64,000 nt of DNA from an uncultured Gammaproteobacteria bacterium. GTDB lineage: Bacteria; Patescibacteriota; Patescibacteriia; Magasanikbacterales; GWA2-37-8. Positions 1 through 64,000 of the stretch are shown here, one piece after another. The number at the start of each line of letters is the position of its first letter. Within the stretch, counting starts at the first letter, position 1. The translations under genes and the position numbers were made by a program. Location of the stretch: assembly GCA_964496095.1 (NCBI GenBank), contig CAZBWU010000001.1, positions 48,617 through 112,616 on the forward strand, read 5' to 3'. Below the pieces are notes generated by a model. The model saw only the letters and a program-made list of their open reading frames with translations. It made no database searches and had not been told where the DNA came from.

Positions 1-1
1 A

Positions 2-1441
2 CTTGAATTCTTTATCTCTTCTCACGGTACGAGAAAAGGTTTGTCCGATACCGCTCTTCGTACCGCTAATGCTGGTTACCTCACCAGACGTTTGGTAGAT
101 GTGTCTCAAGATGTAATCGTCTTCCAAGATGATTGTGGTGATACTACCGGTGAAATATTCTCTATGGCTCAGTCCAAAGAAATGGGTGAAAAATTATCAG
201 AACGTATTTGGGGACGTTATGCTGTGGAAACAGTTAAGGTTGGAAATAAAATTTTAGTTAAAGAAGGCGATGCGATTGATGATCAAGTTGCTCGCGCCGT
301 AGATGAAAACAAGATTGAATCTGTCCGCGTTCGCAGTATTTTACAATGTAAAATGCAAAAAGGTATTTGTCGTAAATGTTATGGCTTCGATCTTTCCAAG
401 AACAAAGCGGTAGAGTTTGGAGTAGCGGTAGGTATTATCGCGGCTCAATCTATCGGTGAACCTGGTACTCAGCTTACTATGAGAACCTTCCATACTGGTG
501 GTGTGGCGGGTGGTGGCGATATCACTCAAGGTTTGCCTCGTGTAGATGAACTCTTTGAAGCTCGCGCTCCAAAGAAACAAGCAATGCTTGCTGAAGTGTC
601 AGGTGAAATTGAGATTGAAAAAGCTGATGGTAAGATTATTACTTCTCCAAGTGGTAAGAAAGTTTTCGAAGGTCGTCGTGGTCAAGAAATTATCCATATT
701 CATTTTTCAGGTATGGATGAGATGAAAATCAAAACCAAGGCTGAAGATGAAATCATGGTAAAAGATGGTGATTTGGTACAGCAAGATCAAACTGTCTTGG
801 TACGCGGATCATCCGGAGAAGAAATTGTCGCTAAATATCCAAGTACTGTAAAGATTGAAAAGAATACTTTGACATTATCTTATGAAGGACCTCATGTTCG
901 CGAGTATATTGTACCGCTCGGTTATAAGATTTTGGTTAAGACCGGAGATAAGGTAGAAAAAGGTGATATTTTAACAGACGGCAGTATCAATCCGCACCAA
1001 CTCTTTGAACTCAAAGGCAGAGAAGCGGTCCAGAGATATATTTTGCAAGAAGTTCAAAATATTTATTCTTCTCAAGGTCAGAAAGTTAATGACAAACACG
1101 TAGAACTTATCATCCGCCAGATGTTTAGCCGTGTCTATATTGAAGACGCCGGTGAGACAGATTTGTTGCCAGGTGAAGTGGTAGAAAAATCACAACTCGA
1201 TTTCTCTAATCGACAAGCCAAGAAAGATGGTACCAAGCTCGCAGTTGGCCGAGAATTATTCTTGGGTATTTCCAAGGTTGCTCTCTCCACTCAAAGCTTC
1301 TTGTCCGCCGCTTCCTTCCAAGAAACCGCCAAAGTTCTTATCAATACTGCTATTACCGGTAAGATTGACTACTTGGATGGTCTCAAAGAAAACGTTATTA
1401 TTGGTAGACTTATTCCAGCTGGAACTGGGTTTAAACAGTAA
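2..1441 (+). CDS. rpoC: DNA-directed RNA polymerase subunit beta' (C-terminal part; 5' end lies outside the window)
   Basis: The translation contains conserved beta' motifs (SHGTRKGLSDTALRTANAGYLTRRLVDV, GEPGTQLTMRTFHTGG). The reading frame is open from base 2, so the annotated TTG at 41 is internal and the gene is truncated at the window edge. Confidence 0.95.
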   Translation, partial: LEFFISSHGTRKGLSDTALRTANAGYLTRRLVDVSQDVIVFQDDCGDTTGEIFSMAQSKEMGEKLSERIWGRYAVETVKVGNKILVKEGDAIDDQVARAVDENKIESVRVRSILQCKMQKGICRKCYGFDLSKNKAVEFGVAVGIIAAQSIGEPGTQLTMRTFHTGGVAGGGDITQGLPRVDELFEARAPKKQAMLAEVSGEIEIEKADGKIITSPSGKKVFEGRRGQEIIHIHFSGMDEMKIKTKAEDEIMVKDGDLVQQDQTVLVRGSSGEEIVAKYPSTVKIEKNTLTLSYEGPHVREYIVPLGYKILVKTGDKVEKGDILTDGSINPHQLFELKGREAVQRYILQEVQNIYSSQGQKVNDKHVELIIRQMFSRVYIEDAGETDLLPGEVVEKSQLDFSNRQAKKDGTKLAVGRELFLGISKVALSTQSFLSAASFQETAKVLINTAITGKIDYLDGLKENVIIGRLIPAGTGFKQ

Positions 1442-1463
1442 GTTGGCAGTAGTAAATAGAAAT

Positions 1464-1497
1464 AAAAAAGACCTGTGAAATTCACAGGTCTTTTTAG
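1464..1497. terminator. Bidirectional rho-independent terminator between rpoC and the convergent ATP-grasp gene
   Basis: Hairpin GACCTGTGAA-ATTC-ACAGGTC is flanked by an A-run upstream and a T-run downstream. Confidence 0.8.
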
Positions 1498-1503
1498 TTT
1501 TTT

Positions 1504-2526
1504 TTATTTTTCCATCGCTTTCAAAACTTGCAAGTACATATCTTCCACAATCTTTTTTTGCGCCTCGCCAATTTTTAGATAATGGTCTAGGCCTGGCGCA
1601 GAATTGACTTCTAATACCCAATATTTTTTAGGTGGTTGGCTGATATCTCCGGCTATCATCAGATCAACCCCGCATAATCGCAGACCCATATATTTGGTAA
1701 TAACTACGGCCAGTTTTTTGAATTCAGGATGGATTGTATGAGTGACATCAATTCCGTCTCCGCCAGTGGAGAGATTGGCATTGTCTAATAGGTAAATTAT
1801 TTTGTTTTTTGGAGGGACAGATTTGAGGGTTAATTTTTGGTGTTTCAAATTTTGGACGATTCTAGTGTCGGTCATGGGTAAATGAGTGTCGCGTTTGTTG
1901 GTTATATATCCTTTGCCTTTGTTTTGTAGTAGCTGAAAGATAGAAGATTTGCCATCGCCGGTGACATTGAGGGGTATTCGTTGGTAGGCGGAGATAATCT
2001 TATTATCAAGCACAACAATGCGGTAATCTCTGCCTGTTAAAAGTTTTTGCACCAGGGCCACATCATCAAATTGGAAAATAAATTTCATGGCACGATAGAA
2101 TTCTGATTTGGTATAGACTTTGGCTACACCTCGGCCTTGGCTACTACTATTTGGTTTGACGATAACGGGCAGACCTAGTTGATTTGCGTATTTATACGCC
2201 ATTTTTATATTATCTTTTGAGTCTATAGCCTTGGCCCAAGAGTCTGAAAAAAAGGCCTTGCCTGGGACAGTGGGGAAGCCACCACGTGTGAGAAAAAAAT
2301 TGGCGTAGTCCTTGTCTTTGGCGATTTTGGATGCGCCCAAAGTATTAAGATCAAGACTGGTATGTCGCCAATAGCTGGTTTTGCCATTTTTAAAAATAAT
2401 TTGACCAACCTTATTCCATCTTGGCTCCATCACAATTTTTGCTCCGATTTGCGGGGCCACTTTTTGGAAAATTTGAGATAATAGAGTAGGTTTATGTTTG
2501 GGCATATTGCCAGCACACTCTATCAT
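1504..2526 (-). CDS. ATP-grasp family ligase (RimK/GshB-like)
   Basis: ATP-grasp signature segments are present (LPVIVKP...GRGV, YRIVVLDNKII, GGDGIDVT, WVLEVNSAPGLDHY). The substrate cannot be assigned from sequence. Confidence 0.7.
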   Translation of the reverse strand: MIECAGNMPKHKPTLLSQIFQKVAPQIGAKIVMEPRWNKVGQIIFKNGKTSYWRHTSLDLNTLGASKIAKDKDYANFFLTRGGFPTVPGKAFFSDSWAKAIDSKDNIKMAYKYANQLGLPVIVKPNSSSQGRGVAKVYTKSEFYRAMKFIFQFDDVALVQKLLTGRDYRIVVLDNKIISAYQRIPLNVTGDGKSSIFQLLQNKGKGYITNKRDTHLPMTDTRIVQNLKHQKLTLKSVPPKNKIIYLLDNANLSTGGDGIDVTHTIHPEFKKLAVVITKYMGLRLCGVDLMIAGDISQPPKKYWVLEVNSAPGLDHYLKIGEAQKKIVEDMYLQVLKAMEK

Positions 2527-2626
2527 AGATGGTTAAATTAGGCTAGATAGAGGGATAAATTGACTGGTTTGCTACTAGCGTAGTACAATGCCAAGTATAA
2601 ATTAAAGCTTATTTAACCTATAAAAT

Positions 2627-4417
2627 ATGGTCTTCCAAATCCCGGAAACAATAGAGAAAAAGCTATCTGTAAAGCTAAAAATAGCGATGGTAATAGGGTC
2701 GGTGGTTGTACTCGTAGGCGCGACTTTTGCCGGTTATTATTTTGGGCAAAAGAAAAATGCTGTACCGCCACAGGTAGTTCAAAATAATGATAATACTGTA
2801 CCGCCAACAGGTACGGTAGGTGAGATTGTTCCAGATCCTGTTACTGTGCCAGACACAGAAAATAGTACAGAACCTAAGAAGTACGTTTTTCCTACCACTT
2901 CTTTGCCACAGGAGATTGATAAGAAAATTGTCTGGCTTGCACAACCAAAACAGGTTGAGAATTTGAAGTGGTTTGAAGGAAGTGAATATGAGATAAATGC
3001 CTCATATTATGAGGTCGGTAATTTTGAGCACCAAGGAGAAAGCGGTAGAATCATTCTTGTGCAATGGGGTGTTGAAGGTATGGGCCCCCCGCCCTATTTT
3101 CATATATTAAACTTTAAAAAAGAAATAGTTATCTTGGTAAATTATTCTGATATATATCTCCCAAAAGACAGCTCTGATTATAGTGATCTAGGTTATATAG
3201 CACAATCTATAAGTCCAGATTTCAAACAGAAGATTAAATTAAATACGGATTTTCAGATGAGCTCATTAGATTTTCCGAAAGTGATTAAGGGTTCAAATGA
3301 TAGACAGGTTCTGCAGTCGTCAGATGTTTGGTATGGATTATCACAGGAATCTAGTAATTTTACTAGTGCTTCAGATAAAAAAATAACTATATTGTCTGAT
3401 TCAAAATTTGGACAGATTTACACTTCGGTAAATACAGGCGCATTTTATTTGTACGGGGCTCATGGAGTGGAGGTAACCTATGTTCTAGTGCCTGATTTTT
3501 TTAATAGGAGTAATCATTTGGCGCAAATTGTTTGGAATGATGGTTCTTGGAATGGGTATGAATATAGCTATACCGATCGGGGAGGATGTGGTGCAAAAAA
3601 TTATATTTCTGTAATGACTTCTTCCATAAATGTGGCTACAGATTTGGAAGCGGTGGGCAAGACAAGCAAAGGAGATAAAGTCTATGAATTAAAGGATAAA
3701 AACCATTTGTTGTTAGAGAATCTTTATACCGACGGATATTTCCCTAACCAAAATGGCAATAAAGTTTCTTACGAAGAATTTATTACTTTGCGGCCATTAA
3801 TATTTTGGGTAGATCCATTTGGCAGATTGATCAAGTTGCAGAACATGCGTTTTGTGCCACAAGCCGAATGTGGTAAGCCAGTCATTTATTTATACCCAGA
3901 AAAAACATCTATTGTAGATGTAAAAGTTGAGCCCCAAGGTGGAATGACTGTTTCTGATCCGTTTTATAATGGCGGTTGGCAGGTAAAGGCAGGGCCAAAT
4001 GGCCAATTAACAGAAACAAAATCAGGCAAGCAATACCCATATCTTTTCTGGGAAGGAAGGGGCGGATTGTACCAAACACCAGAAAAAGGTTTCTTAATTA
4101 AAAAAGAGAATATAGCCAAAGAGCTTCCAGAAAAACTGACTCAACTTGGATTAAACGCCAACGAAACCAAAGACTTTATGGAGTTTTGGTATCCACGCAT
4201 GCAGGTTAAACCGTATTATTTTGTGACTTTCCTTGGTACTCAACAGATGAACCAATTGGCGCCTCTCACTATCAATCCTCGACCAGACACAGTGGTGAGA
4301 ATCCTTATGGACTTTACTCCGCTTGATAAGCCAATTGATGTTTTGCCACTATCACTTGGTCGTACACCGGAAAGAAAAGGGTTTACAGTCATTGAGTGGG
4401 GCGGTGTGATTCGGTAA
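2627..4417 (+). CDS. Membrane-anchored exported protein, function unknown
   Basis: A long ORF with a single N-terminal TM helix (IAMVIGSVVVLVGATFAGYYF) followed by a large Pro/Thr-rich extracytoplasmic domain. No motif I recognise. The next gene starts 13 nt downstream. Confidence 0.6.
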   Translation: MVFQIPETIEKKLSVKLKIAMVIGSVVVLVGATFAGYYFGQKKNAVPPQVVQNNDNTVPPTGTVGEIVPDPVTVPDTENSTEPKKYVFPTTSLPQEIDKKIVWLAQPKQVENLKWFEGSEYEINASYYEVGNFEHQGESGRIILVQWGVEGMGPPPYFHILNFKKEIVILVNYSDIYLPKDSSDYSDLGYIAQSISPDFKQKIKLNTDFQMSSLDFPKVIKGSNDRQVLQSSDVWYGLSQESSNFTSASDKKITILSDSKFGQIYTSVNTGAFYLYGAHGVEVTYVLVPDFFNRSNHLAQIVWNDGSWNGYEYSYTDRGGCGAKNYISVMTSSINVATDLEAVGKTSKGDKVYELKDKNHLLLENLYTDGYFPNQNGNKVSYEEFITLRPLIFWVDPFGRLIKLQNMRFVPQAECGKPVIYLYPEKTSIVDVKVEPQGGMTVSDPFYNGGWQVKAGPNGQLTETKSGKQYPYLFWEGRGGLYQTPEKGFLIKKENIAKELPEKLTQLGLNANETKDFMEFWYPRMQVKPYYFVTFLGTQQMNQLAPLTINPRPDTVVRILMDFTPLDKPIDVLPLSLGRTPERKGFTVIEWGGVIR

Positions 4418-4429
4418 TAATTATAATCT

Positions 4430-6241
4430 ATGTCAGTGAAAGCAAAGATTCTCCTGTATATTTTTGGACTCGCTATTTTGGCAGGGGTGTTTGCTGTCTT
4501 TGGTTTTTGGTATCAAGCGCAAAACTCAAAGCAAAGCTTGTTTGATTTTAGTAGAGAAGTAAAAGAACAAAAATTTCATCGCGCCTATTCTATGGACGTT
4601 GGTTTTTATGATTCTTTTTTTACCAATAATAATCCAAAAGAAAAAATTGAGGATAGAGTTTTTTCAGCGGTTGTGCCACACCATTTGGTCGCAGGTAGGT
4701 ATCTGGGGTCTTTTTTTAGAAGGTTAGATTATCAATCTCCGCAGACAGTTGTGATTATAGGTCCAAATCATAAACAGATTGGTAATGACTCTATTATTTC
4801 TAGCCCACTCGCTTGGCAGACTCCATATGGAGTATTGGCGACGGATAAAAAATTGGTGGCCAGTATCACAGAGAAAAAGTTAGCAACCAACAATGAAGGA
4901 GTAATGGGTGATGAACACAGTATTTCGACCCTTGTACCATTTGTAAAAAAGACTTGGCCAAATGCAAAAATAGTACCAATAGTTCTCAAAAATAATACAA
5001 CCGAAAATCGCATAGATGAGTTGGTAAAATTACTGGCTGATTCTAAAGAAAAAATATTGGTGTTAGTAAGTGTAGATTTTTCTCATTATTTACCAAAATT
5101 AGTGGCGGATTTTCACGATGAATTATCTCTTAATGTTTTGGAAAGCGGTAGTCAAACAAATTTACAAGAATTAGAAGTAGATAGTAAACCTAGTTTGTCT
5201 GCTTTATTAAAATACAATAAATTGAAAGAAGCAGAAAACTTTACAGTTTTTTCTAATACTAACAGCGGGGAGATTATTTATAAAGATTTAGCAGAAACAA
5301 CCAGTCATATTATTGGCGCCTATACGAGTGGATTACCTAGTAAAAAACCGGTCGCATCTTTGCAATTCTTTGGAGATATTATGCTTGATAGAAGTGTGGC
5401 TAAAGTTATGAGTAGTGATGGCCTAGATTATTTGTTTGCCAATTTACACGGTCAGGAGAATAGGTTTTTTGAAGGTCAGCATATTTTGATGGCCAACTTA
5501 GAAGGGCCGTTCGCGCCAACACGTGTACCGACGACCAAGTCAATTGCTTTTCGTTTTGATCCAAAACTGGCCAAAGATTTAAAGTCCTATGGATTTGATG
5601 GATTTACTTTGGCCAATAATCACATAGTAGATATGGGATGGAAGAATGTTGATTTTACTAAGCAGGTTTTAAAAGATTCTGGTTTGGGTAGTTTTGGTAA
5701 CCAGTATGATGAAGGTGTGGATGATATCTATATAGCGGGAGAGGAACAGAATTTGCCATTTAAAATTGCTTTTATTGGTCTCAATACCGTTGGTCACGAA
5801 TTGGATATGTCAGTAGTAAAGCAGATGATAATTAAGGCCAAACAGCAAGCCAAATTTTTGATTATAAATATTCATTGGGGGCAGGAATACAGTCTAAAAT
5901 CAAATAAATTTCAGCAAGACCTTGGGCATCAGCTGATTGATATGGGGACTGACGCCATTATTGGTCACCATCCGCATGTGGTAGAGGAGATGGAAGTCTA
6001 TAATGGTCATCCAATTTTTTATTCTTTAGGTAATTTTATTTTTGATCAGTATTTTTCCAAAGAAACACAGGAAGGTATAAGCGTTGGATTAATTATAAAT
6101 GATGATGGTAGAATAAATTGGCATGTGTTTCCTTTTTTTTCCAAAAAATCTCAGGTGCAGTTGATGCTGGGCAAGCAACGAGAAGAGTTTATGGAGTGGT
6201 TTGAGAAGGATAGTCGGATAACTCATAATTTTTTACATTAA
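4430..6241 (+). CDS. Fusion protein: MEMO1-like (AmmeMemoRadiSam B-like) N-terminal domain plus CapA-like metallophosphoesterase C-terminal domain, with an N-terminal TM segment
   Basis: N-terminal half: VVPHHLVAGRYLG...VIIGPNHKQ...HSISTLVPFV, as in MEMO1/UPF0103. C-terminal half: FFGDIMLDR...MANLEGPF...TLANNHIVDMG...INIHWGQEY...IIGHHPHVV...YSLGNFIFDQ, as in CapA/PgsA-like metallophosphatases. Confidence 0.65.
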   Translation: MSVKAKILLYIFGLAILAGVFAVFGFWYQAQNSKQSLFDFSREVKEQKFHRAYSMDVGFYDSFFTNNNPKEKIEDRVFSAVVPHHLVAGRYLGSFFRRLDYQSPQTVVIIGPNHKQIGNDSIISSPLAWQTPYGVLATDKKLVASITEKKLATNNEGVMGDEHSISTLVPFVKKTWPNAKIVPIVLKNNTTENRIDELVKLLADSKEKILVLVSVDFSHYLPKLVADFHDELSLNVLESGSQTNLQELEVDSKPSLSALLKYNKLKEAENFTVFSNTNSGEIIYKDLAETTSHIIGAYTSGLPSKKPVASLQFFGDIMLDRSVAKVMSSDGLDYLFANLHGQENRFFEGQHILMANLEGPFAPTRVPTTKSIAFRFDPKLAKDLKSYGFDGFTLANNHIVDMGWKNVDFTKQVLKDSGLGSFGNQYDEGVDDIYIAGEEQNLPFKIAFIGLNTVGHELDMSVVKQMIIKAKQQAKFLIINIHWGQEYSLKSNKFQQDLGHQLIDMGTDAIIGHHPHVVEEMEVYNGHPIFYSLGNFIFDQYFSKETQEGISVGLIINDDGRINWHVFPFFSKKSQVQLMLGKQREEFMEWFEKDSRITHNFLH

Positions 6242-6247
6242 TTTTTT

Positions 6248-6970
6248 ATGTCAGGTCATAGTAAATGGCACAACATACAAGGTAGAAAGGGGAAGCAGGA
6301 TGCTTTGCGTAGTGGGCAATTTACCAAAGTTTCCAAACTTATTACTATCGCTGCCAAAAGCGGAGGTGATCCGTCGTCTAATTTTTCTTTGCGTATTGCG
6401 GTAGATAAGGCTAGGGCGGTTGGCATGCCAAAAGACAATATTGAGCGCGCTATTAAGCGTGGCACAGGCGAGCTAGAAGGCGCGCAGATCGAAGAAGTGC
6501 TCTATGAGTGTTATGGTCCGGGTGGAGTAGCGGTACTGGTCAAATGTTTGACTGATAATAAGAATAGAGCGGTATCTGATATAAAACATATTTTTTCAGA
6601 TCATGGTGGCTCTATGGCTGGCGCTGGGAGCGTGCTGTGGATGTTTGCACAGATGGGAGTAGTGACAGTCCTCGGTTCACAGTTTTCAGTTCATAGAGAA
6701 GAAAATGAGTTGGCTTTGATTGAGGCTGGAGCTGAAGAGATAAAAGATAGCGAAGAAAATGAATTAGAGATATATACAAAAATGGAAAATTTTCAAAAAG
6801 TTTTGGGAGTTCTAAAAGAAATAGGAGTAGAAACAAAAGAATCAGGATTACAGTGGATAGCAAAGGATAAAGTTGAAGTAAATGAAGAAACCACAGAAAA
6901 ATTAGGGGCCTTGTTTTCTGAGTTAGAGGAGAATGATGATGTGGACGATTATTTTACCAACGCCGAATAA
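6248..6970 (+). CDS. yebC: YebC/PmpR family DNA-binding transcriptional regulator
   Basis: The N-terminus (MSGHSKWHNIQGRKGKQDALR...IAVDKARAVGMPKDNIERAIKRG) is the diagnostic YebC/TACO1 start. Its position immediately upstream of ruvC is the conserved arrangement. Confidence 0.9.
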   Translation: MSGHSKWHNIQGRKGKQDALRSGQFTKVSKLITIAAKSGGDPSSNFSLRIAVDKARAVGMPKDNIERAIKRGTGELEGAQIEEVLYECYGPGGVAVLVKCLTDNKNRAVSDIKHIFSDHGGSMAGAGSVLWMFAQMGVVTVLGSQFSVHREENELALIEAGAEEIKDSEENELEIYTKMENFQKVLGVLKEIGVETKESGLQWIAKDKVEVNEETTEKLGALFSELEENDDVDDYFTNAE

Positions 6971-7085
6971 TACATCTATACTTTTTGTCACCAAAAAGTA
7001 TCAAAAAGTGTTGGGGTGGCAGAACTTTCGCCCAAGCGGACAGGTGCTTTTTTCCTAAAACCCTTTGTGCAAGTAGCAAATATTT

Positions 7086-7592
7086 ATGAAAAATATACAC
7101 AGTGAAACTATTTTGGGAATCGATCCTGGTTTTGGCAGAGTCGGTTATGGAATAGTAAAAAAAGATGCCAAAGGCGAATGGAGAATGGTTGTTTTTGGTT
7201 GTATAGAAACTTCAGCCAAGAAAAGTTTTGTGGAGCGAATTGCCGAAATCCATGAAGAACTTGAGAAAATTATAAAAGAATATAAACCAACACGCATGGC
7301 TGTGGAGGAATTATTCTTCTTCAAGAATGTCAAAACCGCCATTGAGGTGGGGCAGGCGAGAGGGGTCATACTTCTCACCGGCGTAGAGAATCATTTGCCA
7401 ATAGACGAGTTTACACCTTTGCAGGTCAAGCAAGCGATTACCGGTTATGGACGAGCCGAAAAAGTCCAGATGCAAAAGGTAGTGAAGATGATTCTTGGAA
7501 TGAAAGAAGATATAAAATCAGATGATGCGGCTGATGCCTTGGCTGTGGCGCTCTGCGCTGGGCAGAGTTTGTGGATGAAAAATATTAAGTAG
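7086..7592 (+). CDS. ruvC: Crossover junction endodeoxyribonuclease RuvC
   Basis: ILGIDPGFGRVGYGIV is the RNase H-fold catalytic start. The 168-aa length is right and it follows yebC. Confidence 0.9.
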   Translation: MKNIHSETILGIDPGFGRVGYGIVKKDAKGEWRMVVFGCIETSAKKSFVERIAEIHEELEKIIKEYKPTRMAVEELFFFKNVKTAIEVGQARGVILLTGVENHLPIDEFTPLQVKQAITGYGRAEKVQMQKVVKMILGMKEDIKSDDAADALAVALCAGQSLWMKNIK

Positions 7593-7684
7593 GCTTATTA
7601 ATTATTTTAAATTTCTTAACTCCAAAAATTTGGGGTTAATTTTTATATTTTGTTTAAGATTAGCCAAAATAATTCAACTAACTA

Positions 7685-7713
7685 TTGACAAAACAGGTAA
7701 ATTGTGATATATT
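7685..7713 (+). promoter_or_regulatory. Near-consensus sigma70 promoter (TTGACA-N17-TATATT)
   Basis: TTGACA at 7685-7690, a 17-nt spacer and TATATT at 7708-7713. It sits directly upstream of the GC-rich island and its ORF. Confidence 0.55.
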
Positions 7714-7796
7714 TATCGGTCGTGCGAAGTGCAAAAGCGTACCCGAATGGGTTGCTAGCCTATCGTATTACACAACCTTTGTCGTAGGAGTTTCCA

Positions 7797-8111
7797 GTGA
7801 ACATTCGTCAGATTCTCGTTACGGTCGGGATGTTCTTTATTCTCGCTCTCGGCCTGGCCAGTCGCGTGGTGCTGGTCATCATCGTCGAAGGAAAACCGAT
7901 GATGACCAATCTGCAACAATCCCCGAGGGTCATCGAGCTGAGTTGGCCGTACCGCGTGGCGGTGACGTCCGTGGTGAACGCCAGTATCAGGTGCTGGGAT
8001 GTGGACGGTCATGTTGATTTGTTCCCCCCAGATGACTCGCTATGGGTAGTGCAGTGTTATTACTCATATGGGACGTCACGTTGTTGCCAGCGACGGAGAG
8101 ATGGGTTGTAG
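7797..8111 (+). CDS. Small Cys-rich protein with an N-terminal membrane/signal segment, encoded in a GC-rich island (putative horizontally acquired gene)
   Basis: GTG start is preceded by AGGAG at -12 to -8. A 104-codon ORF has strongly GC-biased third positions (ctg, gtg, atc, ccg, gcc) unlike the rest of the window. The N-terminus is hydrophobic (ILVTVGMFFILALGLASRVVLVIIV) and the C-terminal part carries 5 Cys. The same DNA could alternatively be a structured RNA. Confidence 0.4.
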   Translation: MNIRQILVTVGMFFILALGLASRVVLVIIVEGKPMMTNLQQSPRVIELSWPYRVAVTSVVNASIRCWDVDGHVDLFPPDDSLWVVQCYYSYGTSRCCQRRRDGL

Positions 8112-8195
8112 TTGTGCGGGGCTTTCGCGTCCCGCCCCCGTTCTATATACGTCATGAATTGGTGTTTAGAGAACGGGTTTTTAGTTTATATTTTT

Positions 8196-8795
8196 TTAAT
8201 TTTGAGGGCTCCCTTCAGTAGTTTGTTTCAATTTTTTAAACGGAATTTTCATAGCGCTCTTAAGTTGGAAATAAAACATTAATGCAAAAAACTTTTTGAT
8301 GAGTAGGTATGATATATATGCGCTTCTGGTAATAATAAATTGTAATAATCGTAGTACAATATTAGCCGCATATTCTACATTTTCATGTTTCAAACATACT
8401 TTGGAATCAAGACGTAGTCTTGTCCCTCCCTCAATAGGTGAAAGTGTATAAAGATCATAAGTAATAGTTTGAAACCAGGTATTTTTGCCAGCACCTGATT
8501 CAAGTTCTAATAAAAAGGGTGGATTATATTGGGTGATAATCCCGTTTATTATAACGGTTATTGACTCTGTGTTTGTGTCTTGAGTCGGACCAATTTTTGT
8601 ATACTTAGTAAACTCGGCGCCAACCCCCGGTTTTCCCTTGTATTCTATTGTAGCTTTAGAGGAGGTCTGTCCCAAGTATTCAAAACTACCCCAAATTGTA
8701 ATCTTGTCTGGATCAACAAGATAAGGAAAAATTACTTCTGGTGAAGCGTGTATATCAATTTCAAAAGAGAGTTTTATAAATGGTTTTGATTCCAT
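8196..8795 (-). CDS. SRPBCC-fold (AHSA1/polyketide cyclase-like) domain protein with a C-terminal hydrophobic tail
   Basis: The ORF shows weak resemblance to the SRPBCC ligand-binding fold and no catalytic motifs. Confidence 0.35.
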   Translation of the reverse strand: MESKPFIKLSFEIDIHASPEVIFPYLVDPDKITIWGSFEYLGQTSSKATIEYKGKPGVGAEFTKYTKIGPTQDTNTESITVIINGIITQYNPPFLLELESGAGKNTWFQTITYDLYTLSPIEGGTRLRLDSKVCLKHENVEYAANIVLRLLQFIITRSAYISYLLIKKFFALMFYFQLKSAMKIPFKKLKQTTEGSPQN

Positions 8796-8801
8796 GCTGT
8801 T

Positions 8802-9233
8802 TTATTTAGAAATTTGTAATTTTCTAAAATCTTTTCTTCCGAGAATAAGTAAAAGCAAAATTGCTATTGGTAAAACTTCTTTATTCAGAGATATTTCTGC
8901 GCCCGGAGTTAGATTAAAGGCGATTTCTTTTAAATCGCTAAAGGCCAATACTGGCAAAATTAGTAAAATTAAAATAAAGCTTAAAAAATAAGCCCATCGT
9001 TTTTGCTTCCATAAGAAAAATGAGCTGATAAATAATATGAGACTTCCTCCGCCAATAAATACGGCATATATCAGCATAGCAAAATTATGTAGGGCTGCAA
9101 ATTCTCCGCCTTCTGACGGTTCGCCCAGAGAAAATGAGACGAGTATGATGTTTATGACTATGAAAACGTATAATAGGCCGACGGCGATTTTGGTTGGCAA
9201 GGAAATGTTTTGCATATTAATAATAATGATCAA
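8802..9233 (-). CDS. Small integral membrane protein, hypothetical
   Basis: About 4 predicted TM helices. It overlaps its neighbours by a few nt, which suggests an operon. Confidence 0.45.
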   Translation of the reverse strand: MIIIINMQNISLPTKIAVGLLYVFIVINIILVSFSLGEPSEGGEFAALHNFAMLIYAVFIGGGSLILFISSFFLWKQKRWAYFLSFILILLILPVLAFSDLKEIAFNLTPGAEISLNKEVLPIAILLLLILGRKDFRKLQISK

Positions 9234-9546
9234 TTAGTGGAAATGTTAGAATGATTGTTATTAAGCTTAGAATGTAGATAAGCAACCATATTGGCCAGCG
9301 TTGCGTGTATCGGACGCAGATTTTTAGAAGAATAGTTGAATTGATACTTAGGATAATAAAACAGATCCACAAAATTCGAATCATATCCAAACGAAGATCC
9401 CCATATCCGTAACCCAAGGTCGGATGAAACCAAATTAGTAAACTTAGTGAGATGAGAATTGCTACTAAAGTTAAAAGAATGTATTTTTGTATTTTCCAGA
9501 TTGATCTCATAATTTTTTTAATTTTTTCAAATTTATCTTCCGCCAA
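9217..9546 (-). CDS. Small integral membrane protein, hypothetical
   Basis: About 3 TM helices. It overlaps the flanking ORFs. Confidence 0.4.
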   Translation of the reverse strand: MAEDKFEKIKKIMRSIWKIQKYILLTLVAILISLSLLIWFHPTLGYGYGDLRLDMIRILWICFIILSINSTILLKICVRYTQRWPIWLLIYILSLITIILTFPLIDHYY

Positions 9547-9919
9547 TAAAGTTTTTCTTGGGAATAAAAATTTTTGTATTTAAGTAAGCCTCTATCTCAA
9601 TACCTTCATTTGTCCAATTAGTTTTTGTATCAAGCAGATCTTGTTCGCTCGTAATAGAAGCAAAGGGGTAATTAAGAGCAAAGCCATAAGTCGGTTCGAC
9701 TTGTTTTGATATCCAGATAAAATATTTTGTATCAAGCGTTTGTTGTTGTTTAATTATGGAGATGCAATATTGGTTAGATGATCCGTAGTTTATTTCTTGT
9801 GGCTGGCAAGATAATGCAAACTTTTGTTCACTCCAAGATACGCCAAATAATTGGCAAATAATTACAATTCCGAATAAAAATAAAAGTAGGGTTTCTATTA
9901 AAAAAATAATTTTTTTCAT
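9533..9919 (-). CDS. Secreted/membrane-anchored hypothetical protein
   Basis: The N-terminal signal/TM segment is MKKIIFLIETLLLFLFGIVIICQLFG. Confidence 0.45.
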   Translation of the reverse strand: MKKIIFLIETLLLFLFGIVIICQLFGVSWSEQKFALSCQPQEINYGSSNQYCISIIKQQQTLDTKYFIWISKQVEPTYGFALNYPFASITSEQDLLDTKTNWTNEGIEIEAYLNTKIFIPKKNFIGGR

Positions 9920-10010
9920 ATTATTGTACTCTCAATTTACTTGTGTTAGTATTGTAAGACTAATAAAATTATACCGTTTTACTTTATATAACGCAATGTT
10001 TTAGCCGAGT

Positions 10011-10484
10011 ATGACAACTAGTAATATGCTTCCAAAATTTATTCTCATCCTCCCTAATATCCGTAGTGGTCACAATGTGGGGGCTATTTTTCGGACTGCT
10101 GATGGTGCGGGTGTAGACAAGTTATACCTCACCGGCTATACGCCTTGCCCGCCACATGTGCAGATTGACAAGGTGTCGCTGGGCGCGGAAAAGTGGATGC
10201 CTTGGGAGTATCGCAAACAAACTGGCAGACTGCTTAAAGAATTAAAACAAATAGGGTATAATATAGTGGCTCTAGAACAAACCAAAACGAGCCAAGACAT
10301 ATTTGGTTTTCAGCCGCAATTTCCGCTAGCCTTGGTTTTGGGAAATGAAAAAACCGGTGTTTCCAAAGCCTTGCTCAAGTATTGCGACCAGGCGATTGAG
10401 ATTCCAATGCACGGCAAGAAAAACAGTCTCAATGTCAGTGTGGCGGCGGGTGTGGCGATGTACGTTATAAAAAATAAAATTTAA
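10011..10484 (+). CDS. SpoU/TrmH family RNA 2'-O-methyltransferase
   Basis: SPOUT motifs are present (GHNVGAIFRTADGAGVD, LVLGNEKTGVS, EIPMHGKKNSLNVSVAAGV). Confidence 0.8.
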   Translation: MTTSNMLPKFILILPNIRSGHNVGAIFRTADGAGVDKLYLTGYTPCPPHVQIDKVSLGAEKWMPWEYRKQTGRLLKELKQIGYNIVALEQTKTSQDIFGFQPQFPLALVLGNEKTGVSKALLKYCDQAIEIPMHGKKNSLNVSVAAGVAMYVIKNKI

Positions 10485-10486
10485 AA

Positions 10487-10648
10487 CTGTCATCCCGAGG
10501 GTTACGCCCGAGGGATCTCTGTCCCAACTGTCATTCCCGCCACAGCGGGAATCCAGACAATTTAATTGGACGCTGGATACCCGATCAGGTCGGGGATTAC
10601 AACGACGAACGAACTGGACAGAGATTCCTCCTTTGTCGTCGGAATGAC
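10487..10648. repeat. Cluster of short palindromic interspersed repeats (GTCATyC...GAATGAC family), at least 3 units in both orientations
   Basis: Units ctgtcatcccgagggttacgcccgagggatctctgtcc, ctgtcattcccgccacagcgggaatccagaca and an inverted unit ending ggaatgacaa. Related units recur at 33832, 37916, 59113 and 63484. Confidence 0.75.
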
Positions 10649-10659
10649 AATAAAAAATT

Positions 10660-11382
10660 ATGCAATCAACCATTCAATTATTTCATTACTTCTACAACAA
10701 TCTACCGCCACTTGTGCCGGAAGATGTGGTTTTGTCTATGAAAAAAGAATTGGATGATTTGGAAAAAGACCCAAATGTCACTTTGGCCGAAGTCGAAGAC
10801 AGGATGGTCAGATTTGGCTATGAAGTTTGGCCTTGGAATCAAGCCTTCAAATATTTTTTAAATAATGTTGAAGAAAAAATGGGTGACCATTTTTTGTTGC
10901 CTAGAATGAGTGAAGGATTGCGCGAAAAATACCTTAATTTCCAAGCATTAAATGGCACGCTCAAAGATCTGCAAACCGGCCGACCCGCTTCGTTTTTTAC
11001 TTCAGAAGAAAGGGCTGAATTGTGCGAAAAATTAGTAGATATGCGTTTGCACTTGAAAGAATATGTAAAGAGAGATCTGCTCGGAGTAAACCGAGAGGCC
11101 TATTTAGAAAAAGTAGATGAGTATAAAAACTTAGTAGAAAAAATAAAGTTTAATTTGGAATCTTTGCGTAATTTTGTAGAAAAGGAAGAAGACGGATCCG
11201 TTTTGATTGCGGAAATAAATACAAAGATTCGAGATTTTGAACATGGCCTGTGTCTACTTGGTACGGAGTTGGATTTTGAAGCAGTTTGCCAAGTGCATGA
11301 TTTTTTTGTAGGACGCAAAAAAGATTTGAATAGAATGAGAGGAATCAATACGCCAATAGAGGTTAATTTTTATAATGATTAA
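10660..11382 (+). CDS. Hypothetical protein
   Basis: A 240-aa ORF with a charged, helical composition. No recognisable motif. Confidence 0.45.
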   Translation: MQSTIQLFHYFYNNLPPLVPEDVVLSMKKELDDLEKDPNVTLAEVEDRMVRFGYEVWPWNQAFKYFLNNVEEKMGDHFLLPRMSEGLREKYLNFQALNGTLKDLQTGRPASFFTSEERAELCEKLVDMRLHLKEYVKRDLLGVNREAYLEKVDEYKNLVEKIKFNLESLRNFVEKEEDGSVLIAEINTKIRDFEHGLCLLGTELDFEAVCQVHDFFVGRKKDLNRMRGINTPIEVNFYND

Positions 11383-12362
11383 CCAATCAGAACTGGTTTG
11401 ATAGAAGAGAATTTAGAAATGGCTTTGGCCATTTCTTTTTGTGTAAGGAGGTTTTTTTCTGGTCCATGAGTTGATATAACGCTGCTACTATTGGCAATAC
11501 CCCAACTTAAAGCAATATCAAGAGGTTTTTTATAAAATTTGGCAGCTAGATATCCTGCTGAAAAAGCATCACCCGCGCCATTTTTGGCTACCACCTCTAC
11601 CGGAAAGCTTTCAGAGTGCCAAATCTGGGTGGCGTTTCCAGTCCAAGCGCCACGTTCACCGTCGGTAATAACTACTTCTTTGGCGCCCAGATTTTGTAAA
11701 TTCTTAATAAGAAGTGAAGTGTCAGTTGGTTGGTCTGCGGGAGTACCAAGGACCATTCTTGCTTCTTCTAGATTTAAGATTAAAAGATCGGTGCGAGGAA
11801 GAATGTCTTTAACCAGTTCTAAATTTTGTAATTGGAGGGAACCGGGATTGTAAGCCAATAAAATATCTCGGTGTTTATTTAAAAATTGTAATAACTTTTT
11901 TTGTAGAGGCTCATAACCTTCACTGAGACTAGTGTAGTAAACCCAATCTGTTTCTGGAAGGTTAGTTGGGAATTTATAGTTTCTTTTTTGATGAGCGGAC
12001 AGGATTGTTCTTTCTTTTTTGAAGTTTAAAACAACCGAATATCTAGTTTTGGCATTTTTATCAATAACCAAAAACTTAGTATTTATTTTATATTTTTTTA
12101 ATAATTTTTGGATTATTTCACCATTGGCATCCTTGCCTAGTGAGGTGAGAACGGAAGTTTTTAAGCCAAGTTTAACAGCTGCTAGGACCATGTTGGCAGC
12201 ATTACCGCCCAAAGCCTGGAAACTGTCGGTAATAGGGATCTTGGCGGCGTAGTTGAGACATAATTGGCAGTTCTGTTTATTGATATCACATTCCAAAGTC
12301 GCATTATCAATCATGATATGCGTATCAATGAGCATGTCGCCGATGGTGAGAAGATTGAACAT
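11379..12362 (-). CDS. PfkB family carbohydrate/nucleoside kinase (ribokinase-like)
   Basis: GGNAANMVLAAVKLGL near the N-terminus and the NGAGDAF anion-hole/catalytic motif near the C-terminus. Confidence 0.8.
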   Translation of the reverse strand: MFNLLTIGDMLIDTHIMIDNATLECDINKQNCQLCLNYAAKIPITDSFQALGGNAANMVLAAVKLGLKTSVLTSLGKDANGEIIQKLLKKYKINTKFLVIDKNAKTRYSVVLNFKKERTILSAHQKRNYKFPTNLPETDWVYYTSLSEGYEPLQKKLLQFLNKHRDILLAYNPGSLQLQNLELVKDILPRTDLLILNLEEARMVLGTPADQPTDTSLLIKNLQNLGAKEVVITDGERGAWTGNATQIWHSESFPVEVVAKNGAGDAFSAGYLAAKFYKKPLDIALSWGIANSSSVISTHGPEKNLLTQKEMAKAISKFSSIKPVLIG

Positions 12363-12365
12363 ATT

Positions 12366-12680
12366 TTATTTTGCGGGAGTGTCTTTGTGAACATCGGGTA
12401 TACAAACATGGTGATGGTGGCCGGTAAGAATTTCTATAAGCTCTATCCAGCTTCCGATAAATAAACCAGTCATCGCGATAGAAAATATTTTATTGCCAAC
12501 CCAGAGAGAGTAAACTAGAAGACAAGCTGAAGCAATAATAAAAACTGCGTCCTGTCGGCGTTCAGCTTCCAAGAAAACTCCATAAGTGAGAAGAATTGCG
12601 CCTAGGGCTGCTACCACGTTCATTACAACGTCTATCAGTGGCCAAGGCATAGTAGGAAAAAGATTGAGAAATTGTTCCAT
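12366..12680 (-). CDS. Small membrane protein, hypothetical
   Basis: Three hydrophobic segments and an HHHH run. It sits between the PfkB kinase and trxB in the same orientation. Confidence 0.4.
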   Translation of the reverse strand: MEQFLNLFPTMPWPLIDVVMNVVAALGAILLTYGVFLEAERRQDAVFIIASACLLVYSLWVGNKIFSIAMTGLFIGSWIELIEILTGHHHHVCIPDVHKDTPAK

Positions 12681-12698
12681 AGATTTTTGTTTAGTGAC

Positions 12699-13664
12699 TT
12701 ACTCCTCCCATCTATTAATATACTCTATTGCTGCCAAAGCCGCAATAATTCCTTGACCGGCAGCGATACCAATTTGTTTGTAAGCAACAGTAGTTACGTC
12801 GCCAGCGGCAAAAACACCCGGCAAATTGGTTCGGCATTTTTCATCCACAATAATTTCACCAACTTTATTTTTATTTACTCCGTCGACAAATTGAGAATTT
12901 GGTATTTGGCCAATATGCACCATTACACCATCGCCTGGAATTTCTTTTTCTGCTCCAGATGTATCTGTATATTTTACAGCTGTCACTTTATTTTCTCCGA
13001 CAATGGCCGTGGTGTTGGCTTCATAGATAACTTCAACATTATCTAAAGTTTTTAATTTTTCAATCAAGATATTTTCGCCTTTAGGAAAACCATAATTTTG
13101 TTCCGGGGTATTGGCAAATTTGCTCAGTAAATATACCTTTTTGGCAATGCCAGCCATCATTAGGGCTGATTCTAGAGCAGCATTTCCCGAGCCAACAGTG
13201 ACGGTAGTTTTGTTTTTGAATAATGGGCCATCACAAACTGTACAGTAGGTAATGCCTTTTTGGTACAACTCTATTTCCCCAGGTATATCCAAATGACGAG
13301 GGTGGATGCCGGTAGCAATTATCACTGTTTTGGTTTCGTACTCCTGTTCCTCATCATTGCCGTTTACTGCTGTGATTTTATAATAATTTTTGACGGGTGT
13401 AATTTTTTTGACTTTCAATCCCTCGTCTATTTGGACACCATAAGAACGAACGTGTTCGGTAAATTTTTGCGCTAATTCAAAACCCTGAATATTTATAATA
13501 CCGGGCCAGTTGGCTACTTCTCCCGAGAGGGCCACTTCTCCACCAGTATCGAGAGTGACAACTTTGAAATTGAGATTACGGCGAGCGGCGTAGATAGCAG
13601 CACTAGATCCGGCGGCAGCCGCGCCAACGATAATAAGGTCGTACATATTAAATAGTAGTTTCAC
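12699..13664 (-). CDS. trxB: Thioredoxin-disulfide reductase
   Basis: FAD motif YDLIIVGAAAAGSSAAIYAAR, redox-active CTVCDG, and the NADPH GxGxxA motif VGSGNAALESA. Confidence 0.9.
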   Translation of the reverse strand: MKLLFNMYDLIIVGAAAAGSSAAIYAARRNLNFKVVTLDTGGEVALSGEVANWPGIINIQGFELAQKFTEHVRSYGVQIDEGLKVKKITPVKNYYKITAVNGNDEEQEYETKTVIIATGIHPRHLDIPGEIELYQKGITYCTVCDGPLFKNKTTVTVGSGNAALESALMMAGIAKKVYLLSKFANTPEQNYGFPKGENILIEKLKTLDNVEVIYEANTTAIVGENKVTAVKYTDTSGAEKEIPGDGVMVHIGQIPNSQFVDGVNKNKVGEIIVDEKCRTNLPGVFAAGDVTTVAYKQIGIAAGQGIIAALAAIEYINRWEE

Positions 13665-14301
13665 CTAAGGCTTTAATTAAATTTTCATGAGCTACCTCTG
13701 TGTCAGACGCAGACATAATAGCGCTACCAACATATAATTTTTCAGCGCCAGCGTCAACTACTGATTTGATTGTATTTTCGTTTACACCACCATCAACTGA
13801 GCAAACTATATCTAGGTTTAATTTTTTGAATTCTTTTATTTTTTCTAACACCTCTTCTACAAAGACAGAACCTTGATGTCCTGGGTGTACTGTCATAAAC
13901 AATATTTCGTCTACCAACTTGAGGTAAGGAAGAACCTGTGATAATGGGGTTTCAGGATTGAGGGCAATACCAGCTTTCCAACCATGTTTGCGGATATGAC
14001 GAACACATTCTTCCGGGTCAACATCTGATTCTATATGAAAGACGGCGCTAGTCACATTGGCCACATCGGTCCAAAGTGCCATTTCTGACATTGGGTCTTT
14101 GACCATCAGATGCAGTTCAAAATAGGCTTCGGAGTTGAGTTCGTTGACCTGCTCACGTTCGGTAAAAGATGTGTTGTTAACAAAAAGTCCATCCATGACA
14201 TCTATTTGGATAGAAGAAAAATCTTTTTCTACTTTTTTCAGTTGTTCGCTAAATGTGGTAAGACTGTTTGTGAGGATGGCGGGGACAATTAAGGGGATCA
14301 T
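13648..14301 (-). CDS. rpe: Ribulose-phosphate 3-epimerase
   Basis: IVPAILTNS, DVMDGLFV, MTVHPGHQGS and SVDGGVN motifs of the Rpe TIM barrel. Confidence 0.85.
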   Translation of the reverse strand: MIPLIVPAILTNSLTTFSEQLKKVEKDFSSIQIDVMDGLFVNNTSFTEREQVNELNSEAYFELHLMVKDPMSEMALWTDVANVTSAVFHIESDVDPEECVRHIRKHGWKAGIALNPETPLSQVLPYLKLVDEILFMTVHPGHQGSVFVEEVLEKIKEFKKLNLDIVCSVDGGVNENTIKSVVDAGAEKLYVGSAIMSASDTEVAHENLIKALGETTI

Positions 14302-14302
14302 A

Positions 14303-14641
14303 TTAGTTTACAGCTGTTGAAGAAAAAATAAGCAAAAGCATGTTTATCATAAAGCTAAAAAATAGTTGGTATAAAAATACTTTTATACCTTCTTGTGTAT
14401 TTTTGTATTTATTTACAATATAATAGGGCAGTGTAAAAGTTATTGTTAATATAAACAATAAAATAAAAGCAAAACTGCTAAAAACAAAGTAGATATCGTT
14501 TGTTGACCTTACTCCATTCTCCATGAAGCTAAGTCCTAAATAAGAAATTGTTAAGCTTCCTATAATTAAAATAGTTCCTAGTAGTCCATATAGAGGTTTT
14601 TGCCAAGTCTTTAGAATATTTTTTTCTTGTTCCATATTCAT
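14303..14641 (-). CDS. Small membrane protein, hypothetical
   Basis: Three TM helices. It lies between rpiB and rpe. Confidence 0.4.
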   Translation of the reverse strand: MNMEQEKNILKTWQKPLYGLLGTILIIGSLTISYLGLSFMENGVRSTNDIYFVFSSFAFILLFILTITFTLPYYIVNKYKNTQEGIKVFLYQLFFSFMINMLLLIFSSTAVN

Positions 14642-14651
14642 TATTAATTAA

Positions 14652-15095
14652 TTATTTTTCTAAATCCTGTATTTTTTTATTTCTTCGTACCAGTCTTTCA
14701 TCACCATCAAATTTGGTAGTTAGGAATTTTTTGACTATGGCTTTGGTAAAATCAAGAGAGGGTGGATTGCTAGGAAGGCAGAGAATGTTAGCATTATTAT
14801 GTTTTCGTCCCATTTCCGTAGATTGGATATTGTAACCAATAATTGCGTAGGCGCCTTTGATTTTATTGGCGGTAATACACATGCCATGGCCGGTGCCACA
14901 AATCAAAATACCCAAATTTTCTCTATCTTCAGCCACTTTTTTGGCCAAAGGCACAGCATAATCTGGAAAATCATCAGTTTGGATAAAAACTTCCGGACCT
15001 AAATCTTCTAGGTCTTTATCTAGTTCGGTTTTTAGATAGCGGACAAGCTCCTTTTTGAGCTGGAAACCGTTGTGGTCAGAGGCAATGTAGAGCAT
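14652..15095 (-). CDS. rpiB: Ribose-5-phosphate isomerase B
   Basis: MLYIASDHNGFQLK start and the GILICGTGHGMCITANK active-site region typical of RpiB/LacAB. Confidence 0.85.
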   Translation of the reverse strand: MLYIASDHNGFQLKKELVRYLKTELDKDLEDLGPEVFIQTDDFPDYAVPLAKKVAEDRENLGILICGTGHGMCITANKIKGAYAIIGYNIQSTEMGRKHNNANILCLPSNPPSLDFTKAIVKKFLTTKFDGDERLVRRNKKIQDLEK

Positions 15096-15145
15096 AAAAA
15101 GCAGAGTAGGTTTATAAGCAGATTAGGCAGAATTAGTAGACGGTA

Positions 15146-15586
15146 TTGTACAATTTTATTGTTTTTTTGACAACCCTGTATTTTTTGACTAAATGCAACA
15201 TTTTTGGTAATGTTAGAGGCACTATGAAGCTAGGAGAACGTCAAGTTGCTTTTGAGATCATTAAGGCGGAAGTGCACAAAGAATGCGCATCAATGTTTAA
15301 AGCTTTGGAAAAAATAAAAAATAGCAAAGATAATGCTGAACGAGTTTTAGTAATTGTTAAAGAAATTAATACTGAGATGCAAAGGATTGCCTTTTTTAAT
15401 CAACAAGGGGGTTCTAATGTCGAGCAAAGGGTAATTATAGAAGCTTTGTTAGATAGTTTAGTAACTACTATAGATAGTTTTGTGGGAGAGAAAAAAACTG
15501 GGGATGATGTCTATTTTCATAATATAAAAAAATTAGCACAGGGTTCATTACGAAAATATATACATCGTTTAGCAGTGCGTCCTTAA
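15146..15586 (+). CDS. Hypothetical protein (the true start is possibly the internal MKLGERQ near 15221)
   Basis: An ORF with helical composition immediately upstream of ileS. No motif. Confidence 0.35.
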   Translation: MYNFIVFLTTLYFLTKCNIFGNVRGTMKLGERQVAFEIIKAEVHKECASMFKALEKIKNSKDNAERVLVIVKEINTEMQRIAFFNQQGGSNVEQRVIIEALLDSLVTTIDSFVGEKKTGDDVYFHNIKKLAQGSLRKYIHRLAVRP

Positions 15587-15595
15587 TTATAAAAT

Positions 15596-18547
15596 ATGTA
15601 CAACGCCAATCAAGAAGAACAAGAAATACTGAAATACTGGAAAGATAACCACTCTTTTGAAAAGTCTATTTCCAGCAGAGCAGAGAATAAGCCCTACCAT
15701 TTTTATGATGGGCCTCCTTTTGCTACCGGATTGCCTCATTATGGGCATATTGTCGCTTCGACAATGAAAGACGCTGTACCGCGTTATTTTACGATGCGTG
15801 GGTACCGTGTGGAGCGCAAGTGGGGTTGGGATAGCCATGGTCTACCAGTAGAAAATATTATTGAAAAAGAGCTTGATTTGGCATCAAAAAAAGATATTGA
15901 AGATTATGGGGTAGCAAAATTTAACGAAGCTTGCCGAGCGACTGTGCTCAAATATGCTACTGAATGGCAGAAAACCATTACCCGTATGGGTCGCTGGGTA
16001 GACATGAAAAACGACTACAAAACCATGGACCCAAATTTTATGGAAAGTGTCTGGTGGGTCTTCAAACAGCTTTGGAATAAAGGATTGATTTATAAAGATT
16101 ATAAGGCGATGCATATCTGTCCTCGTTGTTCTACTACCCTTTCAAATTTTGAAGTAACACAGGGGTATAAAGATATTAAGGATATTTCAGCGATTGCCAA
16201 GTTCAAAGTAGATAGATTTAGAGGATCAAAATTACCTGACAATACTTATATTCTTGCTTGGACAACTACTCCTTGGACTTTGCCTGGGAATGTAGTGTTG
16301 GCTGTAAATCCTGAAATTGATTATGTTGTTTTAGAAATAGAAGGGGAAGAAGGAAGTTTTGTTTTGGCTAAGGAAATGGCTGAAAAAGTAATGAAAGATA
16401 AAAAGTATAAAGAAATTAGTAGTTTAAAAGGTTCTGATTTAGTTGGTTTAGAATATGAACCACTATTTTCATATTATAAAGACACTTCTAATGCTTTTAG
16501 AGTAGTGGGGGCTGAGTTTGTTTCTGTTGAAGAAGGTACGGGCATAGTGCATATTGCCCCTGGATTTGGTGAGGATGACTTCCAGGTTGGAAAGCGTGAA
16601 AATATTCCGATGGTACAGCACGTATCTATGGAAGGTAAGTTTAAGCCCGAGGTGACAGATTTTGCGGGGATGGATGTAAAACCAAAAGATGATAATAGTA
16701 AGGCTGATATTGAAATTATCAAATGGCTAGCTCATAACGGAAAATTATTTAGTAAAGAAAAAATAGAACACAGCTATCCGCATTGTTGGCGTTGTGATAC
16801 TCCGCTTCTCAATTATGCCACTACTAGTTGGTTTGTGCGCGTCACTCAAATCAAAGATCAGCTCATCAAAAATAATCAAAAAATAAATTGGGTGCCGGAA
16901 CATATCAAAGACGGCCGTTTTGGTTTGTGGTTGGAAGGTGCCAGAGATTGGGCAATTTCTCGCAGTCGTTATTGGGGCACACCATTGCCAGTTTGGCAGT
17001 GTGTTGGAGAAAAATGTGAAAATACGATTGTTATTGGATCAGTAGAAGAATTTGAAAAATTATCAGGACAAAAAATTACAGATTTACATAAACATATTAT
17101 TGATGGTATAGAGTTGCCTTGTGATAAATGTGGAGCGCAGATGAAGAGAATTCCAGAAGTGTTGGATTGCTGGTTTGAATCCGGCAGTATGCCGTATGGG
17201 CAGATGCATTATCCTTTTGAAAATAAAGCCAAGTTTGAAGCCAGTTTTCCGGCTGAATTTATTGCCGAAGGTCAGGATCAAACTCGTGGTTGGTTTTACA
17301 CATTGCATGTTTTGGCAACGGCTCTTACTATGGGAGAAAGTCCCTCTATTCCAGTACAAAAATCTGAGCCTGGATTTAAGAATGTGATTGTAAATGGTAT
17401 CGTGCTGGCTGAAGATGGTAAGAAAATGAGTAAGAGATTAAAAAATTATCCAGAGCCGGAAATAGTTTTGGAGAAATATGGCGCTGATGCTTTGCGTTAT
17501 TATTTGTTAACTTCACCAGTGATGCAAGCCGAGAGTCTGAACTTCTCCGAAGTGGGTGTGCGTGAAGTTTTTAATAAATTGATCAATACTGTCTATAATG
17601 TTTTGGAGTTTTATAAAATGTTTGCTAGCGAAAGTTCGCAGTTGGAAGCTGGCGGTTCGCAGCCAGAAAATGTTTTGGAAAAATGGATTTTGGCAAAGTT
17701 GCAAATCCTGATTAAAGATGTGACAACAGGAATGGAAACCTACAAACTCGTAGAAGCCAGTAGGCCAATTGTAGAATTTGTGACCGAGTTATCGCAGTGG
17801 TATGTGCGTCGTTCTCGTGATAGATTCAAAGGCGATGATGAGCAAGACAAACAATCTGCTTTAGCGACTTTGCATGAAGTATTATTAACCCTGTCTAAAT
17901 TAATGGCGCCATTTACACCTTTTATTGCCGAGAAAATATATCAAGAGGTACAAAGTATGGTAGAAGGAATGCAGGGAAGCGTGCATTTAGAAGAGTGGCC
18001 TCTTGTTGATGAAAAGCTGATGGATGATAAAGTGATGAAAATGATGGAAATGGCACGTAAGGTGGTGGAGATGGGGTTGGCGCTTCGCGCAGAGCAGGGA
18101 TTGAAAGTTAGACAGCCCTTAAATACTTTAACAATAAATAATAAAGAATTGGACAGTGAATTTTTTGGCATTATTCAAGATGAATTAAATATCAAGAAGG
18201 TTGAGTTGGTTGAAAATAATACAGATGATAAGTCTTTGGTCTGGAAAGAAGATGGAACAATAAAAATTGGTTTGGATGTAATCATTACCGACGATCTCAA
18301 AAAAGAAGGCTTGCTTCGTGAGATTGTGCGTACTATCAATCAGATCCGCAAAGATCAAAAGCTAACTATCTCTGATAGGGTTTCGGTTAAGTATAATGTT
18401 AAGGACGAGCTTTTGAAATCAGTGTTTGTTGAATATGTAGATGAAATCAAAAAGTCTGTGTTGGCAGATATGTTGGTAGAAGCAGACGGGGGAGAAGAAA
18501 AGGAAATCGGGGGAGTTATGGTGGGGGTTTTGGTGGAGAAGTTATAA
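15596..18547 (+). CDS. ileS: Isoleucine--tRNA ligase
   Basis: HIGH-type motif PFATGLPHYGHIV, the KMSKR motif (KMSKRLKNYPEP), the class I editing insertion and a 983-aa length. Confidence 0.95.
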   Translation: MYNANQEEQEILKYWKDNHSFEKSISSRAENKPYHFYDGPPFATGLPHYGHIVASTMKDAVPRYFTMRGYRVERKWGWDSHGLPVENIIEKELDLASKKDIEDYGVAKFNEACRATVLKYATEWQKTITRMGRWVDMKNDYKTMDPNFMESVWWVFKQLWNKGLIYKDYKAMHICPRCSTTLSNFEVTQGYKDIKDISAIAKFKVDRFRGSKLPDNTYILAWTTTPWTLPGNVVLAVNPEIDYVVLEIEGEEGSFVLAKEMAEKVMKDKKYKEISSLKGSDLVGLEYEPLFSYYKDTSNAFRVVGAEFVSVEEGTGIVHIAPGFGEDDFQVGKRENIPMVQHVSMEGKFKPEVTDFAGMDVKPKDDNSKADIEIIKWLAHNGKLFSKEKIEHSYPHCWRCDTPLLNYATTSWFVRVTQIKDQLIKNNQKINWVPEHIKDGRFGLWLEGARDWAISRSRYWGTPLPVWQCVGEKCENTIVIGSVEEFEKLSGQKITDLHKHIIDGIELPCDKCGAQMKRIPEVLDCWFESGSMPYGQMHYPFENKAKFEASFPAEFIAEGQDQTRGWFYTLHVLATALTMGESPSIPVQKSEPGFKNVIVNGIVLAEDGKKMSKRLKNYPEPEIVLEKYGADALRYYLLTSPVMQAESLNFSEVGVREVFNKLINTVYNVLEFYKMFASESSQLEAGGSQPENVLEKWILAKLQILIKDVTTGMETYKLVEASRPIVEFVTELSQWYVRRSRDRFKGDDEQDKQSALATLHEVLLTLSKLMAPFTPFIAEKIYQEVQSMVEGMQGSVHLEEWPLVDEKLMDDKVMKMMEMARKVVEMGLALRAEQGLKVRQPLNTLTINNKELDSEFFGIIQDELNIKKVELVENNTDDKSLVWKEDGTIKIGLDVIITDDLKKEGLLREIVRTINQIRKDQKLTISDRVSVKYNVKDELLKSVFVEYVDEIKKSVLADMLVEADGGEEKEIGGVMVGVLVEKL

Positions 18548-18666
18548 GCGCTGTTATAGCGCTTGAAATTCCGTCGCTCGCCCCAGATGAAAGCAAAATT
18601 TCGTCTGTGGCTCACTAGGAATTATAAATCATTTATTAATTTAAAAGATCCTGTAATAAATTCAGG

Positions 18667-19647
18667 ATGACAAATTATATGTTAACCTTCAAAGAAATGT
18701 ACGACCTGGGTGTGAAGCTCGGAGGGGCAGCTGATCCTCGTGGAGCAAAGGGAGTAAAAAAGTATTTAGAAAGAGTTGCAAAAGAGTTCGCAGGTTTGAA
18801 GCCTGAGGATAAAAAATATTTTGAAACAGATAGATTAGTAAACCCATATTTTTTTGATACTCGCATGCATGTTGGTAATCATAAAGATTCAGTAAAAAGA
18901 ATTTTGGCCGGTATTGATGTGGGAGCGGGTGAAATTTTGCTTGCTACTCAACTAAATGAACGTGGGCAAAAAATAGATGCCGTAGTCGCTCATCATCCAA
19001 TGGGAGGAAGTTTGGCCACTCTGCACGGTATTATGGATATGGTGGTAGAAGTTTATGAAGAGTTGGGTGTACCGGTGCATTTGGCAGAAAAATATATGGA
19101 AGAAAGAATTAACGAAGTGGGTCGCAGTGTCCATCCCATCAATCATTATCAAATCATAGATATGGCTAGATTGTTAGGAGTTAATTTTATGAACATGCAT
19201 ACTCCTACCGATAATTTGGTGCATGTATTTTTGGAAGAATTTTTAGCTAAAAAGAAACCGGAAACTGTGGGTGATGTTATGGATGCTTTAATGGAAATTC
19301 CTGAATATCAAGAAGCCAAGAGAAGAGGCAATGGCCCAGTTATTTTTAGCGGTAGCCCTAGAAATAAAGTTGGTAAATATATTTTAGAAATGACTGGCGG
19401 TACTGAACCCGCTAGTAAAATTTATACCGAACTTTCTCGTGTTGGTATAAGTACGGTGGTGGGGATGCATATGCAAAAAGATCAAAGAGATAAAGCTAGT
19501 GAATCCAGTATGAATGTCGTAGTGGCTGGTCATATGTCTTCTGACTCTTTGGGTATGAATTTGTATTTGGATGAGCTCGAGAAAAAAGGTGTGGAAGTTA
19601 TACCGTGTGGTGGATTAATTCGCGTGAGTAGAGTCAAGAAAAAATAA
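18667..19647 (+). CDS. Nif3-like dinuclear metal-centre protein (with an N-terminal extension)
   Basis: DAVVAHHP and NMHTPTDN segments resemble the conserved HHP and HTNLD motifs of the NIF3/YqfO family. The assignment is tentative. Confidence 0.45.
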   Translation: MTNYMLTFKEMYDLGVKLGGAADPRGAKGVKKYLERVAKEFAGLKPEDKKYFETDRLVNPYFFDTRMHVGNHKDSVKRILAGIDVGAGEILLATQLNERGQKIDAVVAHHPMGGSLATLHGIMDMVVEVYEELGVPVHLAEKYMEERINEVGRSVHPINHYQIIDMARLLGVNFMNMHTPTDNLVHVFLEEFLAKKKPETVGDVMDALMEIPEYQEAKRRGNGPVIFSGSPRNKVGKYILEMTGGTEPASKIYTELSRVGISTVVGMHMQKDQRDKASESSMNVVVAGHMSSDSLGMNLYLDELEKKGVEVIPCGGLIRVSRVKKK

Positions 19648-19777
19648 ATCAGGCAGTTCAATTATTGATATTTTTTTGTGGCAAGACGGCTCCCGCTGGG
19701 AGCTCGCCCGCTGTGGCGGGTTGGTGATTGCCACTTTAAAAATATAAATAATTTCTCGTTTCAATAATGTAGGGTCT

Positions 19778-20347
19778 ATGATATCTGTGGTTGCTGGAAA
19801 AATTTTAACCAAAAATGAAAACAAAGTCACGGTACTTACCTCTGGCGGCGTTGGTTATGAAGTTATGGTCAATTTTCGTTCTTCCGAGAATTGGGCAGTG
19901 GGAATGGAAGTAAGTATTTTAACCTATTTAGCTGTGCGAGAAAGTGCCTTGGATTTATATGGCTTTGCAAATTCACAAGAGAAAGATCTGTTTGAGAAGT
20001 TTTTGTTAGTAAGCGGTGTTGGTCCTAAGACTGCTTTGCATTTGTTATCTCTTGGTACAGTGTCAGAAATCTCGACCGCTATCGCTCAAGAAGATTTGGC
20101 CTATCTCACCAATGTAAGTGGTATTGGCAAGAAAACCGCGGAAAGAATTTTGGTGGAACTGAAAAATAAAATGGGTACGGGAATTATGGGCGAAGCAGGT
20201 ATCGATAGTTCGTTGGGAGATGTGATAGAAGGTTTGATGGCTTTGGGCTATTCGCTTCTTGAAGCAAGAAATGCGGTGAAGAATTTAGATGTAAAGGGTA
20301 AAAATAGTGAACAGCTTTTGAAAGAGGCTTTGCAAAGAGTAAAATAA
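19778..20347 (+). CDS. ruvA: Holliday junction branch migration complex subunit RuvA
   Basis: N-terminal OB-fold start (MISVVAGKI...VLTSGGVGYEV) and tandem HhH motifs (LLVSGVGPKTALHLL, LTNVSGIGKKTAERI). Confidence 0.9.
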   Translation: MISVVAGKILTKNENKVTVLTSGGVGYEVMVNFRSSENWAVGMEVSILTYLAVRESALDLYGFANSQEKDLFEKFLLVSGVGPKTALHLLSLGTVSEISTAIAQEDLAYLTNVSGIGKKTAERILVELKNKMGTGIMGEAGIDSSLGDVIEGLMALGYSLLEARNAVKNLDVKGKNSEQLLKEALQRVK

Positions 20348-20375
20348 ATTAGTTAATTTATTTAATATAAAACAT

Positions 20376-21137
20376 ATGGGAACTATAGGATTTTTATTAC
20401 CATGGGTAGTCGGTTTGGTATTTTTAGGTTTAAGAACAGTCCAACAATATCAAAAAGGAGTTATTTTCCGTTTTGGTAAAATTGTGGGTATTAAAGAGCC
20501 TGGTCTAAATTGGATTATTCCATTTATTGATCAAGTGCGTAAAGTTGATTTCCGCACGGTCACATTGCCTGTGCCAACTCAAAAAATTATTACTCGCGAT
20601 AATGTGTCAGTCGATGTTTCGGCTGTAGCCTATTACAAGATAGTTGATCCAATCAAGAGTATTGTGGCGATTGAAAATGTGATGAGTGCGATAAACCAAA
20701 TCGCCCAAACTTCAATTCGCAACATTGTTGGTAAATTTCAACTCGATGAAATACTTAGCGAACGTGAACAGATTAACAAAAGTATTGCTGGCGTTTTGGA
20801 TGCTCATACAGAAGCTTGGGGAGTGGTGGTGTCTGTGGTAGAAATAAAAGATATTGAATTGCCAGAAGGTATGCAGAGAGCGATGGCCAAACAGGCGGAA
20901 GCGGAAAGAGAAAAGCGCGCCAAGATTATTGCTGCTGAGGGTGAATTTTTGGCTTCCCAAAGGCTCGCAGATACAGCCGATGTTATGCAAGCTCATCCAA
21001 TTGCTTTACAACTTCGCAATTTGCAAACTATGGCTGAAATTAGTGTGGAAAAAAACTCAACTATTATCTTCCCTGCTCAGTTTATGAGCACAATCGGTGA
21101 AATCAAGAAATTCATGAGCCAAGAAACAGCTAAGTAG
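20376..21137 (+). CDS. SPFH/band-7 (stomatin/HflK-like) domain membrane protein
   Basis: N-terminal TM segment, then the SPFH core (RTVTLPVPTQKIITRDNVSVDVSAVAYYKIVDP) and a coiled-coil (AMAKQAEAEREKRAKIIAAEGE). Confidence 0.85.
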   Translation: MGTIGFLLPWVVGLVFLGLRTVQQYQKGVIFRFGKIVGIKEPGLNWIIPFIDQVRKVDFRTVTLPVPTQKIITRDNVSVDVSAVAYYKIVDPIKSIVAIENVMSAINQIAQTSIRNIVGKFQLDEILSEREQINKSIAGVLDAHTEAWGVVVSVVEIKDIELPEGMQRAMAKQAEAEREKRAKIIAAEGEFLASQRLADTADVMQAHPIALQLRNLQTMAEISVEKNSTIIFPAQFMSTIGEIKKFMSQETAK

Positions 21138-21160
21138 TTTATAAAATATTATCGTTATTT

Positions 21161-21598
21161 ATGATCTGGCTTTTTTATTCTTTGGCGACCATAATTTTAT
21201 ATGGTGTCCATGATATTTTGGTTAAACATTTAGCTGGGAATGTTAATGAAATTACAGCCAGCACCATTATTAATGGTAGCGCAAGCTTGATTTTACTTTT
21301 TATAGCAATTTTATTTTACATATTTAATCCGGAAACTAAATTTTTATCTGGTATAAATAATGAAAATTTTATTTGGTTGTGCTTAGCTGGAATTTGCTTA
21401 GGTATAGCAACTGTTACCTTAATGTCTTCTTTTAATAAGGGCGGCTCTTTTTCTATTGTTATACCAATTGTTTATGTAGGGATTATTTTAGTTAGTGCTT
21501 TAGTTGGGTTTTTTTATTTTAAAGAACCTTTAAATTTTAAGCAGATACTAGGTGTAGTTTTAAGCGTAGTTGGAATGGTTTTTTTATTGCAAAAATAA
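21161..21598 (+). CDS. Small 4-TM membrane protein (SMR/EamA-like small transporter)
   Basis: 145 aa with four hydrophobic helices. It starts 7 nt upstream of the decarboxylase gene. Confidence 0.45.
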   Translation: MIWLFYSLATIILYGVHDILVKHLAGNVNEITASTIINGSASLILLFIAILFYIFNPETKFLSGINNENFIWLCLAGICLGIATVTLMSSFNKGGSFSIVIPIVYVGIILVSALVGFFYFKEPLNFKQILGVVLSVVGMVFLLQK

Positions 21599-21604
21599 TC
21601 TTTT

Positions 21605-22846
21605 ATGAATTCGATAAAAAGTTTAGTTAAAAAACACGGAAGCCCAATTGTTTTATTTTCCAAAAAAGAATTTAAAAAGTCGTATTCATCGCTACAGAAA
21701 TTTTTACCTCAGGTTAAGCATTTTTATTCTTTGAAGCCCCTGCCATTTGAAGAATGTGTAAAAATTGTGTCGAGTTGCAAAGGCTACGTAGATGTTGCTT
21801 CTTTAGGTGAATTAGAAATGGTAAAAAAAGTAGACCCAACCATGCTTTCTCGTTGTATATACACACATCCTATAAAAAAAGATGCTGAAATTAAATCGGC
21901 ATTTGAAAATGGTGTAGACGTAATGGTGGTGGATAATATGGAGGAAATTAAAAAATTTTTACCCTATAAAGATAAAGTAAAAATTTTAATTCGCCTTGGT
22001 TTTCCAAACGATGAAGCAAAGTGCAATCTGTCTGAAAGATATGGGGCTGATGAAGCAACATTTAAAGAACTTGTAAATTTTGCTTTTGATAACCAATTAA
22101 ATATAATTGGGGCCTCGTTTCATGTTGGAAGTCAAATGCAGAAACCAACCGAGCATATTAATGCTATTAAAAAGTGCAAGGTGTTTTATGATTGGGTATT
22201 TAAAAATCATGGCACAAGGTTTGGTACTTTAGATATTGGAGGTGGCTTTCCCGCAAAGTACAATAACTCTGATATGGATTTAGAAAAATTTTGTAAACCA
22301 ATCGGAGAGGCATTAGAAAATTTTTTCCCAAATACTGAAATTTGGTCTGAACCAGGAAGATCTGTTGCTGCCAATTGCATGATAGCCGTAAGCAGGGTAG
22401 TAGGGAAGACATTTAAAAATGGTAAAATGTGGTATTATTTGGACGATGGAGTTTATGGAACATATTCGGGTATGATGTATGAAGATATAACCTACGAGCT
22501 CTATTCTGTTAAAAAATCTAATGAAAAACCAATTGCTTCTATTTTTGCTGGCCCAACTTGCGATAGTGTGGATATTATAGTGCCAAATGTAATGTTCCAA
22601 CCCTTGGATATAGGAGATATTCTTTTTTCTAAAAGAATAGGGGCCTATAGCGTAACTAACAGAACACGTTTTAACTTGCTTGAATTAGCAAAGGTAATAC
22701 CGTATGATTTTGATTTAGAAGATTTTGAAAATATTTCGAGCTCTACGTCGGTCAGTGAGGAAAAAAATCTAATTCAAAAAATTTTTGGTACAGTATTTAA
22801 TCATACGGTCGCTCCATATAGGTATTTTAATAAAAAGAAAATTTAA
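21605..22846 (+). CDS. PLP-dependent Orn/Lys/Arg decarboxylase (alanine racemase-fold, group IV; ODC/DapDC-like)
   Basis: FYSLKPLP (Lys-PLP region), FHVGSQ, GGGFP and EPGRS motifs. The 413-aa length fits. Confidence 0.8.
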   Translation: MNSIKSLVKKHGSPIVLFSKKEFKKSYSSLQKFLPQVKHFYSLKPLPFEECVKIVSSCKGYVDVASLGELEMVKKVDPTMLSRCIYTHPIKKDAEIKSAFENGVDVMVVDNMEEIKKFLPYKDKVKILIRLGFPNDEAKCNLSERYGADEATFKELVNFAFDNQLNIIGASFHVGSQMQKPTEHINAIKKCKVFYDWVFKNHGTRFGTLDIGGGFPAKYNNSDMDLEKFCKPIGEALENFFPNTEIWSEPGRSVAANCMIAVSRVVGKTFKNGKMWYYLDDGVYGTYSGMMYEDITYELYSVKKSNEKPIASIFAGPTCDSVDIIVPNVMFQPLDIGDILFSKRIGAYSVTNRTRFNLLELAKVIPYDFDLEDFENISSSTSVSEEKNLIQKIFGTVFNHTVAPYRYFNKKKI

Positions 22847-22851
22847 TAAGT

Positions 22852-22962
22852 ATGGCTGAAATTAGTGTGGAGAAAAACTCAACCATCATTTTCCCAGCTC
22901 AGTTTATGAGTACAATCGGTGAGATTAGGAAATTCATGAGTCAAGAAACGGTAAATAATTAG
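22852..22962 (+). pseudogene. Orphan duplicate of the SPFH gene 3' end (gene remnant)
   Basis: About 110 nt that are roughly 85% identical to 21031-21137. It would encode MAEISVEKNSTIIFPAQFMSTIGEIRKFMSQETVNN against the SPFH C-terminus MAEISVEKNSTIIFPAQFMSTIGEIKKFMSQETAK. The differences are almost all synonymous. Confidence 0.75.
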
Positions 22963-22967
22963 CTTCT

Positions 22968-23888
22968 TTAAATCTTACCTAATACTAGTGCCAATAATGC
23001 TTGGCGTATGTATAAGCCATTGGCTGCCTGCTGAAAGTAATAAGCATATGGTGTTGCGTCCACGTCTGTATGAATTTCATTAATACGTGGGAGAGGGTTT
23101 AGGATCCGCATAGTTTTTTTGGCTCCTCGTAGCATATCGGCTCGGAGGACGTATACATTTTTTAGTCGTTCAAATTCAGCCTTATCTGAAAATCGTTCTT
23201 CTTGGACGCGATTTGTATAGAGAATATCCACTTTTTTTAGGACATCATCCATATTTTCGTGCAATGAAAACTTTATTCCAGCTTGTTTCAGTTCATTTGT
23301 AATTGAGTCTGGCATTTGCAGGCTTGGAGGAGCAATAAAGTACAATTGGACTTTGAAATGTGTAAGCGCTTGTGCCAATGAATGCATGGTACGGCTATGT
23401 TTAGGGTCGCCCATCATTGCAATGTGAAGCCCATCAATTTTCTTCTGACATTCCAATATAGTAAATAAATCTATCAGAGTTTGCGTTGGGTGTTGATTTG
23501 CCCCATCTCCGCAATTGATGACTGGTTTATCTGTAGCTTCTCCGGCTATCTGAGCGGCGCCTTCAAGAAAATGCCTGATAGCAATTATGTCAACATATTG
23601 GCCGATAATTTTCATGGAGTCATGGAGAGTTTCGCCTTTTTTGGAAGAGGTTACATCTGGATCTGCAAAACCAATAACACTACCCCCGAGTCTTTGCATG
23701 GCGGCTTCAGTGGAAAGACGAGTGCGAGTTGAGGGTTCAAAAAAACAACTTGCTAGGATTTTTCCTTTAAGCAAGTTGTTTTTAGGGGAAACTTTTAATT
23801 GTTTGGCTACTTTTATTATATCCAGAATCTCTTTTTTACTGAGTTCGTTTATAGAGATAATATCTCTGCCGACGAGACTACTTTTCAT
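22968..23888 (-). CDS. pyrB: Aspartate carbamoyltransferase catalytic subunit
   Basis: STRTR carbamoyl-phosphate binding motif, HPTQ (aspartate-specific; OTCases have HPCQ) and the 306-aa length. Confidence 0.85.
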   Translation of the reverse strand: MKSSLVGRDIISINELSKKEILDIIKVAKQLKVSPKNNLLKGKILASCFFEPSTRTRLSTEAAMQRLGGSVIGFADPDVTSSKKGETLHDSMKIIGQYVDIIAIRHFLEGAAQIAGEATDKPVINCGDGANQHPTQTLIDLFTILECQKKIDGLHIAMMGDPKHSRTMHSLAQALTHFKVQLYFIAPPSLQMPDSITNELKQAGIKFSLHENMDDVLKKVDILYTNRVQEERFSDKAEFERLKNVYVLRADMLRGAKKTMRILNPLPRINEIHTDVDATPYAYYFQQAANGLYIRQALLALVLGKI

Positions 23889-24063
23889 ATAGAAAAAGTT
23901 AAAAATTAACTAGCTAAATTTAATCAAGAAAATAGATGTCTGTCAAATGGGTAAATACTGTTGATGGTTGACAATGGGGCTTAAGAGTTATATTATTTAT
24001 CCAAATCTCTATGATAGAGATTTGGATAATATATGTATTTAACTTGTTTATTTTGATTATTTT

Positions 24064-25062
24064 ATGGTTGAAGATAATTTGATTTTTTACGAAAAGAAAA
24101 AGCTGGTTGGAAATATTTCTGTCTTAGGAGTTCCTTTAGATTTGGGTAAAGATGCTTCGGGTACTGAACTAGCTCCTGCGTATATAAGAAATTCGGGGTT
24201 GAAAATAATGTGTGAAGAGATCGGCCTTTCTTATAAAGATCTAGGTGATATAGAGTGCGCAGATAAAATCGTGTCACCAATTGGCGATATTAAAGTAAAG
24301 TATTTGGATGAAATTGTGAGGGTGGTTGAAGAGTCTGCCAAAATTGTCAAAAATGAAGTAGAAGTAGGTAATAAAATGTTGGTTTTGGGTGGAGACCATT
24401 CTATTTCCATTGGTAATATCTCTGGGGCTTCTGTGGCCTGTGAAGGGGATTTGGGAGTGGTTTGGATTGATGCTCATGGCGATATGATGACTCATGAAAA
24501 TACTTTGTCTGGAAATATCCACGGCATGCCATCTTCGGCTGTAATGGGGTTGGGGCATAAAAAATTGACCGATGTTTTAAAGCCAGGCGCCAAAATAAAA
24601 ACTGAAAATATTATTTATATTGGTCTAAAAGATTTGGATCAGGCTGAGGTTGATCTGATTAGAGAAAAGAAACTAAACGCTTTTACAATCATGGATATAG
24701 CTCGCTATGGTCTTGATCCAGTCATGAAAAGTTTGTCTGATCTCAAAAAACGAGTTGGTAATATTTGGGTAAGTTTGGATGTTGACGCTATTGATTCGCT
24801 TTATAGTTCAGCGACGCCTATGGCCACACCCGATGGTCTAAGCGGAAGAGAGATATTTTGTTTGACAAAATATATCGGTAAAATGGACAATTTAGTCGGC
24901 ATGGATATTGTGGAGGTCGCTCCGGAAATGGATGAAAATGGAAAAACCGGCAAGTTGCTTATGGAGCTCACAGCCAATTTATTGGGAAGCGAGTATGGCT
25001 GGTATAGTCAGTATATGAAAAAAGAATTGACCAAACAAGAAGAAAGAAGCCATAAAATTTAA
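24064..25062 (+). CDS. Arginase/agmatinase family ureohydrolase
   Basis: Binuclear Mn motifs GGDHSIS, DAHGD and SLDVDAID. Confidence 0.8.
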   Translation: MVEDNLIFYEKKKLVGNISVLGVPLDLGKDASGTELAPAYIRNSGLKIMCEEIGLSYKDLGDIECADKIVSPIGDIKVKYLDEIVRVVEESAKIVKNEVEVGNKMLVLGGDHSISIGNISGASVACEGDLGVVWIDAHGDMMTHENTLSGNIHGMPSSAVMGLGHKKLTDVLKPGAKIKTENIIYIGLKDLDQAEVDLIREKKLNAFTIMDIARYGLDPVMKSLSDLKKRVGNIWVSLDVDAIDSLYSSATPMATPDGLSGREIFCLTKYIGKMDNLVGMDIVEVAPEMDENGKTGKLLMELTANLLGSEYGWYSQYMKKELTKQEERSHKI

Positions 25063-25067
25063 ATAAA

Positions 25068-25103
25068 TAAAAAAGTCCTAGAAATTTACTAGGGCTTTTT
25101 TAT
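25068..25103. terminator. Bidirectional rho-independent terminator
   Basis: Hairpin AGTCCTAG-aaatttac-TAGGGCT with flanking A and T runs, between the convergent ureohydrolase and gatB genes. Confidence 0.75.
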
Positions 25104-25108
25104 TTATA

Positions 25109-26659
25109 TTATTTCATTTTTTCTCGTAATAATTTTTCCGCTACTACCGGATCGGCTGAGCCTTCGGTGGCTTTCATGACCATGCCTTTGAGAAATTGGA
25201 GAATTGATTCTTTGCCACTTTTGAATTGTTCGACTTGTTGCGGATAGTTCTTTATGATTTCATCTACAACTTCGGATAGCTTGCCTTCATCGCTGATTTG
25301 TCCGTAGCCTTTTTCTTCCATGACGTGCGTTGGGTCAAGGTCAACGCCGGAATCAAGCATTTCATTCAGGATTTTTTGGGCATTGGTGGAGTTAACCCGG
25401 TTGCTATATATCAAAGCAATAAGTTCGGCAAAATTTTCTGGTTTTAATTTGAGAATTTTTATATCAATTTTGCGTTCGGCCATGGCGCCGACAAGCTTAC
25501 TAGTAATCCAACCACCCGCGAGGCGGGCGATTTGTTGTTGTTTGTTTCGTTTGATTTCGTCTGTGTCGGTTTTGGATTCGCTCAAGTTATGAAGCCATTC
25601 TACTAGTTCGGTCATGACATTTTCGGTGTAATCTGCCCAGGTAGAATCATTGGCGAGCAGTTCGGCGTCGGCGTAAGAGAAACCATATTCTTCTCGGAAG
25701 CGTAAGCGTTTAGCTTGAGGGAGTTCTGGTAATAATACTTCACCTGCTACTTTGAGCGGATGAAATGGAGGAATGTCTGGCTCGGGGAAATAGCGGTAAT
25801 CAGCTGAACTTTCTTTTTCTCTTTGCATGACTGTCTCGCCTTTGTTGTCGTCCCAACCCCGAGTTTGTTGTTTCCATGTTTCGCCAATGGCTAACATTTC
25901 AGTCTGTCTTTTTATTTCAAAATCAATCGCTTTTTCGACAGCGCGGAAGGAGTTAATATTTTTGACTTCTACTTTTGGATTGAGGGTATAACCATCTACT
26001 GGTTTGATAATCCCGTGGTCGTTGACGAACTTACCTTCTTCTTGGATAGAAATATTGGCCTCACAGCGCATGTTGCCTTTTTCCATGTCAGCATCGCTGA
26101 TTTCTAGGTAACGAAAAATATTTTGTAATTCTTGGCAATACATTTTGGCTTCAGCAGAGCTAGTGACATCAGGCTCGGAGACAATCTCGACCAGAGGCAC
26201 GCCAGCACGGTTAAAATTGACCAAGGTGTTGCCGGAAGCGTCATGGGATAGTTTGGCCGTGTCTTCTTCCATATGCACTCTGGTGACCCCAATTTGGGCT
26301 TTATCGCGATGATTCTTGCCAGGAAGGAATTCTAGGTCAATGTAGCCGTGTTCGCCAATTGGTTGGTCAAACTGGGATATCTGGTAGCCTTTAGGAAGAT
26401 CTGGGTAAAAGTAATGTTTACGGTCAAATTTGCTTTCAGGATTGATCTCACAATTGAGGGCTTTGGCGATTTTGACTGCCCAGGCCAGGGCGGTTTGGTT
26501 GGGGACTGGCAGGGTGCCAGGGTGAGCGAGGCAGATTTCGCAGATATTTGCATTAGGCTCAGAAACAAAAGGATCATTTTTGCAACTGCAAAACATTTTG
26601 CTTTTGGTTTTGAGTTCAACGTGGATTTCCATGCCGATTATGGGGATGTATTTGGGCAT
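25109..26659 (-). CDS. gatB: Asp-tRNA(Asn)/Glu-tRNA(Gln) amidotransferase subunit B
   Basis: N-terminus MPKYIPIIGMEIHVELKTKSKMFCSC and the C-terminal YqeY-like tail. 516 aa. Confidence 0.95.
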   Translation of the reverse strand: MPKYIPIIGMEIHVELKTKSKMFCSCKNDPFVSEPNANICEICLAHPGTLPVPNQTALAWAVKIAKALNCEINPESKFDRKHYFYPDLPKGYQISQFDQPIGEHGYIDLEFLPGKNHRDKAQIGVTRVHMEEDTAKLSHDASGNTLVNFNRAGVPLVEIVSEPDVTSSAEAKMYCQELQNIFRYLEISDADMEKGNMRCEANISIQEEGKFVNDHGIIKPVDGYTLNPKVEVKNINSFRAVEKAIDFEIKRQTEMLAIGETWKQQTRGWDDNKGETVMQREKESSADYRYFPEPDIPPFHPLKVAGEVLLPELPQAKRLRFREEYGFSYADAELLANDSTWADYTENVMTELVEWLHNLSESKTDTDEIKRNKQQQIARLAGGWITSKLVGAMAERKIDIKILKLKPENFAELIALIYSNRVNSTNAQKILNEMLDSGVDLDPTHVMEEKGYGQISDEGKLSEVVDEIIKNYPQQVEQFKSGKESILQFLKGMVMKATEGSADPVVAEKLLREKMK

Positions 26660-26715
26660 AAATTTAACTTAAATTATGTTATAAGGTTATCATTTTTAAG
26701 TATTCTTTGCAATTA

Positions 26716-26984
26716 AATTTAATCCACCTTTTGTAACCAAAAGCATATTAGTTAGACCCTTTCTTTAGAAGAAAGGGCAAAAAGAAGCGCGAGCTAGTAA
26801 AATTACTCGGAGCCAGACAGGACTTCTCCTCACTTCCGCCCTGAACTCGCCTGCGGTCTCAAACAGCAGGGCGGATTCTTTTGAAGAACCGCTCAGGTTC
26901 GTCTCTGTCTGCTACCTCCTAATTTCAAGGCTCGCACGGACAGTTCGGATAGACGAAAGTCGTCGTTGTCTGTGCGAGCCTTGG
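26716..26984 (-). ncRNA. Structured intergenic element, copy A (candidate 5' leader of gatB). It is listed on the strand of gatB.
   Basis: A palindromic hairpin cttttg-taac-caaaag is followed by a roughly 220-nt core. Copy B (51267-51487) has the same core. Stem regions differ by compensatory changes. Both copies sit about 70 nt upstream of gatB or proS and in the same sense as the gene. Confidence 0.4.
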
Positions 26985-27307
26985 AAAAACGAAGTTTAAA
27001 TTTAGAGATGAGTTTTAGTGTTCGCCCAGCCCGCTCTTGCGGGGCTGGGGAAATTTTCAATTGTTTGAGACAGCTTTTTATAGAAAAGCTGTTGAGTTTT
27101 GAAAATTAACTAAAATGAGGTCTAAATTTTCTGAGTTTTTCCATTGTGAGCGCTTCTTTCTTTTGCTTTCTTCTAAAGAAAGCAAAAAGTAATTTGATTT
27201 TTGTTTACAAAAGGTGAAATTTAGATTTCTTCTAAAGAAGTAGAAAAAAAGTTTATTTAAAAAAACCTCGATCAATGTCGAAGTTTTTTTGTGAAAGATT
27301 TAGAAAA

Positions 27308-28066
27308 TTAGATTTTTGGAGGAGTGAGAGGAATTTCTGATCCGACTGGGTTGGCTTTAGCACTGTAATATAAAATTAAACTTGTTGCAGTAGAGAAAGG
27401 TATTATTGTTGTGTTAATGAGCGAGCTTAATAAAGCTGTCAGAGTTTCTTGTAAGAACTTTGCCATAGGGATTTTTTCAACCACAATTGTCAGTAATAAA
27501 TCTGGGAGAAGGCTTATTAGAAATAAAACAAAGCCAATTCCGATAAGCCTAAAAGTTATTTGCCACCATCGCCCAACTACCAAAGATTTGCTAATGCGTA
27601 AAGCTTCCATACCTCTGGCATTTTCAAGTATAGCTGGGTATGTAACAAAACCATACCAGACAGAGAAAATTATTCCAGGAATAACAAAGAGGATGCTTCC
27701 CCCTAAAATTATTAGGCCTGCTATAAAAGAAACCCAAATAACAGGTAGGATTAAATGATTTGATATTTTGAAATTTTCTTTCCAGTCTAAAGTTTGGTCG
27801 GTTAAATTGGCGTTTAAAGCTCTGATTAAAGCGATTGAGGCTAGTAGGGTAGTTACCAAGCTAGCCGCAAAAATCATTATAATTATTATGTTACTTGCCA
27901 AGCTAGAAGCGGGTAGGAGGATTGAAAGGTATAGTGATATGGTGCCAATGATAGACAGTATCAGGGTTGGTAAAAATATAGCTAGCATGTAAGGCAAATA
28001 ATTACGCCAGTTTTTTTTGTATAATTGGAAGCTTTCTGAAACGAGCTCAGGAACTGTTTTTAACAT
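27308..28066 (-). CDS. Polytopic membrane protein, hypothetical
   Basis: 252 aa with about 6 TM helices. Confidence 0.5.
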   Translation of the reverse strand: MLKTVPELVSESFQLYKKNWRNYLPYMLAIFLPTLILSIIGTISLYLSILLPASSLASNIIIIMIFAASLVTTLLASIALIRALNANLTDQTLDWKENFKISNHLILPVIWVSFIAGLIILGGSILFVIPGIIFSVWYGFVTYPAILENARGMEALRISKSLVVGRWWQITFRLIGIGFVLFLISLLPDLLLTIVVEKIPMAKFLQETLTALLSSLINTTIIPFSTATSLILYYSAKANPVGSEIPLTPPKI

Positions 28067-28135
28067 ATAATTTTCTTAAATAAATTTAATGATTCTTGTT
28101 TCATTGTATCAATTTCTGCCTCTTAATTCAAGCAG

Positions 28136-28801
28136 TTAAAGACTTTTAGAAATTTCGGCCCAGATTTTTTGATGAATAATCTCAGGAGATTGTATTATTT
28201 TATTTTCTTCACATTCTATAAGTTTAAATTCGGGAAAGGTAGTAGCAATATTAATATAAGCTTCCTCGGCATTTTTTAAATGTAGTAGATCGTCTTCGTG
28301 GATGTCTCTTTTTTTACCGTGTAGATATTCTCGTGCTTCTTTTTTGTCTATTAAGGACTGAGATGTTTCAGGGGAGACATGCAGAATGATATTGACATTT
28401 GGTTTGGGAATTTGAAAAATATTGTATTCTAAATCATACACCCAATCAAAAAATTTTTTTCTTTCAGTTAAGTCCTGGATCTTTCCGCCTTGGTGGCCCA
28501 TGTTGGAACCAACGTAACGATTGGCAATAACAATATAGCCTTCACTAAGCCAGGTCTTTATTTGTTGGCTGGCTGCGTATCTGTCTACAGCATAAAAAAT
28601 TGAGGCACGGTATGGGCCAACTTCTTCAGATGATCCAAATTTGCCATTTAGATAGTCTTCTATGACCGCAGCGCTTCTCTCTCCGTATCTAGGGAAGCTA
28701 ATCTGTTGGACAGGTTTTTTTTCATCAGTAAGATGTTTGACTAGCATTTCTGTTTGTAGGCTTTTACCAGAGCCGTCTGTGCCTTCAATCATGATGAACA
28801 T
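28136..28801 (-). CDS. tmk: Thymidylate kinase
   Basis: P-loop MIEGTDGSGKS at the N-terminus and the DRY motif. Adjacent to the thyX-like gene. Confidence 0.65.
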   Translation of the reverse strand: MFIMIEGTDGSGKSLQTEMLVKHLTDEKKPVQQISFPRYGERSAAVIEDYLNGKFGSSEEVGPYRASIFYAVDRYAASQQIKTWLSEGYIVIANRYVGSNMGHQGGKIQDLTERKKFFDWVYDLEYNIFQIPKPNVNIILHVSPETSQSLIDKKEAREYLHGKKRDIHEDDLLHLKNAEEAYINIATTFPEFKLIECEENKIIQSPEIIHQKIWAEISKSL

Positions 28802-28810
28802 AACGAGAAG

Positions 28811-30439
28811 TTAGGATTGTTTTGAATATTTTTCTTCGAGAAGTTTTTCTTTGACTCGTTGTCTGGCTTCACTATCACCACGAGCGCTATCGTAGGCATT
28901 ATGATCTACAAAATTCATTATCTCGGCGCGCCAAGGGTCGATTTTTTTGATTTCATTGTGGATTTGTTGGCACAACTTTCTATACTGAGGGTGTCCTTGT
29001 TTGGTCGTGCGTAGCTCAAGCATATGCATCGCTTCACGATCATTGAAGCCCATTACCCAGCGTACACGAGTGCCGTGTAGAGATACATAGGATGCTACCT
29101 CTCCCAAATCCTCATAAATTTCATTATACAATTCTAAAACTTTTTCATGGCATTGCATAATACGGTCGGCATGACCAGCGTCTTGTAGATCTTGAGGAAC
29201 CACCATACCCATGCGAGGACTAAAAGTTTGGCGCATTTGGGTATTCATCCGGTGGCGCATCAAATCTTTGTAAGTGCCAAAATCAGCACACAAGTCTACT
29301 GTATAAGCATAACCGCTTTCTAGAGCTCTGCCAGGACGATCGCGACGAGTCTGTCTGTCGCCAACGTACATTTTCTTGATGAGTTGTTGGGTATCTTTAT
29401 CCATTTCTTTTACAATTTCGTAAAGTTGCATTAGAGGTAAGTTGCTATAGGCATAAAGCATATTTGCAATCAGGTATTCTTCGGTATGGATTAATTCCCA
29501 AGGCACAATAGCGACGGATAAATTTTCTTTAGCAATAATACCTGATAATAATTTGTTGGCCAAATCCTTCATGCTTTTTTCAATTGCAATGTTGTAATCT
29601 TTTTTCTTTGCTCTATGTACGTACTCGGGCATTATTTTTGAAAGTTCAGTAAACAAATTTTTACCGATTTGTTCTACTTCAGGGTAAGGGGTGCTTAAGA
29701 GGTGAGAGATGAGCATTTGGAAATAACGGCCATTACCGAACATGCCCACATTTGTTTTTGTGCTTAAAGGTAGTAGGCACCGCAAAGTATCACAAGCCTT
29801 AGTTTTTTGATCAATTTTGTGGGTAGTCCTAAAAGCTTTTTGGTCTTTTTCTTCAGTTAAATCTGCAAGTTTTTGTTTATTGCCAGTGCCCAGAATGTCG
29901 TATTCGGCTTTTTCTAAAGGGAATAATTCTTGATAAAAATTTTGCATTGGTTCTATTAATTCTTTGTAGGTATCAAAAACATAATCCATAGTTTGGATAT
30001 ATTTCTCAGCGTGTTTGGAAGCCATTATTTTTGGTTCACGGACATATTTATATAGACCGTCTTGATCTTTTTCGTCAAAAAATACATAGCGAGTCGATTT
30101 TTCAATAGGGGAGCCGCCAATGCGTCTGTCTTCGATTTCTTTGGTAGATAGTACGGAGATGTTTTCAAAAGAAACGTGGGAACCTTCAAGTTCTCCAACA
30201 GAATCATCGCCATAAGCCACGAGCACGCGTTCGATAAGTTCGTGAACATGTTCTAAATCAACCACACCATCTTTAACAAATTCTTTTAGTAGTATTTCTT
30301 GAAAACCAGTTTTAATACGACTGTATCTGGCGTAAATAGCGCCAGCAATGCCGGTTAAGTTTTTAACGGCAAAAACATTGCCACCAACGTTGGTTACATA
30401 TGATTCTAAAATCTTTTTTTCTTCATCATTAAATGCCAT
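28811..30439 (-). CDS. thyX: Flavin-dependent thymidylate synthase ThyX-like (long form)
   Basis: RHR-type segment (LMRHRMNTQMRQTFSPR) and context between tmk and dut/dCMP deaminase. The 542-aa length is unusual and suggests a duplicated or extended ThyX fold. Confidence 0.5.
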   Translation of the reverse strand: MAFNDEEKKILESYVTNVGGNVFAVKNLTGIAGAIYARYSRIKTGFQEILLKEFVKDGVVDLEHVHELIERVLVAYGDDSVGELEGSHVSFENISVLSTKEIEDRRIGGSPIEKSTRYVFFDEKDQDGLYKYVREPKIMASKHAEKYIQTMDYVFDTYKELIEPMQNFYQELFPLEKAEYDILGTGNKQKLADLTEEKDQKAFRTTHKIDQKTKACDTLRCLLPLSTKTNVGMFGNGRYFQMLISHLLSTPYPEVEQIGKNLFTELSKIMPEYVHRAKKKDYNIAIEKSMKDLANKLLSGIIAKENLSVAIVPWELIHTEEYLIANMLYAYSNLPLMQLYEIVKEMDKDTQQLIKKMYVGDRQTRRDRPGRALESGYAYTVDLCADFGTYKDLMRHRMNTQMRQTFSPRMGMVVPQDLQDAGHADRIMQCHEKVLELYNEIYEDLGEVASYVSLHGTRVRWVMGFNDREAMHMLELRTTKQGHPQYRKLCQQIHNEIKKIDPWRAEIMNFVDHNAYDSARGDSEARQRVKEKLLEEKYSKQS

Positions 30440-30502
30440 AGTTTATATTATTTATGTCCAAGTATGCACGCGAAAATTAATGATCCTATTTAAACTCGCG
30501 CT

Positions 30503-30841
30503 CTATTTTTGTAAAATTTTGCCGAATCTTTTCCTAAACCAACTTAACAAACCAGGTGTTTCTATGTTAAGGTTTTGAGCCTGACTCTGATCTGCACTAT
30601 TTAAACTATGGCCATTTTGTATAGTGGAAAGGGTATCCATTTTTTTTCTCAGGAATTCTAAAGTTTTCTCTGCGTTAAGCGGGGGTGCCTTATTAATAGG
30701 TGCTTGTCCTGATTCTTCTTGTATTCCAGGAAGTCTAGGTTCTTGAGCAAGTCCAGTTGTGACTCTTTTTTCATACATATCTCTCAATTGTTGAGGGCCT
30801 ACTTTAAGTGCCTCTGGTCCACTAACGCGTATATTGGCCAT
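30503..30841 (-). CDS. Hypothetical protein
   Basis: An ORF with a Gln/Pro-rich low-complexity composition. Confidence 0.3.
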   Translation of the reverse strand: MANIRVSGPEALKVGPQQLRDMYEKRVTTGLAQEPRLPGIQEESGQAPINKAPPLNAEKTLEFLRKKMDTLSTIQNGHSLNSADQSQAQNLNIETPGLLSWFRKRFGKILQK

Positions 30842-30854
30842 ACTAAAAAATAGC

Positions 30855-31055
30855 TTAATCTTCTCTGACTTCTTCTAAATCAGCATCATCTAATTCTTGA
30901 GTTTCTTCAGCTTGGTTTCCTGTTAAGCTTTCGCCACCTTGATTTTGTGAATCCGCCGGTTGTGTTTCTGAACCGGCGTTGCCTTCTTGTTTAGCCCTGA
31001 GCCAATTCTTGGCTTGGTCTATATCTCCGATGAGTGGATGAGGTCTTTCTCCCAT
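30855..31055 (-). CDS. Small acidic hypothetical protein
   Basis: 66 aa with a highly acidic C-terminus. Confidence 0.3.
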   Translation of the reverse strand: MGERPHPLIGDIDQAKNWLRAKQEGNAGSETQPADSQNQGGESLTGNQAEETQELDDADLEEVRED

Positions 31056-31087
31056 ACATTTAAATTTAAAAATTAAATAAATTATAT

Positions 31088-31519
31088 TTAAGCCCCCGTA
31101 CTTCCAAATCCGCCGCGACTGTCGGCGTTCATCTCACTTACTTCTTCCCATTCACTTTTGTCTATGCGGACAAAGACAGCTTGGCCGATGCGTTCGCCTT
31201 TGGCAACACTTACTTCTTGATCGGTAAAATTGTAAAATTGCATCATTACCTCATCTTTTTCTCCACAATAATCTCTATCAACTATACCAATTCCATGTGG
31301 TATGAGCAAGCCTTTTTTTTTGGGTGTGCTAGAGCGACTAGATACCATAAGCATATAACCTGGAGGTGTTTCGATAACGACGTTAGCAGGTATTAACCCC
31401 AGTGTTTTTGGCGCTATTGTCATATCTATGCGACTAGTAAGATCAAAAGCAACCGCCCCGGAAGTTTGATATTCGGGCAAGGGGAGAGAGGTATCTATTC
31501 TTTTGATTTTTACTTTCAT
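31088..31519 (-). CDS. dut: dUTP diphosphatase
   Basis: GAVAFDL, PKKKGLLIPHGIGIVDRDY (trimeric dUTPase motif 3) and a C-terminal Gly-rich motif 5 (RGGFGSTG). Confidence 0.85.
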   Translation of the reverse strand: MKVKIKRIDTSLPLPEYQTSGAVAFDLTSRIDMTIAPKTLGLIPANVVIETPPGYMLMVSSRSSTPKKKGLLIPHGIGIVDRDYCGEKDEVMMQFYNFTDQEVSVAKGERIGQAVFVRIDKSEWEEVSEMNADSRGGFGSTGA

Positions 31520-31567
31520 GGTATGTAGATTACACTGATTTACAGTAAGGATTGCGCAGATTGCCAG

Positions 31568-32131
31568 TTATTTATTTTTAATTTGTTCCAAAATATTTTC
31601 CATATTCAAATAAAATTCTTCCCTGGTGCCATTATTTGTCAGGGTATATTCAGCTTTTTGTCCGAGTTCTTTGATAAGCATATCTGCCTCGGCTTGTTCG
31701 TCTTTCAAAAACTGTTCAAAAGTTTTGTCTGCTTCATCTGGGTTTTCTTTGCGCAAAACCATTCTTTCCCAGCGTGTTTTTGGATCAGCGGTTATGTAAA
31801 TCAGATGAAAACCTTCTAATTCTTTTAAATAAGTAATATCGGTTGGACGGCGGATGCCCTCTACTGCCACGATATCATTTTTGTCAGCCAAAACATCTTT
31901 AACAATGACTTTGCTCATTATATCTTGACCATAGCGACTACGTAAAAAAGTAGAAAGATCTTGTAAATTTTCTCGAGTTTTTTCGGCGTAGATTCGGTCA
32001 AGAATATCTCGTAACATGGTTGAGAATCTGTAAGATGTGACGCCGTATTTTTCTTTGAGGTATTGGCAGATGGTGCCTTTACCACCAGCTAAATCTCCGA
32101 CAAAACCCAGGATAATTTTATTGGTTTGCAT
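31568..32131 (-). CDS. P-loop nucleoside/nucleotide kinase (dNK/dephospho-CoA kinase-like)
   Basis: Walker A GDLAGGKGT. 187 aa. Embedded in the dNTP cluster. Specificity unknown. Confidence 0.5.
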   Translation of the reverse strand: MQTNKIILGFVGDLAGGKGTICQYLKEKYGVTSYRFSTMLRDILDRIYAEKTRENLQDLSTFLRSRYGQDIMSKVIVKDVLADKNDIVAVEGIRRPTDITYLKELEGFHLIYITADPKTRWERMVLRKENPDEADKTFEQFLKDEQAEADMLIKELGQKAEYTLTNNGTREEFYLNMENILEQIKNK

Positions 32132-32621
32132 ATTTTTCTACTTCTGGAGAAAGTATAACTACTTCTACTCCTCCGGCGCGCAAGGTTTCTTCATCACCTG
32201 CGTGGTATTTTTTTGTACATACCACACGTTTGATTCCAACACTAACAATTGCTTTTGCGCAATTTGAACAAGGGGTATACTGAACGTAAACAGTACCGCC
32301 ATCAAGCGCAATACCTCGTTTTGCCGCTTGGCAGATGGCATTTATTTCCATATGAATAGTACGCATGCAATGTTGGCTTTGATGTCCATCTTCATGTATA
32401 ACGGTTTTCATTAGATGACCCACATCATCACAATGAGGTTGTCCTGGTGGGGAGCCGACATAACCGGTAGCTAGAATGTTTTTATCTTTTACAATTACAC
32501 AACCATGATGTTCTCGGCCCCGGTCACAGGTAGAGCGTTTGGCCACAGAGTGACAGATTTCCATAAAATATTCATCCCAAGTTGGCCTGACATATGGCTG
32601 TGTAGAAGTATTATCGGACAT
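32118..32621 (-). CDS. dCMP deaminase (cytidine/deoxycytidylate deaminase family)
   Basis: Zinc motifs HMEINAI (H-x-E) and PCSNC (PCxxC). Confidence 0.8.
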   Translation of the reverse strand: MSDNTSTQPYVRPTWDEYFMEICHSVAKRSTCDRGREHHGCVIVKDKNILATGYVGSPPGQPHCDDVGHLMKTVIHEDGHQSQHCMRTIHMEINAICQAAKRGIALDGGTVYVQYTPCSNCAKAIVSVGIKRVVCTKKYHAGDEETLRAGGVEVVILSPEVEKYANQ

Positions 32622-32701
32622 ATTTTTAATTAAGAATTACTTTTAAAGTGTAACAAAAAACAAATGCCTTGGCAAATGTTTTTTAGGGTCTGAAAAGCCT
32701 G

Positions 32702-33775
32702 TTAATCCTGGGTCTGTTTACTGGTCGAGAGGTATTTTTCCGCTTCCAGAATAATTTTTTTGGCGACTGATAGCGTGTAGGCAGGGCGAGAACTGAGGGC
32801 GGTCTCATTGCACAACATAATACCGTCGGCGCCATCAAGAACAATATTGGTCAAATCCAAAATATCCGAACGCAAGGGGATATAGTTGTGAATTGTACCT
32901 TCTAGAATCTGAGAAGAAATAATTACTTGTTTTTTATATTTTTTAACTATTTTAATTGCTTCTTTTTGAAAAATACCCAAACGTTCAAATGGCATGTCTA
33001 GCCCCAACTTACCTCTATTGAGGATTATTAAATCATAGAAATCATCTTGGCAGATTTGTTCGAGGTTTTCCATAGCCACCCGACTTTCAATACGAGCAAT
33101 TATTTTTGGACGCCAACTAAACTCAGAGAGAGTTTTAATTTTATTGTTTATTGTTGGATTTATAAAAGGTATGGCCAAATATTCAGGAGAAATTTCTTCT
33201 AGTTTGGCTAAAACTTCCTTAAGATGATTAAGATATGTTTCGTTCTCAGTATTTTGGTGAATATGAATTGCAAGGGTAGATTGAACGATGCCTTCGTTGA
33301 GGAATCTAACTTTGACAGTTTCCTTGTTGATAATCTCAGTAATCTGTAAGGCGATTTTGCCTTGGTCTATAGTAGCGATTTGGTTTATATAGACATGGTT
33401 GCCTAGTTCGGGAAGGTGAACATAAATATATTCATCAGTTATAGGAGAAGTATTTTGATTGACGGTGTTATTATCTCGTGATGGTAAGAGGCAGGCTGGA
33501 TAGGCAGACTTTAATATAGCTTCTTCGTTTTCCAAAACGGTTCGCGGAATGTGCGGGCCTGCAAGACGGATTTGATCAGAAGGTAAATTGACGATTATTT
33601 TGGCCGAAGAGTTAAGTTCGTCTATGACACGCATGCTATCTTTTATACGTTCAATGGTATTTTCTAATGGTCCATAAGATAGGCTGTAGCGTAAAGCGTC
33701 AGCTCCGGCGAGGATAATTTTGCGAATTTTATTTTCGGAGAAATTATTCAGACCGACTGAGGCGATGATGAACAT
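32702..33775 (-). CDS. Pyruvate kinase-like protein (short, lacking the C-terminal regulatory domain)
   Basis: IIASVG...RYSLSYG resembles the PK TKIVCTIGP...NFSHG start. IIARIESRVAMENLEQI matches the KIEN region and MLCNETA matches MLSGETA. Only 357 aa. Confidence 0.5.
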   Translation of the reverse strand: MFIIASVGLNNFSENKIRKIILAGADALRYSLSYGPLENTIERIKDSMRVIDELNSSAKIIVNLPSDQIRLAGPHIPRTVLENEEAILKSAYPACLLPSRDNNTVNQNTSPITDEYIYVHLPELGNHVYINQIATIDQGKIALQITEIINKETVKVRFLNEGIVQSTLAIHIHQNTENETYLNHLKEVLAKLEEISPEYLAIPFINPTINNKIKTLSEFSWRPKIIARIESRVAMENLEQICQDDFYDLIILNRGKLGLDMPFERLGIFQKEAIKIVKKYKKQVIISSQILEGTIHNYIPLRSDILDLTNIVLDGADGIMLCNETALSSRPAYTLSVAKKIILEAEKYLSTSKQTQD

Positions 33776-33831
33776 AGGTTAGCTTTTTAGTTTGTAGCTG
33801 GTTAGCTTATTAGTATTTAATTTTTTTTCAT

Positions 33832-33917
33832 TGCCATCCTGAAGGGTTAACACCCTGAAGGATCTCTGCCTTAATCACCGTCGGACAGAGATTCTTCGCT
33901 TTGCTCAGAATGACAGG
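33832..33917. repeat. Short palindromic interspersed repeat units (same family as 10487-10648)
   Basis: gccatcctgaagggttaacaccctgaaggatctctgcc followed by an inverted unit gacagagattcttcgctttgctcagaatgacagg. Confidence 0.7.
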
Positions 33918-33954
33918 TAGTAATAAGTGTAGTGTACCTATATTTACCTGAAAA

Positions 33955-33986
33955 GCAAATCCCCCCGCGATTGCGGGGGGATTTGA
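33955..33986 (-). terminator. Rho-independent terminator of rplA
   Basis: Hairpin ATCCCCCCGC-gatt-GCGGGGGGAT followed by a T-run on the minus strand. Confidence 0.75.
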
Positions 33987-33999
33987 GAGTGAAGTTTGA

Positions 34000-34674
34000 T
34001 TAGGCTGAGATTTTGATAGATGGACTCATGGTAGAGCAGAGAACCACGTTTTTGAGGAAGGTACCTTTAGCTGTGGCAGGCTTGGCTTTGCGCAAGACTT
34101 CCAAGAAGGCATTGATATTTTCTTTTAGTTTCTCTTCGCCGAAGCTGATTTTGCCTACAGCTTGGTGAACATTTCCATTATCATCATTTTTGAAAGTCAC
34201 TTTACCAGTTTTGAGATCTTCAATCATCTTTTTTAGGTTGGTGCCTACAGTATCAGATTTTGGGTTAGGCATTAAACCTTTTGGACCCAAGACTCTCGCG
34301 ACAGAAGCCATTTTAGGCATCATATCTGGAGTGGTGATAGCGATCTCGAAGGCAATCTTACCTGTGTCTTTAATTTTTTTAATATCTTCTTCACCGTAAA
34401 CAAAGTCTGCGCCGGCATCCTTGGCTTCTTTTTCTCTTTCCGGAGCGACGAAAGCGGCAACAGTTTTGGTTTTACCGGTTCCGTGTGGCAAAACTACGGT
34501 CGCGCGAACTTGTTGTTCGGTTTTTTTGGTGTTAATACCCAAGTTGGCATGCACCTCTACGGTGGCGTCAAATTTAACACTAGAAACTTCTTTGAGAAGT
34601 TTTAAGGCTTCGTCCAAAGAGTATGATTTGTTTTTCTCCACCTTGGCCATGTTGGCCTTCATTTTTTTTGACAT
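34000..34674 (-). CDS. rplA: 50S ribosomal protein L1
   Basis: Typical bL1 sequence (VVLPHGTGKTKTVAAF, GPKGLMPNPK) and a 224-aa length. rplK is not adjacent. Confidence 0.9.
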   Translation of the reverse strand: MSKKMKANMAKVEKNKSYSLDEALKLLKEVSSVKFDATVEVHANLGINTKKTEQQVRATVVLPHGTGKTKTVAAFVAPEREKEAKDAGADFVYGEEDIKKIKDTGKIAFEIAITTPDMMPKMASVARVLGPKGLMPNPKSDTVGTNLKKMIEDLKTGKVTFKNDDNGNVHQAVGKISFGEEKLKENINAFLEVLRKAKPATAKGTFLKNVVLCSTMSPSIKISA

Positions 34675-34997
34675 AAAATATATGTTTAAAGTGGTGCAAA
34701 CCCCCGAGTGTTCGGGGTCCCACTAATGCTGAGCATCTTACATTATTAGACTGTTTTTGTCAATATCTATAGGTTTTAATGAGCAAAAAATTATTTTTTA
34801 CCTATACGGGGTCCTTTTAAAAAAGCTATTTACGGAACGATCTTCTTCGGAAAGGTGTTTTGTTTTTTTGCAAACTCTTGCCAACTATTACAGAGTGTAG
34901 TAGTATATAGGAATTAATTTTGTATTATATGGGTTGAAGCTCATAAATACTTGCGGGGTTAAATTAAGAACATTTAATTTAATTCTTTTATTTCATA

Positions 34998-35471
34998 TTG
35001 TGTATGAAAAATAAGTTAGGAGTATTGCTTACTTTAGGCGCTTTGGTAATTCTCGTTGGTGCTGGTTGCGCCAAAACCAATAGTCCGGCTGTGGAAGTAA
35101 AAGATGACAAGCAAGTAGAATCAAATGAAGTTCAGCCAACGACTAAAACAGAAGATGAAGCAAAACCAGCTACAGATAACACTGGTGCAATGGTAAAACC
35201 AGGGCAAGATACAACTGTGGTAGACACAGGTAGGTCAATGTTGACAGTAGCAGAAGTGGCAAAGCATAATGTGCCAGAAGATTGTTATATTATGGTTCGC
35301 ACATCTGTTTATGATGTGACCAAATTTACGGATAAGCACCCAGGAGGATCTGAAGCTATTATTCCTCTTTGTGGTAAAGATGCTACCACCGCATTTACAA
35401 AACAGCATGGTGGTCAAGATAAACCAGAAGGTGTTTTAACCGGCTTGAAGATTGGAGAATTGGCAAAATAA
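34998..35471 (+). CDS. Lipoprotein with a cytochrome b5-like heme-binding domain
   Basis: Lipobox LVGAGC after a signal peptide, then VAKHNVPEDCYIMVRTSVYDVTKFTDKHPGG, which matches the cyt-b5 heme-binding HPGG motif. Confidence 0.7.
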   Translation: MCMKNKLGVLLTLGALVILVGAGCAKTNSPAVEVKDDKQVESNEVQPTTKTEDEAKPATDNTGAMVKPGQDTTVVDTGRSMLTVAEVAKHNVPEDCYIMVRTSVYDVTKFTDKHPGGSEAIIPLCGKDATTAFTKQHGGQDKPEGVLTGLKIGELAK

Positions 35472-35485
35472 AAATTATATAATTA

Positions 35486-35518
35486 AAAACCCCACCCTTA
35501 CGAAGGGTGGGGTTTTTG
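35486..35518. terminator. Bidirectional rho-independent terminator
   Basis: CCCCACCC-ttacgaa-GGGTGGGG with flanking A and T runs, between convergent genes. Confidence 0.85.
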
Positions 35519-35520
35519 TT

Positions 35521-36084
35521 TTAAGTTTTAAGTAGGTGGGCAAAGGTTTTTTTGAGTTTAATTATTTTTGGGTCTATCACTATTTGGCAGTAGGGCTGGG
35601 TTTGATTGTTAGTATAATAATCTTGGTGATAGGCTTCGGCAGGATAAAATTTTTCTATAGGTAATACTTGAGTGACGATTGGTTTGGTAAAAGTTTGCTC
35701 AGCTGTTAGTTTTTGAATGTAGTTTTCAACTATTTGTTTTTGTTCGGGATTGGTAAAGAAAATTACAGAGCGGTATTGTGGGCCGCGGTCGTTGCCTTGC
35801 TGGTTGAGAGTGGTGGGGTCGTGGGAAGTAAAAAATACAGCCAGCAGTGTTTCAAGATCAATAATATCAGGGTTGTATTCAATTTTTACCACTTCGGCAT
35901 GGCCAGTTTTGCCAGTACAAATATCTTCATAAGTTGGATTTGGGAAATTGCCCCCAGTATATCCGGAAGTAACACCCTCTACGCCCTTGAGCATTTTAAA
36001 AACCGCTTCTATACACCAGAAACAACCTCCGCCGAAGATGATTGAGTGGGACATATATTTAAAGTTATTTTTGTAGTTTAGCAT
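35521..36084 (-). CDS. msrA: Peptide methionine sulfoxide reductase MsrA
   Basis: Active-site motif GGGCFWC. 187 aa. Confidence 0.9.
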   Translation of the reverse strand: MLNYKNNFKYMSHSIIFGGGCFWCIEAVFKMLKGVEGVTSGYTGGNFPNPTYEDICTGKTGHAEVVKIEYNPDIIDLETLLAVFFTSHDPTTLNQQGNDRGPQYRSVIFFTNPEQKQIVENYIQKLTAEQTFTKPIVTQVLPIEKFYPAEAYHQDYYTNNQTQPYCQIVIDPKIIKLKKTFAHLLKT

Positions 36085-36150
36085 AGCCGGGTAGGTTGCG
36101 CCATATGGAGTGTTGTAGTAGGATAAAGAAAGTTTAGCTTAATCTAAAGT

Positions 36151-37005
36151 ATGTTTTTGAGAAATTTAACGCAACAGAAATTAACTAAAATAGCGGTGGT
36201 ATGCGGGAGCACATTCGGCTCTCTGTTCGCTATGGGTTTGTTAGCGGGGGAAATCTTTAGTCTATTTCACAACCTCGATGCGCTTAATGATCCTTTTTTC
36301 CCTATTATATTTGTAGTTTTCCCTATTATGGGCATGCTCAGATTTATGGTCAGTTTCGCGTTTGCGTGGAGTCTGACTATTTTATTGGGCAAAGTTTTTT
36401 ATAAATCACATGATGATACTAAAATAAAACATATCATACTAGCACTGGTTGGTTTGGTGATGAGTGCCGTTATATTATATGTATATCTGGGTATAAAAAT
36501 ATTATCGGTTAGAATTAAACATGTCCGCAGCAATAGTCAGTTGGAACAGATAGCGAAAAGCCCGTTAGTTAAAATTAATGCGAAGTTTTATTTTTTTAAC
36601 AGTGGCGATTTGGCTAAATCAATTACTGAGCATCCGTATGTTTCTCCGGTTGCGCTTGAGAGGTTATGGCATATACACGATGAGTATGTAGATATATTGG
36701 TAGCTGGGAATACCAGCACGCCCCAGTATATATTAGAGAACCTTGGTGCGGCAGACGATATAAATACTAAGGAGCAATTAGCTAAAAATCCAAATACACC
36801 ACCCGCGGTCTTAGAGAGACTATATGTATACGCAGACCCTATTTTGATAGGCAGAGATAAAAGTAAGGATGGCAGGTTTGATTATGGAGTTAGTGTTGCC
36901 CGAGGAATTATACAAAATTTACTCAAAAACCCTTCTACTCCGAAATATATTTTGGAGAATATTAATAAGTCGTACGAACTATATTTTAAAGTCATACACT
37001 ATTAG
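36151..37005 (+). CDS. Membrane protein with C-terminal leucine-rich-repeat-variant-like repeats
   Basis: N-terminal TM helices, then repeated NP(N/S)TP..(I/V)LE.L units (NTSTPQYILENL, NPNTPPAVLERL, NPSTPKYILENI). Confidence 0.5.
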   Translation: MFLRNLTQQKLTKIAVVCGSTFGSLFAMGLLAGEIFSLFHNLDALNDPFFPIIFVVFPIMGMLRFMVSFAFAWSLTILLGKVFYKSHDDTKIKHIILALVGLVMSAVILYVYLGIKILSVRIKHVRSNSQLEQIAKSPLVKINAKFYFFNSGDLAKSITEHPYVSPVALERLWHIHDEYVDILVAGNTSTPQYILENLGAADDINTKEQLAKNPNTPPAVLERLYVYADPILIGRDKSKDGRFDYGVSVARGIIQNLLKNPSTPKYILENINKSYELYFKVIHY

Positions 37006-37029
37006 TTAGTTATCTTCTGAAGAAGAAAT

Positions 37030-37611
37030 TTATCTCGCATTTTTTAGCGCTCGCGCCCACCAAGAAAGCTGAGCAATCATTTTACTTGCTTGGTCTGTGG
37101 CTTTGGCAAACATATCGCTTGCTTCGGCTTTACCAAATAGAACAGGGAAAAATTCATTTCCAACAAAGTGTACCGCTTCACGCATTGGAGCCATTTGGAG
37201 CTCTACAGCCACGAGTCGTAATTGTTCTACGGCTCTAGCGCCACCGACACTGCCGTAGCTAACAAAAGCGACGGGTTTGTTGTTCCATTCTTGGTAGACC
37301 CAATCCATGGCGTTTTTGAGAACACCAGAGGTGCTGTGGTTGTATTCTGGGGTAACAATAACAAAGGCGTCGCCTTCGGCAATTTTGGCAGTAAATCTAG
37401 CTACAGCTTCATTCTTGTATGGTTCTGATTTGTAAGAAGGGCTTACTGGTTCGTTGAAGAAGGGCATTTCATAGTCTTGGAGGTCAACTATTTCTACTGA
37501 TAAGCCTTCGTGTTTTTTTAGTTCTTCAGCAATCCAAGTAGCTGGCTTATCACTAAAACGGCCAACGCGAGTACTGCCAACGATTACTTTGACGGAGATA
37601 CTTTCACTCAT
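37030..37611 (-). CDS. NAD(P)H-dependent FMN reductase (flavodoxin-like fold)
   Basis: KVIVGSTRVGRFS...DAFVIVTPEYNHSTSGVLKNAMDW is typical of the NADPH-dependent FMN reductase family. Confidence 0.8.
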   Translation of the reverse strand: MSESISVKVIVGSTRVGRFSDKPATWIAEELKKHEGLSVEIVDLQDYEMPFFNEPVSPSYKSEPYKNEAVARFTAKIAEGDAFVIVTPEYNHSTSGVLKNAMDWVYQEWNNKPVAFVSYGSVGGARAVEQLRLVAVELQMAPMREAVHFVGNEFFPVLFGKAEASDMFAKATDQASKMIAQLSWWARALKNAR

Positions 37612-37685
37612 ACATTTCTATGTTTAAGAATTAAATACTACGGAGTGTAGTATAGCAGGAAATAAAAAAAGCGCAAGTAAAACAA

Positions 37686-37716
37686 AAACCCCGGGCCGCA
37701 GTTGCGGCTCGGGGTT
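37686..37716 (-). terminator. Rho-independent terminator downstream of the small basic protein gene
   Basis: CCCCGAGCCGC-aac-TGCGGCCCGGGG followed by a T-run on the minus strand. Confidence 0.7.
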
Positions 37717-37734
37717 AGTCGTTTGAAGTCCCGT

Positions 37735-37857
37735 TTATCTTCTTTTTTTAGCAACTTTTTTTGCAAGCATTACTCGCTTGGCCGCCAATCTCTTTTTGGT
37801 TTTTGGAGAGTGTCGTGATTTAGTTCTTTTCTTTAGTCCTGTAGGTCTTTTGGCCAT
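37735..37857 (-). CDS. 41-aa highly basic protein (possible small ribosomal protein). Not in the supplied ORF track.
   Basis: ATG at 37857 to TAA at 37735 gives MAKRPTGLKKRTKSRHSPKTKKRLAAKRVMLAKKVAKKRR. It is followed by its own strong terminator and looks like a standalone small gene. Confidence 0.45.
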   Translation of the reverse strand: MAKRPTGLKKRTKSRHSPKTKKRLAAKRVMLAKKVAKKRR

Positions 37858-37915
37858 ATGTAAATTATTATTAAATAAGTAATAGTATTATAGAAGTAAA
37901 AAACTATTTAGTCAA

Positions 37916-38016
37916 TTGTCATTCTGAGTGAAACGAGGAATCTCTGTCGGGATAATTTAAAATTGACAGGGATCCTTAACGGAGTTTATCCCCTTTAGGG
38001 GGTTCAGGATGACAGT
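37916..38016. repeat. Short palindromic interspersed repeat units (GTCATTC family)
   Basis: ttgtcattctgagtgaaacgaggaatctctgtc followed by an inverted unit ending caggatgacag. Confidence 0.7.
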
Positions 38017-38020
38017 AAAA

Positions 38021-38602
38021 TTATTTTACTCCCAGAAGTTTTTGAAGAGCCTTCATTTTTTTTGGGTCTAATTTGGCTTCCAAAAGTTTTACTTTTAAAT
38101 TAGTGGTTTCTTTTTTTGCTAGTATAGTATTTATAAATTTTTCAAAATTAACATACATTAATTTTATTTTTTCTCCACCATCAAGATTTTGTTCAGCTAT
38201 CTTTTTGCAATCTTTAGCAATAAAATAATAAACAACCCAATCAATTTTGCCTACTGGTTGCAAAGCTTCCAATAGAACCCATTCTTTGGCTTGGTAGCCG
38301 GTTTCTTCAAACAGTTCTCGTTTAGCGCCTGCTAAAGCAGTTTCTCCTTCTTCTATTCTGCCAGTAATTAAATCAATGCTAGCCTTTGTGCCGGGTTGAG
38401 ATTCGTTGGCGATAATTATTTTTCCTTCAGGAGTAATCGGTATTACGGTAGCTGTATCTGCTCGTTTTAATCTTTCAAAGGTTTTGGTGCTCCCATCAAA
38501 CATTTTTTGTGGCCATTGATAAACATCAAACATTTCGCCAGTAAAAATTTTTTTGGCATGAGAGGGGGTTGGTTGTTTGGGTTTTGGTCTGGTTATGCGC
38601 AT
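38021..38602 (-). CDS. NUDIX hydrolase
   Basis: Nudix box GRIEEGETALAGAKRELFEETGY. Confidence 0.85.
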   Translation of the reverse strand: MRITRPKPKQPTPSHAKKIFTGEMFDVYQWPQKMFDGSTKTFERLKRADTATVIPITPEGKIIIANESQPGTKASIDLITGRIEEGETALAGAKRELFEETGYQAKEWVLLEALQPVGKIDWVVYYFIAKDCKKIAEQNLDGGEKIKLMYVNFEKFINTILAKKETTNLKVKLLEAKLDPKKMKALQKLLGVK

Positions 38603-38605
38603 ATA

Positions 38606-39151
38606 TTACTTTAATTTTTCAGTGAGCCATTGGCGAATAAGTGTTTGATGGTGTGGTCTGCAATGGTTGCACCACATATCAGGATGTTTTTCCTGTTCTG
38701 ACCAATATTCGTCTATATTCATCCAGCGCACTTCAGTAACTTCACCGTCAGTACCAGCTAGACTAACGCTTGATTCGTTAAATAACAGTGCAAATCGTTC
38801 TGCAAATACTTTTTCTTCTGGTTTTTTAATATCCTCTATTAAAAATAAATCTTCTGCTTGCGCAGTTATGCCAGCCTCCTCTTTGAGTTCATTTATCGCC
38901 GTTTGTATGAATGTGTGATTTTCTTTTACATGACCACCAAAATAACTTTCCCATTTTCCTGGGTTAGCAATATGTAACGCCCGTTTTGAACACAAGATTT
39001 GTCCGGCATTATTTACTACCCAAATACAAGTAATACCATACCAATATTGATTTGGTTTAGCTTTCACGATTGACCGTGGTCTGCCCTCGGTCGGGTTTTT
39101 ATTTTCATCAAAACATTGGAGGATTTCTTCGGTTGGTTGTGGGCTATGCAT
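38606..39151 (-). CDS. NUDIX hydrolase
   Basis: Nudix box GGHVKENHTFIQTAINELKEEAGI. Confidence 0.85.
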   Translation of the reverse strand: MHSPQPTEEILQCFDENKNPTEGRPRSIVKAKPNQYWYGITCIWVVNNAGQILCSKRALHIANPGKWESYFGGHVKENHTFIQTAINELKEEAGITAQAEDLFLIEDIKKPEEKVFAERFALLFNESSVSLAGTDGEVTEVRWMNIDEYWSEQEKHPDMWCNHCRPHHQTLIRQWLTEKLK

Positions 39152-39161
39152 AGTCGCTCAA

Positions 39162-39794
39162 TTATAAATCTATTCCAAAACCCTGTAAATCCCTTTTTAG
39201 CTGTTCGTTATCTCTAAATAGTATAGGGTGGTAGCCGATTTCTTCGGCTTTTTCTAGGCTCTTACTCGCATCATCTATAAATATTGTTTCTTCTGGTAAA
39301 ACACCGAGTCGTTCAAATAAAACCGCGAAGGCTTCGGCGTCGGGTTTTTGGAAACCAATTTCTGATGACACGACTACTGTATCTAGTAGATTATAAATGC
39401 CTTCTTTTTTTAATTTTTCACTTAGGTCGGTAGTGTAGTTGCTAAGGATTCCAACTTTAAAACCTTTTTGTTTGAGAACTGAGAACCAAGAAATGAGTTC
39501 GGTGTTCAGTCGGGATTTATTTTGCCTTTCTTTTATTATATTTTTAATTTTTTCTTCTGTCTGTTCGTCTTTACTAAACGCAGAAGCGACCCTGATCACC
39601 ACATCTGCAAAATTTTGATTTTGTACATGGGTGAGGTGGTTTTGTTTGAAGTATTCGGTTTGGAATTTTTTTAGAGGAATGTGAAACAATTCGGCAATGG
39701 TAGTAAGAAGCCTTCCAGGCGGGTATAGCTCTATCACGCCGCTAAAATCAAAACCGACAGCCTTTATACGTTTGTTTTTATTAGTATTGTTCAT
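39162..39794 (-). CDS. HAD superfamily hydrolase
   Basis: Motif I VGFDFSGVI (DxD variant) and motif IV FIDDASKSLEKAEEIG. The start is probably the internal MNNTNKN, which removes the apparent overlap with the upstream gene. Confidence 0.75.
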   Translation of the reverse strand: MNNTNKNKRIKAVGFDFSGVIELYPPGRLLTTIAELFHIPLKKFQTEYFKQNHLTHVQNQNFADVVIRVASAFSKDEQTEEKIKNIIKERQNKSRLNTELISWFSVLKQKGFKVGILSNYTTDLSEKLKKEGIYNLLDTVVVSSEIGFQKPDAEAFAVLFERLGVLPEETIFIDDASKSLEKAEEIGYHPILFRDNEQLKRDLQGFGIDL

Positions 39795-40404
39795 TTTGCA
39801 GAATATTAGCGAAGAGGGAAGTTTTAAAATTATATGCACTTGGGTTTATGGTTGGTAAATCTGAAGCTATTAAGTCTGCTAAAAAAAGAAGTATAAGTTC
39901 GAGCGCAATTGAAGGGTGTTGTATAAGTACGCTTTGTACATTTTTAGTAGCGCTGTCTGCATTATTTGAAGCCTCGTGTAGCAGGCCATGATGAGTGATG
40001 ATGTCTGCAATATGTGCTTGTTCAGCAGGAGTAATATCAATTTTTTGGAGTGTTTGATTTTTTACTAATTCGGCACCAGCTTTTTCATGTCCGATGAAAG
40101 CTCCTTCTGCTGTTGGTGTGATGGCCTGTTTGCCAATATCATGCAATAAAGCTGCTATATATACAAGTTCGGCCCTAGAATAGTTGCCTATTTTATTTGC
40201 TAGCTGGCTTTTCGTTTTTGGCCGAACAGTATTAAGTAGTTCTGATATCTTTTGTGCTGTACGGATACAATGATTAAATACGGGGTCGTTTATATGGCCT
40301 GCATTATTTTCAATAATATTTTTAAGCGCATAAAATTCAGGCAACTGATTTGCCAGTTTTCCTGATTGAAGATTTTCTGGGCTACAGTCACTGATTCTGA
40401 GCAT
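39781..40404 (-). CDS. HD domain phosphohydrolase
   Basis: H...HD motif (HCIRTAQKI ... LLHDIGK). Confidence 0.75.
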   Translation of the reverse strand: MLRISDCSPENLQSGKLANQLPEFYALKNIIENNAGHINDPVFNHCIRTAQKISELLNTVRPKTKSQLANKIGNYSRAELVYIAALLHDIGKQAITPTAEGAFIGHEKAGAELVKNQTLQKIDITPAEQAHIADIITHHGLLHEASNNADSATKNVQSVLIQHPSIALELILLFLADLIASDLPTINPSAYNFKTSLFANILQNEQY

Positions 40405-40410
40405 AGGCTA

Positions 40411-40650
40411 TTATTTTTTCACCACCACAATTGTGCATTTGGTGACTAGCGCGGTAATAGCACCTACAGCCGCAAGGACTGGAAGTAAAATAGCGCCGAC
40501 GGCTCCCCAAGTAAGAGGGATTTCCAAGACGTTTTCGCCTTTTTCATTTTTGATAATTATTTTGCGAGCATTGCCTGCTTCGATAATTTCTTTAACTTTG
40601 GCTTTGATTTCACTGCCGGAAACTTTGAATTCCTCTTGTTCTTCGGTCAT
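40411..40650 (-). CDS. Small hypothetical protein with a C-terminal TM segment
   Basis: 79 aa. An acidic N-terminus, then GAVGAILLPVLAAVGAITALV. Confidence 0.4.
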   Translation of the reverse strand: MTEEQEEFKVSGSEIKAKVKEIIEAGNARKIIIKNEKGENVLEIPLTWGAVGAILLPVLAAVGAITALVTKCTIVVVKK

Positions 40651-40684
40651 ATGTTTTGGGTTATGTGAATTAATTTAGGATAAA

Positions 40685-41104
40685 TTATTTAGTATGGCTA
40701 TCTAGCGCGTCTGAGTTCTGACTAGGACTTTTATTTGGTAAGAGGGTAATTGCAAAACAAAGCATGAAGAAGACTAGCAGTGGAGTATGTATAAATTCTG
40801 GGACAATTCGATTGAATGAGTTAGCAGCCGTTCCACTCTCATCTTGTTTTACATAAGTAAGCATACCAACCATCATGCCACTTAACACCTGGGCGATGTG
40901 ACGAATAGTCGGTTTTTGTAAAAACCTTGACTCAAGAATAAATTTGCGTAAACCGAGCCAAGTTAATAAAAAAAAGATAAGCGCTAGTATGAAGATTGTG
41001 ACCAATCCAAAGGTAGAATCAAAAGAGTTCAATAATATAGATTTGATCATACTGATAGGCTTAATTTGTAAAATAACCATACCATAGGGCTGGTATTCAA
41101 ACAA
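40685..41104 (-). CDS. Membrane protein, hypothetical
   Basis: 139 aa with 3-4 TM helices, upstream of the ABC pair in the same orientation. Confidence 0.4.
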   Translation of the reverse strand: MFEYQPYGMVILQIKPISMIKSILLNSFDSTFGLVTIFILALIFFLLTWLGLRKFILESRFLQKPTIRHIAQVLSGMMVGMLTYVKQDESGTAANSFNRIVPEFIHTPLLVFFMLCFAITLLPNKSPSQNSDALDSHTK

Positions 41105-41122
41105 GAGTATTCTAGGTTAGAA

Positions 41123-41794
41123 TTATTTTTTAGAAGGTATTATTTGGCCGTCGGATAAGTATATTGTTCTTTCTGTCATTTTGCCGTATTCAGGTTCGTG
41201 GGTCACCATTACGATAGTTTGCCCTTGCTTGTGCAAGTCTAAGAATATATTCATTACTGATAAGCCTATTTCACTATCTAGGTTTGCGGTTGGTTCATCT
41301 GCAAAAATAATTTTTGGCTTGTGAGCGATGGCGCGAGCGATAGAGACTCTTTGTTGTTCACCACCCGACAGTTGTCCTGGGGTATTATCTTTTTTGTTTG
41401 CTAAACCCATTTTTTCTAGAGCTTCCATAGCTATTTTTTTAGCCTGCTTATGTGAATATCCTTGCATAAGCAAAGGGACCATCGTATTTTCGATAGCAGT
41501 TAGTTCTGGTAATATGGCATAATCTTGAAAAACATAGCCCAGCTCCATCAGTCTAAAATGCACTCTCTGTTTTGAAGTAAGGCGAGTGGTATTAACTCCG
41601 TCAATAATTATTTCACCTTCATCTGGATGGTCTAGGAGGCCCAACTGATAAAGCAAGGTACTTTTACCCGCCCCGGATCTTCCCATAATAGAAACAAATT
41701 CACCGTTGGCTACGTTTAGATCTATTCCTTTTAGAATATTAGTTTCAGTGGTTTTGGTTTTAATTTTTTTGACAATATTTTTTGCTTCAATCAT
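41123..41794 (-). CDS. ABC transporter ATP-binding protein (MacB/LolD-like)
   Basis: Walker A GRSGAGKST, signature LSGGEQQRVSIARA and Walker B IIFADEPT. Confidence 0.9.
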   Translation of the reverse strand: MIEAKNIVKKIKTKTTETNILKGIDLNVANGEFVSIMGRSGAGKSTLLYQLGLLDHPDEGEIIIDGVNTTRLTSKQRVHFRLMELGYVFQDYAILPELTAIENTMVPLLMQGYSHKQAKKIAMEALEKMGLANKKDNTPGQLSGGEQQRVSIARAIAHKPKIIFADEPTANLDSEIGLSVMNIFLDLHKQGQTIVMVTHEPEYGKMTERTIYLSDGQIIPSKK

Positions 41795-41798
41795 ATAT

Positions 41799-43070
41799 TT
41801 AATTTCTACCTAAAATAGAATCTAGGGTATTTTTTCTAATAACAAGCCAAGCAGGAAGAAAGCCTGCAATCAGAGCTGTAAACATTATTATACTGACGCG
41901 GACGGCCGTGCCAAAATATGGAGCAACGAGAATACCGTCAGAGAAAGGGAAGTTTATAGGATGGACATCAACGTATGGTTTTAAAAATCCGTAGAGTAAT
42001 ATCAAGCCAATAATAATGCCTAGAGCCGCATATAAAACCGAGAGCATGATGTAAGAAATAATGATGGCTTTGCCATCAACTCCCACACCTTTGAGGATGC
42101 CGATAAACTTTCGGCGAGTAATGGCGTTGATAAAAATAACAATAAATAAAGTGATGGTAGCGACAACAAGTCCGATACTGCCGATAATATTACCAAGTAG
42201 TTCGAAGGTAAAAGAAATATCTTTAAAAAATTTACCTTGAGACTCTTCGGATGTTTGGATGGTAGCTAGTTTATCAATTGAAAGCGCGAGTAATTTGTTT
42301 TTAAGCTCAATTTCGGATGTTCCGTTAGTGGTTTTGATAGCAATTTCATCTACATTATAGTCGGGTCGACCGGCAAGTTGACGCAATTCTCTGTTAATAA
42401 AGTAGATACGACGATTTGTTTGGTCTATTTTACTTTTAACAATTCCTTTAACAGTAAATTCTTTTTGAACATCGCCGATGTTTATTTTTATTTTGGTGCC
42501 TGGTTCTACCCCTTTTATTGTCTGTTCTCCATTAATATTTCCATTTAAAAATTCTTCCAACAAACCGCTTCCAATTATGATTTGTCCGTTATCTCCAGGT
42601 TCAAAATATTTTCCCTTGATAACAAATTTGGATAGACTGCTCAAGGAGTCTTCGGAAATAGGATCTACGCCAGCCAAGATAGCGCCAGCTTGATCGGGAA
42701 GCTCGGCAAAGTTTGTTCTATTTTTGTAATTAGCTTCTACTATTGCCGCTTCTAAGATGCGACCCGAAAAAGCTTTAACTCCGTCGGTATTTTCTATAAG
42801 GTTTAAAATTTGAGTAGAGTTCTGGATAAAAGCTTTGTTTGGTAAGTTGGTAATCAAAACATCTCCAGAGTATTGCGACACATAGGCATTAGATGATCCG
42901 GTAATAAGCCCAACAAGAATTCCATTTACCACCACTACGTTAAGGAATGTAAATGTCATGACTAGGATCGTTAGAGGTGTGGTCCAACGACTACCTCTTT
43001 TTAGGTTGCGCCAAGCTAAAAAATGACCAACCCGGATAGAAATAAAAAATTTGTTTAGCCAAAAGCTCAT
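41799..43070 (-). CDS. ABC transporter permease, FtsX/MacB-like
   Basis: N-terminal TM, a large periplasmic domain, and a C-terminal 3-TM FtsX-like region. Directly upstream of the ATPase. Confidence 0.8.
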   Translation of the reverse strand: MSFWLNKFFISIRVGHFLAWRNLKRGSRWTTPLTILVMTFTFLNVVVVNGILVGLITGSSNAYVSQYSGDVLITNLPNKAFIQNSTQILNLIENTDGVKAFSGRILEAAIVEANYKNRTNFAELPDQAGAILAGVDPISEDSLSSLSKFVIKGKYFEPGDNGQIIIGSGLLEEFLNGNINGEQTIKGVEPGTKIKINIGDVQKEFTVKGIVKSKIDQTNRRIYFINRELRQLAGRPDYNVDEIAIKTTNGTSEIELKNKLLALSIDKLATIQTSEESQGKFFKDISFTFELLGNIIGSIGLVVATITLFIVIFINAITRRKFIGILKGVGVDGKAIIISYIMLSVLYAALGIIIGLILLYGFLKPYVDVHPINFPFSDGILVAPYFGTAVRVSIIMFTALIAGFLPAWLVIRKNTLDSILGRN

Positions 43071-43248
43071 AATAGGGTATTTAACGATTTTATAAAGGGA
43101 CTTTCCTTAAGTTTAAGTAAGATTATACTAGCATCTTTTAGGAATTTATTATAGTGAGTAGGCTTTTTATTAGAGTGCGGATGTAGGGAGAGAATTGTTT
43201 GCTATTGTGTTCTAATAGGACTACAGTAGGATAAGTGTAATTACTTAT

Positions 43249-43926
43249 ATGAAAATAATATTTTTTTCTGCTGACAAAGTGTTAATCTGGTTGCATGCTA
43301 AAACCAAACTATTTAGTGATTTGGTGGCAATGCTTTTTGTTTCCGCTTCGTTGCTTTTGTGGTTGCTTCCAGCCAGACTAATCCCTGATTTTTATGATCG
43401 GTATTATATGAGTGTGGCCTCTATACTTGGAGTGGCGATAATTTATGTATTACCAAGATTATTTCGAGTGGCTAGCGATATGCCTGGAGCAATAGAAAAA
43501 AACAAAGCGGTAGATTATTTTCAACTACTTTTGACAGGTGTTATTTTTGCCAATGCTTTGGGTGAGTTTGGTCTTTATCAGCTATATAAAATTGGTTTTG
43601 AGTTTGATAAATTTTTGCACTTGGGAATTTCTTTTTTGAGTGTGCTTATCTTGCCTAGGCTAGTAGAGCCGCATTATGGCATACCTCGGATGAGGGCAAT
43701 GTGGTTGGTTTTTTTGTTTATTTTTTGTGGAGGGTTTGTTTGGGAGTTATATGAATTTTTGACTGACCTTATTCTTGGTACTCATCTGTTTGGGGTGTAT
43801 CAGGGCAATATAACGCAGGATACAAAAATGGATGTCCTGTGTAATATAATAGGAGCAACATTGGGATTGATGCTGGGGTGGGTAAGAATGAGGAAAGAGA
43901 AAATTGTTAGAAGATCTTTATTGTAG
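43249..43926 (+). CDS. Polytopic membrane protein, hypothetical
   Basis: 225 aa with about 6 TM helices. Confidence 0.45.
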   Translation: MKIIFFSADKVLIWLHAKTKLFSDLVAMLFVSASLLLWLLPARLIPDFYDRYYMSVASILGVAIIYVLPRLFRVASDMPGAIEKNKAVDYFQLLLTGVIFANALGEFGLYQLYKIGFEFDKFLHLGISFLSVLILPRLVEPHYGIPRMRAMWLVFLFIFCGGFVWELYEFLTDLILGTHLFGVYQGNITQDTKMDVLCNIIGATLGLMLGWVRMRKEKIVRRSLL

Positions 43927-44289
43927 GGGAGTGTTTGCTTTTTTTCTCAATCCAAAAATTAATGGAATAGTGAAGGTTAGTATATAGTACAAGTAAACAT
44001 CCAATTTATAATATCCATCTGCCGGTTTTAACATTTTGACTATAAAAATATAGTCCAGAATTATGGCCATGAGTGCCCAAACTACGGCTAAAAGTAAGAA
44101 CTCTTTCGGTGTTTGAATTTTGATTTTTTTAAACAAGACCCAAAGGGTAAAAGCGATACCAAAAGGCATTATGGCCCAGCCAAGCAAAGCAGGAGGGACA
44201 AATGCAAAAAATAAAAAGCCGAGAATATAGCCAAATAGCCAAAGAATAAACCCCCAACCAAACGCACCTTTGTAGAATTGTTGGTTCAT
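43918..44289 (-). CDS. Small membrane protein, hypothetical
   Basis: 123 aa with 4 TM helices. Confidence 0.4.
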   Translation of the reverse strand: MNQQFYKGAFGWGFILWLFGYILGFLFFAFVPPALLGWAIMPFGIAFTLWVLFKKIKIQTPKEFLLLAVVWALMAIILDYIFIVKMLKPADGYYKLDVYLYYILTFTIPLIFGLRKKANTPLQ

Positions 44290-44338
44290 ATTTTTAAATT
44301 AAAAATTAGCTATTATTATAATATCACTTTTGTTGTTT

Positions 44339-45532
44339 TTATTTAAGTTCAGCCAACGCCTTTTTTATCCGACCAAGTGCTTCTGTGAGTTTGTCTTGAG
44401 ATATAGCGTATGACAAACGAACATAATTATCATCACCAAAAGCAGAACCCGGGACCAGAGCCACATGAGCCTGGTCAAGAAGATATGAACACAAATCAGT
44501 ACTACTGTTTATCATATTTGTGCCATCTGATTTGCCAAAGTAATAACTGATATCTGGGAAAATATAAAATGCGCCTTGTGGGGTGTTTGTTTTTAATCCT
44601 GGAATTTGTCGCAGTATGTATAGTGCTAAGTCCCGACGTTTTTTGAATTCATTGCGCATTGGCTGGATTGTCTGGGGGTCCATTTCCATAGCAGTACGAG
44701 TTGCCTTTTGGGAGATGGAAGATGTGTTTGAAGTAATTTGTCCTTGCAGTTTGTCGCAGGCTTTGGCAATCCACACTGGCGCTCCCATAAAACCGACACG
44801 CCAACCTGTCATCGCGAAACTTTTGGAAACGCCATTGATAGTAATGACTCGGTCTTTGATAAAATCAAACTGAGCAATACTTTCATGTCCGCCAGCAAAA
44901 TTTATGTGTTCATATATTTCGTCAGACAAAATATATAGTTCGGGAAATTCTGCAACGACTTCGGCAATGGCTTTTAATTCATCTCTCGAATACACGCTTC
45001 CGGTCGGGTTGCATGGTGTGCTAAGTATTAGCATTTTTGTTTTTGGGGTAATGGCAGATCGCAGTTGTGCGGGAGTGATTTTGAAATCTTGACTAATGTC
45101 ACTTTTAATAATTACCGGTACACCTTCGGCCAACTTTATTAATTCAATATAGCTTACCCAATATGGAGAAGGCACAATTACTTCGTCGCCAGGATTAATC
45201 ATAGTGAGTATGACATTGGCGATACTTTGTTTGGCGCCGGTAGAAACTACGATTTGGTCAGCCGTGTAATCAAGATTATTATCGCGTTTGAATTTTTTGC
45301 TTATGGATTCACGTAGCTCAAGATATCCAGAGACATCGGTGTAGTGGCTAAAATTTTGGTCAATGGCTTTTTTGCCAGAGTCTTTGATAATTTGGGGAGT
45401 ATCAAAATCAGGCTCACCCAGACTGAGGTTGATAATATCTATGCCTTGGCTTTTTAGTTCACGGCTTTTGCGTGCCATGGCGATAGTCTGAGATTCGGAG
45501 AGGTTGTTGATTCGGTTGGCTAGGGAGGGCAT
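44339..45532 (-). CDS. Class I/II pyridoxal-phosphate-dependent aminotransferase (aspartate aminotransferase-like)
   Basis: NLSLGEPDF, the PLP-lysine region GVSKSFAMTGWRVG and a 397-aa length. Confidence 0.85.
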   Translation of the reverse strand: MPSLANRINNLSESQTIAMARKSRELKSQGIDIINLSLGEPDFDTPQIIKDSGKKAIDQNFSHYTDVSGYLELRESISKKFKRDNNLDYTADQIVVSTGAKQSIANVILTMINPGDEVIVPSPYWVSYIELIKLAEGVPVIIKSDISQDFKITPAQLRSAITPKTKMLILSTPCNPTGSVYSRDELKAIAEVVAEFPELYILSDEIYEHINFAGGHESIAQFDFIKDRVITINGVSKSFAMTGWRVGFMGAPVWIAKACDKLQGQITSNTSSISQKATRTAMEMDPQTIQPMRNEFKKRRDLALYILRQIPGLKTNTPQGAFYIFPDISYYFGKSDGTNMINSSTDLCSYLLDQAHVALVPGSAFGDDNYVRLSYAISQDKLTEALGRIKKALAELK

Positions 45533-45569
45533 ATCAAATAGACAATAGGAAGATTAATTGAAATAATTA

Positions 45570-46082
45570 TTAAACTTTTTTGCCCAGTATTTTTCCTAAC
45601 TTTCTACTACTTTTTTCTCTGATTTTTAAGATTACTCGTTTTGAAATAGTCTTAACGCCGGCTTTTTCCCACTGATTTTTATTTTCATTATATCTTGCTA
45701 GCACAGTTATGTTAGAAAAATCATCCGGATTTAATTCGTCTGATTCAGACCTGGTAATGGCGGTAAACTCCATCTCCCCAATATCTTCGCCATAGTCTCC
45801 TTTAGCTGTATACGTATACATAATTTTTTTAGTACCCCTTGCTTCAGCTATTTCTTTTTTTACTAGTATATTAAGGTAGGTTAAATTTTCCTGATCATCA
45901 GTTTCGCCTTCTACGTGCTCTAAGTCAAAATCGTCAACAGATAAATCATCGTCTTTGGCTAGTAATTCAATTTCTCTCAAAACTTCTTCGACGGTAAAAT
46001 CTCGTGTTTCTTTAGGTCCTTTTGACTCTATTAAGATTGATTCTCCTATTATTGGAACCGGTTTAAATTTATTATCCAACAT
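45570..46082 (-). CDS. Acidic hypothetical protein
   Basis: 170-aa ORF, no motif. Confidence 0.35.
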   Translation of the reverse strand: MLDNKFKPVPIIGESILIESKGPKETRDFTVEEVLREIELLAKDDDLSVDDFDLEHVEGETDDQENLTYLNILVKKEIAEARGTKKIMYTYTAKGDYGEDIGEMEFTAITRSESDELNPDDFSNITVLARYNENKNQWEKAGVKTISKRVILKIREKSSRKLGKILGKKV

Positions 46083-46180
46083 ATTTTTTTGTATTAAAAA
46101 TGATTATTTTTATAGATAAGGATTGGGTAAATATTGGTCATAAATTTTTTATGAAGATGAGATTAATAAAACAATAAAAT

Positions 46181-47500
46181 CTATTCTTTCTCATTAGTAA
46201 AGACCCTTTTCTCTAGTCTATCAAAACCATAGTTTGGCGAGAAGTGTTCTTTAAAAAGTTGCATTGCCGGTTCGCCGGCATATTCTTTTCCACGTGACGC
46301 ATAATGCATAGCCAGGATCATTTCTTCAGGCTCGCCGACACAATCAAGCGGTTTGAATCCTTCGATACCGAGGATACGCCTAAAGGATGGAAGCAGGCGC
46401 TTTCTAGTATAGAGGTCAGCGCCAAAGATACTCACCAATTCTTTTTTTGGTAGAAACGCCGAGAAGCAGGCAAAGAGGAATACACACTTGGGGCACCTCT
46501 TGCACCAGTAGTTCGTAGGCGATAGGAGCTGGACGAAGCGCGGTTCCCAAAAATAGGCATTGCAACTGGTGACATTGTAGAGATATTTAGGATAACGAAC
46601 AAAGCGCTTTACGATTTCAAGCTCGCTGTACTGGCGCAAGAGCGAGTGGGTGGAGATACCGGGTGTGATGAAGGACTGAATATAATCGTTGATCATCTTT
46701 TCTGCTTCGGAAGATTTGCACCATTGATGATTTACCGGTAAGCCGAGGTAGGTGAGATTGCCAAAATCAGAACTGCGTTCGTTGGAAAAAATAATTGAGT
46801 TATATCCGAGAAGTTCGGCAAGCAAGGTGGCGATAAATGTGAACGTGGAGACAGATGGATATGCACTCGACATGAGCCAGCCTATGAGCGGATCATGGCG
46901 ACGGGTGACGCTGATAGTGTTGGCGCCGACAAGTTTGGCAATGCGTTTGTGCGCAGGTGTTGGGGCAAAAGCGAAATAATCAAATGGCGTACCTGAGGCT
47001 TTTAATATTTCAGCGGAGAGAATAGAGTCTTTGCCTGCCCCATTTAACAGTAATGCTCGCGAAGGAAGCTCAATTCGCGTAGGTGTAGGGGCGGTAGTAG
47101 TATCATTATAGGGAAAGGCAATAAGGTTGCGGAAATCGATTTTCCTGGTAAAGAAAAATTCCCCGAGGCCATTCAAATAGAGCGAGTCCCAGAATTGTGC
47201 CTGTTCACGGGTGAGGGTAAATCCTTCGATGCGGATGTTGCTGGTGCGAAAAACAGACCAGTAGTTGATGCCAAGCATGAGAAGGATCGCTTGTAGGTTT
47301 GGCTCCAGTACGGCCTTGGGTATCTTCTCCCACAGTTCCGGTTTCACGTCTTTGAAAAATAGTCGGTCAGTAAAAGTCTTAGCTATACCGAATTTAAATT
47401 CAACACGATAGGTAAAAGTGACGATTGAACGTTTGGCATCAACTTTGTATGTGCCAAAAGTGAAGGACGATACGCCTAGTAATTTTGTGAGGCTGAGCAT
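46181..47500 (-). CDS. Hypothetical protein with a PP-loop-like motif and a Cys cluster (possible QueC/PP-loop ATPase superfamily member)
   Basis: LLLNGAGKDSILSAE resembles the SGGxDS PP-loop. A downstream CKRCPKC cluster resembles the zinc ribbon of QueC-like enzymes. Tentative. Confidence 0.4.
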   Translation of the reverse strand: MLSLTKLLGVSSFTFGTYKVDAKRSIVTFTYRVEFKFGIAKTFTDRLFFKDVKPELWEKIPKAVLEPNLQAILLMLGINYWSVFRTSNIRIEGFTLTREQAQFWDSLYLNGLGEFFFTRKIDFRNLIAFPYNDTTTAPTPTRIELPSRALLLNGAGKDSILSAEILKASGTPFDYFAFAPTPAHKRIAKLVGANTISVTRRHDPLIGWLMSSAYPSVSTFTFIATLLAELLGYNSIIFSNERSSDFGNLTYLGLPVNHQWCKSSEAEKMINDYIQSFITPGISTHSLLRQYSELEIVKRFVRYPKYLYNVTSCNAYFWEPRFVQLLSPTNYWCKRCPKCVFLFACFSAFLPKKELVSIFGADLYTRKRLLPSFRRILGIEGFKPLDCVGEPEEMILAMHYASRGKEYAGEPAMQLFKEHFSPNYGFDRLEKRVFTNEKE

Positions 47501-47518
47501 TTTGGTTGTTTTATTTTT

Positions 47519-47872
47519 TTAAAAACGAAGCCAAGTTCCAAGATTTCTTTTTTTCATCTTCCAATATGTGGTAGGCGAACAATTTTCAAGCTGAAGATGG
47601 AGTTCGGTATTGACAGAAGGATCTGTTCTATCTACCATCCCTTCCCAGACCGTTTCAATTTTGTGGCCGTTCTTGTCGTAATAATCATTAGCGCACTCAT
47701 CCATGCCACACCCGCGTTCAACTATAATTAGCTGTTTACTGACAATTTCCTGGCACGTTTCATAATTTGAATTTTTTAATCTAAAATAGAAGTGGGAACC
47801 TTGTGAAAAAAGTACCAACAATATTAGTACCACACAAAGAATAAGGGCAGCTTTTTTTATAATTTTAATCAT
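47519..47872 (-). CDS. Small secreted hypothetical protein
   Basis: Signal peptide MIKIIKKAALILCVVLILLVLF. 117 aa with several Cys. Confidence 0.4.
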   Translation of the reverse strand: MIKIIKKAALILCVVLILLVLFSQGSHFYFRLKNSNYETCQEIVSKQLIIVERGCGMDECANDYYDKNGHKIETVWEGMVDRTDPSVNTELHLQLENCSPTTYWKMKKRNLGTWLRF

Positions 47873-47994
47873 GTTGATTTATATAAAAGTATCTTAAATT
47901 ATATCATTTAAAAATATTTAGTGAAATAAGTAGCAAAATTTAGCAGGAGAGTATAAGTGTAAAAACATTCATTAAGTTAGAGTGTTTTTATTTG

Positions 47995-48066
47995 CTCTGG
48001 GGGCTGGGATCGAACCAGCGAAATCCACGTTAACAGCGTGGCGTTGTACCACTCAACTACCCCAGA
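47995..48066 (-). tRNA. tRNA-Asn (anticodon GUU)
   Basis: Reverse complement gives TCTGGGGTAGTTGAGTGGTACAACGCCACGCTGTTAACGTGGATTTCGCTGGTTCGATCCCAGCCCCCAGAG. It has a 7-bp acceptor stem, a D arm, an anticodon stem with loop CUGUUAA, and a T arm GCTGG-TTCGATC-CCAGC. CCA is not encoded. Confidence 0.85.
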
Positions 48067-48232
48067 AAGTATTTAAAAAGCCCGCTTGTGGCGGGCATAG
48101 TTTGTTATACAAAACTACACCTGCCTCAGGAATTATTATTATTCAAATTGTTGTTTAGATTTTTCATAAGAGTTATCATAAATCTTTTACAAACTCCTGT
48201 CAATGAGATTGGAGATTTTTTGCAATTATATT

Positions 48233-49033
48233 TTAAACTAGCAGAGAAGATAAGTTTTGAAGTATAATTCTGCCACGACCATGCTTGCCAAAATTTCCTA
48301 GCATATCTTCAGTTATATTTTGTTGGAAAAAAGGCTCAGTTTTGCCTTCGCGTATGGCCTGAATTAGACCTTGCCAATTTTCAACTTGCTGAAAAATTTT
48401 AGTACGAACAATACCAACCTGTCCATGTAAATGAAAATCTGAGCCACCGATTTTTGGTATGCCGTGTTTATCTGCAATTTCTGAGGCTATCTCATTTTTT
48501 CCATGCTGGATATTATGAGTTTGAATGGCGTCAAAAAGTTTGGAAAAATGGGTTTTATCTTTGTCTGAAAGTTCATCCACTCTATCGTAGGTCATATTTG
48601 AGCGAAGTTTGCCTCCAAATTGGCTAGGGTGGGTGGCCACGGCAATAGCGCCATGGTCATGTATCCATTTGATAACAGTTTCTGGATTTTTGAATCTTGG
48701 AATTTTATTATCTTCGCCTTTCATCAGATCTGGATCAAGCCCAAGACATAAAATATGGGGGAAGTTTAGGTTTTTATCATGGGCTGTTATTTCAACGCCT
48801 GGAACTACAATAACGCCTTCTTTGGCGGCGGCATTTAGAGCTCGGTCTAATCCACGAACAGTATCATGGTCTGTGATGGCGACGCCGTCTAGTCCAGCAT
48901 TTTTTGCATCAATAACCATTTGTTCGGGACTCATGTTCACGATATCAACTCTTCTCCAAAATTCTTTTTTATCCGTGCTAGTGCTAGCTGTATGGCCGTG
49001 AAGATCAAATCCTCCTTCTCTTGTTGGTTTCAT
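48233..49033 (-). CDS. PHP domain metal-dependent phosphoesterase
   Basis: FDLHGHTASTSTD start, then the His/Asp metal ligands of the PHP fold (ITDHD, VATHP, GGSDFH). Confidence 0.75.
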   Translation of the reverse strand: MKPTREGGFDLHGHTASTSTDKKEFWRRVDIVNMSPEQMVIDAKNAGLDGVAITDHDTVRGLDRALNAAAKEGVIVVPGVEITAHDKNLNFPHILCLGLDPDLMKGEDNKIPRFKNPETVIKWIHDHGAIAVATHPSQFGGKLRSNMTYDRVDELSDKDKTHFSKLFDAIQTHNIQHGKNEIASEIADKHGIPKIGGSDFHLHGQVGIVRTKIFQQVENWQGLIQAIREGKTEPFFQQNITEDMLGNFGKHGRGRIILQNLSSLLV

Positions 49034-49165
49034 AATTTTATGAATTTTGTTTACTTAATCTGACTTTATGATATGTTATCATGTATAAGACGTCAAATGT
49101 TATGTAACATTTTTCCCACATCCGTATTATCCTTATATATATAAATATATATACTCACTCGTTCG

Positions 49166-49192
49166 GAAAGAATTAAAATGTTTAATTCTTTC
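49166..49192. promoter_or_regulatory. Perfect 12-bp inverted repeat (GAAAGAATTAAA-atg-TTTAATTCTTTC) upstream of the ECF sigma operon. Candidate operator.
   Basis: Exact palindrome about 30 nt upstream of the sigma factor start codon. It is flanked by an alternating TA tract and by a repeated CTCACT(C)GTT motif. Confidence 0.4.
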
Positions 49193-49224
49193 TCTCACTT
49201 CGTTTGTATATAACTAATTAGTTT

Positions 49225-49740
49225 ATGGAAATTCAGGAAGAACTTCGTTTGGTGCGCCGAGCCAAATCGGGCGAGCGGGAAGCTCTAGCTTTGCTTTGGG
49301 ACGATATCACCCCAAAGCTGTATGGCTATCTAATCAATCAAATGCGTCACAAAGATTTGGCTGAAGATATATGCCAGGAAACTTGGCTCAAGGCAGTGCA
49401 GGCCTTGGGAAATTTCAAAGACAGAGGTGTGAGGTTTAGCGCTTGGGTATTTGCTATCGCTCGTAATGAATGTCGTCAGCATTGGCGCGGAGGCAATAAG
49501 GAAGTTGAACTTGATGTGGATGATATTGATAAAAATAACCAACAATCACATAGCGATGACTACCTGATGATTGAAACTGCTTTTGCCCAAATGTCGGAAG
49601 AAGAAAAAGAAATTGTCAGACTGCGATATTTGGCAGAACTTTCGTTTAAAGAAATTGCCGGTGTGCTTGATATTTCGATGGTGGCGGCTCGGGTGCGTTT
49701 GCATAGAGCCTTGGCTCACGCTCGCGTTATTCTAAAATAA
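49225..49740 (+). CDS. RNA polymerase sigma-70 factor, ECF subfamily
   Basis: Region 2 (EDICQETWLKAVQAL, FSAWVFAIARNE) and region 4 HTH (EKEIVRLRYLAELSFKEIAGVLDIS). Confidence 0.85.
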   Translation: MEIQEELRLVRRAKSGEREALALLWDDITPKLYGYLINQMRHKDLAEDICQETWLKAVQALGNFKDRGVRFSAWVFAIARNECRQHWRGGNKEVELDVDDIDKNNQQSHSDDYLMIETAFAQMSEEEKEIVRLRYLAELSFKEIAGVLDISMVAARVRLHRALAHARVILK

Positions 49741-49745
49741 ATAAT

Positions 49746-51047
49746 ATGTTTTTCAAAAATCCTTTGGATAAAAAATTTGCGCAGTGGGCGAGAGGTAAAA
49801 AAGTTTTGCCACTCAATGCTAGTGTGATGAAAGAAAAGTTTTTGAGTTCTGTAAAGAATAGTGATTTTGTAGAAGTAAAAAAAATACGTCCAGTAATGTT
49901 TAAAAAATTAGTTTTATCTTTTGGGCTTGCGGTGTTAGTTTTGCTCGTGGCTGGGGATATGACGAGAGTAATACTATTTCGTGGAAAAATGGCTGAAGAG
50001 TATGGAATTACACAAATTGGTGGGGTATCTAGGGGAGGTGGGTATGGCGTGACCATGAGTGCGCCTATTGCCGCAAATCGAGATGGGTATAATGAATCTT
50101 TTGATGCCTTGGGGCTTCAGCCGGGTAAAGCTACAGGTTTAGGGTCGAAGGATATAAGAGCACAGAGTCTTATTGGTATGGCTGCAGATAAAGCAACTTC
50201 GTTTGTGAAAGAATTTGTTCAACCGGAGTATCAACAAAATCGTTATTTTGCAACTTCAAATTCAATTAACGACACCCGTGAGTTTTCTAAGTTTACTTAT
50301 AATTCCGCGCTTAAAACTAGAGATGTTGAAGATGTAAGTACTAGAATTTTAACAACCATTCGTGGATACGGTGGGCGCGTGGATGACGCCTCTATTCAAG
50401 AAAAATATAGTTATATAAATTTTGTTGTTCCTAAAGATAATTTACTTCAATTTAAAACAGAGATCAAAGGCATGGTGGGTAAAAGGTTTTATGTAGAGAG
50501 TTTGCATATTCAAAATTTGCTTCCAGAGAAAGTTGCGATAGAGGAATCAACAGAAGTGGTAAATAAAAATTTAATTGACCTTCAAGATAAGCTGAAAGAA
50601 TTTACTGAGAAACATGGTAAAACTATCGCTGGTTTACAGCGGGATTTAGGCAGTGTAAATGGCAGGATTGCAAAATTAAACGCAGAAGTAACGTCTGACC
50701 CAGAGCGTCAAAAACAAATTAAAGTTGAAATTGCAGCCCTTGCTGCTCGTCAAGGAGTTTTGCAGCGGCAAATTATAAGTGAAAATAATAGATATAATTT
50801 TGATAAAGCAAGCATGGAACAATATATTAAAAGCACCCAGGCTAAGTTGGATAACTTAGATACACAAGAAAAAAATTTGTTGGATAATGTAGAGACCGTG
50901 CAAGGTTATGTGGCAGTACAATGGATAAGTGTTTGGCAAATGATAAATATTTATATTCCGCATTTGTGGGCTTGGGTGGTTGGGGCTATTGTTTTACTTC
51001 TTATATTTAATTACTTCAGTAAGCGGAGGACGATACAGGCTTGGTAG
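49746..51047 (+). CDS. Putative anti-sigma factor or membrane protein. It has an N-terminal TM, a long coiled-coil and a C-terminal TM, and is DUF4349-like.
   Basis: It starts 6 nt after the sigma factor stop. Hydrophobic helices are near residues 50-70 and at the extreme C-terminus, with a long heptad-rich region between. Confidence 0.5.
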   Translation: MFFKNPLDKKFAQWARGKKVLPLNASVMKEKFLSSVKNSDFVEVKKIRPVMFKKLVLSFGLAVLVLLVAGDMTRVILFRGKMAEEYGITQIGGVSRGGGYGVTMSAPIAANRDGYNESFDALGLQPGKATGLGSKDIRAQSLIGMAADKATSFVKEFVQPEYQQNRYFATSNSINDTREFSKFTYNSALKTRDVEDVSTRILTTIRGYGGRVDDASIQEKYSYINFVVPKDNLLQFKTEIKGMVGKRFYVESLHIQNLLPEKVAIEESTEVVNKNLIDLQDKLKEFTEKHGKTIAGLQRDLGSVNGRIAKLNAEVTSDPERQKQIKVEIAALAARQGVLQRQIISENNRYNFDKASMEQYIKSTQAKLDNLDTQEKNLLDNVETVQGYVAVQWISVWQMINIYIPHLWAWVVGAIVLLLIFNYFSKRRTIQAW

Positions 51048-51490
51048 TTTAATCCACCTTTTGTAACCAAAAGCTGGAGGGAAAAGTTTCCGAGACAGAT
51101 GAAACAGATAAGATAGTTTGGGATTCGCCGTCACTCTGGTTGTGAACTCAACCACCTTTCTATAAAAGGTGGTCTCAAACAGCACAACCAGTCCCAGTAA
51201 GCCGTAAAAGCGGCTTACTGGCGACCGTTCCGTCTCATCTCCAAATTATAAACTTACTGTTTCATACGCTCGGACAGACAACCGCCGTTGTCCGTGCGAG
51301 CCTTGAAATTACGAGGCAAGCAGACAGAGACGAGCTGGAGCGGTTCTTCAAAAGAATCCGCCCTGCTGTTTGAGTCCGCCCGAGGCGGATGAGTTCAGGG
51401 CGGAAGTGAGGGTGAGGCCTGTCTGGCTCCGAGTAATTTCACTAGCTCGCGCTTCTTGTTTACTTCTTGTAAAGAAGTAAAGTAAGATGT
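51048..51490 (+). ncRNA. Structured intergenic element, copy B (candidate 5' leader of proS)
   Basis: Hairpin taatccacc-CTTTTG-taac-CAAAAG at 51050-51074. The core at 51267-51487 is homologous to the reverse complement of 26759-26984, with compensatory substitutions in stems. It ends about 65 nt before the proS start codon. Confidence 0.4.
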
Positions 51491-51551
51491 TTGCCAAGAA
51501 TAAAAACAAATGCTAGAATTGGTAAAGATTTTACTAATATATTAGGTTTAT

Positions 51552-52787
51552 ATGCGTTATTCTCAGATGTTTGGAAAAACGACCAAGAGTGCCCAGGCTG
51601 ATGCCGACAGTGCCAATGCCAAGTTTCTTACTCAGGGCGGTTTTGTTGATCAAGAAATGGCTGGTGTCTACACCTGGTTACCTTTGGGTTTGCATGTACT
51701 TCGTAAAGTAGAGCAGATCGTGCGTGAAGAGATGAATGCGCTGGGAGCATTGGAAATCTTTATGCCAAGCTTGCAGCCAAAAGAATATTGGGAGAAAACC
51801 AAACGCTGGGAAGGTGTAGATATACTTTTTAAATTGAAGTCACAAACTGACAAGGATTATGCGCTGGGTTGTACTCATGAAGAAGTGGTGACACCACTTG
51901 TGCAGAAGTTTATTCAATCATACAAAGAACTACCTTTGGCTGTTTATCAGATTAATACCAAATTTCGCGATGAGTTGCGAGCCAAGTCCGGTGTTTTGCG
52001 CGGGCGTGAATTTCGTATGAAAGACATGTATAGTTTTCATACTTCTCAAGAAGATTTAGAAAAATTTTATCATCGCGCTTTGCAAGCCTATGTAAAAGTT
52101 TTTTCTCGCTGTGGAATGAATGTCAAAGTGGTGCAGGCAAGTGGTGGTATTTTTACTTCCAATATCAGTCATGAATTTCAAGCTATCACACCAGCCGGTG
52201 AAGATAATTTGATTGCCTGTGAAGTTTGTTCTTTTGGACAAAATGTTGAGATTGCAACTGTCAAAGAAGGTGAAGCCTGCCCAGAGTGTAGTGGCAAACT
52301 TATTAAAACCAAAGGTATTGAGGTGGGAAATATTTTTGATTTAGGAACTAAATATACAGACGCTTTTGAGTTTGATGTAAATAATGCTGAAGGAAAAGTA
52401 CAGCGTGTTTTAATGGGTTGTTATGGTATTGGTACTTCGAGACTGGTGGGAGCGATTGTAGAAACTTTCCATGATGACAAGGGTATTATTTGGCCAGAGT
52501 CTGTAGCTCCATACAAAGTCCATTTAGTTTCTTTAGGTAATGATGAAGCTGTAAAACAAGAAGCCGAAAAATTATATAATGAATTATTATCTAAAGGCAT
52601 TGAAGTTTTATTTGATGACCGCGATGCTTCGGCTGGCGCCAAGTTGGCTGATGCAGATTTGATTGGCGTGCCTTGGAGAGTAGTTGTTTCCAAAAAAACT
52701 TTGGCTGAAGGTAGTGTGGAATTAAAAGAGAGAAATAAAAGCGAAGCGGAGATGGTGAAGTTGAGTGAAATTTTAAACAAGATTTAA
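51552..52787 (+). CDS. proS: Proline--tRNA ligase (short form without INS editing domain)
   Basis: Class II motifs. The N-terminus MRYSQMFGKTTK...FLTQGGFVDQEMAGVYTWLPLG matches ProS. 411 aa with a C-terminal anticodon-binding domain. Confidence 0.9.
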   Translation: MRYSQMFGKTTKSAQADADSANAKFLTQGGFVDQEMAGVYTWLPLGLHVLRKVEQIVREEMNALGALEIFMPSLQPKEYWEKTKRWEGVDILFKLKSQTDKDYALGCTHEEVVTPLVQKFIQSYKELPLAVYQINTKFRDELRAKSGVLRGREFRMKDMYSFHTSQEDLEKFYHRALQAYVKVFSRCGMNVKVVQASGGIFTSNISHEFQAITPAGEDNLIACEVCSFGQNVEIATVKEGEACPECSGKLIKTKGIEVGNIFDLGTKYTDAFEFDVNNAEGKVQRVLMGCYGIGTSRLVGAIVETFHDDKGIIWPESVAPYKVHLVSLGNDEAVKQEAEKLYNELLSKGIEVLFDDRDASAGAKLADADLIGVPWRVVVSKKTLAEGSVELKERNKSEAEMVKLSEILNKI

Positions 52788-52792
52788 ACAAT

Positions 52793-52822
52793 TAAAAAAC
52801 CTCCCAATAGGGAGGTTTTTTA
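52793..52822. terminator. Bidirectional rho-independent terminator
   Basis: CCTCCC-aata-GGGAGG flanked by AAAAAA and TTTTTT. Confidence 0.85.
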
Positions 52823-52841
52823 ATTTAGTTAAGTGTGATTT

Positions 52842-53249
52842 TTATAAATCCTCATCTTTTCTGCGAACGATTCTCCAGTGAATAAAGAAGAGAGGGATAG
52901 CTACAACCATCATAGAAATATCACGCACGATATTCATTTGTCTTTGGGCTATTCTATTTTGTTCCTCATTTTTTTGGTTCATTGTTTCTTGCGCTTCGCA
53001 ATCCTTGACTCTCTGAGCTTTTATTTCTGGATCAGAAATTTCTACTCCTTTTTCATTATAATATGGCATTGTAGGACAAGGAGCTCGGTAAGTGTAAGTG
53101 TCTGCTTTGGTAAATACCCAAGTTTTGAGAGCGATGTTTATCATATCCGCTCCGGACCAGACCACCATCATGAGTGCGACAAACGAAACTAGGTAGAAGT
53201 AGATACTTTTGATAGTTTTACCTTTTGAGTTTGCGGGTTGGTTGTCCAT
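52842..53249 (-). CDS. Small membrane protein, hypothetical
   Basis: 135 aa with two TM helices. Confidence 0.4.
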   Translation of the reverse strand: MDNQPANSKGKTIKSIYFYLVSFVALMMVVWSGADMINIALKTWVFTKADTYTYRAPCPTMPYYNEKGVEISDPEIKAQRVKDCEAQETMNQKNEEQNRIAQRQMNIVRDISMMVVAIPLFFIHWRIVRRKDEDL

Positions 53250-53264
53250 ACTTTTTTATAATTA

Positions 53265-54392
53265 TTAAATTAATCCCATTTTCTTTTTTACTTCTTCTAT
53301 TTTTTGTTTAGCTACCGCCTTGGCTTTTTCGGCGCCATTTTCCAAAATATTTCTTACCTTATCATCATCGAGCGCATTGAATTTATTTTGGAAGTCAGTG
53401 GTAAAATCTGTGACAACTTTGGTTAATCCTTTTTTGAAATCAGCGTAACCTTTGCCTGAATATTCTTTTTCTATTGTTTTGATAGGTTGGTTTGAGAGGA
53501 GAGAATAGATAGTAAGTAGGTTGGTCAGGGCTGGTCTATCAGCGCCAGATTCTATGGTGATACCGGAGTCTGTCACCGCACGACTGATTTTTTTGGCTAT
53601 TACTTCTGGAGGGTCAAGTAGGGCGATATAGCTGTTGGCGCTGGTAGCGCTCTTGCTCATTTTTTTGGTTGGGTCGTCTAGTCCCATAATGCGTGCGCCT
53701 TCTTTTTGGATGAGTGGTTCTGGCTCGATAAATGTTTTGCCGTAGAGCGAATTAAATCTTGCGGCCAAATCACGAGTCAGTTCTACATGTTGTTTTTGGT
53801 CGTCGCCGACAGGGACAACTTGAGTACTATATAGTAGGATGTCTGCGGCCATTAGAACTGGGTAAGTAAATAAGCCGACGCTAGCACTTTCACGATTTTG
53901 TTTATGTTTTAAATCTACTTTTTTTATTAAAAAGTTTAACTTCTCGTCTTCATTGTCGATTTTCTTTAATGTTTCTAATTCTTCCTGACTAAATTCTTTT
54001 GGACTATTTATAAGCAAAAAAGTTAATTTTAATCTGTCATCATAAGATATTCCTGCCTTATCTTTGAACTGTGTCATGCGTTCCAGTTCACCCATTTTAG
54101 CAATAGTATTGAGTAGCCATCCCAGCTCTACGTGTTCCTTAACATGTGATTGAACAAAAATAGTAGACTTGTCTGGGTCAATGCCGAGTGCCAAATACGT
54201 TTTGGCAACATTTAATACATTTTGGCGGAGTTCTTTTGGGTCTTGTTTGACAGTAATAGCGTGAAGATCGACAACGCAATAAAAAGTCTCGTGGGAATTT
54301 TGTAGTTCTACCCAGTTTTTCATAGCTCCTAGGTAGTTGCCTAGGTGCAGATTATTAGTTGGTTGTACACCGGAGAAGGCTCGTTTCAACAT
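53265..54392 (-). CDS. trpS: Tryptophan--tRNA ligase
   Basis: HIGH-type motif (GVQPTNNLHLGNYLG), the KMSKS motif and the GDDQKQH region. Confidence 0.9.
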   Translation of the reverse strand: MLKRAFSGVQPTNNLHLGNYLGAMKNWVELQNSHETFYCVVDLHAITVKQDPKELRQNVLNVAKTYLALGIDPDKSTIFVQSHVKEHVELGWLLNTIAKMGELERMTQFKDKAGISYDDRLKLTFLLINSPKEFSQEELETLKKIDNEDEKLNFLIKKVDLKHKQNRESASVGLFTYPVLMAADILLYSTQVVPVGDDQKQHVELTRDLAARFNSLYGKTFIEPEPLIQKEGARIMGLDDPTKKMSKSATSANSYIALLDPPEVIAKKISRAVTDSGITIESGADRPALTNLLTIYSLLSNQPIKTIEKEYSGKGYADFKKGLTKVVTDFTTDFQNKFNALDDDKVRNILENGAEKAKAVAKQKIEEVKKKMGLI

Positions 54393-54403
54393 ATATTACA
54401 AGT

Positions 54404-54901
54404 TTAATCTGGGTAATAACCCCATTTTTTATGCTCAGAATTATAGAAATGAGAGGTGCTTTCTGCACCTACATAGTATAGTACTTTGAAAGCTTGGTCA
54501 GACTCTTTGTGATAGGAAAAATGTTTTTGTAGTTTTGGAAAGGAAAAAGTGTAAGCGGACAAATCATTAGGGAAATTTCCTGTTGCAACCTTCTGTTCAT
54601 ATGCGAATGCGATGATATTTGCCGCTTCTTCTTTTAGGTACAGTAATTTAAATTCTAGGTACAGTTGAGTGGGAATGAGTATGAGGGCAATAAGTAAAAG
54701 TAGGCCTAAGGCAATTTCTTTTTGTTTTTTAACTATCAACAGAGTGAGGGGGATAATGTTAAGCGCGACCAACCATAATAACCCGGCGGAGGCAACTTCC
54801 CCCACTGTTTCAAAGGCCAGTTTTGCGCAAAAAAATTCTAAGACAATTAATAAAAAGACCGATATAAATAAGAAGACCTGGCTGATTATATTTTTGGACA
54901 T
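54404..54901 (-). CDS. Membrane protein, hypothetical
   Basis: 165 aa with three N-terminal TM helices. Confidence 0.4.
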   Translation of the reverse strand: MSKNIISQVFLFISVFLLIVLEFFCAKLAFETVGEVASAGLLWLVALNIIPLTLLIVKKQKEIALGLLLLIALILIPTQLYLEFKLLYLKEEAANIIAFAYEQKVATGNFPNDLSAYTFSFPKLQKHFSYHKESDQAFKVLYYVGAESTSHFYNSEHKKWGYYPD

Positions 54902-54960
54902 ATCTTTACCTTAAGACGTTGATAGTATAAGTGTACCTAATAAAGCCGGGCTTGTAAATA

Positions 54961-55440
54961 TTAATAATGATAATTTCGGCCATTATTTATAGTCATAGCC
55001 CGATAGATTTGTTCCCACAAAAACACCCGCGCCATTTGGTGGGTAAATGTCATTGAAGATAAAGAAAGTTTTAGGTTTGCAAGTTTGAGAACTGATTCGT
55101 CCAGCCCAAGAGGTCCGCCGATAATAAAAGTAAAACTGTTAAATTGTTGATTGGATAATTGGTTAAGTTGCGTGGCGAATTGGGTAGAAGAAAAACTTTT
55201 GCCGTGTTCGTCTAGTACGATGACGAAGTTATCTTTTATTTTATTAAGAGTAGTGATAATTTTTTCTGCCTCTTTTTGCTTTATGCTTTCCGGCTTGTCT
55301 TTGTCAGAAAAAGATTCTTCTCGTAGTTCGTAAATATTAACTTTTGCCCAAGTTTGGAGACGTTTAAGATATTCAGCTTCCGCTTCTTGCCAAAATTTTT
55401 CTTTGAGTTTTCCTAGTACTATTAGGTTTAGGTGTAGCAT
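54961..55440 (-). CDS. rlmH: 23S rRNA (pseudouridine1915-N3)-methyltransferase RlmH
   Basis: SPOUT/RlmH pattern (LIVLGKLKEK...FVIVLDEHGK...FTFIIGGPLGL...LSLSSMTFTHQMARV). 159 aa. Confidence 0.85.
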   Translation of the reverse strand: MLHLNLIVLGKLKEKFWQEAEAEYLKRLQTWAKVNIYELREESFSDKDKPESIKQKEAEKIITTLNKIKDNFVIVLDEHGKSFSSTQFATQLNQLSNQQFNSFTFIIGGPLGLDESVLKLANLKLSLSSMTFTHQMARVFLWEQIYRAMTINNGRNYHY

Positions 55441-55564
55441 GAAAAATAGCTAATTACTTACAAAATATAGCATATTTTTTGAAATTTAGTCAAAAATTTA
55501 CATTGACAAAAGGGCATTTTTATGGTAAACTTTAGTAAGTTATAGTTTAGTCTTAATATAAAAT

Positions 55565-55927
55565 ATGACGGAAAAATCACGAGGAAACGAGCGTAATAGG
55601 GAAAGGTGGAGATTGTACGATCAAGGCTATGCAAATGCTTATGCTGATCCCGAATGTCGTGCAACTTTAGGTTATCTTAAAAGGTTAGCTCCTGACTACA
55701 GCAGTAAAGGTGACAGATTTAGAGTAAAAGGAGCAGAGGGTGATTTGAAGGGAGTATACGTGCAAATTTTATCTATTAATGAGGCTGATAATACTGTAAC
55801 TATTGATGTTGGAAAGTTAGGAGTTGAACGTACGGTGCCGATTTCATATTTACTTGATGATGAAAAGGCTGAGGTGTATATAGAAAAATCTGGCGCATTG
55901 GATGTTCCGTTCGGTGATGAAAAGTAA
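55565..55927 (+). CDS. Hypothetical protein
   Basis: 120-aa ORF, no motif. Confidence 0.35.
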   Translation: MTEKSRGNERNRERWRLYDQGYANAYADPECRATLGYLKRLAPDYSSKGDRFRVKGAEGDLKGVYVQILSINEADNTVTIDVGKLGVERTVPISYLLDDEKAEVYIEKSGALDVPFGDEK

Positions 55928-55951
55928 TTTTAACATTTTAAGTAAAAAAAT

Positions 55952-56131
55952 ATGTCAGAACGAAGTCTCACAGCCCGTTTGTTAGAAGTAGTTCAGGGGT
56001 ACAAAAGTGTATTAAGAAATAATAAGCTGTCAGAACAAGAGCTAGGAGGTAGTAAAGGACCGGATGTGCAGGATACTAATCAAGGAAAACCTAACTCTGA
56101 AGATGAGGTAAATCTGAGAACAGAGAAATGA
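55952..56131 (+). CDS. Small hypothetical ORF (59 aa). Not in the supplied track.
   Basis: ATG-initiated ORF (MSERSLTARLLEVVQGYKSV...) in an otherwise empty 250-nt gap. Weak. Confidence 0.2.
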   Translation: MSERSLTARLLEVVQGYKSVLRNNKLSEQELGGSKGPDVQDTNQGKPNSEDEVNLRTEK

Positions 56132-56176
56132 AGTAATAAAATACATTCATTGAGATTTTTAAGATAATGTATTTTG

Positions 56177-57397
<1,221 letters not shown>

Positions 57398-57466
57398 TCA
57401 ACCCTATGGCCTCAAGAGAAAAGATGTGGTAGTATTTATGTGATAAATTTTAAACTGAATTGTATG

Positions 57467-58003
57467 CCGGGTGATAAAGGGTCTAGGGAAAAGCCACCAG
57501 CAGGAGATATTGTTATTGCGGACGCAGAATATGAACGTAGGGTAGCTGAGGTAAGGAGAAGTGATCCGCGCTTAGGCCTTTCTGGTCTAAGTGGTAAAAA
57601 AAGTCCAGACGCTCCCCAAGACAATCAACAAAAAGGTTTAAGAGTGGGTGATCAATTGCGTCCTAAGGCTTCTCCTGTTACTGAATCTCCTCGACCAGCT
57701 ACAAAACCAGCAAAGCCTAGTTATGGTACTGTAAAAGAGGCGCACATAGATTCTGGCAAACCTACCCAGGACTCCATAAAAGAAACTGAAAGAGGTAGAG
57801 TTAAAGAAGTTATAAGAACTTTTTTAGCTGATTTTATAGTTAGAATTAATTTTAAATTAGATTTTGCTGACAAAGATGGTCAGTATTTGTTAACTTTATA
57901 TCGTCAAGACAACACTGGCAAAGATAATCCAGAACCTTTTGAAGGAACTGAAAATGGTATTATGTATAAACTTCGTGCTTATATGGAAGCTGAAAAATTT
58001 TAG
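57467..58003 (+). CDS. Hypothetical Pro/Lys-rich protein
   Basis: The ORF from the internal ATG (MPGDKGSREKPPAG...) avoids overlap with tgt. Low-complexity N-terminal half. Confidence 0.3.
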   Translation, partial: PGDKGSREKPPAGDIVIADAEYERRVAEVRRSDPRLGLSGLSGKKSPDAPQDNQQKGLRVGDQLRPKASPVTESPRPATKPAKPSYGTVKEAHIDSGKPTQDSIKETERGRVKEVIRTFLADFIVRINFKLDFADKDGQYLLTLYRQDNTGKDNPEPFEGTENGIMYKLRAYMEAEKF

Positions 58004-58042
58004 AAGAAACCAATTGAATAACATTTATTTCCAATTTCATCT

Positions 58043-59101
58043 ATGCCCAAGGCAAAACTCATACTAAAAGACGGTTCGGTTTTTGAGGGGATTTCTTTTG
58101 GTTCAGAGGGGGCAACAAGCGGAGAAGTAGTATTTAATACTGGCATGGTTGGATATCCCGAAACAATGACTGACCCCTCATACAGGGGTCAGATTTTAGT
58201 TTTGACTTATCCATTGGTTGGTAATTACGGTGTGCTTGATGATAGTGCTGAAAATCTTTTCAAAAATTTTGAATCAGATAAAATCCAAATCCAAGGGTTA
58301 GTTGTTAGTCAGCAGTGTGAAGAATTTTCTCATTGGAGCGCTACGCAATCTCTATCTGCTTGGATGAAAAAAAATAATATTCCCGGAATAAGTGGGATTG
58401 ATACCAGAGCCTTAACTAAAAAACTTCGTTCTAGTGGGACGATGTTGGGTAAAATTGTTATCGACGGCCAAGCAGATATTGAGTTTGATGATCCAAACTT
58501 ACGAAACTTATCTGCCGAAGTAAGTGTGAAAGAACCTGTCAGGTACGGAAGTGGAGACAAGACGGTAATTGTTGTTGATTGTGGTGTTAAAAATAATATT
58601 ATTCGTTCGTTTGTCAGTCGTGGTATTTCAGTTTTGCGTGTGCCTTGGGATTATAATTTTTTGGAAACAAAAGCCGATGGGATTCTTATTTCCAATGGTC
58701 CCGGAGATCCCAAGATGTGCCAAGCGACCATTGCTAATGTCAAAAAAGCTCTGGCAGGCACAACTCCTATTTTGGGAATTTGTTTAGGTTCGCAGATTTT
58801 GGCGCTCGCAGCCGGAGCCAATACTTATAAATTAAAATATGGTCATCGCGGGCAGAACCAGCCATGTTTGGAAATGGGCACAAAAAAATGTTTTATCACT
58901 TCGCAAAATCATGGCTTTGCAGTTGATACCAAAACCTTGCCGCAAGATTGGCGTGAGTGGTTTACCAATGATAACGATGGCACTAATGAAGGCATTATTC
59001 ATATTTCCAAGCCATTTTTTGGGGCGCAGTTTCATCCCGAGGGCGCGCCGGGTCCGGATGATAGTGAGTTTATTTTTGATATGTTTATTAGGACGTTGTA
59101 A
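58043..59101 (+). CDS. carA: Carbamoyl-phosphate synthase small (glutamine amidotransferase) subunit
   Basis: N-terminal CarA domain (LILKDGSVFEG...GEVVFNTGMVGYPE) and GATase triad region (GICLGSQ, HGHRG, FHPE). Confidence 0.9.
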   Translation: MPKAKLILKDGSVFEGISFGSEGATSGEVVFNTGMVGYPETMTDPSYRGQILVLTYPLVGNYGVLDDSAENLFKNFESDKIQIQGLVVSQQCEEFSHWSATQSLSAWMKKNNIPGISGIDTRALTKKLRSSGTMLGKIVIDGQADIEFDDPNLRNLSAEVSVKEPVRYGSGDKTVIVVDCGVKNNIIRSFVSRGISVLRVPWDYNFLETKADGILISNGPGDPKMCQATIANVKKALAGTTPILGICLGSQILALAAGANTYKLKYGHRGQNQPCLEMGTKKCFITSQNHGFAVDTKTLPQDWREWFTNDNDGTNEGIIHISKPFFGAQFHPEGAPGPDDSEFIFDMFIRTL

Positions 59102-59112
59102 ATTGTTCGTAA

Positions 59113-59298
59113 CTGTCATTCTGAGTAAAGCGAAGAATCCCTGTCTGTACAATTGTCATTCCGACCGAAGTGGAGGAATCCCTTAAACAAGGTATTTGCA
59201 TGTACATAGTATAAGGGATCCCTCGACGGAGTTTATACCCTTTAGGGTGCTCGGGATGACAAACGGACAGAGATCCTTCATTTCATTCAGGATGACAA
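59113..59298. repeat. Cluster of short palindromic interspersed repeats filling the carA-carB spacer
   Basis: ctgtcattctgagtaaagcgaagaatccctgtctg, ttgtcattccgaccgaagtggaggaatccc, and inverted units (ggtgctcgggatgacaaacggacagagatcc, cattcaggatgacaac). Confidence 0.75.
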
Positions 59299-59311
59299 CA
59301 AGTGAATTTAT

Positions 59312-62300
59312 ATGATCAGAAACATCAAACCAAAAAAAGTATTGTTGCTCGGCTCGGGCGCTTTGCAAATTGGTCAAGCCGGTGAGTTTGATTATTCCGG
59401 CAGTCAGGCTATCAAAGCTCTCAAAGAAGATGGAATTTATACAGTTCTCATAAATCCAAATATTGCCACGATTCAAACCTCCGAACATTTGGCAGACAAA
59501 GTGTATTTTTTACCGCTCACGGTATATTTTGTCGAACAAATTATTGCCAAAGAAAATCCGGATGCGATTTTGCTTGGTTTTGGTGGGCAGACGGCGCTCA
59601 ACGTGGGTGTGCAGTTGCACGATTTGGGAATTTTAAAAAAATATAATATAGAAGTATTGGGTACACAGGTGGAGACAATCAAAGATACCGAAGACAGACA
59701 ATTGTTTGCCAATCGGGTCCATGAAGTCGGTCTCAAAACGGCTCGCAGTATTACGGCTGGTACGACCGAGGAAGCCTTGCAAGCGGGAAATAAAATCGGC
59801 TATCCGGTTATGTGTCGCGTGGCGTATGCGCTGGGAGGTCTGGGTTCGGGAGTAGTACAAAATGCCGAAGAGCTCAAAGAAAAAACTGATCGAGCCTTTG
59901 CTTTTACCAGCCAAGTGCTGATTGAAGAATGTTTGTATGGTTGGAAAGAAGTGGAATATGAAATCGTGCGCGACAAAAATGATAATTGTATTACTATTTG
60001 TTCCATGGAAAACTTTGACCCCATGGGTATTCATACGGGAGATAGTATTGTGGTCGCGCCAGTGCAAACACTTACCGCCAAAGAAAATTTTAATTTACGT
60101 GCTATTGGTATCAAGCTTATTCGGCATCTGGGAATAGTAGGTGAATGTAATATTCAATATGCCCTCGATCCGCAATCTGGTGATTATCGTATTATTGAAG
60201 TCAACGCTCGTCTTAGTCGTAGTTCGGCTTTGGCATCAAAAGCCACTGGCTATCCGCTCGCATTTGTCGCCACCAAATTGGCCTTGGGTTATGGTCTAAA
60301 TGAAGTGCAAAATATTATTACCAAAGAAACCTCGGCGTGTTTTGAGCCAGCGCTTGATTATATTACGCTCAAATTTCCTCGCTGGGACTTACAAAAATTT
60401 GAACATGTCAATAAAGTGTTGGGCACAGAGATGAAGTCTGTCGGTGAGGTAATGGCAATTGGTCGTAGTTTTGAAGAAGTTCTGCAAAAAGCAATTCGTA
60501 TGTTGGATATTGGGATGAAAGGGCTAGTGGGAAATAAAATTGAATTTGCTGATTTAGATAAAAGTATTTCCCAACCAACCGATAAAAGAATTTTTGCAAT
60601 TGTACAGGCAATGCAAGTGGGATATTCGGTAGACAGAGTTCATGATTTATCAAAAGTTGATCGCTGGTTTTTACATAAGTTAAAAAACATTATTGATCTT
60701 GAAATTGAGTTAAAAAAATTCACTTTAGAAAATTTATCAGTTGAAATTTTAAGAGAATCCAAGCAAGCCGGTTTTTCTGATTTACAAATTTCCAAAGCTA
60801 TTGGCACTAATCCGATAGAGGTAAGAAACAAGAGAAAATCTTTGGGAGTTGTGCCGGTAGTAAAACAAATTGATACCCTCGCCGCCGAATATCCTGCCAA
60901 AACAAATTATTTATATTTAACCTATAACGGCACAGAAAATGATGTGGTGCCGATAGATGAAAAAAAGGTGATAGTGCTCGGCAGTGGGCCGTACCGTATT
61001 GGATCATCAGTCGAGTTTGATTGGTGCTGTGTAAATTCACTCATGAGTTTGCAAAAAAATGGTTATAAGACAATTATGATAAATTGTAATCCTGAGACAG
61101 TCAGTACCGATTATGATGTGTCGGATCAATTATATTTTGAAGAGTTAAGTTTGGAAAAGATTTTGGATATTTATGAATTTCAAAAACCATTGGGAGTGGT
61201 CGTGTCTATGGGGGGCCAAGTGCCAAATAATTTAGCTTTGAAATTATATAATGAAGGCGTAAATATTTTGGGAACTTCGCCAACGCAGATTGATAATGCC
61301 GAGAGCAGGCAGAAATTCTCGCAAATTCTAGATGGTTTGGGAGTAGATCAGCCGGAGTGGAAAGAGTTAACCGATATGGCTTCGGCCAAAGAGTTTGCCG
61401 AGCGAGTTGGTTATCCGGTGCTTGTGCGTCCTAGCTATGTGCTTAGTGGGGCGGCGATGAGCGTGGTCTATAGTCCGGATGATTTGGAATTATTTTTACA
61501 AAAAGCGGTTGATATCAATCAAGAATATCCAGTAGTTATTAGTAAATTTATATCCAAAGCTAGAGAGATAGAACTCGATGCGGTGGCAAGTGGTGGCGAA
61601 TTATTTTGTTACGCTATCTCGGAACATTTAGAAAACGCGGGTGTACATTCGGGTGATGCCACTCTGGTTTTTCCAGCGCAAAAAACTTATTTAGAGACAT
61701 CTAGGCGCATCAAAAAAATTGCCAAAGAAGTAGCCAAGGCTTTGCAAATTACGGGGCCATTTAATATGCAACTGATTGCCAAAGATAATGATATTAAAGT
61801 CATTGAATGTAATCTGCGCGCGTCTCGCAGTTTTCCATTTGTTTCGAAAGTTTTGAAAATAAATTTTATAGATATTGCGACCAAGTTGATGATGGGTGAT
61901 GTGGTGCCAAAACTGGGTCATTCGGCTTTCGATTTGGATTATGTAGGTGTGAAGGTTTCGCAGTTTTCTTTTACCAGGTTAAAAGGTTCTGATCCGGTGA
62001 CAGGAGTAGAGATGGCATCTACTGGAGAAGTTGCATGCCTGGGCGATGATCTCAATGAAGCATTTTTGAAAAGTATAATTTCAGTTGGTTTTAGAATAGA
62101 ACCAAAATCAGTTTTATTGTCTATTGGATCTAATGATAAAAAAATCGCTTTCTTGGAAGAGGCTAGAGTCTTGCAGGAGATGGGAATAAAAATTTATGCT
62201 ACTCAAGGTACCGGTGTATTTTTGCAAGAAAATAAAATTGAGGCCGAAGTTTTGGAATGGACGGCGCAGGATGGTGTGCCTAGTGTGATGGCATATTTAT

Positions 62301-62506
62301 CAAGTAAAAAAATAGACTTAATGATAACTATTCCGAGTAATACAGAAAAAACTAGTTCCAGTAATGGCTATTTGGCCAGAAGAAAAGCGATTGACCAAAA
62401 TATTTCTTTGATTACAAACTTAGAGTTTGCTAGGCGGTATGTGAAGGCTATTTATAAGTATAAAATTAGTGATTTGAAGATTAAAAGTTGGGATGAGTAT
62501 TTATAG
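59312..62506 (+). CDS. carB: Carbamoyl-phosphate synthase large subunit
   Basis: 1064 aa with two ATP-grasp halves (KVLLLGSGALQIGQAGEFDYSG and KVIVLGSGPYRIGSSVEFDW) and a C-terminal MGS-like domain. Confidence 0.95.
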   Translation: MIRNIKPKKVLLLGSGALQIGQAGEFDYSGSQAIKALKEDGIYTVLINPNIATIQTSEHLADKVYFLPLTVYFVEQIIAKENPDAILLGFGGQTALNVGVQLHDLGILKKYNIEVLGTQVETIKDTEDRQLFANRVHEVGLKTARSITAGTTEEALQAGNKIGYPVMCRVAYALGGLGSGVVQNAEELKEKTDRAFAFTSQVLIEECLYGWKEVEYEIVRDKNDNCITICSMENFDPMGIHTGDSIVVAPVQTLTAKENFNLRAIGIKLIRHLGIVGECNIQYALDPQSGDYRIIEVNARLSRSSALASKATGYPLAFVATKLALGYGLNEVQNIITKETSACFEPALDYITLKFPRWDLQKFEHVNKVLGTEMKSVGEVMAIGRSFEEVLQKAIRMLDIGMKGLVGNKIEFADLDKSISQPTDKRIFAIVQAMQVGYSVDRVHDLSKVDRWFLHKLKNIIDLEIELKKFTLENLSVEILRESKQAGFSDLQISKAIGTNPIEVRNKRKSLGVVPVVKQIDTLAAEYPAKTNYLYLTYNGTENDVVPIDEKKVIVLGSGPYRIGSSVEFDWCCVNSLMSLQKNGYKTIMINCNPETVSTDYDVSDQLYFEELSLEKILDIYEFQKPLGVVVSMGGQVPNNLALKLYNEGVNILGTSPTQIDNAESRQKFSQILDGLGVDQPEWKELTDMASAKEFAERVGYPVLVRPSYVLSGAAMSVVYSPDDLELFLQKAVDINQEYPVVISKFISKAREIELDAVASGGELFCYAISEHLENAGVHSGDATLVFPAQKTYLETSRRIKKIAKEVAKALQITGPFNMQLIAKDNDIKVIECNLRASRSFPFVSKVLKINFIDIATKLMMGDVVPKLGHSAFDLDYVGVKVSQFSFTRLKGSDPVTGVEMASTGEVACLGDDLNEAFLKSIISVGFRIEPKSVLLSIGSNDKKIAFLEEARVLQEMGIKIYATQGTGVFLQENKIEAEVLEWTAQDGVPSVMAYLSSKKIDLMITIPSNTEKTSSSNGYLARRKAIDQNISLITNLEFARRYVKAIYKYKISDLKIKSWDEYL

Positions 62507-62657
62507 ATTTGACAGGTTTTTATTTTTTCGGTAAAGTAAAAATATTATGAAAAATATGCAAGCACAATCCAGATTTTTCTTTAGCTTTTACCGCTCGGTG
62601 AAGGCTATGTTTGCATCTGTGTAGAATTGAACTAAAAAATGCATTTCAAACAAAAGC

Positions 62658-62690
62658 CTTCGCCAAAAGCGGAGGTTTTTTGATTTTTGA
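62658..62690 (+). terminator. Rho-independent terminator downstream of carB
   Basis: CCTTCGC-caaaa-GCGGAGG (with one G-U pair) followed by TTTTTT. Confidence 0.55.
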
Positions 62691-62699
62691 AAATTAGAA

Positions 62700-63060
62700 A
62701 AAATTGTAAGGTTGTCGAGTGGTGTCCATGACACCTGGTCCCCAGGATATCGCGACGGTCGCGATGTTCGTGGATACCACTGGTAACTTTCTCGGTTGGG
62801 GGATCCCATGTTTATTCGGAATCCAAGGCTTGATATTGAAGAGACGGCAGCTGTACAGGCCACTCAACAGGATGGCGTCGGCCTTCTGTTGCCAAATGTG
62901 GCAAAGCCGCCTCCGGTTGAGGAGAGTATGCCGTCCTCCGAGCCCGGGCGCTGGCACGGGGTCGATCCGTTCGAGCTGAAGAAGTAGCCTTCTGGGTTTG
63001 TTGCCCTGAGGCAAGAATAGTAGTTCTTAGTAGTTGTTCTTTTTTCCGCCAACTCCGGGC
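62700..63060 (+). other. GC-rich, hairpin-dense island of unknown nature (structured RNA or a degraded foreign gene)
   Basis: Local GC is far above the surrounding roughly 35%. It has many perfect short hairpins (GGTGTC/GACACC, ATCGCGAC/GTCGCGAT, TTGCCA/TGGCAA, CTCC/GGAG) and no convincing long ORF. The longest + ORF is 63 aa (62796-62987). It is bounded by terminators at 62658-62690 and 63166-63200. Confidence 0.35.
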
Positions 63061-63165
63061 GGTATAAATATTCGGAGCAAGGAGTAGTCATGAAAATGAT
63101 TCGTGCGCCACACACGTCAAAGTGGCATCTCAATTTGTGTATAAGTTATTTTGTACACAAATAAG

Positions 63166-63200
63166 GCAAAAAACTGTTCGAACAATCGAACGGTTTTTTG
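63166..63200 (+). terminator. Rho-independent terminator closing the island 2 transcription unit
   Basis: AAAAAACTGTTCGAAC-aat-CGAACGG followed by TTTTTTG. Confidence 0.6.
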
Positions 63201-63254
63201 TTTCACTTATTTTTTGTATAAAAAATAATGATGTGATAATATGCTTGTTGCTAT

Positions 63255-64000
63255 ATGATTAATTTTCAATCAGAATTAAACCAAGAACAATTAGAACCAG
63301 TTTTGCACGGCGACGGGCCGTGTTTAGTTTTGGCTGGAGCTGGAAGCGGTAAGACAAGAGTTATTACCTATCGGGTGGCTTATTTGTTAGAGCAGGGAAT
63401 TAATCCGGAAAATATATTGTTAGTCACTTTTACCAACAAAGCTGCGGATGAAATGAAACGCAGAGTTGAGAAGTTGACGACACTGTCTGTCATTCCCGCT
63501 ACAGCGGGAATCCAGACAACCGTACACTGGATTCCCAATCAAGTTGGGAATGACAAAAGTGTAAAACTGCCTTGGGCAGGCACTTTTCATCATATCGCTT
63601 ATCGTATTTTACGAATTTATGCGCCGATTTTGGGCTACAAAAATAACTTTTCAGTACTAGATAGCGATGATAGTGAGACTATTTTGAAACTCTGTGCCAA
63701 GCCATTCAAATCAGATACTGGTCGGGTCAAGTTTCCTTCGGCGCGGGTTTTACAATCAATTATTAGTTTTGCGCGTAATTCAGAAACCACAATTGATAGC
63801 GTACTAGATCTCAAACATCCGCAATGGCAAATTTTTAGCGACAATATAAAAACGATTGCTCGTGAGTATGAACAAAAAAAGAAGGAAGCCAATGTGATGG
63901 ATTTTGATGATTTGTTGGTAAATTTTTTGTTGCTACTTAATCATGAACCAGCATTAAAAAAATATGCCGAGCAGTTCAAATATATTTTGGTAGACGAGTA
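63255..64000 (+). CDS. ATP-dependent DNA helicase, UvrD/PcrA/Rep family (N-terminal part; continues beyond the window)
   Basis: Helicase motifs: Walker A LVLAGAGSGKTRVITYRVAYL, Ia LLVTFTNKAADEM, then GTFH, and motif II ILVDEYQ at the window edge. The frame is open to position 64000. Confidence 0.9.
   Translation, partial: MINFQSELNQEQLEPVLHGDGPCLVLAGAGSGKTRVITYRVAYLLEQGINPENILLVTFTNKAADEMKRRVEKLTTLSVIPATAGIQTTVHWIPNQVGNDKSVKLPWAGTFHHIAYRILRIYAPILGYKNNFSVLDSDDSETILKLCAKPFKSDTGRVKFPSARVLQSIISFARNSETTIDSVLDLKHPQWQIFSDNIKTIAREYEQKKKEANVMDFDDLLVNFLLLLNHEPALKKYAEQFKYILVDE
63484..63556. repeat. Palindromic interspersed repeat unit inserted in-frame within the helicase CDS
   Basis: tgtctgtcattcccgctacagcgggaatccagacaa...gggaatgacaaa lies inside the open reading frame. 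It adds about 25 aa (SVIPATAGIQTTVHWIPNQVGNDKS) between helicase motif Ia and the GTFH motif without a stop or frameshift. Confidence 0.7.

Follow-up and report, generated by a model that had tools for sequence, protein, structure and literature searches.

How CPR/Patescibacteria, with their tiny genomes, come by new metabolic functions is an active question. The locus described here, from a 64,000-nucleotide stretch of DNA of an uncultured, ultra-small CPR bacterium (the window), poses that question in concrete form: two genes, for a small membrane protein and a decarboxylase, lie between two copies of the 3′ end of a gene encoding a conserved membrane-scaffold protein of the SPFH/Band-7 type (Table 1). 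How did they come to be there, and what might they do? A 1.8-kb two-gene unit has been inserted in the SPFH tail by recombination, within the last 108 nt of the gene. The best overall account is an insertion made by host recombination without an integrase, in which a circle founded the arrangement, the finished unit later spread, and the cargo serves polyamine metabolism; the probability that this whole reading is correct is put at roughly 80%. An earlier note, made from the window alone, had proposed a foreign two-gene cassette of polyamine type gained by recombination within the 3′ end of SPFH. The analysis supports this, with the polyamine function as a prediction.

Table 1. Features of the locus, in window coordinates.
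Feature	Position	Strand	Match or remark
SPFH/Band-7 (slipin-type) gene, 253 aa, intact; left homology arm and landing site	20376..21137	+	PF01145, 155 bits
Repeat copy 1, SPFH codons 219-253 and stop	21030..21137	+	Last four codons ACA GCT AAG TAG (...ETAK-stop), in cassette carriers only
Spacer between SPFH and transporter genes, 23 nt; left edge of foreign DNA	21138..21160	+	Absent from empty sites
145-aa membrane protein with a single EamA domain (DMT superfamily), five helices	21161..21598	+	PF00892
413-aa fold-type III PLP-dependent decarboxylase, bacterial lysine/ornithine type	21605..22846	+	PF02784 and PF00278
Decarboxylase/relic junction, AATTTAATAAGT, with double stop TAATAA	22840..22851	+	Same in all carriers
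Relic, proximal 63 nt, SPFH codons 219-239, cassette-linked	22852..22914	+	1 of 63 nt differs between window and L179
Relic, distal ~45 nt, 3′ end of the resident SPFH at its ancestral place beside pyrB	22915..22962	+	Decaying: AAG to AGG, and a 1-nt deletion shifting the stop
pyrB (aspartate carbamoyltransferase), convergent with SPFH; right flank	22968..23888	-	TIGR00670, 352 bits (cutoff 237)
Arginase-like gene, resident	24064..25062	+	PF00491, 198 bits

Two Alleles of the SPFH Gene End

The SPFH gene ends in 108 nt (21030-21137) that are repeated 1822 nt further 3′ (22852-22962). That the gene end is duplicated downstream was confirmed both by a repeat search, which paired 21018-21127 with 22840-22949 at 87% identity and an offset of 1822, and by independent assemblies. 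In the SPFH frame the repeat begins at the ATG of Met219, which lies at 21030 in copy 1 and at 22852 in copy 2; the earlier note was therefore right about copy 2 and one base late for copy 1, and its figure of about 85% identity gives way to a measured 87-89%.

Compared codon by codon, the copies are identical at 88 of 99 nt over 33 codons. Ten of the 11 differences are synonymous third-position changes and the other is AAG to AGG (K to R), giving Nei–Gojobori values of dN 0.012 and dS 1.03; the chance that at least 10 of 11 changes would fall at third positions is P = 1.3e-4. The observation that the copies differ almost only synonymously thus stands, as does the conclusion drawn from it, that the second copy descends from an SPFH allele that was once functional and is no random duplication. 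Duplication in situ cannot explain a dS of about 1 without equal non-synonymous decay of the downstream copy. The repeats are two different SPFH alleles, and the downstream one is a decaying, chimeric relic.

The SPFH protein of the window is 97-98% identical (aa) to those of relatives without the cassette, and synonymous divergence from them is even along the gene, at about 7-12 per 90 nt. All SPFH alleles of the clade are about 10% apart at synonymous sites, so that the level of divergence between the repeat copies is uninformative as to which of them is native. Each of the four carrier lineages or contig sets has the terminal codons ACA GCT AAG TAG/TAA in copy 1, whereas no empty-site allele has them, and no ...QETAK C-terminus was found among the 70 closest SPFH cluster representatives, the window's own excepted.

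Empty Sites and Carriers

The earlier note had proposed to look in relatives for SPFH followed directly by pyrB. This arrangement was found in five independent assemblies (L166, L167, L168, L169 and L170), in which SPFH, a 9-bp spacer and pyrB follow one another without the cassette, in the order ruvA-SPFH-9 bp-pyrB(-)-arginase-gatB(-). The two of these on long contigs, L166 and L169, are 88-92% identical (nt) to both flanks of the window. The cassette is also missing from outgroups, namely L171/L172 (SPFH 94% identical) and the more distant L086 and L087. With close relatives showing the empty site, this is a clean case of gene gain.

The inserted block measures 1822 bp and consists of the spacer, the EamA gene, the decarboxylase gene and a tail of ~85 nt. 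GC3 is 0.23-0.26 in the cargo genes versus 0.31-0.35 in the flank genes, and overall GC is 0.288 in the transporter gene and 0.331 in the decarboxylase gene versus 0.38-0.40 in the adjacent flank genes and 0.44 in gatB. The two cargo genes are all that the insert encodes: genes for an integrase or transposase are absent from the block and its immediate neighbourhood, neither terminal inverted repeats nor a short target-site duplication bracket it, and the flanks are housekeeping genes. The cassette has no match in plasmid and phage collections. A scan of a genome collection with SPFH returned 80 loci, none with the cassette or the window's other neighbours beside SPFH; the protein is too conserved for such a scan to pick close relatives. 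A metagenome scan with pyrB gave a best relative at 74% aa identity and loci in which pyrB is followed by the pyr operon, with no empty site among them. These pyrB loci are useful for polarity.

The filled site is found in independent assemblies from sister samples with the same strain (L084, a 19.9-kb contig, L081 and L083) and in other lineages (L179, L082 and L176-178). The order in L179 is SPFH-EamA-decarboxylase-relic-pyrF(-), with pyrF in place of pyrB, and its cassette core is 99.5% identical (nt) to that of the window. Across all carriers the decarboxylase gene is 98.8-99.7% identical, while genomes with and without the cassette are about 10% apart; in a third carrier lineage, a 71%-identical transporter gene lies beside a 99%-identical decarboxylase gene. 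The 23-nt spacer differs from that of L179 at 1 of 23 nt and from that of lineage B at 5-6 nt. The L179 and lineage-B contigs span only 1.2-3 kb, and every carrier contig that reaches the downstream side has the duplicated end (L179 in full view, L082 and L176 over its first 29 nt). The situation that the earlier note named as speaking for an old, inherited arrangement, in which all relatives carry the cassette and no SPFH end is duplicated, was thus not seen.

L179 was also considered as a possible assembly chimera, which was judged unlikely: the sole long run common to both allele types, of 27 nt, is broken in L179 by a private C to T change that makes a stop, and such a stop can sit only in a non-functional copy.

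A Chimeric Relic

The second copy was first taken to be probably the donor allele. This holds for its proximal 63 nt, which are linked to the cassette: codons 11-12 read ACC and ATC in the window and L179 and in no other allele. It does not hold for the distal ~45 nt and the pyrB junction, which are resident. The distal relic of the window differs from L166/L169 at 1 of 36 nt versus 16 of 36 from the L179 relic, and that of L179 differs at 5 of 36 from its pyrF-context relatives L171/L172 versus 15-16 from pyrB-context alleles. The breakpoint within the relic is supported by a Fisher p of 8.5e-8, and the relic and its 3′ flank are collinear with the SPFH/pyrB junction of the empty sites. Beyond codon 33 the sequence of copy 2 is GTA AAT AAT TAG and that of the empty-site alleles GTA AAA TAG, the difference being a 1-nt deletion in the A-run.

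The join between decarboxylase and relic is uniform, none of 34 nt differing between the window, L179, L176 and L082. The proximal states of copy 2 (ACC, ATC and this junction) are common to the carriers wherever visible, and the distal end of copy 1 (...ETAK-stop) to all four carrier sets. A source for the decarboxylase tail and junction was sought in all fetched loci and in the window, and only short, chance-level matches were obtained.

Probable Integration by Host Recombination

The founding event would have begun with a donor related to the resident at ~89% nt identity, in which SPFH, transporter and decarboxylase genes natively followed one another. A donor fragment reaching from SPFH codon 219 to just beyond the decarboxylase gene would have been circularised, and the circle would have entered the resident SPFH 3′ end by one Campbell-type crossover, duplicating the homology. 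The distal half of the donor repeat would thereby stay next to the transporter gene, now forming the ...ETAK end of the functional SPFH gene, and the proximal half next to the decarboxylase gene, as the start of the relic, with the resident SPFH 3′ end displaced downstream as a dead remnant against pyrB. The cassette-linked states are located exactly as a single crossover predicts, which supports the circle model. In experiments, single crossovers of circular molecules duplicated the homologous segment, with duplications of 109-950 bp observed (PMC3240628). A native donor (SPFH ending in ...ETAK, the gene pair, and downstream sequence other than the relic) was not found among the sampled loci.

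The closest competitor, which is considered rather unlikely although the data on the founding event are compatible with both, is classic homology-facilitated illegitimate recombination. A linear donor would have paired in SPFH and its far end would have been joined at a microhomology just 5′ of the resident Met219; a join upstream of the anchor end would duplicate the last 108 nt, and the whole founder relic would then be resident, with copy 1 as the donor allele. The junction AATTTAATAAGT before the ATG of the relic shares 8 of its 12 nt, among them the run AATTT, with the SPFH sequence 5′ of Met219, AATTTGCAAACT, so that the join may have been made via microhomology. The process has been documented for bacteria with natural transformation and has been proposed to account for displaced 3′ ends at T6SS and rhs loci (PMC5361080), and the CPR group Saccharibacteria is naturally competent (PMC10633639). 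However, in experiments it yields insertion coupled to deletion, and duplication of the homology is the product of a single crossover with a circle (PMC3240628). In L179 the relic could be a single unbroken allele, ~90% identical to L171, as illegitimate joining would have it, but the ACC and ATC codons of the proximal relic occur in no sampled resident-type allele and yet are the same in two contexts.

After its founding, the unit would have spread further. The finished arrangement is flanked by homology, with SPFH to the left of the cargo and the relic to its right, and could pass from lineage to lineage by homologous recombination, a step that is in part directly evident. A single crossover predicts one crossover point for each event. 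The visible SPFH of L179 (450 nt) is 98% identical to that of the window versus 86% to that of L171; since the whole of it is window-like, a double crossover with linear DNA fits this carrier better than integration of a circle. Patchy sharing of copy 1 and copy 2 states in L179 suggests later gene conversion, which would blur the polarity.

A bolder version of this spread, for which the odds are low, would make the repeat-flanked 1.8-kb unit an integrase-free mobile cassette. Recombination between the repeats would free a circle with one hybrid repeat, and this circle, or linear DNA acquired by competence, would re-enter the near-invariant SPFH 3′ end of other CPR lineages, whatever lies downstream. 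If true, diverged genomes poor in recombinases would have in common a landing pad for metabolic cargo, provided by the ultra-conserved end of a housekeeping gene.

The Cargo

The first cargo gene was initially described as encoding a 145-aa, four-helix, SMR/EamA-like protein, of which the length and the EamA domain stand (PF00892, 37.4 bits against a cutoff of 28.2, with residues 2-143 covering model positions 2-134 of 135). There are, however, five helices: hydropathy gives five hydrophobic segments, and the AlphaFold2 model (pLDDT 95.3) has helices at 2-24, 30-55, 67-92, 97-118 and 126-143. Nor does the protein belong to the SMR family, whose members, such as EmrE, MdtJI and Gdx, have four helices and about 110 aa: no SMR family is among its Pfam matches, and its only SMR-type sequence match, NCBIfam ArnE, is sub-threshold (21 bits versus 92). 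A Foldseek search of the model against the PDB gave nothing significant, the best being Gdx-Clo and EmrE at E > 2. The protein is a putative half-transporter that would work as a dimer. A word-indexed homologue search found only the protein itself and the lineage-B allele; an exhaustive one found 311 clusters at E <= 0.001 (31 at E <= 1e-10), mostly of 140-146 aa and all unannotated.

The second gene encodes a PLP-dependent decarboxylase, as had been recognised, with Pfam scores of 146.8 bits for PF02784 (cutoff 23.4) and 60.6 bits for PF00278 (cutoff 23). Its closest solved relative is the Lys/Orn decarboxylase of Vibrio vulnificus, 2plj (5.9e-85, residues 4-367), followed by matches to 5gjm of Selenomonas ruminantium (5.6e-60) and the DAP decarboxylase 2p3e (5e-22). 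Aligned with 2plj are YSLKPLP, which holds the PLP/Schiff-base lysine (YxLKPLP), DIGGGFP, EPGR and GPTCDSVD. The protein falls below every NCBIfam equivalog cutoff, including those of the lysA, speA and nspC models, and by sequence it is nearest to the Lys/Orn decarboxylases, rather than to the DAP, arginine or carboxynorspermidine enzymes. It has a C-terminal extension of ~25-29 aa (22757-22843); homologues are 387-388 aa long and align to residue 384 only.

The cargo genes start 23 and 6 nt after the preceding stops and are therefore probably co-transcribed with SPFH. Promoter and terminator scans of 19600-24200 gave counts no higher than shuffled sequence, and nothing convincing within the cassette.

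The resident arginase-like gene lies two genes from the cassette and is also present in the empty-site relatives L166 and L169. It scores 215 bits with the arginase model TIGR01229, just below the cutoff of 227.6, and 90 bits with the agmatinase model. Its product could convert arginine to ornithine and so feed the acquired decarboxylase, which could make putrescine (or cadaverine from lysine), and the small EamA dimer could carry substrate or product across the membrane. The cargo thus probably makes and moves putrescine. A literature search on ornithine decarboxylase in Patescibacteria found nothing relevant.

Pairing of a transporter gene with a decarboxylase gene is typical of inducible amino-acid decarboxylase systems. 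The cargo could accordingly be imagined as a decarboxylation/antiport couple for acid tolerance or energy conservation in the style of speF-potE or cadA-cadB, in which substrate would enter, amine would leave and one proton would be used per turnover. The pair is tight, with a 6-nt spacer, and is kept in a second CPR genome of 31% GC (L173/L174), where an EamA-144 gene (49% aa identity) adjoins a decarboxylase-388 gene (60% aa). However, systems of the speF-potE/cadA-cadB type use fold-type I decarboxylases and 12-helix APC antiporters, whereas the enzyme here is of fold-type III and the biosynthetic Lys/Orn type and the transporter is a five-helix EamA half-unit. The adjoining arginase-like gene also suggests an internal supply of ornithine, and no regulator gene is present. 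Such a couple is accordingly regarded as improbable.

Direction of the Change

The cassette could in principle be ancestral to the clade, the empty sites having arisen by precise deletion between the direct repeats that restored SPFH next to pyrB. Direct repeats of 108 nt that are 89% identical could plausibly serve as the substrate of such a deletion, and since excision would be scarless, the empty sites alone give no direction of change. However, L171/L172, L086, L087 and all five sampled close non-carriers are without the cassette, the GC of the cargo is 6-10 points below that of the flanks, and carriers are 98.8-99.7% identical in the cassette while flanks are ~10% apart. Neutral decay of the relic is almost absent, amounting to a non-synonymous change and an indel in the window and a single stop in L179, and the relic is therefore young relative to the splitting of the lineages. 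An ancestral cassette is very unlikely.

That the duplication is an artefact or chance repeat, or that the 36-codon downstream copy is a selected small gene, can practically be discarded: copy 2 of the window is an open 36-codon frame from an ATG and is a called gene in the L084 assembly, but it has no Pfam match, the L179 relic has an in-frame TAG at codon 17 and the end of the window relic is frame-shifted, the structure recurs across independent assemblies from several samples, and a match of 110 nt with 87% identity far exceeds what chance would give.

Significance

The locus is a resolved example, with an empty site, a filled site, a displaced relic of the target gene and the same cargo in a second context, of gene gain by host recombination alone at a highly conserved gene end. 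It also suggests that some members may have a complete route from arginine through ornithine to putrescine, in which the arginase-like gene is resident and a single enzyme and a small transporter are the additions. The mechanism has precedents in model bacteria, and the value of the case lies in a documented natural example and a testable pathway prediction, rather than in a new principle.

Comparison with Known Systems

The decarboxylase resembles the fold-type III Lys/Orn decarboxylases (2plj/2plk, 5gjm) in its full-length alignment and in keeping the PLP lysine and the GGGFP, EPGR and GPTCDS motifs, and differs in its ~25-29-aa C-terminal tail. MdtJI (an SMR), SpeF-PotE and CadA-CadB are polyamine exporters or decarboxylase-antiporter pairs. 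Like them, the cargo combines a small multi-helix subunit that would need to oligomerise with a neighbouring decarboxylase gene and probable co-expression; unlike them, it has a five-helix single EamA domain, neither a four-helix SMR nor an APC antiporter.

The displacement of C-terminal ends in rhs/CDI systems and in T6SS effector-immunity modules of Vibrio cholerae (Jackson et al. 2009; Kirchberger et al. 2017, PMC5361080) is similar in that an arriving module recombines with the conserved upstream portion of a gene, which receives a new 3′ end with downstream gene(s) while its old end is moved downstream as an orphan. At such loci the new end encodes a different C-terminal domain with a cognate gene behind it, and orphans often form arrays. 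In contrast, there is one relic here and not an array, the anchor is a housekeeping scaffold gene, and the cargo is metabolic and not toxin-immunity. Apart from K/R, and ETAK versus ETVK, the 33 residues encoded by the two ends are identical, and with nearly the same peptide nothing has been diversified.

Homology-facilitated illegitimate recombination (de Vries and Wackernagel 2002; Prudhomme et al. 2002; Meier and Wackernagel 2003), as cited in PMC5361080 and PMC3240628, likewise places foreign DNA beside a conserved anchor gene, possibly with microhomology. In the cases as described there, insertion goes with a deletion in the recipient, whereas here there is duplication and no loss.

A close parallel in structure is Campbell-type single-crossover integration (Amarir-Bouhram et al. 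2011, PMC3240628). In both, the insert lies between direct duplicates (108 nt here, 109-950 bp there), the donor halves of the repeat lie on the inner sides of both copies, and no site-specific recombinase is needed. The present case differs in that it arose naturally in an uncultured CPR bacterium, from alleles ~11% diverged and with a circle that is inferred, and in that at least one later transfer resembles a double crossover with linear DNA.

Layout of the locus and the duplicated SPFH end

The earlier note proposed that a foreign two-gene cassette had been gained by recombination at the 3' end of an SPFH gene. This reading proves essentially right, with corrections to the displaced gene end, the transporter and the enzyme type.

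Genes at the cassette locus in the window
Gene or product	Position	Strand
ileS	15596-18547	
NIF3-like gene	18667-19647	
ruvA	19778-20347	
SPFH/Band-7 gene	20376-21137	
EamA-domain protein, 145 aa	21161-21598	
PF02784/PF00278 decarboxylase, 413 aa	21605-22846	
pyrB	22968-23888	minus
Arginase-like gene	24064-25062	
gatB	25109-26659	minus

A repeat search bears out the duplication, giving a single long direct repeat that pairs 21018-21127 with 22840-22949 at 87% identity and an offset of 1822. Read in the SPFH frame, both copies open with the ATG of Met219, found at 21030 in copy 1 (the last 108 nt of the gene) and at 22852 in copy 2 (the recurrence next to pyrB). Copy 1 thus starts one base earlier than first described, and the copies share 87-89% identity, not about 85%. 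The encoded peptides are MAEISVEKNSTIIFPAQFMSTIGEIKKFMSQETAK and MAEISVEKNSTIIFPAQFMSTIGEIRKFMSQETVNN. Codon-by-codon alignment confirmed that the copies differ almost only synonymously: across 33 codons, 11 nucleotides are changed, by 10 synonymous third-position substitutions and one K to R replacement (Nei-Gojobori dN 0.012, dS 1.03). By chance, 10 or more of the 11 changes would fall at third positions with a probability of 1.3e-4.

SPFH residues from about 60 to 245 are near-invariant across many CPR lineages, including Magasanikbacteria, Komeilibacteria, Paceibacterota and others (proteins P0121-P0190), which is unusual for a Band-7 protein. This strong conservation may explain why the 3' end of the gene served as a recombination target.

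The empty site in relatives

The window belongs to a genome of the Patescibacteria (CPR), and by name, the close relatives of its SPFH protein come from Magasanikbacteria and other CPR MAGs. The closest alleles (97-98% amino acid identity) lie in assemblies independent of one another, on contigs L166 and L167 from ENA and L168, L169 and L170 from Logan. In these, ruvA and SPFH are followed after 9 bp by a convergent pyrB, with arginase and gatB coming after on the longer contigs, and the cassette is absent between SPFH and pyrB in every one of them. L168 is only 989 bp long, yet extends to the pyrB 3' end. Both window flanks are 88-92% identical at the nucleotide level to L166 and L169. The synteny check suggested in the earlier note, for SPFH directly before pyrB without the cassette, therefore supports insertion. 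In L170 (Logan SRR28161539, 4635 bp), ruvA, SPFH, pyrB, arginase and gatB are all frameshift-split or truncated, probably reflecting poor assembly quality and not biology.

The neighborhood has a longer history. In the outgroup contigs L171 and L172 (SPFH 94%), SPFH is followed by a convergent pyrF-pyrE-pyrD. The more distant L086 keeps pyrB-pyrC, and in L087 a full pyr operon separates pyrB from ruvA. The genes 3' of pyrB are pyrI-pyrC-(argF)-pyrD-pyrK-pyrE-pyrF in L087 and pyrC in L086. SPFH is abutted by pyrF-pyrE-pyrD in L171 and L172 and by pyrF in L179, another cassette carrier. All these pyr genes are missing at the window locus, and pyrB is an orphan there and in the empty-site relatives. 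This distribution shows that a pyr-operon deletion created the SPFH/pyrB junction, which is itself derived, via loss of pyrI to pyrF. The relic/pyrB junction of the window is the same junction as SPFH/pyrB in the empty sites.

The displaced gene end

Copy 2 and its 3' flank line up collinearly with the empty sites, where SPFH ends and meets pyrB (aligned junction in L166, ...GAAACGGTAAAATAGTTAGTTTCTTCAAATTTTACC...; in the window, ...GAAACGGTAAATAATTAGCTTCTTTAAATCTTACC...). One base has been lost from its A-run, turning ...ETVK* into ...ETVNN*, and an AAG has become AGG. Together, these features identify copy 2 as a displaced, decaying SPFH 3' end, or relic.

L179, a 3068-bp NCBI contig of GCA_020049755.1, carries the 3' 450 nt of SPFH, the EamA and decarboxylase genes and the relic, followed by pyrF where the window has pyrB. 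It is 98.5% identical to window positions 20684-22946, and the two cargo genes are 99.5% identical. The two relics differ at one position in the first 63 nt but at 16 in the next 36 nt (Fisher p = 8.5e-8); the lone proximal difference is a C to T change that gives an in-frame stop in L179. The distal relic of the window has 1/36 differences from L166/L169, and that of L179 has 5/36 from L171/L172, relatives that likewise have pyrF beside SPFH. The cassette thus carries along its junction with the relic and the proximal part of the relic itself, while the distal relic belongs to the host genome. Copy 2 had been taken as probably the donor allele; it is indeed a once-functional SPFH end, but not a single allele, being half cassette-linked and half resident. 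An assembly chimera was judged unlikely for L179: the only long run common to both allele types is 27 nt and is broken there by the private stop-creating change. Since such a change could only sit in a non-functional copy, the structure is taken as real.

Copy 1 also bears the mark of the cassette. The last four SPFH codons are ACA GCT AAG TAG/TAA (ETAK*) in all carriers: the window, L179 and the lineage B contigs (L082 and L176-178). No empty-site allele has this ending, reading ACG GTA AAA TAG/TAA instead, and the 69 other nearest SPFH cluster representatives examined lack it as well.

Recombination within the cassette

The contigs of lineage B, the third carrier lineage, are 1.2-1.8 kb long and broken at the repeats. 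Their decarboxylase gene and first 29 relic nt are 98.8-99.7% identical to the window, whereas identity drops to only about 71% over the first 406 nt of the transporter gene (114-119 differences; contrast, p = 2e-69). The switch lies near position 21567. The lineage B SPFH end equals L166 over 51 nt, then changes to the cassette-linked ACA GCT AAG. This mosaic indicates that the locus was shuffled among lineages in several rounds of recombination, which broke in SPFH, in the 3' end of the transporter gene and in the relic. Further genomes with the diverged SPFH-transporter arrangement would be expected to exist somewhere.

The lineage B contigs begin in copy 1, and the two longest, L082 and L176 (1803 and 1815 bp), end in copy 2. 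This is as expected from de Bruijn graph assembly breaking at a repeat; a 1.8-kb circle would give the same pattern.

Foreign origin and age

The GC content of the cargo is 0.288 (transporter gene) and 0.331 (decarboxylase gene), compared to 0.38-0.40 in the adjacent flank genes and 0.44 in gatB; GC3 is 0.23-0.26 compared to 0.31-0.35 in the flank genes. The cargo is near-identical among carriers, yet the flanks are about 10% diverged between carrier and empty-site genomes, and neutral decay in the relics is almost nil. These observations indicate that insertion was recent relative to lineage splitting, and they speak against an ancient cassette with repeated losses.

Duplication in situ with later divergence is excluded as well: over the same 99 nt, the functional copy has 9 differences from outgroup alleles and the relic 5-7, nearly all synonymous.

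The cargo genes

The decarboxylase is a fold-type III PLP enzyme. The best solved relatives are the lysine/ornithine decarboxylases of Vibrio vulnificus (2plj, 5.9e-85) and Selenomonas ruminantium (5gjm), which narrows the Orn/Lys/Arg assignment of the earlier note to the lysine/ornithine type. The protein retains the catalytic lysine along with the GGGFP, EPGR and GPTCDS motifs, and it falls under every cutoff of the NCBIfam equivalog models. The closest database homologues (58-63% identity) have 383-392 aa, mostly 387. Compared with the 387-388-aa homologues, the enzyme has an additional C-terminal tail of about 25-29 aa (22757-22849), which terminates at a double stop, TAATAA, lying 2 nt 5' of the relic ATG. 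Neither the comparison loci nor the window yielded a source for the tail, which may be a by-product of the junction.

The 145-aa membrane protein has a single EamA domain (Pfam) and five predicted helices (hydropathy; AlphaFold2, pLDDT 95), so that its EamA type stands, but not the four helices or the SMR likeness initially proposed. Its family is sparse and uncharacterized, amounting to 311 clusters at 50% identity. A different CPR genome (L173/L174, GC 0.31) has an EamA-144 gene (49% aa identity) immediately 5' of a decarboxylase-388 gene (60%), which shows that the pair is a unit. Loci L175 and L180 have decarboxylase homologues alone, in unrelated neighborhoods that include outer-membrane protein genes.

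The arginase-like gene is resident, being also present in the empty-site relatives, and scores 215 bits against an arginase equivalog cutoff of 227.6. It suggests a route from arginine via ornithine to putrescine. This would be the most economical reading, with an EamA dimer moving substrate or product; a role in decarboxylation/antiport is a rival.

Between gatB and pyrB, the arginase-like gene is lineage-specific, present in L086 and the window clade; in L087 and L090, gatB directly precedes pyrB. Upstream of it (23968-24029) is a near-consensus promoter-like site, TTGACA-17-TATTAT (11/12), immediately followed by a perfect 16+16-nt palindrome (TTATCCAAATCTCTAT G ATAGAGATTTGGATAA), imperfect in L169 and absent in L166, that may be an operator or 5' hairpin.

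Mechanism of insertion and comparison with known systems

The insert consists of the two cargo genes only. It contains no recombinase gene or terminal inverted repeats and has no similarity to entries in plasmid and phage collections. In E. coli experiments, a circle with one homology segment integrates by a single crossover, duplicating the segment (109-950 bp), and homology-facilitated illegitimate recombination (HFIR) leads to insertion with deletion (PMC3240628). The direct 108-nt duplication points to the former, Campbell-type integration, as do the cassette-linked states on the inner sides, at the copy 1 distal end and the copy 2 proximal part. The founding event would then be a single crossover in the SPFH 3' end. 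Alternatively, it could have been HFIR-like, with the illegitimate end joined just upstream of Met219, where the decarboxylase/relic junction matches resident sequence at 8/12 nt. The L179 cassette fits a double crossover with linear DNA better, with SPFH and relic as arms, because its whole visible SPFH is window-like.

Natural competence and homologous integration have been demonstrated in Saccharibacteria (PMC10633639), and competence and recombination genes are reportedly common in Patescibacteria (PMC12455944). A more novel but less likely possibility is that the unit, flanked by its repeats, moves repeatedly as a cassette without an integrase and uses the SPFH end as a landing pad shared between genomes.

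Events in which recombination adds a small genomic islet and displaces a gene end are of a known kind, and the locus represents a well-documented natural example from a group with few resolved cases. In concept, it comes closest to C-terminal displacement in rhs, CDI and T6SS loci (PMC5361080). Unlike in those systems, however, the old and new SPFH ends encode nearly the same peptide.

Follow-up and report, generated by a model that had tools for sequence, protein, structure and literature searches.

Several kinds of repeat and structured RNA resemble an element that is present twice in the window (the whole 64,000-nt stretch of DNA that was analysed), once beside gatB and once beside proS. 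In the Bacillus cereus group, bcr1-type repeats of about 155 bp have been described, which carry 5-bp flanking direct repeats and are transcribed (PMC3184786, citing Okstad 2004, Klevan 2007, Kristoffersen 2011). Their multi-hairpin (cruciform-like) fold is kept by compensatory base changes and they are unevenly distributed among close strains (PMC3184786). The element described here is likewise non-coding, intergenic, found in one clade and patchy among close strains, and compensatory changes maintain its fold as well. It differs from bcr1 in its 350-nt core with at least eight helices, its two inverted modules and terminal palindromes, and in having no consistent direct repeats. Whereas bcr1 is transcribed, the Magasanikbacteria element is known here from sequence alone, and the two have no sequence relationship.

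With MITEs the element shares an inverted-repeat character of the ends, an intergenic position, presence/absence polymorphism and truncated copies, and with 0.35-0.5 kb and no transposase ORF it has the size and coding content of a MITE. The fold of a MITE, however, is one long hairpin formed by its terminal inverted repeats, and helix-by-helix covariation and invariant linkers are unexpected in a MITE interior. Besides, the element has no consistent target-site duplication and no known parent IS. REP, BIME and REPIN sequences are mosaics of palindromic units in alternating orientation, with conserved linkers and an intergenic position after terminators. The element is similar in these respects, and its two inverted modules resemble a REP doublet. 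REP units measure 20-40 nt and REPINs 70-110 nt; they occur in tens to hundreds of copies and are linked to a RAYT gene. In contrast, the element is 3-5 times larger and its modules are much larger than REP units. In size, invariant linkers and two-module layout the element is different from bcr1, MITEs and REP/BIME.

Large complex folds, multiple copies and mobile-element behaviour are also found in HEARO/omega RNA (IscB, TnpB) and in the IS110 bridge RNA, and the stem/internal-loop/hairpin outline of the modules is that of the bridge-RNA binding loop. Here, no cognate IscB, TnpB or IS110 recombinase gene adjoins any copy or occurs among the window ORFs scanned, there is no HEARO match, and the modules are inverted, not direct. 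A check for an omega- or bridge-type guide revealed a variable tail that follows the last conserved stem, and the tails have no sensible match within the window at up to 2 mismatches per 16-mer. A bridge-RNA reading of the two loops was rejected, as it would have the two sides of a loop pairing to one and the same DNA strand and as the element ends lack the sites it predicts. What the element has in common with T-box leaders is structure, a place upstream of aminoacylation genes and alternative pairings. It differs from them in giving no T-box model match, in being located upstream of promoter-like sites instead of in a 5' UTR, in having no fixed orientation and in not being conserved at orthologous genes.

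The Rfam 15 scan proposed by the earlier note on this DNA was performed on the window and five related loci and gave no match at the gathering score. At E <= 10 both strands of both loci yielded noise only, with no T-box, riboswitch, intron or HEARO. A group I or group II intron was rejected in the absence of any Rfam intron match at this threshold, every copy moreover being intergenic. The element contains no ORF above 65 aa and none conserved across copies, for which reason a small toxin-like or other conserved ORF was rejected as well; when the protein collection was searched with the longest frame that is open in every copy, so as to find further copies through spuriously called ORFs, nothing was returned. 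The same was true of blastn against phage and plasmid collections. Exact-pattern scans of viral contigs with 16- to 20-mers of conserved blocks and with the 27-mer described below gave chance matches only, and in neither these nor the metagenome contigs scanned with a 19-mer was an element with coding capacity encountered. No transposase, recombinase, reverse transcriptase or RAYT/TnpA-like (Y1-transposase-type) gene was present among the 27 window ORFs scanned, which comprise nearly all ORFs of at least 250 aa.

Extent and anatomy of the two copies

Inverted look-alike cores beside gatB and proS had been reported in the earlier note, and the repeat search and alignment bore this out: arms 26779-26848 and 51391-51460 are 91% complementary, and arms 26853-26913 and 51319-51379 are 93% complementary. 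The copies extend from 26757 to 27108 (+) and from 51136 to 51481 (-), are inverted relative to each other and measure about 350 nt each. The identical blocks listed in the note were recovered by reading the sequence and aligning the copies. So were the difference between CGCCTGCGG and CCGCCTCGGGCGG and the GGCTCGCAC...GCGAGCC stem, which is present in both copies with differing loops. The element is real, but the length of about 220 nt originally given to it was too short, since the homology continues for about 125 nt past the reported end, to 27108 and 51136. This additional part consists of two further hairpins and a closing stem, with compensatory changes in all of them. The core of about 350 nt becomes about 440-510 bp when the flanks are included. 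Likewise, the distance of about 70 nt to the start codons was correct for proS, where the first hairpin is 71 nt away, but not for gatB, where it is 98 nt. The copies have the following layout.

26757-26777, + strand: terminal hairpin P1 of copy 1, CCCTTTCTT-TAG-AAGAAAGGG; the stem sequence varies among copies and pairing is retained
26782-26928, + strand: 5' domain of copy 1, with near-invariant linkers, long-range helices P2b, P2c and P3, module A and hairpin P4
26835-26875, + strand: module A (P3a) of copy 1, within the 5' domain
26873-26890, + strand: hairpin P4 of copy 1, within the 5' domain
26929-26980, + strand: central hairpin P5 of copy 1, with a 23-nt loop insertion that has a short GAC/GUC stem and a GAAA cap
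27024-27049, + strand: hairpin P6 of copy 1, different in sequence in each full-length copy
27050-27108, + strand: module B of copy 1, with stem P7, loop UGUUUGAG, hairpin P8 (UAUAG loop), loop UUGAGUU and stem P7'
51136-51481, - strand: core of copy 2, with P1 (51459-51481), the 5' domain, module A (51357-51404), P5 (51267-51302), P6 (51193-51222) and module B (51136-51191)

All copies are intergenic, and the two in the window have as neighbours gatB, the gene of a 252-aa membrane-type protein, the gene of a DUF4349-like protein, and proS. Compared with dinucleotide shuffles both window copies fold into far more stable structures (z = -6.75 and -10.25). An independent Logan assembly of SRR10036081 reproduced both loci and their junctions with 100% identity. 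Its contigs terminate at 26887 and 51367, within a 37-nt block common to both copies, as is expected of a true repeat.

The anatomy is described on the + strand of copy 1. The element is a mosaic of near-invariant linkers and of hairpins that are wholly different in sequence among the copies while their pairing is kept. P1 is followed by the near-invariant stretch AAGAAGCGCGAGCUARUGAAAUUACUCGGAGCCAGACAGG. The long-range helices are P2b (UGAAAUUA:UAAUUUCA), P2c and P3 (CAGACAG:CUGUCUG). Within P3a lie an internal loop (AACUC / CUCAAACAG) and a hairpin that is optional and has 0-11 bp. P7, at the other end of the core, surrounds the internal loop YUGUUUGAG / UUGAGUU together with hairpin P8, whose UAUAG loop is invariant. 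The variable tail comes next.

Base-pairing and the two-fold modules

Compensatory stem substitutions, which had been noted from the two copies in the window, were examined in an alignment of seven copies from six related contigs (84 pairs, 474 cells). They were confirmed. Both sides had changed in 21 of the 84 pairs, against 8.5 +/- 2.1 in shuffles, a number reached by none of the 500 shuffles. Standard pairs made up 95.8% of the 474 cells (89.2% in shuffles), and when the 3' partners were slid along the alignment pairing fell to 33-46%. At least seven helices covary. Covarying pairs number 8/9 in P7, 7/9 in P8 and 4/9 in P3a. In strain L118 the P3a stem is fully compensated, with CUCUCGUG:CACGAGAG in place of CCGCCCUG:CAGGGCGG, and P1, P6 and the optional hairpin have sequences that are wholly different among copies and still pair. 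Helices P2b, P2c and P3 and the loop-loop pairings are invariant across the copies and are therefore neither supported nor refuted by this comparison. Together, these results show a multi-copy non-coding element that, judged from its alignment, appears to be under selection for a specific fold.

The conserved GGCUCGC has two alternative partners, either the upstream GCGAGCU, by which the 5' domain is closed, or the downstream GCGAGCC, by which P5 is formed. In the short forms of the element the upstream GCGAGCU is the sole partner option. The alternative pairings could be a conformational switch or a coincidence.

A covariance model built from P7/P8 alone, to which module B of copy 1 scores 80.2 bits, also matched each copy on the opposite strand, at the P3a region (32-66 bits). 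In L118 this match includes the UAUAG loop. Over 12 module instances 18 of the 18 pairs covary, and 97.8% of the cells are paired as opposed to 68.8% in shuffles. Each element is thus composed of two inverted copies of one stem/internal-loop/hairpin module, 59 nt each and about 170 nt apart. The module loops read YUGUUUGAG and UGAGUU. The inverted relationship of the modules explains the perfect complementarity of the two internal loops (8 + 5 nt). Such a two-fold arrangement predicts loop-loop docking or a dimeric binding partner.

Distribution, flanks and empty sites

Judged by the relatives of its GatB, the organism is a Candidatus Magasanikbacteria bacterium and so belongs to the Patescibacteria/CPR. 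For the comparison with relatives, 80 gatB loci from GTDB genomes and the proS and gatB contexts of the closest relatives were fetched, together with metagenome contigs. Besides those in the window, the following copies were recovered.

L017, gatB locus: copy in a relative with 95% GatB identity
L118, gatB locus: copy in a relative with 98% GatB identity, 5' half only
L110 and L111, proS loci: copies in relatives with 97% and 91% ProS identity
L101, unrelated locus: partial copy (5' half), adjoining unrelated sequence

The scan of the metagenome contigs with a 19-mer gave two real matches (L098, which is the same as L017, and L101) and four chance matches. At gatB, relatives with 92%, 88%, 86% and lower identity lack the element, as do those with 88% and 86% identity at proS; it is also missing from 78 further gatB loci of Patescibacteria. 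At the empty orthologous sites synteny is conserved and the intergenic gaps are just 62-132 nt. No further copies were detected by nhmmer over the fetched Patescibacteria gatB and proS loci (about 1.5-1.7 Mb) or by a covariance-model search of 92 fetched loci (about 1.5 Mb). As far as these searches reach, the family is confined to one species-level clade of Magasanikbacteria, and its known extent is three loci (gatB, proS and L101) with about seven copies.

The position and form of the copies are not stable. In L017 the core is located upstream of gatB in the opposite orientation. The earlier note had named copies at many unrelated loci irrespective of gene orientation as the sign of a MITE; part of this was found, namely the flipped copy of L017 and the unrelated locus of L101. 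Strains whose flanking proteins are 95-98% identical have different stem sets at the same locus. The P7/P8 stems of the L110 proS copy are of the type of window copy 1, not copy 2, and the gatB copy of L017 is similar to copy 2 and L111. Different stem sets at one locus imply that copies were exchanged or replaced. Between the DUF4349-like gene and proS, L111 (1436-1972) and L112 (3252-3791) contain a gene of 178/179 aa that has no trace in the window (no tblastn match), where copy 2 starts directly after the stop codon of the ORF at 49746-51047. This suggests a deletion adjoining the element.

The flanks of the copies were compared in the same manner.

26718-26744, + strand: exact 27-mer flank motif of copy 1, on its gatB-proximal side; it forms an imperfect palindrome of 10 bp around TAAC
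27150-27243, - strand: right flank of copy 1, where 26714-26790 recurs in inverted form with 77% identity and a third P1-like hairpin comes after it
51048-51094, - strand: 3' end of copy 2, consisting of module CTCGGAAACTTTTCCCTCCA and the reverse complement of the 27-mer, adjoining the stop codon of ORF 49746-51047
51095-51135, - strand: variable tail of copy 2, unalignable with the tail of copy 1

The 27-mer TTTAATCCACCTTTTGTAACCAAAAGC occurs exactly, on the + strand, at 26718-26744 and 51048-51074, with 0 occurrences expected by chance. It contains the CTTTTG-taac-CAAAAG hairpin that had been said to accompany both copies. The hairpin is indeed present with both, but on opposite sides, the 27-mer being gatB-proximal at copy 1 and proS-distal at copy 2. 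In 1.77 Mb of fetched Patescibacteria DNA the flank motifs, including the 27-mer, were found only beside copies of the element. Copy 1 is bracketed by a 79-nt inverted repeat (77% identical), and the duplicate of 26714-26790 in its right flank comprises a 27-mer-like motif, a hairpin and AAGAAGCGC. Palindromic hairpins TTCTTTAnAAGAA are located at both element ends in inverted orientation, each with a 27-nt motif. A 3' module, CTCGGRAACTTTTCCCTCCA, is conserved in copy 2, L017 and L111 and is followed by the 27-mer and then by the second terminal hairpin. The 10-bp AATAAATTTA that flanks the L017 copy only is a candidate target-site duplication; comparison of the flanks and of filled with empty sites revealed none that was consistent across copies and gave no exact ends for the element.

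On one side of the element is the terminator of a gene, and on the other the promoter-like site of the next gene. The comparison of loci shows it to behave as an insertion, which is present in either orientation and also in a truncated 5'-domain form, and which is reshuffled between subfamilies. With only three loci and about seven copies at hand, it is from presence and absence that we infer that the element is, or was recently, mobile or spread by recombination. In a relative with 73% identity (L020, 8990-9240) the region upstream of gatB contains another long structured insert, which is of a different kind and has palindromes of the GTCATTGCGAG...CTCGCAATGAC type. The terminator-to-promoter gap at this gene may be a recurrent landing site for repeats.

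Some other repeats and rearrangements were observed in the window. A second, unrelated small intergenic repeat, CTGTCATTCTGAGyrAAGCGAAGAATCyCTGTC, is present in three copies at 37914-37957 (+), 59111-59154 (+) and 33884-33926 (-). A 110-nt direct repeat (87%) at 21018-21127 and 22840-22949 duplicates the 3' end of a Band_7/SPFH gene and flanks a 1.7-kb insert of two genes, a 145-aa ORF and an Orn/Arg decarboxylase gene. In L118, the relative with 98% GatB identity, Band_7 directly adjoins the OTCase gene, and the 1.7-kb stretch looks like an insertion with a duplicated junction. At 28811-30439 (-) a 542-aa gene of the ThyX type (two matched stretches, Pfam Thy1) precedes the thymidylate kinase gene. 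In its place thyA and DHFR are found in close relatives (the P0122 contig and L119), which appears to be a non-orthologous replacement between near relatives.

Interpretation of the element

The reading that we prefer, and to which a slightly better than even chance is given, is that the copies belong to a small clade-restricted non-coding interspersed repeat family, recently inserted, of which a folded single strand would be under selection and would serve the element itself. Whether this strand is RNA or DNA was approached through the base pairs. In the seven-copy table 15 G-U cells are found at 9 pair positions, as against about 4 A-C cells (the latter counted by reading the cells classed as 'other'). 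Midway along P5, 4 of 5 copies have a G-U pair, helix Px has a one-sided change from G-U to A-U, unpaired positions are rich in A (A 189 versus U 132), and a GAAA loop caps the short stem in the P5 insertion of copy 1. These features lean towards RNA read from the + strand of copy 1, so that the selected strand would probably be RNA. Minimum free energy did not consistently favour either strand, and the G-U fraction of the predicted folds was uninformative in this respect. Consensus scans yielded no promoter or terminator belonging to the element.

A serious rival, although an unlikely one in our estimation, is that the element acts as DNA. It would then form ssDNA hairpins or cruciforms in the manner of REP/BIME/REPIN sequences or of IS200/IS605 ends, a mosaic that a protein binding or cleaving DNA, for instance a Y1/HUH transposase, would recognise, and there would be no functional RNA. 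The inverted modules are like terminal or subterminal inverted repeats, palindromic hairpins stand at both ends and the 27-mer is itself palindromic. Most hairpin loops are 3-5 nt and most stems are perfect or near-perfect palindromes, which fits DNA hairpins as well as RNA. The lack of a consistently better folding strand agrees with DNA too, as do the about equal numbers of G-U and A-C cells inside the two modules and the compensatory changes, which are mostly transversion pairs and not steps via G-U. Outside the modules, however, G-U clearly exceeds A-C and the P5 pair mentioned above is kept. Transposon ends would not be expected to have linkers that are long, near-invariant and non-palindromic, or an asymmetric layout of several helices; the element is several-fold larger than REP/REPIN units, and none of the scanned window ORFs is RAYT/TnpA-like. 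Considerably less probable is a family of host trans-acting ncRNAs (paralogous genes of sRNAs or RNP scaffolds) that were duplicated by recombination and not by a mobility mechanism. The strong purifying selection on linkers and base-pairing in every full-length copy and the retention of two intact copies within 25 kb of a small CPR genome would agree with it. Against such a family stands the absence of the element at <= 88% protein identity at both loci, at gatB of the 92% relative and at the 78 other gatB loci. Furthermore, the only copy at the gatB locus is truncated in the strain whose GatB is 98% identical, orientation and flanks are rearranged among near-identical strains, and the element is accompanied by its terminal palindromes and flank motifs.

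The remaining alternatives involve the neighbouring genes. The names gatB (25109-26659, -) and proS (51552-52787, +) were right according to Pfam and NCBIfam. ProS is a short, 411-aa protein of bacterial type without the INS editing domain, which passes the TIGR00409 cut-off and falls just under that of NF006625. Upstream of these genes two sites were assigned.

26664-26712, - strand: inferred promoter region of gatB (TTGCAA, 17 nt, TAACCT with TG-A before it), outside the element
51491-51519, + strand: promoter-like site of proS (TTGCCA, 17 nt, TAGAAT, with TG) from the consensus scan, not part of the element

The gatB site was read by eye and was not listed by the consensus scan. Both sites, which are consensus matches and not mapped transcription starts, are located between the element and the start codon. 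The earlier note had proposed a shared 5' leader in the gene sense, and a cis leader, T-box-like or of a new class, that senses tRNA charging and regulates gatB and proS is the least probable of the readings considered, to the point of being nearly discounted. In its favour, the window copies have the same orientation to their neighbour genes, both genes act in tRNA aminoacylation, and GGCUCGC can pair with the upstream or the downstream GCGAGC. However, the promoter-like sites are downstream of the element, and relatives that lack it have similar sites in the same place (at gatB similar hexamers in L018 and L119). Orthologous loci of close relatives are empty, the element is flipped in L017 and truncated in L118, and a partial copy lies at the unrelated locus L101. 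The note's failure to match a T-box consensus was confirmed: there was no T-box match on either strand of either locus even at E <= 10, and none in the relatives at the gathering score. As the window is rich in translation genes (ileS, a class I Trp/Tyr-type aaRS gene, tgt and rplA), two aminoacylation neighbours are unsurprising and weak evidence of a functional link. The copies beside gatB and proS are an inserted repeat and not a shared regulatory leader for tRNA-charging genes. It is also very improbable that the element is a promoter-proximal insertion kept because it supplies or modifies the -35 or UP region or insulates the gene from read-through. The terminal hairpin does lie within about 20 nt of the -35 box in 5 of the 6 gene-linked copies, and filled sites have GTTTGCCAA at both loci where empty sites have TTGCAA or TTGCAT. 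The gatB copy of the window retains TTGCAA, however, and the spacer and -10 are homologous in filled and empty sites, which implies that the promoter is older than the insertion. Moreover, selection on 350 nt of internal structure would be left unexplained.

We therefore return to the preferred reading of a self-serving, folded repeat. Under it, the selected strand would most likely be the transcript of the copy 1 + strand, which points away from gatB and proS in the window. Its RNA would probably serve the element, for instance as the scaffold or recognition RNA of a protein whose gene lies elsewhere and by which the element is copied or maintained, and would probably not be a regulator of aminoacylation genes. 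Should the expression of gatB or proS be affected at all, this would be incidental to the element having landed immediately upstream of the -35 boxes. A bolder form of this idea, which we hold to be doubtful, is an undescribed class of large (about 350 nt) pseudo-twofold structured RNA carried on a self-propagating CPR element. Its loops would dock mutually or on a nucleic-acid target, and the RNA would be a ribozyme, or else would guide an unlinked protein, or serve as its scaffold, in moving or maintaining the element.

The present importance of the family is modest, as it is known from a handful of near-identical strains and by sequence only. It also holds a caution, namely that two structured look-alikes upstream of genes with related functions can be insertions and not the signal of a regulon. 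With its near-invariant linkers, at least seven covarying helices and two-fold modules the family is unusually clean. Large RNAs with a complex fold and no known function are rare, and HEARO, which turned out to be the IscB guide RNA, is an example of how such RNAs proved important once their partner was found. The element belongs to a CPR lineage, in which genomes are tiny and selfish DNA is thought to be scarce, and there is a minority chance that it represents a functional RNA of a new class whose protein partner is unlinked.

Follow-up and report, generated by a model that had tools for sequence, protein, structure and literature searches.

The 748 bp that separate carB from the following helicase gene are best interpreted as filler DNA of acquired origin that contains terminators; they do not amount to a proven RNA gene. 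We put at roughly even odds (a probability of about 0.5) the reading that this segment is strain-specific cargo, most likely gained through horizontal transfer or illegitimate recombination at a junction between genes that is plastic in its candidate-phyla-radiation-like lineage, belonging to no known RNA or protein family and with no conserved product evident. Positions refer to the window, the whole 64-kb stretch of DNA that was analyzed. A preliminary description had presented the region as an isolated transcription unit, either a non-coding RNA gene or a decayed foreign gene with a small downstream peptide. What it observed was confirmed in part, and its interpretation is partly supported.

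The strain-specific spacer (62507..63254, assigned to neither strand) runs from the stop codon of carB, which ends at 62506, to the ATG of a UvrD-type helicase gene at 63255 (Pfam PF00580, E 3e-55). Its limits are the points where homology to relatives stops. Alignments to the related loci L084/L085 (91% nucleotide identity), L086 (86%), L004, and L002 break at 62506-62510 and restart at 63252-63254, and these breakpoints coincide exactly with the carB stop and the helicase start. The spacer core (62700-63085) has a GC content of 53%, and 150-nt windows reach 63%, compared to a mean of 38.4% for the window. A GC-rich, hairpin-dense island between the two genes, as reported in the preliminary description, is therefore present (core 53-63% GC, 8 distinct hairpins). 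A blastn search found no similarity between the spacer and any other part of the 64-kb window, and the earlier statement that this island does not resemble a first one holds, since it matches nothing else there. The lineage has a small genome, lacks Shine-Dalgarno motifs, and avoids TGA.

The sole other copy of the spacer, L001 from Logan SRR10036081, is 100% identical. An assembly artefact is unlikely: the second assembly has the identical sequence, although it may share reads, and both flanks lie in the same conserved neighborhood. A repeat search at 62507 and 63254 found no terminal inverted repeats, flanking direct repeats, or target-site duplication.

The same junction is filled differently among relatives. 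In L002 (carB 81% and helicase 74% identical in amino acid sequence), the carB TAG is followed by 1 nt and then the helicase ATG. L084 and L085, which share 91% nucleotide identity across carA-carB, carry a 215-aa SAM-methyltransferase gene of 33% GC that fills exactly this slot and whose stop overlaps the helicase ATG. In GCA_964363685.1, where L086 is joined to L004, the slot holds a radical-SAM gene of 56-58% GC and a TrmB-type regulator. L005 has the order TGT, a 183-aa gene, and helicase, without carAB. The island is absent from close relatives in which the flanking genes are conserved, as expected of an islet insertion. The segment is discrete, compositionally foreign, and bracketed by terminators, and the comparison with close relatives shows that it is a true insertion. 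The searches turned up no donor, and a horizontal origin is suggested by composition and by absence in relatives.

The radical-SAM gene raises the question of whether the island is the remnant of a foreign GC-rich protein gene, for example an earlier cargo of this hot spot, that has decayed past recognition. A sister lineage does have a GC-rich gene in the same slot, and a 33-nt block of the island (62907-62939) is 79% identical, in the same orientation, to the GGGEP-motif region of that L086/L004 radical-SAM gene. The codon-position GC of a 63-codon frame in the island is also gene-like. However, the best tblastn match in a comparison of the two sequences, a 35-aa segment with an E-value of 0.29, is not in register with this block, nhmmer found nothing, and we rejected this homology as chance. 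The island also has no similarity to the L084 methyltransferase at the DNA, protein, or reduced-alphabet level.

Wider searches gave the same outcome. The 63-, 86-, 106-, and 89-aa ORFs of the island, concatenated as a protein-search query, matched none of 5.8 billion proteins at E<=10 and none of 1.84 billion representatives at E<=0.001, and hmmscan against Pfam, PHROG, and NCBIfam returned no match. Distant blastn of the island DNA against phages and plasmids was empty, exact 20-23-mers had no match among viral contigs, and no related loci were found with three reading frames in genome, metagenome, and viral collections. The test for a degraded gene that had been proposed in the preliminary description, by DNA search and by translated ORFs, thus came back negative, and the idea of a decayed known protein gene was not borne out. 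Decay past recognition of a foreign GC-rich protein gene seems distinctly improbable.

Both terminator-like hairpins noted earlier were recovered as intrinsic terminators. The first, T1 (62652..62690, plus strand), has a 12-bp stem (62652-62680) with 5 G-C pairs, followed by TTTTTTGATTTTTG as its T-tail. The second, T2 (63164-63203, plus strand), has a stem of 17-18 bp with an A-tract on one side and a T-tract on the other. Since its stem is flanked by both tracts, T2 may be able to act on both strands, and a minus-strand terminator-like site at 63191-63176 lies within it. Both have the G+C-containing stem and following T run of intrinsic (Rho-independent) terminators, T2 in a symmetric form with its A-tract upstream, although together they cover only about 80 of the 748 bases of the spacer. 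Terminator-like sites in the region number 5 compared to 1.0 ± 1.0 expected.

Promoter-like sites do not show such an excess. TTGACA-17-TAAAGT lies right after the carB stop (62509..62537, plus strand; 10/12 consensus matches) and TTCACT-16-AATAAT lies 26 nt 5' of the helicase ATG at 63255 (63202..63229, plus strand; 9/12 consensus matches), and both are putative promoters. Compared to shuffles these sites are not enriched (2 vs 2.7 ± 2.1 expected). Since the promoter-like sites are not enriched, it is on the terminators that the claim of an isolated transcription unit depends.

The island is rich in short perfect hairpins. Perfect hairpins with stems of 5 bp or more number 8 when only distinct ones are counted, with about 2 expected. 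When nested versions are included the count is 12, compared to 2.0 ± 1.7 in 1000 dinucleotide shuffles, none of which reached 12. Only four hairpin-dense spots occur in the 64 kb, the island among them. The earlier wording that the island is packed with hairpins fits this excess (12 vs 2.0), but there is no single large fold, and the GC-rich middle of about 270 nt folds like shuffles (z -0.9 for 62791-62990; z -0.7 for 62976-63090). Four short perfect hairpins line the 3' edge of the GC-rich core on the plus strand (62980-62993, 63001-63014, 63013-63028, and 63046-63062), and the stretch as a whole, 62980..63062, is no more stable than shuffles (z -0.66). Folding better than shuffles is confined to 62704-62794 (z -6.2), 63086-63235 (z -6.8), and 62541-62690 (z -3.6). 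The last of these is an AT-rich hairpin unit before T1 (z -3.55). The second contains an AT-rich cluster of three tandem plus-strand hairpins including T2 (63133..63231), and it folds more strongly on the plus strand (z -6.76) than on the minus strand (z -4.46).

The first of these segments, at 62704..62794 on the plus strand, is predicted to fold into an 85-nt Y-shaped three-way junction. It has a 22-bp basal stem with G.U pairs and is capped by the hairpins CCUGG-UCC-CCAGG and AUAUCGCGA-CGG-UCGCGAUGU. Its minimum free energy (MFE) structure, at -46.0 kcal/mol, equals the centroid (z -6.21), and 0/200 shuffles were equally stable. The minus strand reaches a z of only -2.41; this strand asymmetry is due to the G.U pairs, and it is kept with DNA parameters. 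Further copies of the junction were sought with a covariance model in the 64-kb window, there with filters off, and in 87 loci, and none were found. Its predicted stability is too high for mere noise. Together with the excess of perfect hairpins, which filler DNA does not explain, the junction hints at selection for structure or at a mechanism that generates hairpins.

A rival reading is a novel, lineage-restricted structured RNA gene. Such an RNA would comprise the Y junction, with or without the GC-rich body, on the plus strand. Its transcription would begin either at an unrecognised promoter or at the promoter-like site at 62509, in the latter case passing through T1, and would stop at T2. 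Structured RNAs are classically sought in long intergenic regions that are GC-rich while the genome is AT-rich, as is the case for the 748-bp spacer (PMC6429828, PMC11109978). The island as a whole is more stable on the plus strand (-152.7 kcal/mol, z -3.75) than on the minus strand (-127.7 kcal/mol), the segment at 62704-62794 is strand-asymmetric with coinciding MFE and centroid structures, and a clean terminator lies downstream. The island thus resembles the candidates found by screening GC-rich intergenic regions (GC-IGRs), which are also long, GC-rich, set in an AT-rich genome, and predicted to be strongly structured on one strand. However, the Breaker-lab GC-IGR approach requires several representatives and covariation before it accepts a candidate (PMC6429828), whereas the island is a single sequence and would be labeled "unnamed: insufficient evidence" under that scheme. 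The only other copy, L001, is identical, and the searches found no diverged homolog, so there is no conservation or covariation to draw on.

Further points also count against an RNA gene. A strong terminator stands directly 5' of the structure, no consensus promoter lies between T1 and the three-way junction, the middle of about 270 nt has no structure beyond that of shuffles, and the island is missing from a 91%-identical relative. A gathering-threshold scan of the whole window with Rfam 15 matched only a tRNA-Asn at 47995-48066. At E<=10 over 62400-63300, nothing matched the GC-rich core, and sub-threshold matches were limited to the terminators and AT-rich flanks, with FuFi-1 scoring highest at 23.9 bits against a threshold of 59.6 bits. 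ARAGORN found no tRNA or tmRNA in the island. The Rfam scan advised earlier thus places no family in the island, and without a homolog or its own promoter after T1 the proposed RNA gene is not supported. By the preliminary description's own standard, under which lack of conservation would mean compositional noise, the RNA reading fails for now, yet the 85-nt junction appears too stable to be noise. We regard a structured RNA gene as unlikely.

Coding capacity was also considered. The preliminary description stated that no long ORF spans the island, but a 106-aa ORF on the minus strand (62694..63014) and an 86-aa ORF on the plus strand (62719-62979) cover most of the core. These lengths are within chance, as 14% of shuffles reach the length of the longest open frame, and 14% that of the longest ATG ORF (P=0.14). 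The 106-codon ORF is the codon-aligned antisense frame of a plus-strand ORF in the GC-rich middle, which has 59 codons from its ATG (62808..62987) or 63 codons from a TTG at 62796, and it is a composition artefact. The 59/63-codon frame has a GC content by codon position of 0.67/0.42/0.63 and is unsupported as a gene. AlphaFold2 gave the 59-aa product a pLDDT of 64 and a pTM of 0.14 without secondary structure, and it is predicted to be disordered. A 25-codon plus-strand ORF (MKNMQAQSRFFFSFYRSVKAMFASV), read from the sequence at 62547..62624, lies inside the AT-rich hairpin unit, would be nearly leaderless relative to the promoter-like site at 62509..62537, and has no match in PHROG or NCBIfam. 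We also tried TGA read-through, which would open a 167-codon minus-strand ORF (62588-63091), and rejected it: real genes here have no in-frame TGA, and the GC pattern of this frame is non-coding.

The small ORF reported downstream is present as quoted. AAGGAG (63079-63084) precedes the ATG of a 24-codon plus-strand ORF (MKMIRAPHTSKWHLNLCISYFVHK; 63090-63164, with the motif 63079..63164), although the spacer is 5 nt and not 6. Searches of Pfam, PHROG, and NCBIfam found no family match for it. This ORF and the 59-aa ORF could be genuine small-protein genes, one or both, with their own Shine-Dalgarno sequences in a moron-like cassette. Besides AAGGAG-N5-ATG, there is GGGGGA-N4-ATG before the 59-aa ORF, the 59-aa frame has its codon-position GC pattern and coincides with the part of the island without unusual structure, and T2 follows right after the stop of the 24-aa ORF. 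On the other hand, AGGA, GGAG, or GAGG occurs upstream of 0/52 long native ORFs, whose upstream regions are A/T-rich, and composition gives 22 AAGGAG in the 64-kb window. For these two reasons the island AAGGAG is not evidence of translation, and it is probably either foreign-style or due to chance; the small downstream peptide proposed earlier loses its footing on the same counts. The ORF lengths match shuffles, neither ORF has a homolog or family match, the 59-aa ORF has no predicted fold, and the gene callers of two assemblies, including the identical L001, called 0 genes in the island. Genuine small-protein genes are therefore highly improbable.

Other structured or GC-rich segments occur in the window. 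A 340-nt GC-rich structured element is present twice with 76% identity (26761-27098 and 51145-51476), and at least its gatB copy is absent from the relative L089. The helicase gene itself contains a 72-nt in-frame block with three perfect hairpins that is missing in relatives, and the carA-carB spacer is filled with palindromic repeats. GC-rich strain-specific segments also replace or add to the content of relatives between RuvC and a 199-aa gene, upstream of gatB, and upstream of ProRS. For the paired islands, TnpB/omega-RNA was rejected since the flanking genes are gatB, ProRS, and DUF4349 and not transposases, and a T-box leader was rejected as well; the pair is not a set of conserved leaders because it is absent from relatives. 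A further island at 7593-8195 is 603 nt long, and a relative has 602 nt there. This near-equal length prompted the idea of a hypermutated version of the relative's gene, which was rejected after purine/pyrimidine, keto/amino, and strong/weak recoding gave no alignment near offset 0.

These segments bear on whether the carB-helicase island is a non-autonomous mobile or repeated palindromic element (MITE-, PATE-, or REP-like) that inserted at the junction and has more copies elsewhere in the genome. The strain carries the 76%-identical pair, the helicase block, and the carA-carB repeats, and the island is equally hairpin-dense and strain-specific. Its dense, short, perfect intergenic hairpins recall REP/BIME, MITE, and Rickettsia-palindromic-element-like insertions, of which the in-frame helicase insertion and the GC-rich pair are clear examples in the same genome. 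In the island, by contrast, the hairpins all differ and show no relationship with one another or with the ATTCCC/GGGAAT family. No second copy was found by blastn or covariance model in the 64-kb window, which is part of a 457-kb contig, nor in 845 kb of related loci, and neither terminal inverted repeats nor a target-site duplication were seen. A repeated palindromic element is improbable. A broader proposal, that the island, the 76%-identical pair, and 7593-8195 are examples of a so far unrecognised type of DNA, non-coding and rich in structure, that colonises gene junctions, with the 85-nt Y hairpin as a functional RNA or single-stranded DNA module for mobility or RNA-level regulation, is doubtful.

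The strain-specific cargo that we favor is closest to flexible islets and phage-style morons, in which extra DNA of deviating composition, with its own promoter and terminator, separates two genes that lie side by side in relatives. The island likewise falls exactly between two genes that directly adjoin each other in a relative, differs in GC by 15-25 points, and has terminators on its flanks and a promoter-like site at its start, and sister lineages have alternative cargo in the slot. It differs from morons and islets in that it has no demonstrable gene, is chromosomal and not in a prophage, and has promoter-like sites at chance level only.

Under this reading of the segment as acquired cargo, its anatomy can be outlined. 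A putative promoter leads into about 140 nt of AT-rich hairpin DNA closed by T1. Next come the very stable Y-shaped hairpin of 85 nt, on the plus strand, and about 270 nt of GC-rich DNA with structure and ORFs at chance level. The AT-rich three-hairpin cluster with the symmetric T2 and the putative promoter before the helicase complete the segment. Any RNA made from the island would be strain-specific. One candidate is an RNA of about 135 nt running from the first promoter-like site to T1, and the other is a T1 read-through transcript carrying the Y-shaped hairpin.

In relatives the helicase is likely read within the carAB operon, because its start codon directly adjoins the preceding gene or overlaps it. 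Here, the two terminators would stop carAB transcription and the helicase would have to use its own promoter, so the insert may act chiefly as a transcriptional insulator. As judged from these sequence features, uncoupling of the helicase from carAB transcription is the one effect that we can infer for the island.

If the favored explanation is right, the finding is an ordinary one, another case of a plastic gene junction that holds strain-specific cargo. The segment would mainly be useful for marking genome flux in an uncultured bacterium with a reduced genome, and it would illustrate how an insertion can split a carAB-helicase operon and force a new promoter. It also urges caution, as GC-rich islands, "perfect" ribosome-binding sites, and ORFs of 60-110 codons are not evidence of genes here. 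If the Y-shaped hairpin or the recurrent GC-rich insertions instead belong to a class of mobile or regulatory RNA, they would offer a handle on how minimal genomes take up and tolerate foreign DNA.

The carB gene (product of 1064 aa) ends at 62506 and the gene for a UvrD-type helicase (Pfam PF00580, E 3e-55) starts at 63255, leaving a spacer of 748 bp. Its core, 62700-63085, has 53% GC with 150-nt windows of up to 63%; the window as a whole has 38.4%. The core contains 8 distinct perfect hairpins with stems of at least 5 bp, or 12 if nested versions are counted, against an expected 2.0 ± 1.7 from 1000 dinucleotide-preserving shuffles, none of which reached 12. Such a density of G+C-containing hairpins occurs at only four places in the whole window. 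The spacer also holds two sites that fit the definition of an intrinsic terminator, at 62652-62680 plus a T-tail and at 63164-63203, both about where the preliminary description had placed them. Terminator-like sites number 5 in 62300-63400 against 1.0 ± 1.0 expected, and promoter-like sites, at 62509-62537 and 63202-63229, are not enriched (2 versus 2.7 expected).

We compared this junction with loci carrying relatives of the flanking genes. In L002 (carB 81% and helicase 74% identical in amino acids), the carB TAG is followed by one base and then the helicase ATG. In L084/L085, a relative with 91% DNA identity over carA-carB, exactly the same slot holds an AT-rich gene (33% GC) for a 215-aa SAM-methyltransferase, whose stop overlaps the helicase ATG. 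In GCA_964363685.1, where contigs L086 (at its end) and L004 (at its start) overlap, the order is carB, a radical-SAM gene (56-58% GC, opposite strand), a TrmB-type regulator, and helicase. L005 lacks carAB entirely and has TGT, then a gene for 183 aa, then the helicase. Homology with all of these ends at 62506-62510 and restarts at 63252-63254. Judged from these alignments, the differing contents and the breakpoints at gene ends indicate that the carB-helicase junction is a hot spot of plasticity and that the 748 bp are strain-specific cargo; the island can be classed as a strain-specific insertion.

The sole other copy of the island is in Logan SRR10036081, at 100% identity. No DNA relative was found by blastn against phages and plasmids, by three-frame degenerate-pattern scans of genome, metagenome, and viral contigs, by exact-word scans of viral contigs, by blastn and nhmmer on the fetched loci, or by blastn alone on the enlarged set (845 kb). 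It is quite unlikely that the island is a multi-copy non-autonomous element with further copies beyond the window. Nor does the island resemble the cargo of its relatives. The methyltransferase shows no similarity to it, and the only matches to the radical-SAM gene are a 33-nt block (79% identical) and a tblastn segment of 35 aa (E 0.29) in differing registers. In view of these registers and of the empty nhmmer result for this pair, a remnant of radical-SAM cargo was rejected and the two short segments were attributed to chance. A hypermutated copy was likewise rejected, as purine/pyrimidine, keto/amino, and strong/weak recoding gave no alignment. We put the chance at roughly one in two that the spacer represents strain-specific cargo acquired from a donor that was not found, and that it has no conserved product. 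The closest known kind is the flexible genomic islet or phage-style "moron", which likewise consists of additional, compositionally deviating DNA lodged between genes that are neighbours in relatives and has its own terminators; however, no gene is demonstrable in the island.

The preliminary description had suggested a non-coding RNA gene or a decayed foreign gene with a small downstream peptide. For a known RNA family, this was not borne out: with Rfam 15 at gathering thresholds, the sole match in the whole window is a tRNA-Asn outside the island, matches within 62400-63300 are sub-threshold and confined to the AT-rich flanks and terminators, and ARAGORN returned no match. A decayed foreign gene is very unlikely. 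With the four island ORFs joined into a single query, a search of 5.8 billion proteins gave no match at E<=10 and one of 1.84 billion cluster representatives gave none at E<=0.001; Pfam, PHROG, and NCBIfam were all negative. The query also lacked a self-match, which another ORF of the same genome did return in a later search. The island therefore has no called gene in the source annotations, in agreement with the annotation of the identical copy, where nothing is called from carB to the helicase.

Real small proteins are highly improbable. Contrary to the earlier statement that no long ORF spans the island, a 106-codon ORF (62694-63014, minus strand) and an 86-codon ORF (plus strand) cover most of the core; ORFs of this size were attained in 14% of shuffles. 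The 106-codon ORF was rejected as a gene, being the codon-aligned antisense frame of a 59/63-codon ORF and so an artefact of composition. The 59-codon ORF (62808-62987) has gene-like GC by codon position (0.67/0.42/0.63), a measure biased by the choice of an open frame; its AlphaFold2 prediction lacks secondary structure (pLDDT 64, pTM 0.14). The 24-codon ORF at 63090-63164 exists exactly as quoted, with a spacing of 5 nt rather than 6 between AAGGAG and ATG. None of the 52 long native ORFs in the window (at least 150 codons) has AGGA, GGAG, or GAGG upstream, their upstream regions are A/T-rich, and the organism evidently manages without relying on Shine-Dalgarno pairing. Since AAGGAG also occurs 22 times in the window, the supposedly perfect ribosome-binding site is foreign-style or chance and does not serve as evidence of translation. 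The island belongs to no Rfam family and is not a recognisable pseudogene, a supported small-protein gene, or a repeat element with terminal repeats.

The same 52 ORFs end in TAA (44) or TAG (8) and never in TGA, and no in-frame TGA occurs in real genes of the window; TGA apparently goes unused, serving neither as a stop nor in any evident way as a sense codon. Gracilibacteria include lineages that read UGA as glycine, and one ProRS relative at 90% identity carries the label Candidatus Gracilibacteria. L004-L006 and L086 are labelled Gammaproteobacteria, probably a mis-assignment; their gene content, genome style, and next relatives (labelled Magasanikiibacteriota and Gracilibacteria) point to the candidate phyla radiation.

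The whole island folds at -152.7 kcal/mol on the plus strand (z -3.75 against shuffles) and -127.7 kcal/mol on the minus strand (z -3.26). Sliding windows and sub-folds showed this signal to be local. On the plus strand, a Y-shaped three-way junction at 62704-62794 reaches -46.0 kcal/mol (z -6.2), with identical MFE and centroid structures and a basal stem of 22 bp; its minus-strand z is only -2.4 because of G.U pairs. Three tandem AT-rich hairpins at 63086-63235, including the second terminator, have z -6.8 (plus) and -4.5 (minus), and an AT-rich unit at 62541-62690, with the first terminator at its end, has z -3.6 (plus). The GC-rich middle resembles shuffles on the plus strand (z -0.9 at 62791-62990, z -0.7 at 62976-63090). 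The 350 bp described as packed with hairpins therefore reduce to one strong 85-nt structure and scattered short palindromes, with no single large fold. The strand-specific z of the junction and the precedent of RNA discovery in GC-rich intergenic regions (PMC6429828) would fit a genuine orphan structured RNA, a reading we consider possible though unlikely. However, a covariance model of the junction found no further copy on all fetched loci (845 kb), and that scheme classes a candidate known from one representative as "unnamed: insufficient evidence" (PMC6429828).

Other insertions of this style occur in the window, none resembling the island in sequence. The intergenic island 7593-8195 (GC up to 61%) takes the place of a HAD-hydrolase gene in the 91% relative, at 603 versus 602 nt and without sequence similarity. 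It carries a promoter close to consensus (TTGACA-17-TATATT, about 7686-7714), and AGGAG-N6-GTG opens a 104-codon ORF (7797-8111) with a hydrophobic N-terminal segment and no homolog in any library searched. Relative L089, which is 88% identical in the flanks, lacks island 26710-27251 upstream of gatB; at 51048-51551, upstream of ProRS, a 151-aa gene fills the spacer in another relative. These two islands share a GC-rich, strongly structured element of ~340 nt (26761-27098, minus; 51145-51476, plus; 76% identical), each copy upstream of and oriented as its translation gene, with the identical 27-mer TTTAATCCACCTTTTGTAACCAAAAGC adjoining both (26718 and 51048). The pair has a common predicted fold (RNAalifold -88.9 kcal/mol, 7 compensatory pairs) and no Rfam match. 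Given what the relatives carry at both places, it looks like a repeated, perhaps mobile, element specific to this strain, and not like a conserved leader.

Inside the helicase gene itself, at 63473-63567, is a 72-nt (24-codon) in-frame insertion of three perfect hairpins (ATTCCCGC-TACA-GCGGGAAT; GGGAATCCAG..CTGGATTCCC; ATTCCCAA-TCAA-GTTGGGAAT). It is absent from L084, L004, and L002, and both strands fold at z -5 to -6.6. At 10533-10552 there is a related hairpin, ATTCCCGCCACAGCGGGAAT. The insertion looks like a palindromic element with in-frame integration, a behaviour shared with Rickettsia palindromic elements. The 210-bp carA-carB spacer (59102-59311) is filled with GTCATTC..GAATCCC-type palindromic repeat units; it is also 210 bp in L084, with a continuous blastn alignment, and 20 bp only in the more distant L003. 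The TGT-carA segment (57491-58040) is also strain-specific, with a 207-codon ORFan whose sole database match is this genome itself; the same place holds a 251-aa gene in L084 and an IgGFc-binding-domain gene plus a 192-aa gene in L086/L087. Beyond 81% identity, the nearest carB homologs are at about 68%, some named Ignavibacteria or Thermoplasmata. With this drop and the lack of carAB in L005, carAB itself may be acquired cargo.

Strain-specific GC-rich and/or hairpin-rich insertions thus recur in this genome, the carB-helicase island being one that is unrelated in sequence to the others. It is rather doubtful that these GC-rich structured insertions constitute a class of non-coding elements in the lineage that has so far gone unrecognised. 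If the insert is expressed, candidate products would be an RNA of ~135 nt that begins at the promoter-like site 62509-62537, ends at the first terminator and includes a near-leaderless 25-codon ORF, and a read-through RNA with the Y-shaped hairpin. The preceding gene ends next to the helicase start in L002 and overlaps it in L084, an arrangement that implies transcription of the helicase together with carAB. In this strain, two intrinsic terminators separate carB from the helicase, the second of which could act on both strands, and a promoter-like site at 63202-63229 lies ahead of the helicase; the insert should therefore detach helicase transcription from that of the carAB operon.

Follow-up and report, generated by a model that had tools for sequence, protein, structure and literature searches.

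Helicase gene and its surroundings

The DNA analyzed here, which we call the window, is a single stretch of 64 kb that ends within a gene for a UvrD/PcrA-type SF1 helicase. The reading frame of this gene begins with an ATG at 63255 and remains open over 248 codons, up to the window edge. Its translation showed a match to the Pfam family UvrD-helicase (PF00580, E = 3e-55), and, among proteins of known structure, PcrA, UvrD and Rep were its best relatives in a sequence search of the PDB. The Walker A, Ia, GTFH and VDE motifs were all found in one frame. We also compared the gene with that of L129, one of its two closest relatives, and obtained a dN/dS of 0.043 at a dS of 0.84 over 217 codons outside the loop discussed below, a value that is an average over both lineages. 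Therefore, the helicase gene is under strong purifying selection. A preliminary description of this DNA, made from the sequence alone, had reported that an inserted repeat leaves the gene without stop or frameshift and its motifs in frame to the window edge; the open translation and the low dN/dS bear this out for the first 248 codons, at which the window ends. The substitution pattern indicates that the gene is constrained, and it bears only indirectly on whether the protein functions with the insert.

The spacer between carB and the helicase gene (62507-63254) is 748 nt long in the window. It contains a GC-rich island (62700-63000; 52-64% GC, against 39% for the window) with short ORFs only, and a 63-aa ORF within this island (62796-62984) had no Pfam match. 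No tRNA or tmRNA was found in the spacer, and neither the spacer nor the element described below had a match in Rfam at gathering and E-value thresholds. In L130, the other close relative, 1 nt separates carB from the helicase gene; the helicase gene of L129 instead has a TrmB-like ORF upstream of it. The spacer DNA is specific to this lineage.

Structure of the inserted element

The helicase reading frame contains a palindromic element, which was found by inverted repeats and by its fold (Table 1). The preliminary description had recognized a palindromic repeat in this ORF, between motif Ia (TFTNKAA) and the GTFH motif (motif Ib), and the translation places it there. The location that it gave, 63484-63556, is nearly right, and the exact ends are corrected in Table 1. 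In full, the element reads TGTC-ATTCCCGC-TACA-GCGGGAAT-CCAG / ACAACCGTACA / CTGG-ATTCCCAA-TCAAG-TTGGGAAT-GACA, so that it comprises two 8-bp hairpins. The TGTC tag is located at 63488-63491 and, on the minus strand, at 63552-63555, and the CCAG that follows the stem in both units is located at 63512-63515 and at 63527-63530, the latter on the minus strand. The two halves form a terminal inverted repeat (TGTCATTCCC/GGGAATGACA) and an inner inverted repeat (GGGAATCCAG/CTGGATTCCC). In the right unit, the stem has changed at two positions on each side (GC/GC to AA/TT) and is thereby preserved; the loop of this unit is 5 nt long. Folded as single-stranded DNA, the element gave -19.6 kcal/mol (z = -6.4). 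A contig of a separate Logan assembly (L001, from SRR10036081) showed 100% identity across the left junction and stops within the element at 63553.

Table 1. Coordinates of the helicase gene, the inserted element and the related repeats in the window
Feature	Position	Strand	Remarks
UvrD/PcrA-type SF1 helicase gene, 5' part, 248 codons	63255..64000	+	Continues past the window end; translation, Pfam, PDB matches, Foldseek
Palindromic element, inverted dimer of two TGTC-tagged hairpin units, tags outward, CCA tails inward	63488..63555	.	68 nt; inverted repeats, DNA fold, missing from L129 and L130
Left unit: TGTC tag, 8-bp stem ATTCCCGC/GCGGGAAT, 4-nt loop TACA, tail CCAG	63488..63515	+	
Spacer of 11 nt between the units, ACAACCGTACA	63516..63526	.	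Intergenic copy has 5 nt more here
Right unit, inverted: TGTC-ATTCCCAA-CTTGA-TTGGGAAT-CCAG on the minus strand	63527..63555	-	Inverted repeats
Flank ACACT, complementary to AGTGT at 63558-63562	63480..63484	.	Imperfect outer extension of the palindrome; part of the predicted fold
Element-encoded peptide V79-D100 (VIPATAGIQTTVHWIPNQVGND), inside the 24-residue net insertion	63489..63554	+	Translation
Intergenic copy of the helicase dimer, nested within another TGTC-tagged dimer	10529..10601	.	73 nt
Outer TGTC-tagged dimer TGTCATCCCGAGGG...GGGATCTCTGTCC ... GGACAGAGATTCC...GGAATGACA	10488..10649	.	Inverted repeat; takes up the spacer from ORF 10011-10484 to ORF 10660-11382
Intergenic TGTC-tagged dimer TGTCATTCTGAG...ATCTCTGTC ... 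GGATGACA	37917..38014	.	
Two TGTC-tagged dimers, one nested in the other, between carA and carB	59114..59297	.	Inner dimer 59154-59261

Copies and related dimers in the window

We searched the window for the core of the element, GTCATTCCCGC-N4-GCGGGAATC, which specifies 20 bases. It occurs twice (at 10530 and 63489), against an expectation of zero from 100 shuffles. The preliminary description had proposed comparing the element with intergenic copies at 10528-10560, and the likeness to the copy at 10529-10601 proved to extend over the whole dimer: both units and the spacer show 80% identity, with a 5-nt indel in the spacer, and a 28-nt stretch of the helicase element differs from the intergenic copy by 1 base. 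The two copies have the same asymmetry: the loop is 4 nt long in the left unit and 5 nt long (CYTGA) in the right one, whose stem is altered. This suggests that the whole dimer was copied as one unit.

In addition to the two copies of the helicase dimer, the 64 kb contain four other TGTC-tagged dimers, so that five of the six are intergenic and one is genic. At 10488-10649 and at 59114-59297, the inner dimer is centred in the outer one, and the nested pairs occupy the entire intergenic spacers. Two short-read contigs of SRR10036081 (L124 and L001) both end within the 59114-59297 cluster, and a search by way of the neighbouring genes for the remainder of the helicase gave only short Logan contigs, which stop at the repeats. 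Two other TGTCAT...ATGACA pairs, at 13891-14001 and 55048-55225, were considered as further dimers and rejected, as they look like chance occurrences; the reading for hairpins covered the pair at 13891-14001, which has none.

Evidence for a derived insertion

We scanned metagenomes for close relatives of the helicase and found two. The L129 helicase, from a Hainich groundwater metagenome, shows 94% amino acid identity outside the loop, and that of L130 shows 85% identity; both have the short form of the loop. In the DNA alignment, the gap is exactly 72 nt in L129 and in L130. Accordingly, the net gain is 24 codons, not the 25 codons (75 nt) given in the preliminary description, whose proposal that orthologs would lack the segment is upheld by the same gap. 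The 72 nt correspond to the 68-nt element plus 4 nt, and the flanks of the loop are unlike those of L129. Neither a target-site duplication nor a clean pre-insertion sequence could be recovered from the flanks of the element or from the empty site of L129.

Next, we examined the length of the loop from TFTNKA to GTFH (the Ia-Ib loop) in 121 sequences, consisting of the window protein and 120 database relatives, mostly from Patescibacteria (Magasanikbacteria, Parcubacteria and Uhrbacteria). The loop is 45 aa long in the window protein and 21 aa long in 90 of the 121 sequences, as it is in L129 and L130, and its length ranges from 20 to 46 aa across orthologs. At the position of the loop, PcrA has 7 residues against 31 in the query. 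The empty site in an ortholog of 94% identity is clean evidence, and the comparison as a whole shows a derived insertion, gained in this lineage of Patescibacteria after its split from the lineage of L129. The age of the insertion is bounded only as later than that split, which, given the dS of 0.84, was fairly old.

Effect on the protein

Of the three reading frames of the element on this strand, one has a stop and two are open. The frame in use is one of the two without a stop, so that no stop interrupts the gene here and its product is longer by 24 residues. Structural modelling had been proposed in the preliminary description as a check on the insert, and we built an AlphaFold2 model from 30 orthologs for the part of the protein in the window (mean pLDDT, 87.9). 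The pLDDT fell below 50 only at residues 80-85 and 87-99, which form a coil between a helix at 61-79 and a strand at 108-110. The insert is thus placed in a loop that is predicted to be disordered, between two confidently predicted secondary-structure elements, and the rest of the fold is confident. A Foldseek search with the model matched PcrA, UvrD and Rep with a TMq of about 0.7. The model fits an insert that is tolerated as a predicted disordered loop between the helix of motif Ia and the strand of motif Ib. We infer that the protein tolerates the insert as a passenger and has not acquired a new functional module with it, and that insertions of this kind can persist in the Ia-Ib loop.

Recurrent insertion in the Ia-Ib loop

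We also analyzed the unbiased set of 121 proteins for longer insertions. Over the first 248 residues, 13 insertions measure 7 aa or more, and 11 of these are located in the Ia-Ib loop. Where the DNA of a loop insert was in hand, eight of nine inserts were hairpin-forming. The insert of L002 is a single NTS-like hairpin (CTGGATTCCCGCTTTCGCGGGAATGA), that of L131 is a TGTCAT...GGATCTCTGTCC...ATGACA dimer resembling the outer dimers of the window, and those of L003, L125, L126, L127 and L128 are GC-rich hairpins; the 31-aa loop of L136 is long and has no hairpin. The inserts in relatives come from different, unrelated families, and close relatives do not share them. This concentration may reflect either a target preference or tolerance of this loop. 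It could be that the Ia-Ib codons of patescibacterial PcrA/UvrD are a true hot spot for the integration of hairpin repeats, and that the concentration of REPs in repair genes that handle single-stranded DNA might show a functional link, for instance elements that target or tune an enzyme affecting their own spread; we regard this as unlikely.

Related helicases of the CPR also contain TGTCAT...ATGACA dimers in frame at other positions. Such dimers were seen in L125 (1879-1956) and in L135 (about 1432-1509), after window residue 126 and near residue 225, and peptides encoded by them include CHPEQSGGSL...DSSQRFGMT and VILNGVKDP.... Separately, in L002, a TAG at 1563-1565 replaces the Glu codon of DEYQD (VD*YQDT) and the frame continues beyond it; this TAG could be a sequencing error, a sign of a pseudogene or something else.

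Assignment to a repeat family

It has previously been reported that CGTC-tagged REPs consist of a tag (CGTC, TGTC or CCTC), a stem of 8-9 bp beginning with AT, a loop of 4-5 nt and a CCA tail, and that they occur mostly as inverted dimers without an associated transposase (Di Nocera et al. 2013, PMC3733652). In the same study, the family CGTC-1 was equated with dRS3 of Neisseria and RPE-6 of Rickettsia conorii, and intragenic CGTC units or dimers were found to encode 20-30 aa in frame, many of them in genes of replication and repair, among which are UvrD/REP helicases. The helicase element carries TGTC, an accepted variant of the tag, at both ends, and a short unpaired CCA follows the stem in both units. 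The left unit has the 8-bp stem, with complementary A and T in positions 1-2, and the 4-nt loop, and the right unit is a variant, with an 8-bp stem but a 5-nt loop. The element is also repeated within the 64 kb, mainly in the form of inverted dimers. Thus, it fits the definition of CGTC-1.

The Neisseria repeat corresponds to NTS, which a study of 2025 on Ssn defines as a sequence of 28 nt (CGTCATTCCCGCGMAVGCGGGAATCYRG) and shows to be bound and, in single-stranded DNA, cleaved by SsnA, a GIY-YIG nuclease (PMC11893778). According to that study, NTS-ssnA-NTS resembles an insertion sequence, and NTS sites modulate the uptake of transforming DNA in Neisseria; it makes no mention of intragenic or in-frame copies or of Patescibacteria. 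The left unit agrees with the NTS consensus at 25 of 28 positions, and its three mismatches (positions 1, 13 and 15) exceed the one that the authors of PMC11893778 allow. The SRM search pattern of the Ssn paper, as transcribed here, did not match the hairpin of the element. A literature search for such repeats in Patescibacteria found nothing specific.

To see how widely the hairpin occurs, we scanned one genome per species for TCATTCCCGC-N4-GCGGGAATCCAG and found at least 120 loci in many phyla. The matches listed include Proteobacteria, Chloroflexota, Planctomycetota, Nitrospirota, Neisseria, several CPR groups and a nanoarchaeote. Among the matches listed, 17 are strict inverted pairs of 67-135 nt with variable centres and, often, complementary flanks. 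Around many NTS-type dimers in other phyla (L004-L123, e.g. L075, L113, L052 and L023), the 8 nt outside both tags are mutually complementary (for example, CCATTTTG...CAAAATGG). These flanks may mean either that the palindrome reaches into non-conserved sequence or that the dimers lie within palindromic targets, and dimers inside palindromic targets have been noted for H. neapolitanus (PMC3733652). In L105, an NTS-type dimer (3981-4059) lies within an open frame of 394 aa, with 302 aa to its left and 65 aa to its right, and reads VIPAKAGIQ...LDSRFCGND; it may be another in-frame case.

Alternative explanations

The variation of the Ia-Ib loop among orthologs, together with the long loop of L136 that lacks a hairpin, raises the question of whether the helicase of this lineage natively has such a loop, which resembles the repeats by chance. 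We find this almost inconceivable, given that a 28-nt stretch is only 1 base off the intergenic copy where none is expected by chance, that the 80% similarity spans the whole dimer, that the gap in the 94%-identical L129, and likewise in L130, is exactly 72 nt, and that the segment matches a pan-bacterial NTS-type hairpin. A related concern is that the repeat collapsed into the gene during metagenome assembly, because short-read contigs do break at these repeats (L001 within the element, and L124 and L001 within 59114-59297). However, an independent assembly reproduces the left junction at full identity, the sequences on either side of the element are parts of one gene, read in one frame and collinear with orthologs, and similar in-frame inserts are seen in unrelated assemblies, so that an artefact of this kind is extremely unlikely. 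It is also very unlikely that the helicase is a decaying pseudogene in which the frame stays open through the insert by luck. Although only 248 codons are visible and several related MAG helicases appear as two ORFs, the dN/dS is 0.043 at a dS of 0.84 and the N-terminal motifs are all intact. The splits in the MAGs concern other genomes, and what was seen at those that were checked, namely stretches of N, single stops or a homopolymer run where the frame breaks, suggests faults of assembly; we considered whether the element had induced them and rejected this on the same breaks.

The remaining alternative is that the insert has been kept for a function, either as a peptide interaction or regulatory loop near the motifs that bind single-stranded DNA, or as a nucleic acid, serving as a site of Ssn-type cleavage or as an mRNA hairpin by which helicase expression, or recombination at this gene, is tuned. 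Its attraction is that the stem of the right unit was kept by changes on both sides, that hairpin-forming inserts occur in the same loop in several lineages, that REP inserts are reported to be frequent in DNA-repair genes (PMC3733652) and that NTS sites affect DNA uptake in Neisseria (PMC11893778). Upkeep of the stem is nevertheless expected for any element that spreads via its hairpin, the loop inserts come from unrelated families and are not shared by close relatives, and the peptide is predicted to be disordered. The element was also considered as a terminator, and this was rejected because no terminator-like site overlaps it. On this balance, we judge retention for a function to be quite unlikely.

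Proposed origin and significance

We consider it highly probable that the element is a hairpin-forming, non-coding, inverted REP dimer of the CGTC-1 type that was copied in frame into the helicase loop, adding 72 nt and thereby 24 predicted disordered residues, that it is carried as a tolerated passenger and that it spreads through hairpins in single-stranded DNA. In this process, the whole dimer was copied into the codons of the loop between the motif Ia helix and the motif Ib strand, and its spread would presumably rely on an enzyme supplied in trans that acts on the hairpins. To our knowledge, no enzyme other than Ssn (GIY-YIG) has been found to bind and cleave a hairpin of the NTS type, and we know of no demonstration of transposition by it. 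A role of Ssn in mobility is a hypothesis of the authors of PMC11893778. A motif scan and tblastn found no GIY-YIG/Ssn-like gene or other candidate mobilising gene in the 64-kb window; L024 and L109, two loci from the hairpin scan, do have GIY-YIG ORFs that adjoin this hairpin.

Events of this type have been known since the work on the Rickettsia RPEs and, for this family of hairpins, since 2013 (PMC3733652). What is new here is incremental, namely that the host belongs to the CPR and that a single loop of the helicase is used recurrently. The finding extends protein-coding palindromic repeats (RPEs and CGTC-type REPs) to the ultra-small Patescibacteria, and one concrete sequence joins the literatures on Rickettsia RPEs, CGTC-tagged REPs and Neisseria NTS/Ssn. 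In addition, the use of one loop by unrelated hairpin repeats provides a natural set for studying how a protein absorbs insertions and whether such repeats choose their targets. On the practical side, such repeats break short-read assemblies and inflate the variation of gene length in CPR MAGs.

Comparison with known systems

The element has the terminal inverted repeats of a MITE, but neither of the two copies is bordered by direct repeats, and we saw no parent IS. REPINs are REP doublets mobilised by RAYT transposases. As in REPINs, the copied unit here is an inverted doublet of hairpin repeats that can be folded as one long hairpin (PMC3116915). Unlike this element, REPINs are GTAG-tagged and associated with tyrosine transposases of the IS200/IS605 type, whereas CGTC repeats have no transposase (PMC3733652, in which the link between RAYTs and REPs is also described).

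The likeness to dRS3/NTS of Neisseria lies in the core ATTCCC-N8-GGGAAT, the GTCAT head, the CCAG tail and a wide distribution in bacteria, and the differences are the three mismatches and the lack of an ssnA-like gene within the window. The host of the RPEs, Rickettsia, is an obligate intracellular alphaproteobacterium. The helicase element resembles the RPEs of this genus in being palindromic, in frame in a conserved gene, missing in orthologs, translated into a loop peptide and also present in intergenic copies, although the classic RPE-1 is a longer palindromic insertion (PMC3733652).

The closest agreement is with CGTC-1 (PMC3733652), which shares with the element the TGTC variant of the tag, the 8-bp stem that begins with AT, the 4-nt loop and the CCA tail, as well as the arrangement as an intragenic inverted dimer that encodes 20-30 aa in frame in a DNA-repair helicase. 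There are also differences. The host belongs to the Patescibacteria/CPR, which are absent from the five phyla given for CGTC repeats in PMC3733652, and the spacer is 11 nt long instead of the usual 20-100. The element is a heterodimer, with the 5-nt loop and altered stem in its right unit, and the UvrD/REP cases in PMC3733652 are single units located elsewhere in the protein (residues 278-288 and 914-923). The preliminary description had compared the insert with the Rickettsia palindromic elements in its behaviour, and this comparison gains support from an in-frame insert that is absent from orthologs and from the equivalence of CGTC-1 and RPE-6, which is taken from the statement in PMC3733652. 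Given that the element fits the definition of CGTC-1, that CGTC-1 has been equated with RPE-6 and that in-frame dimers of this family are known, the analogy with the RPEs is supported and arguably amounts to homology.
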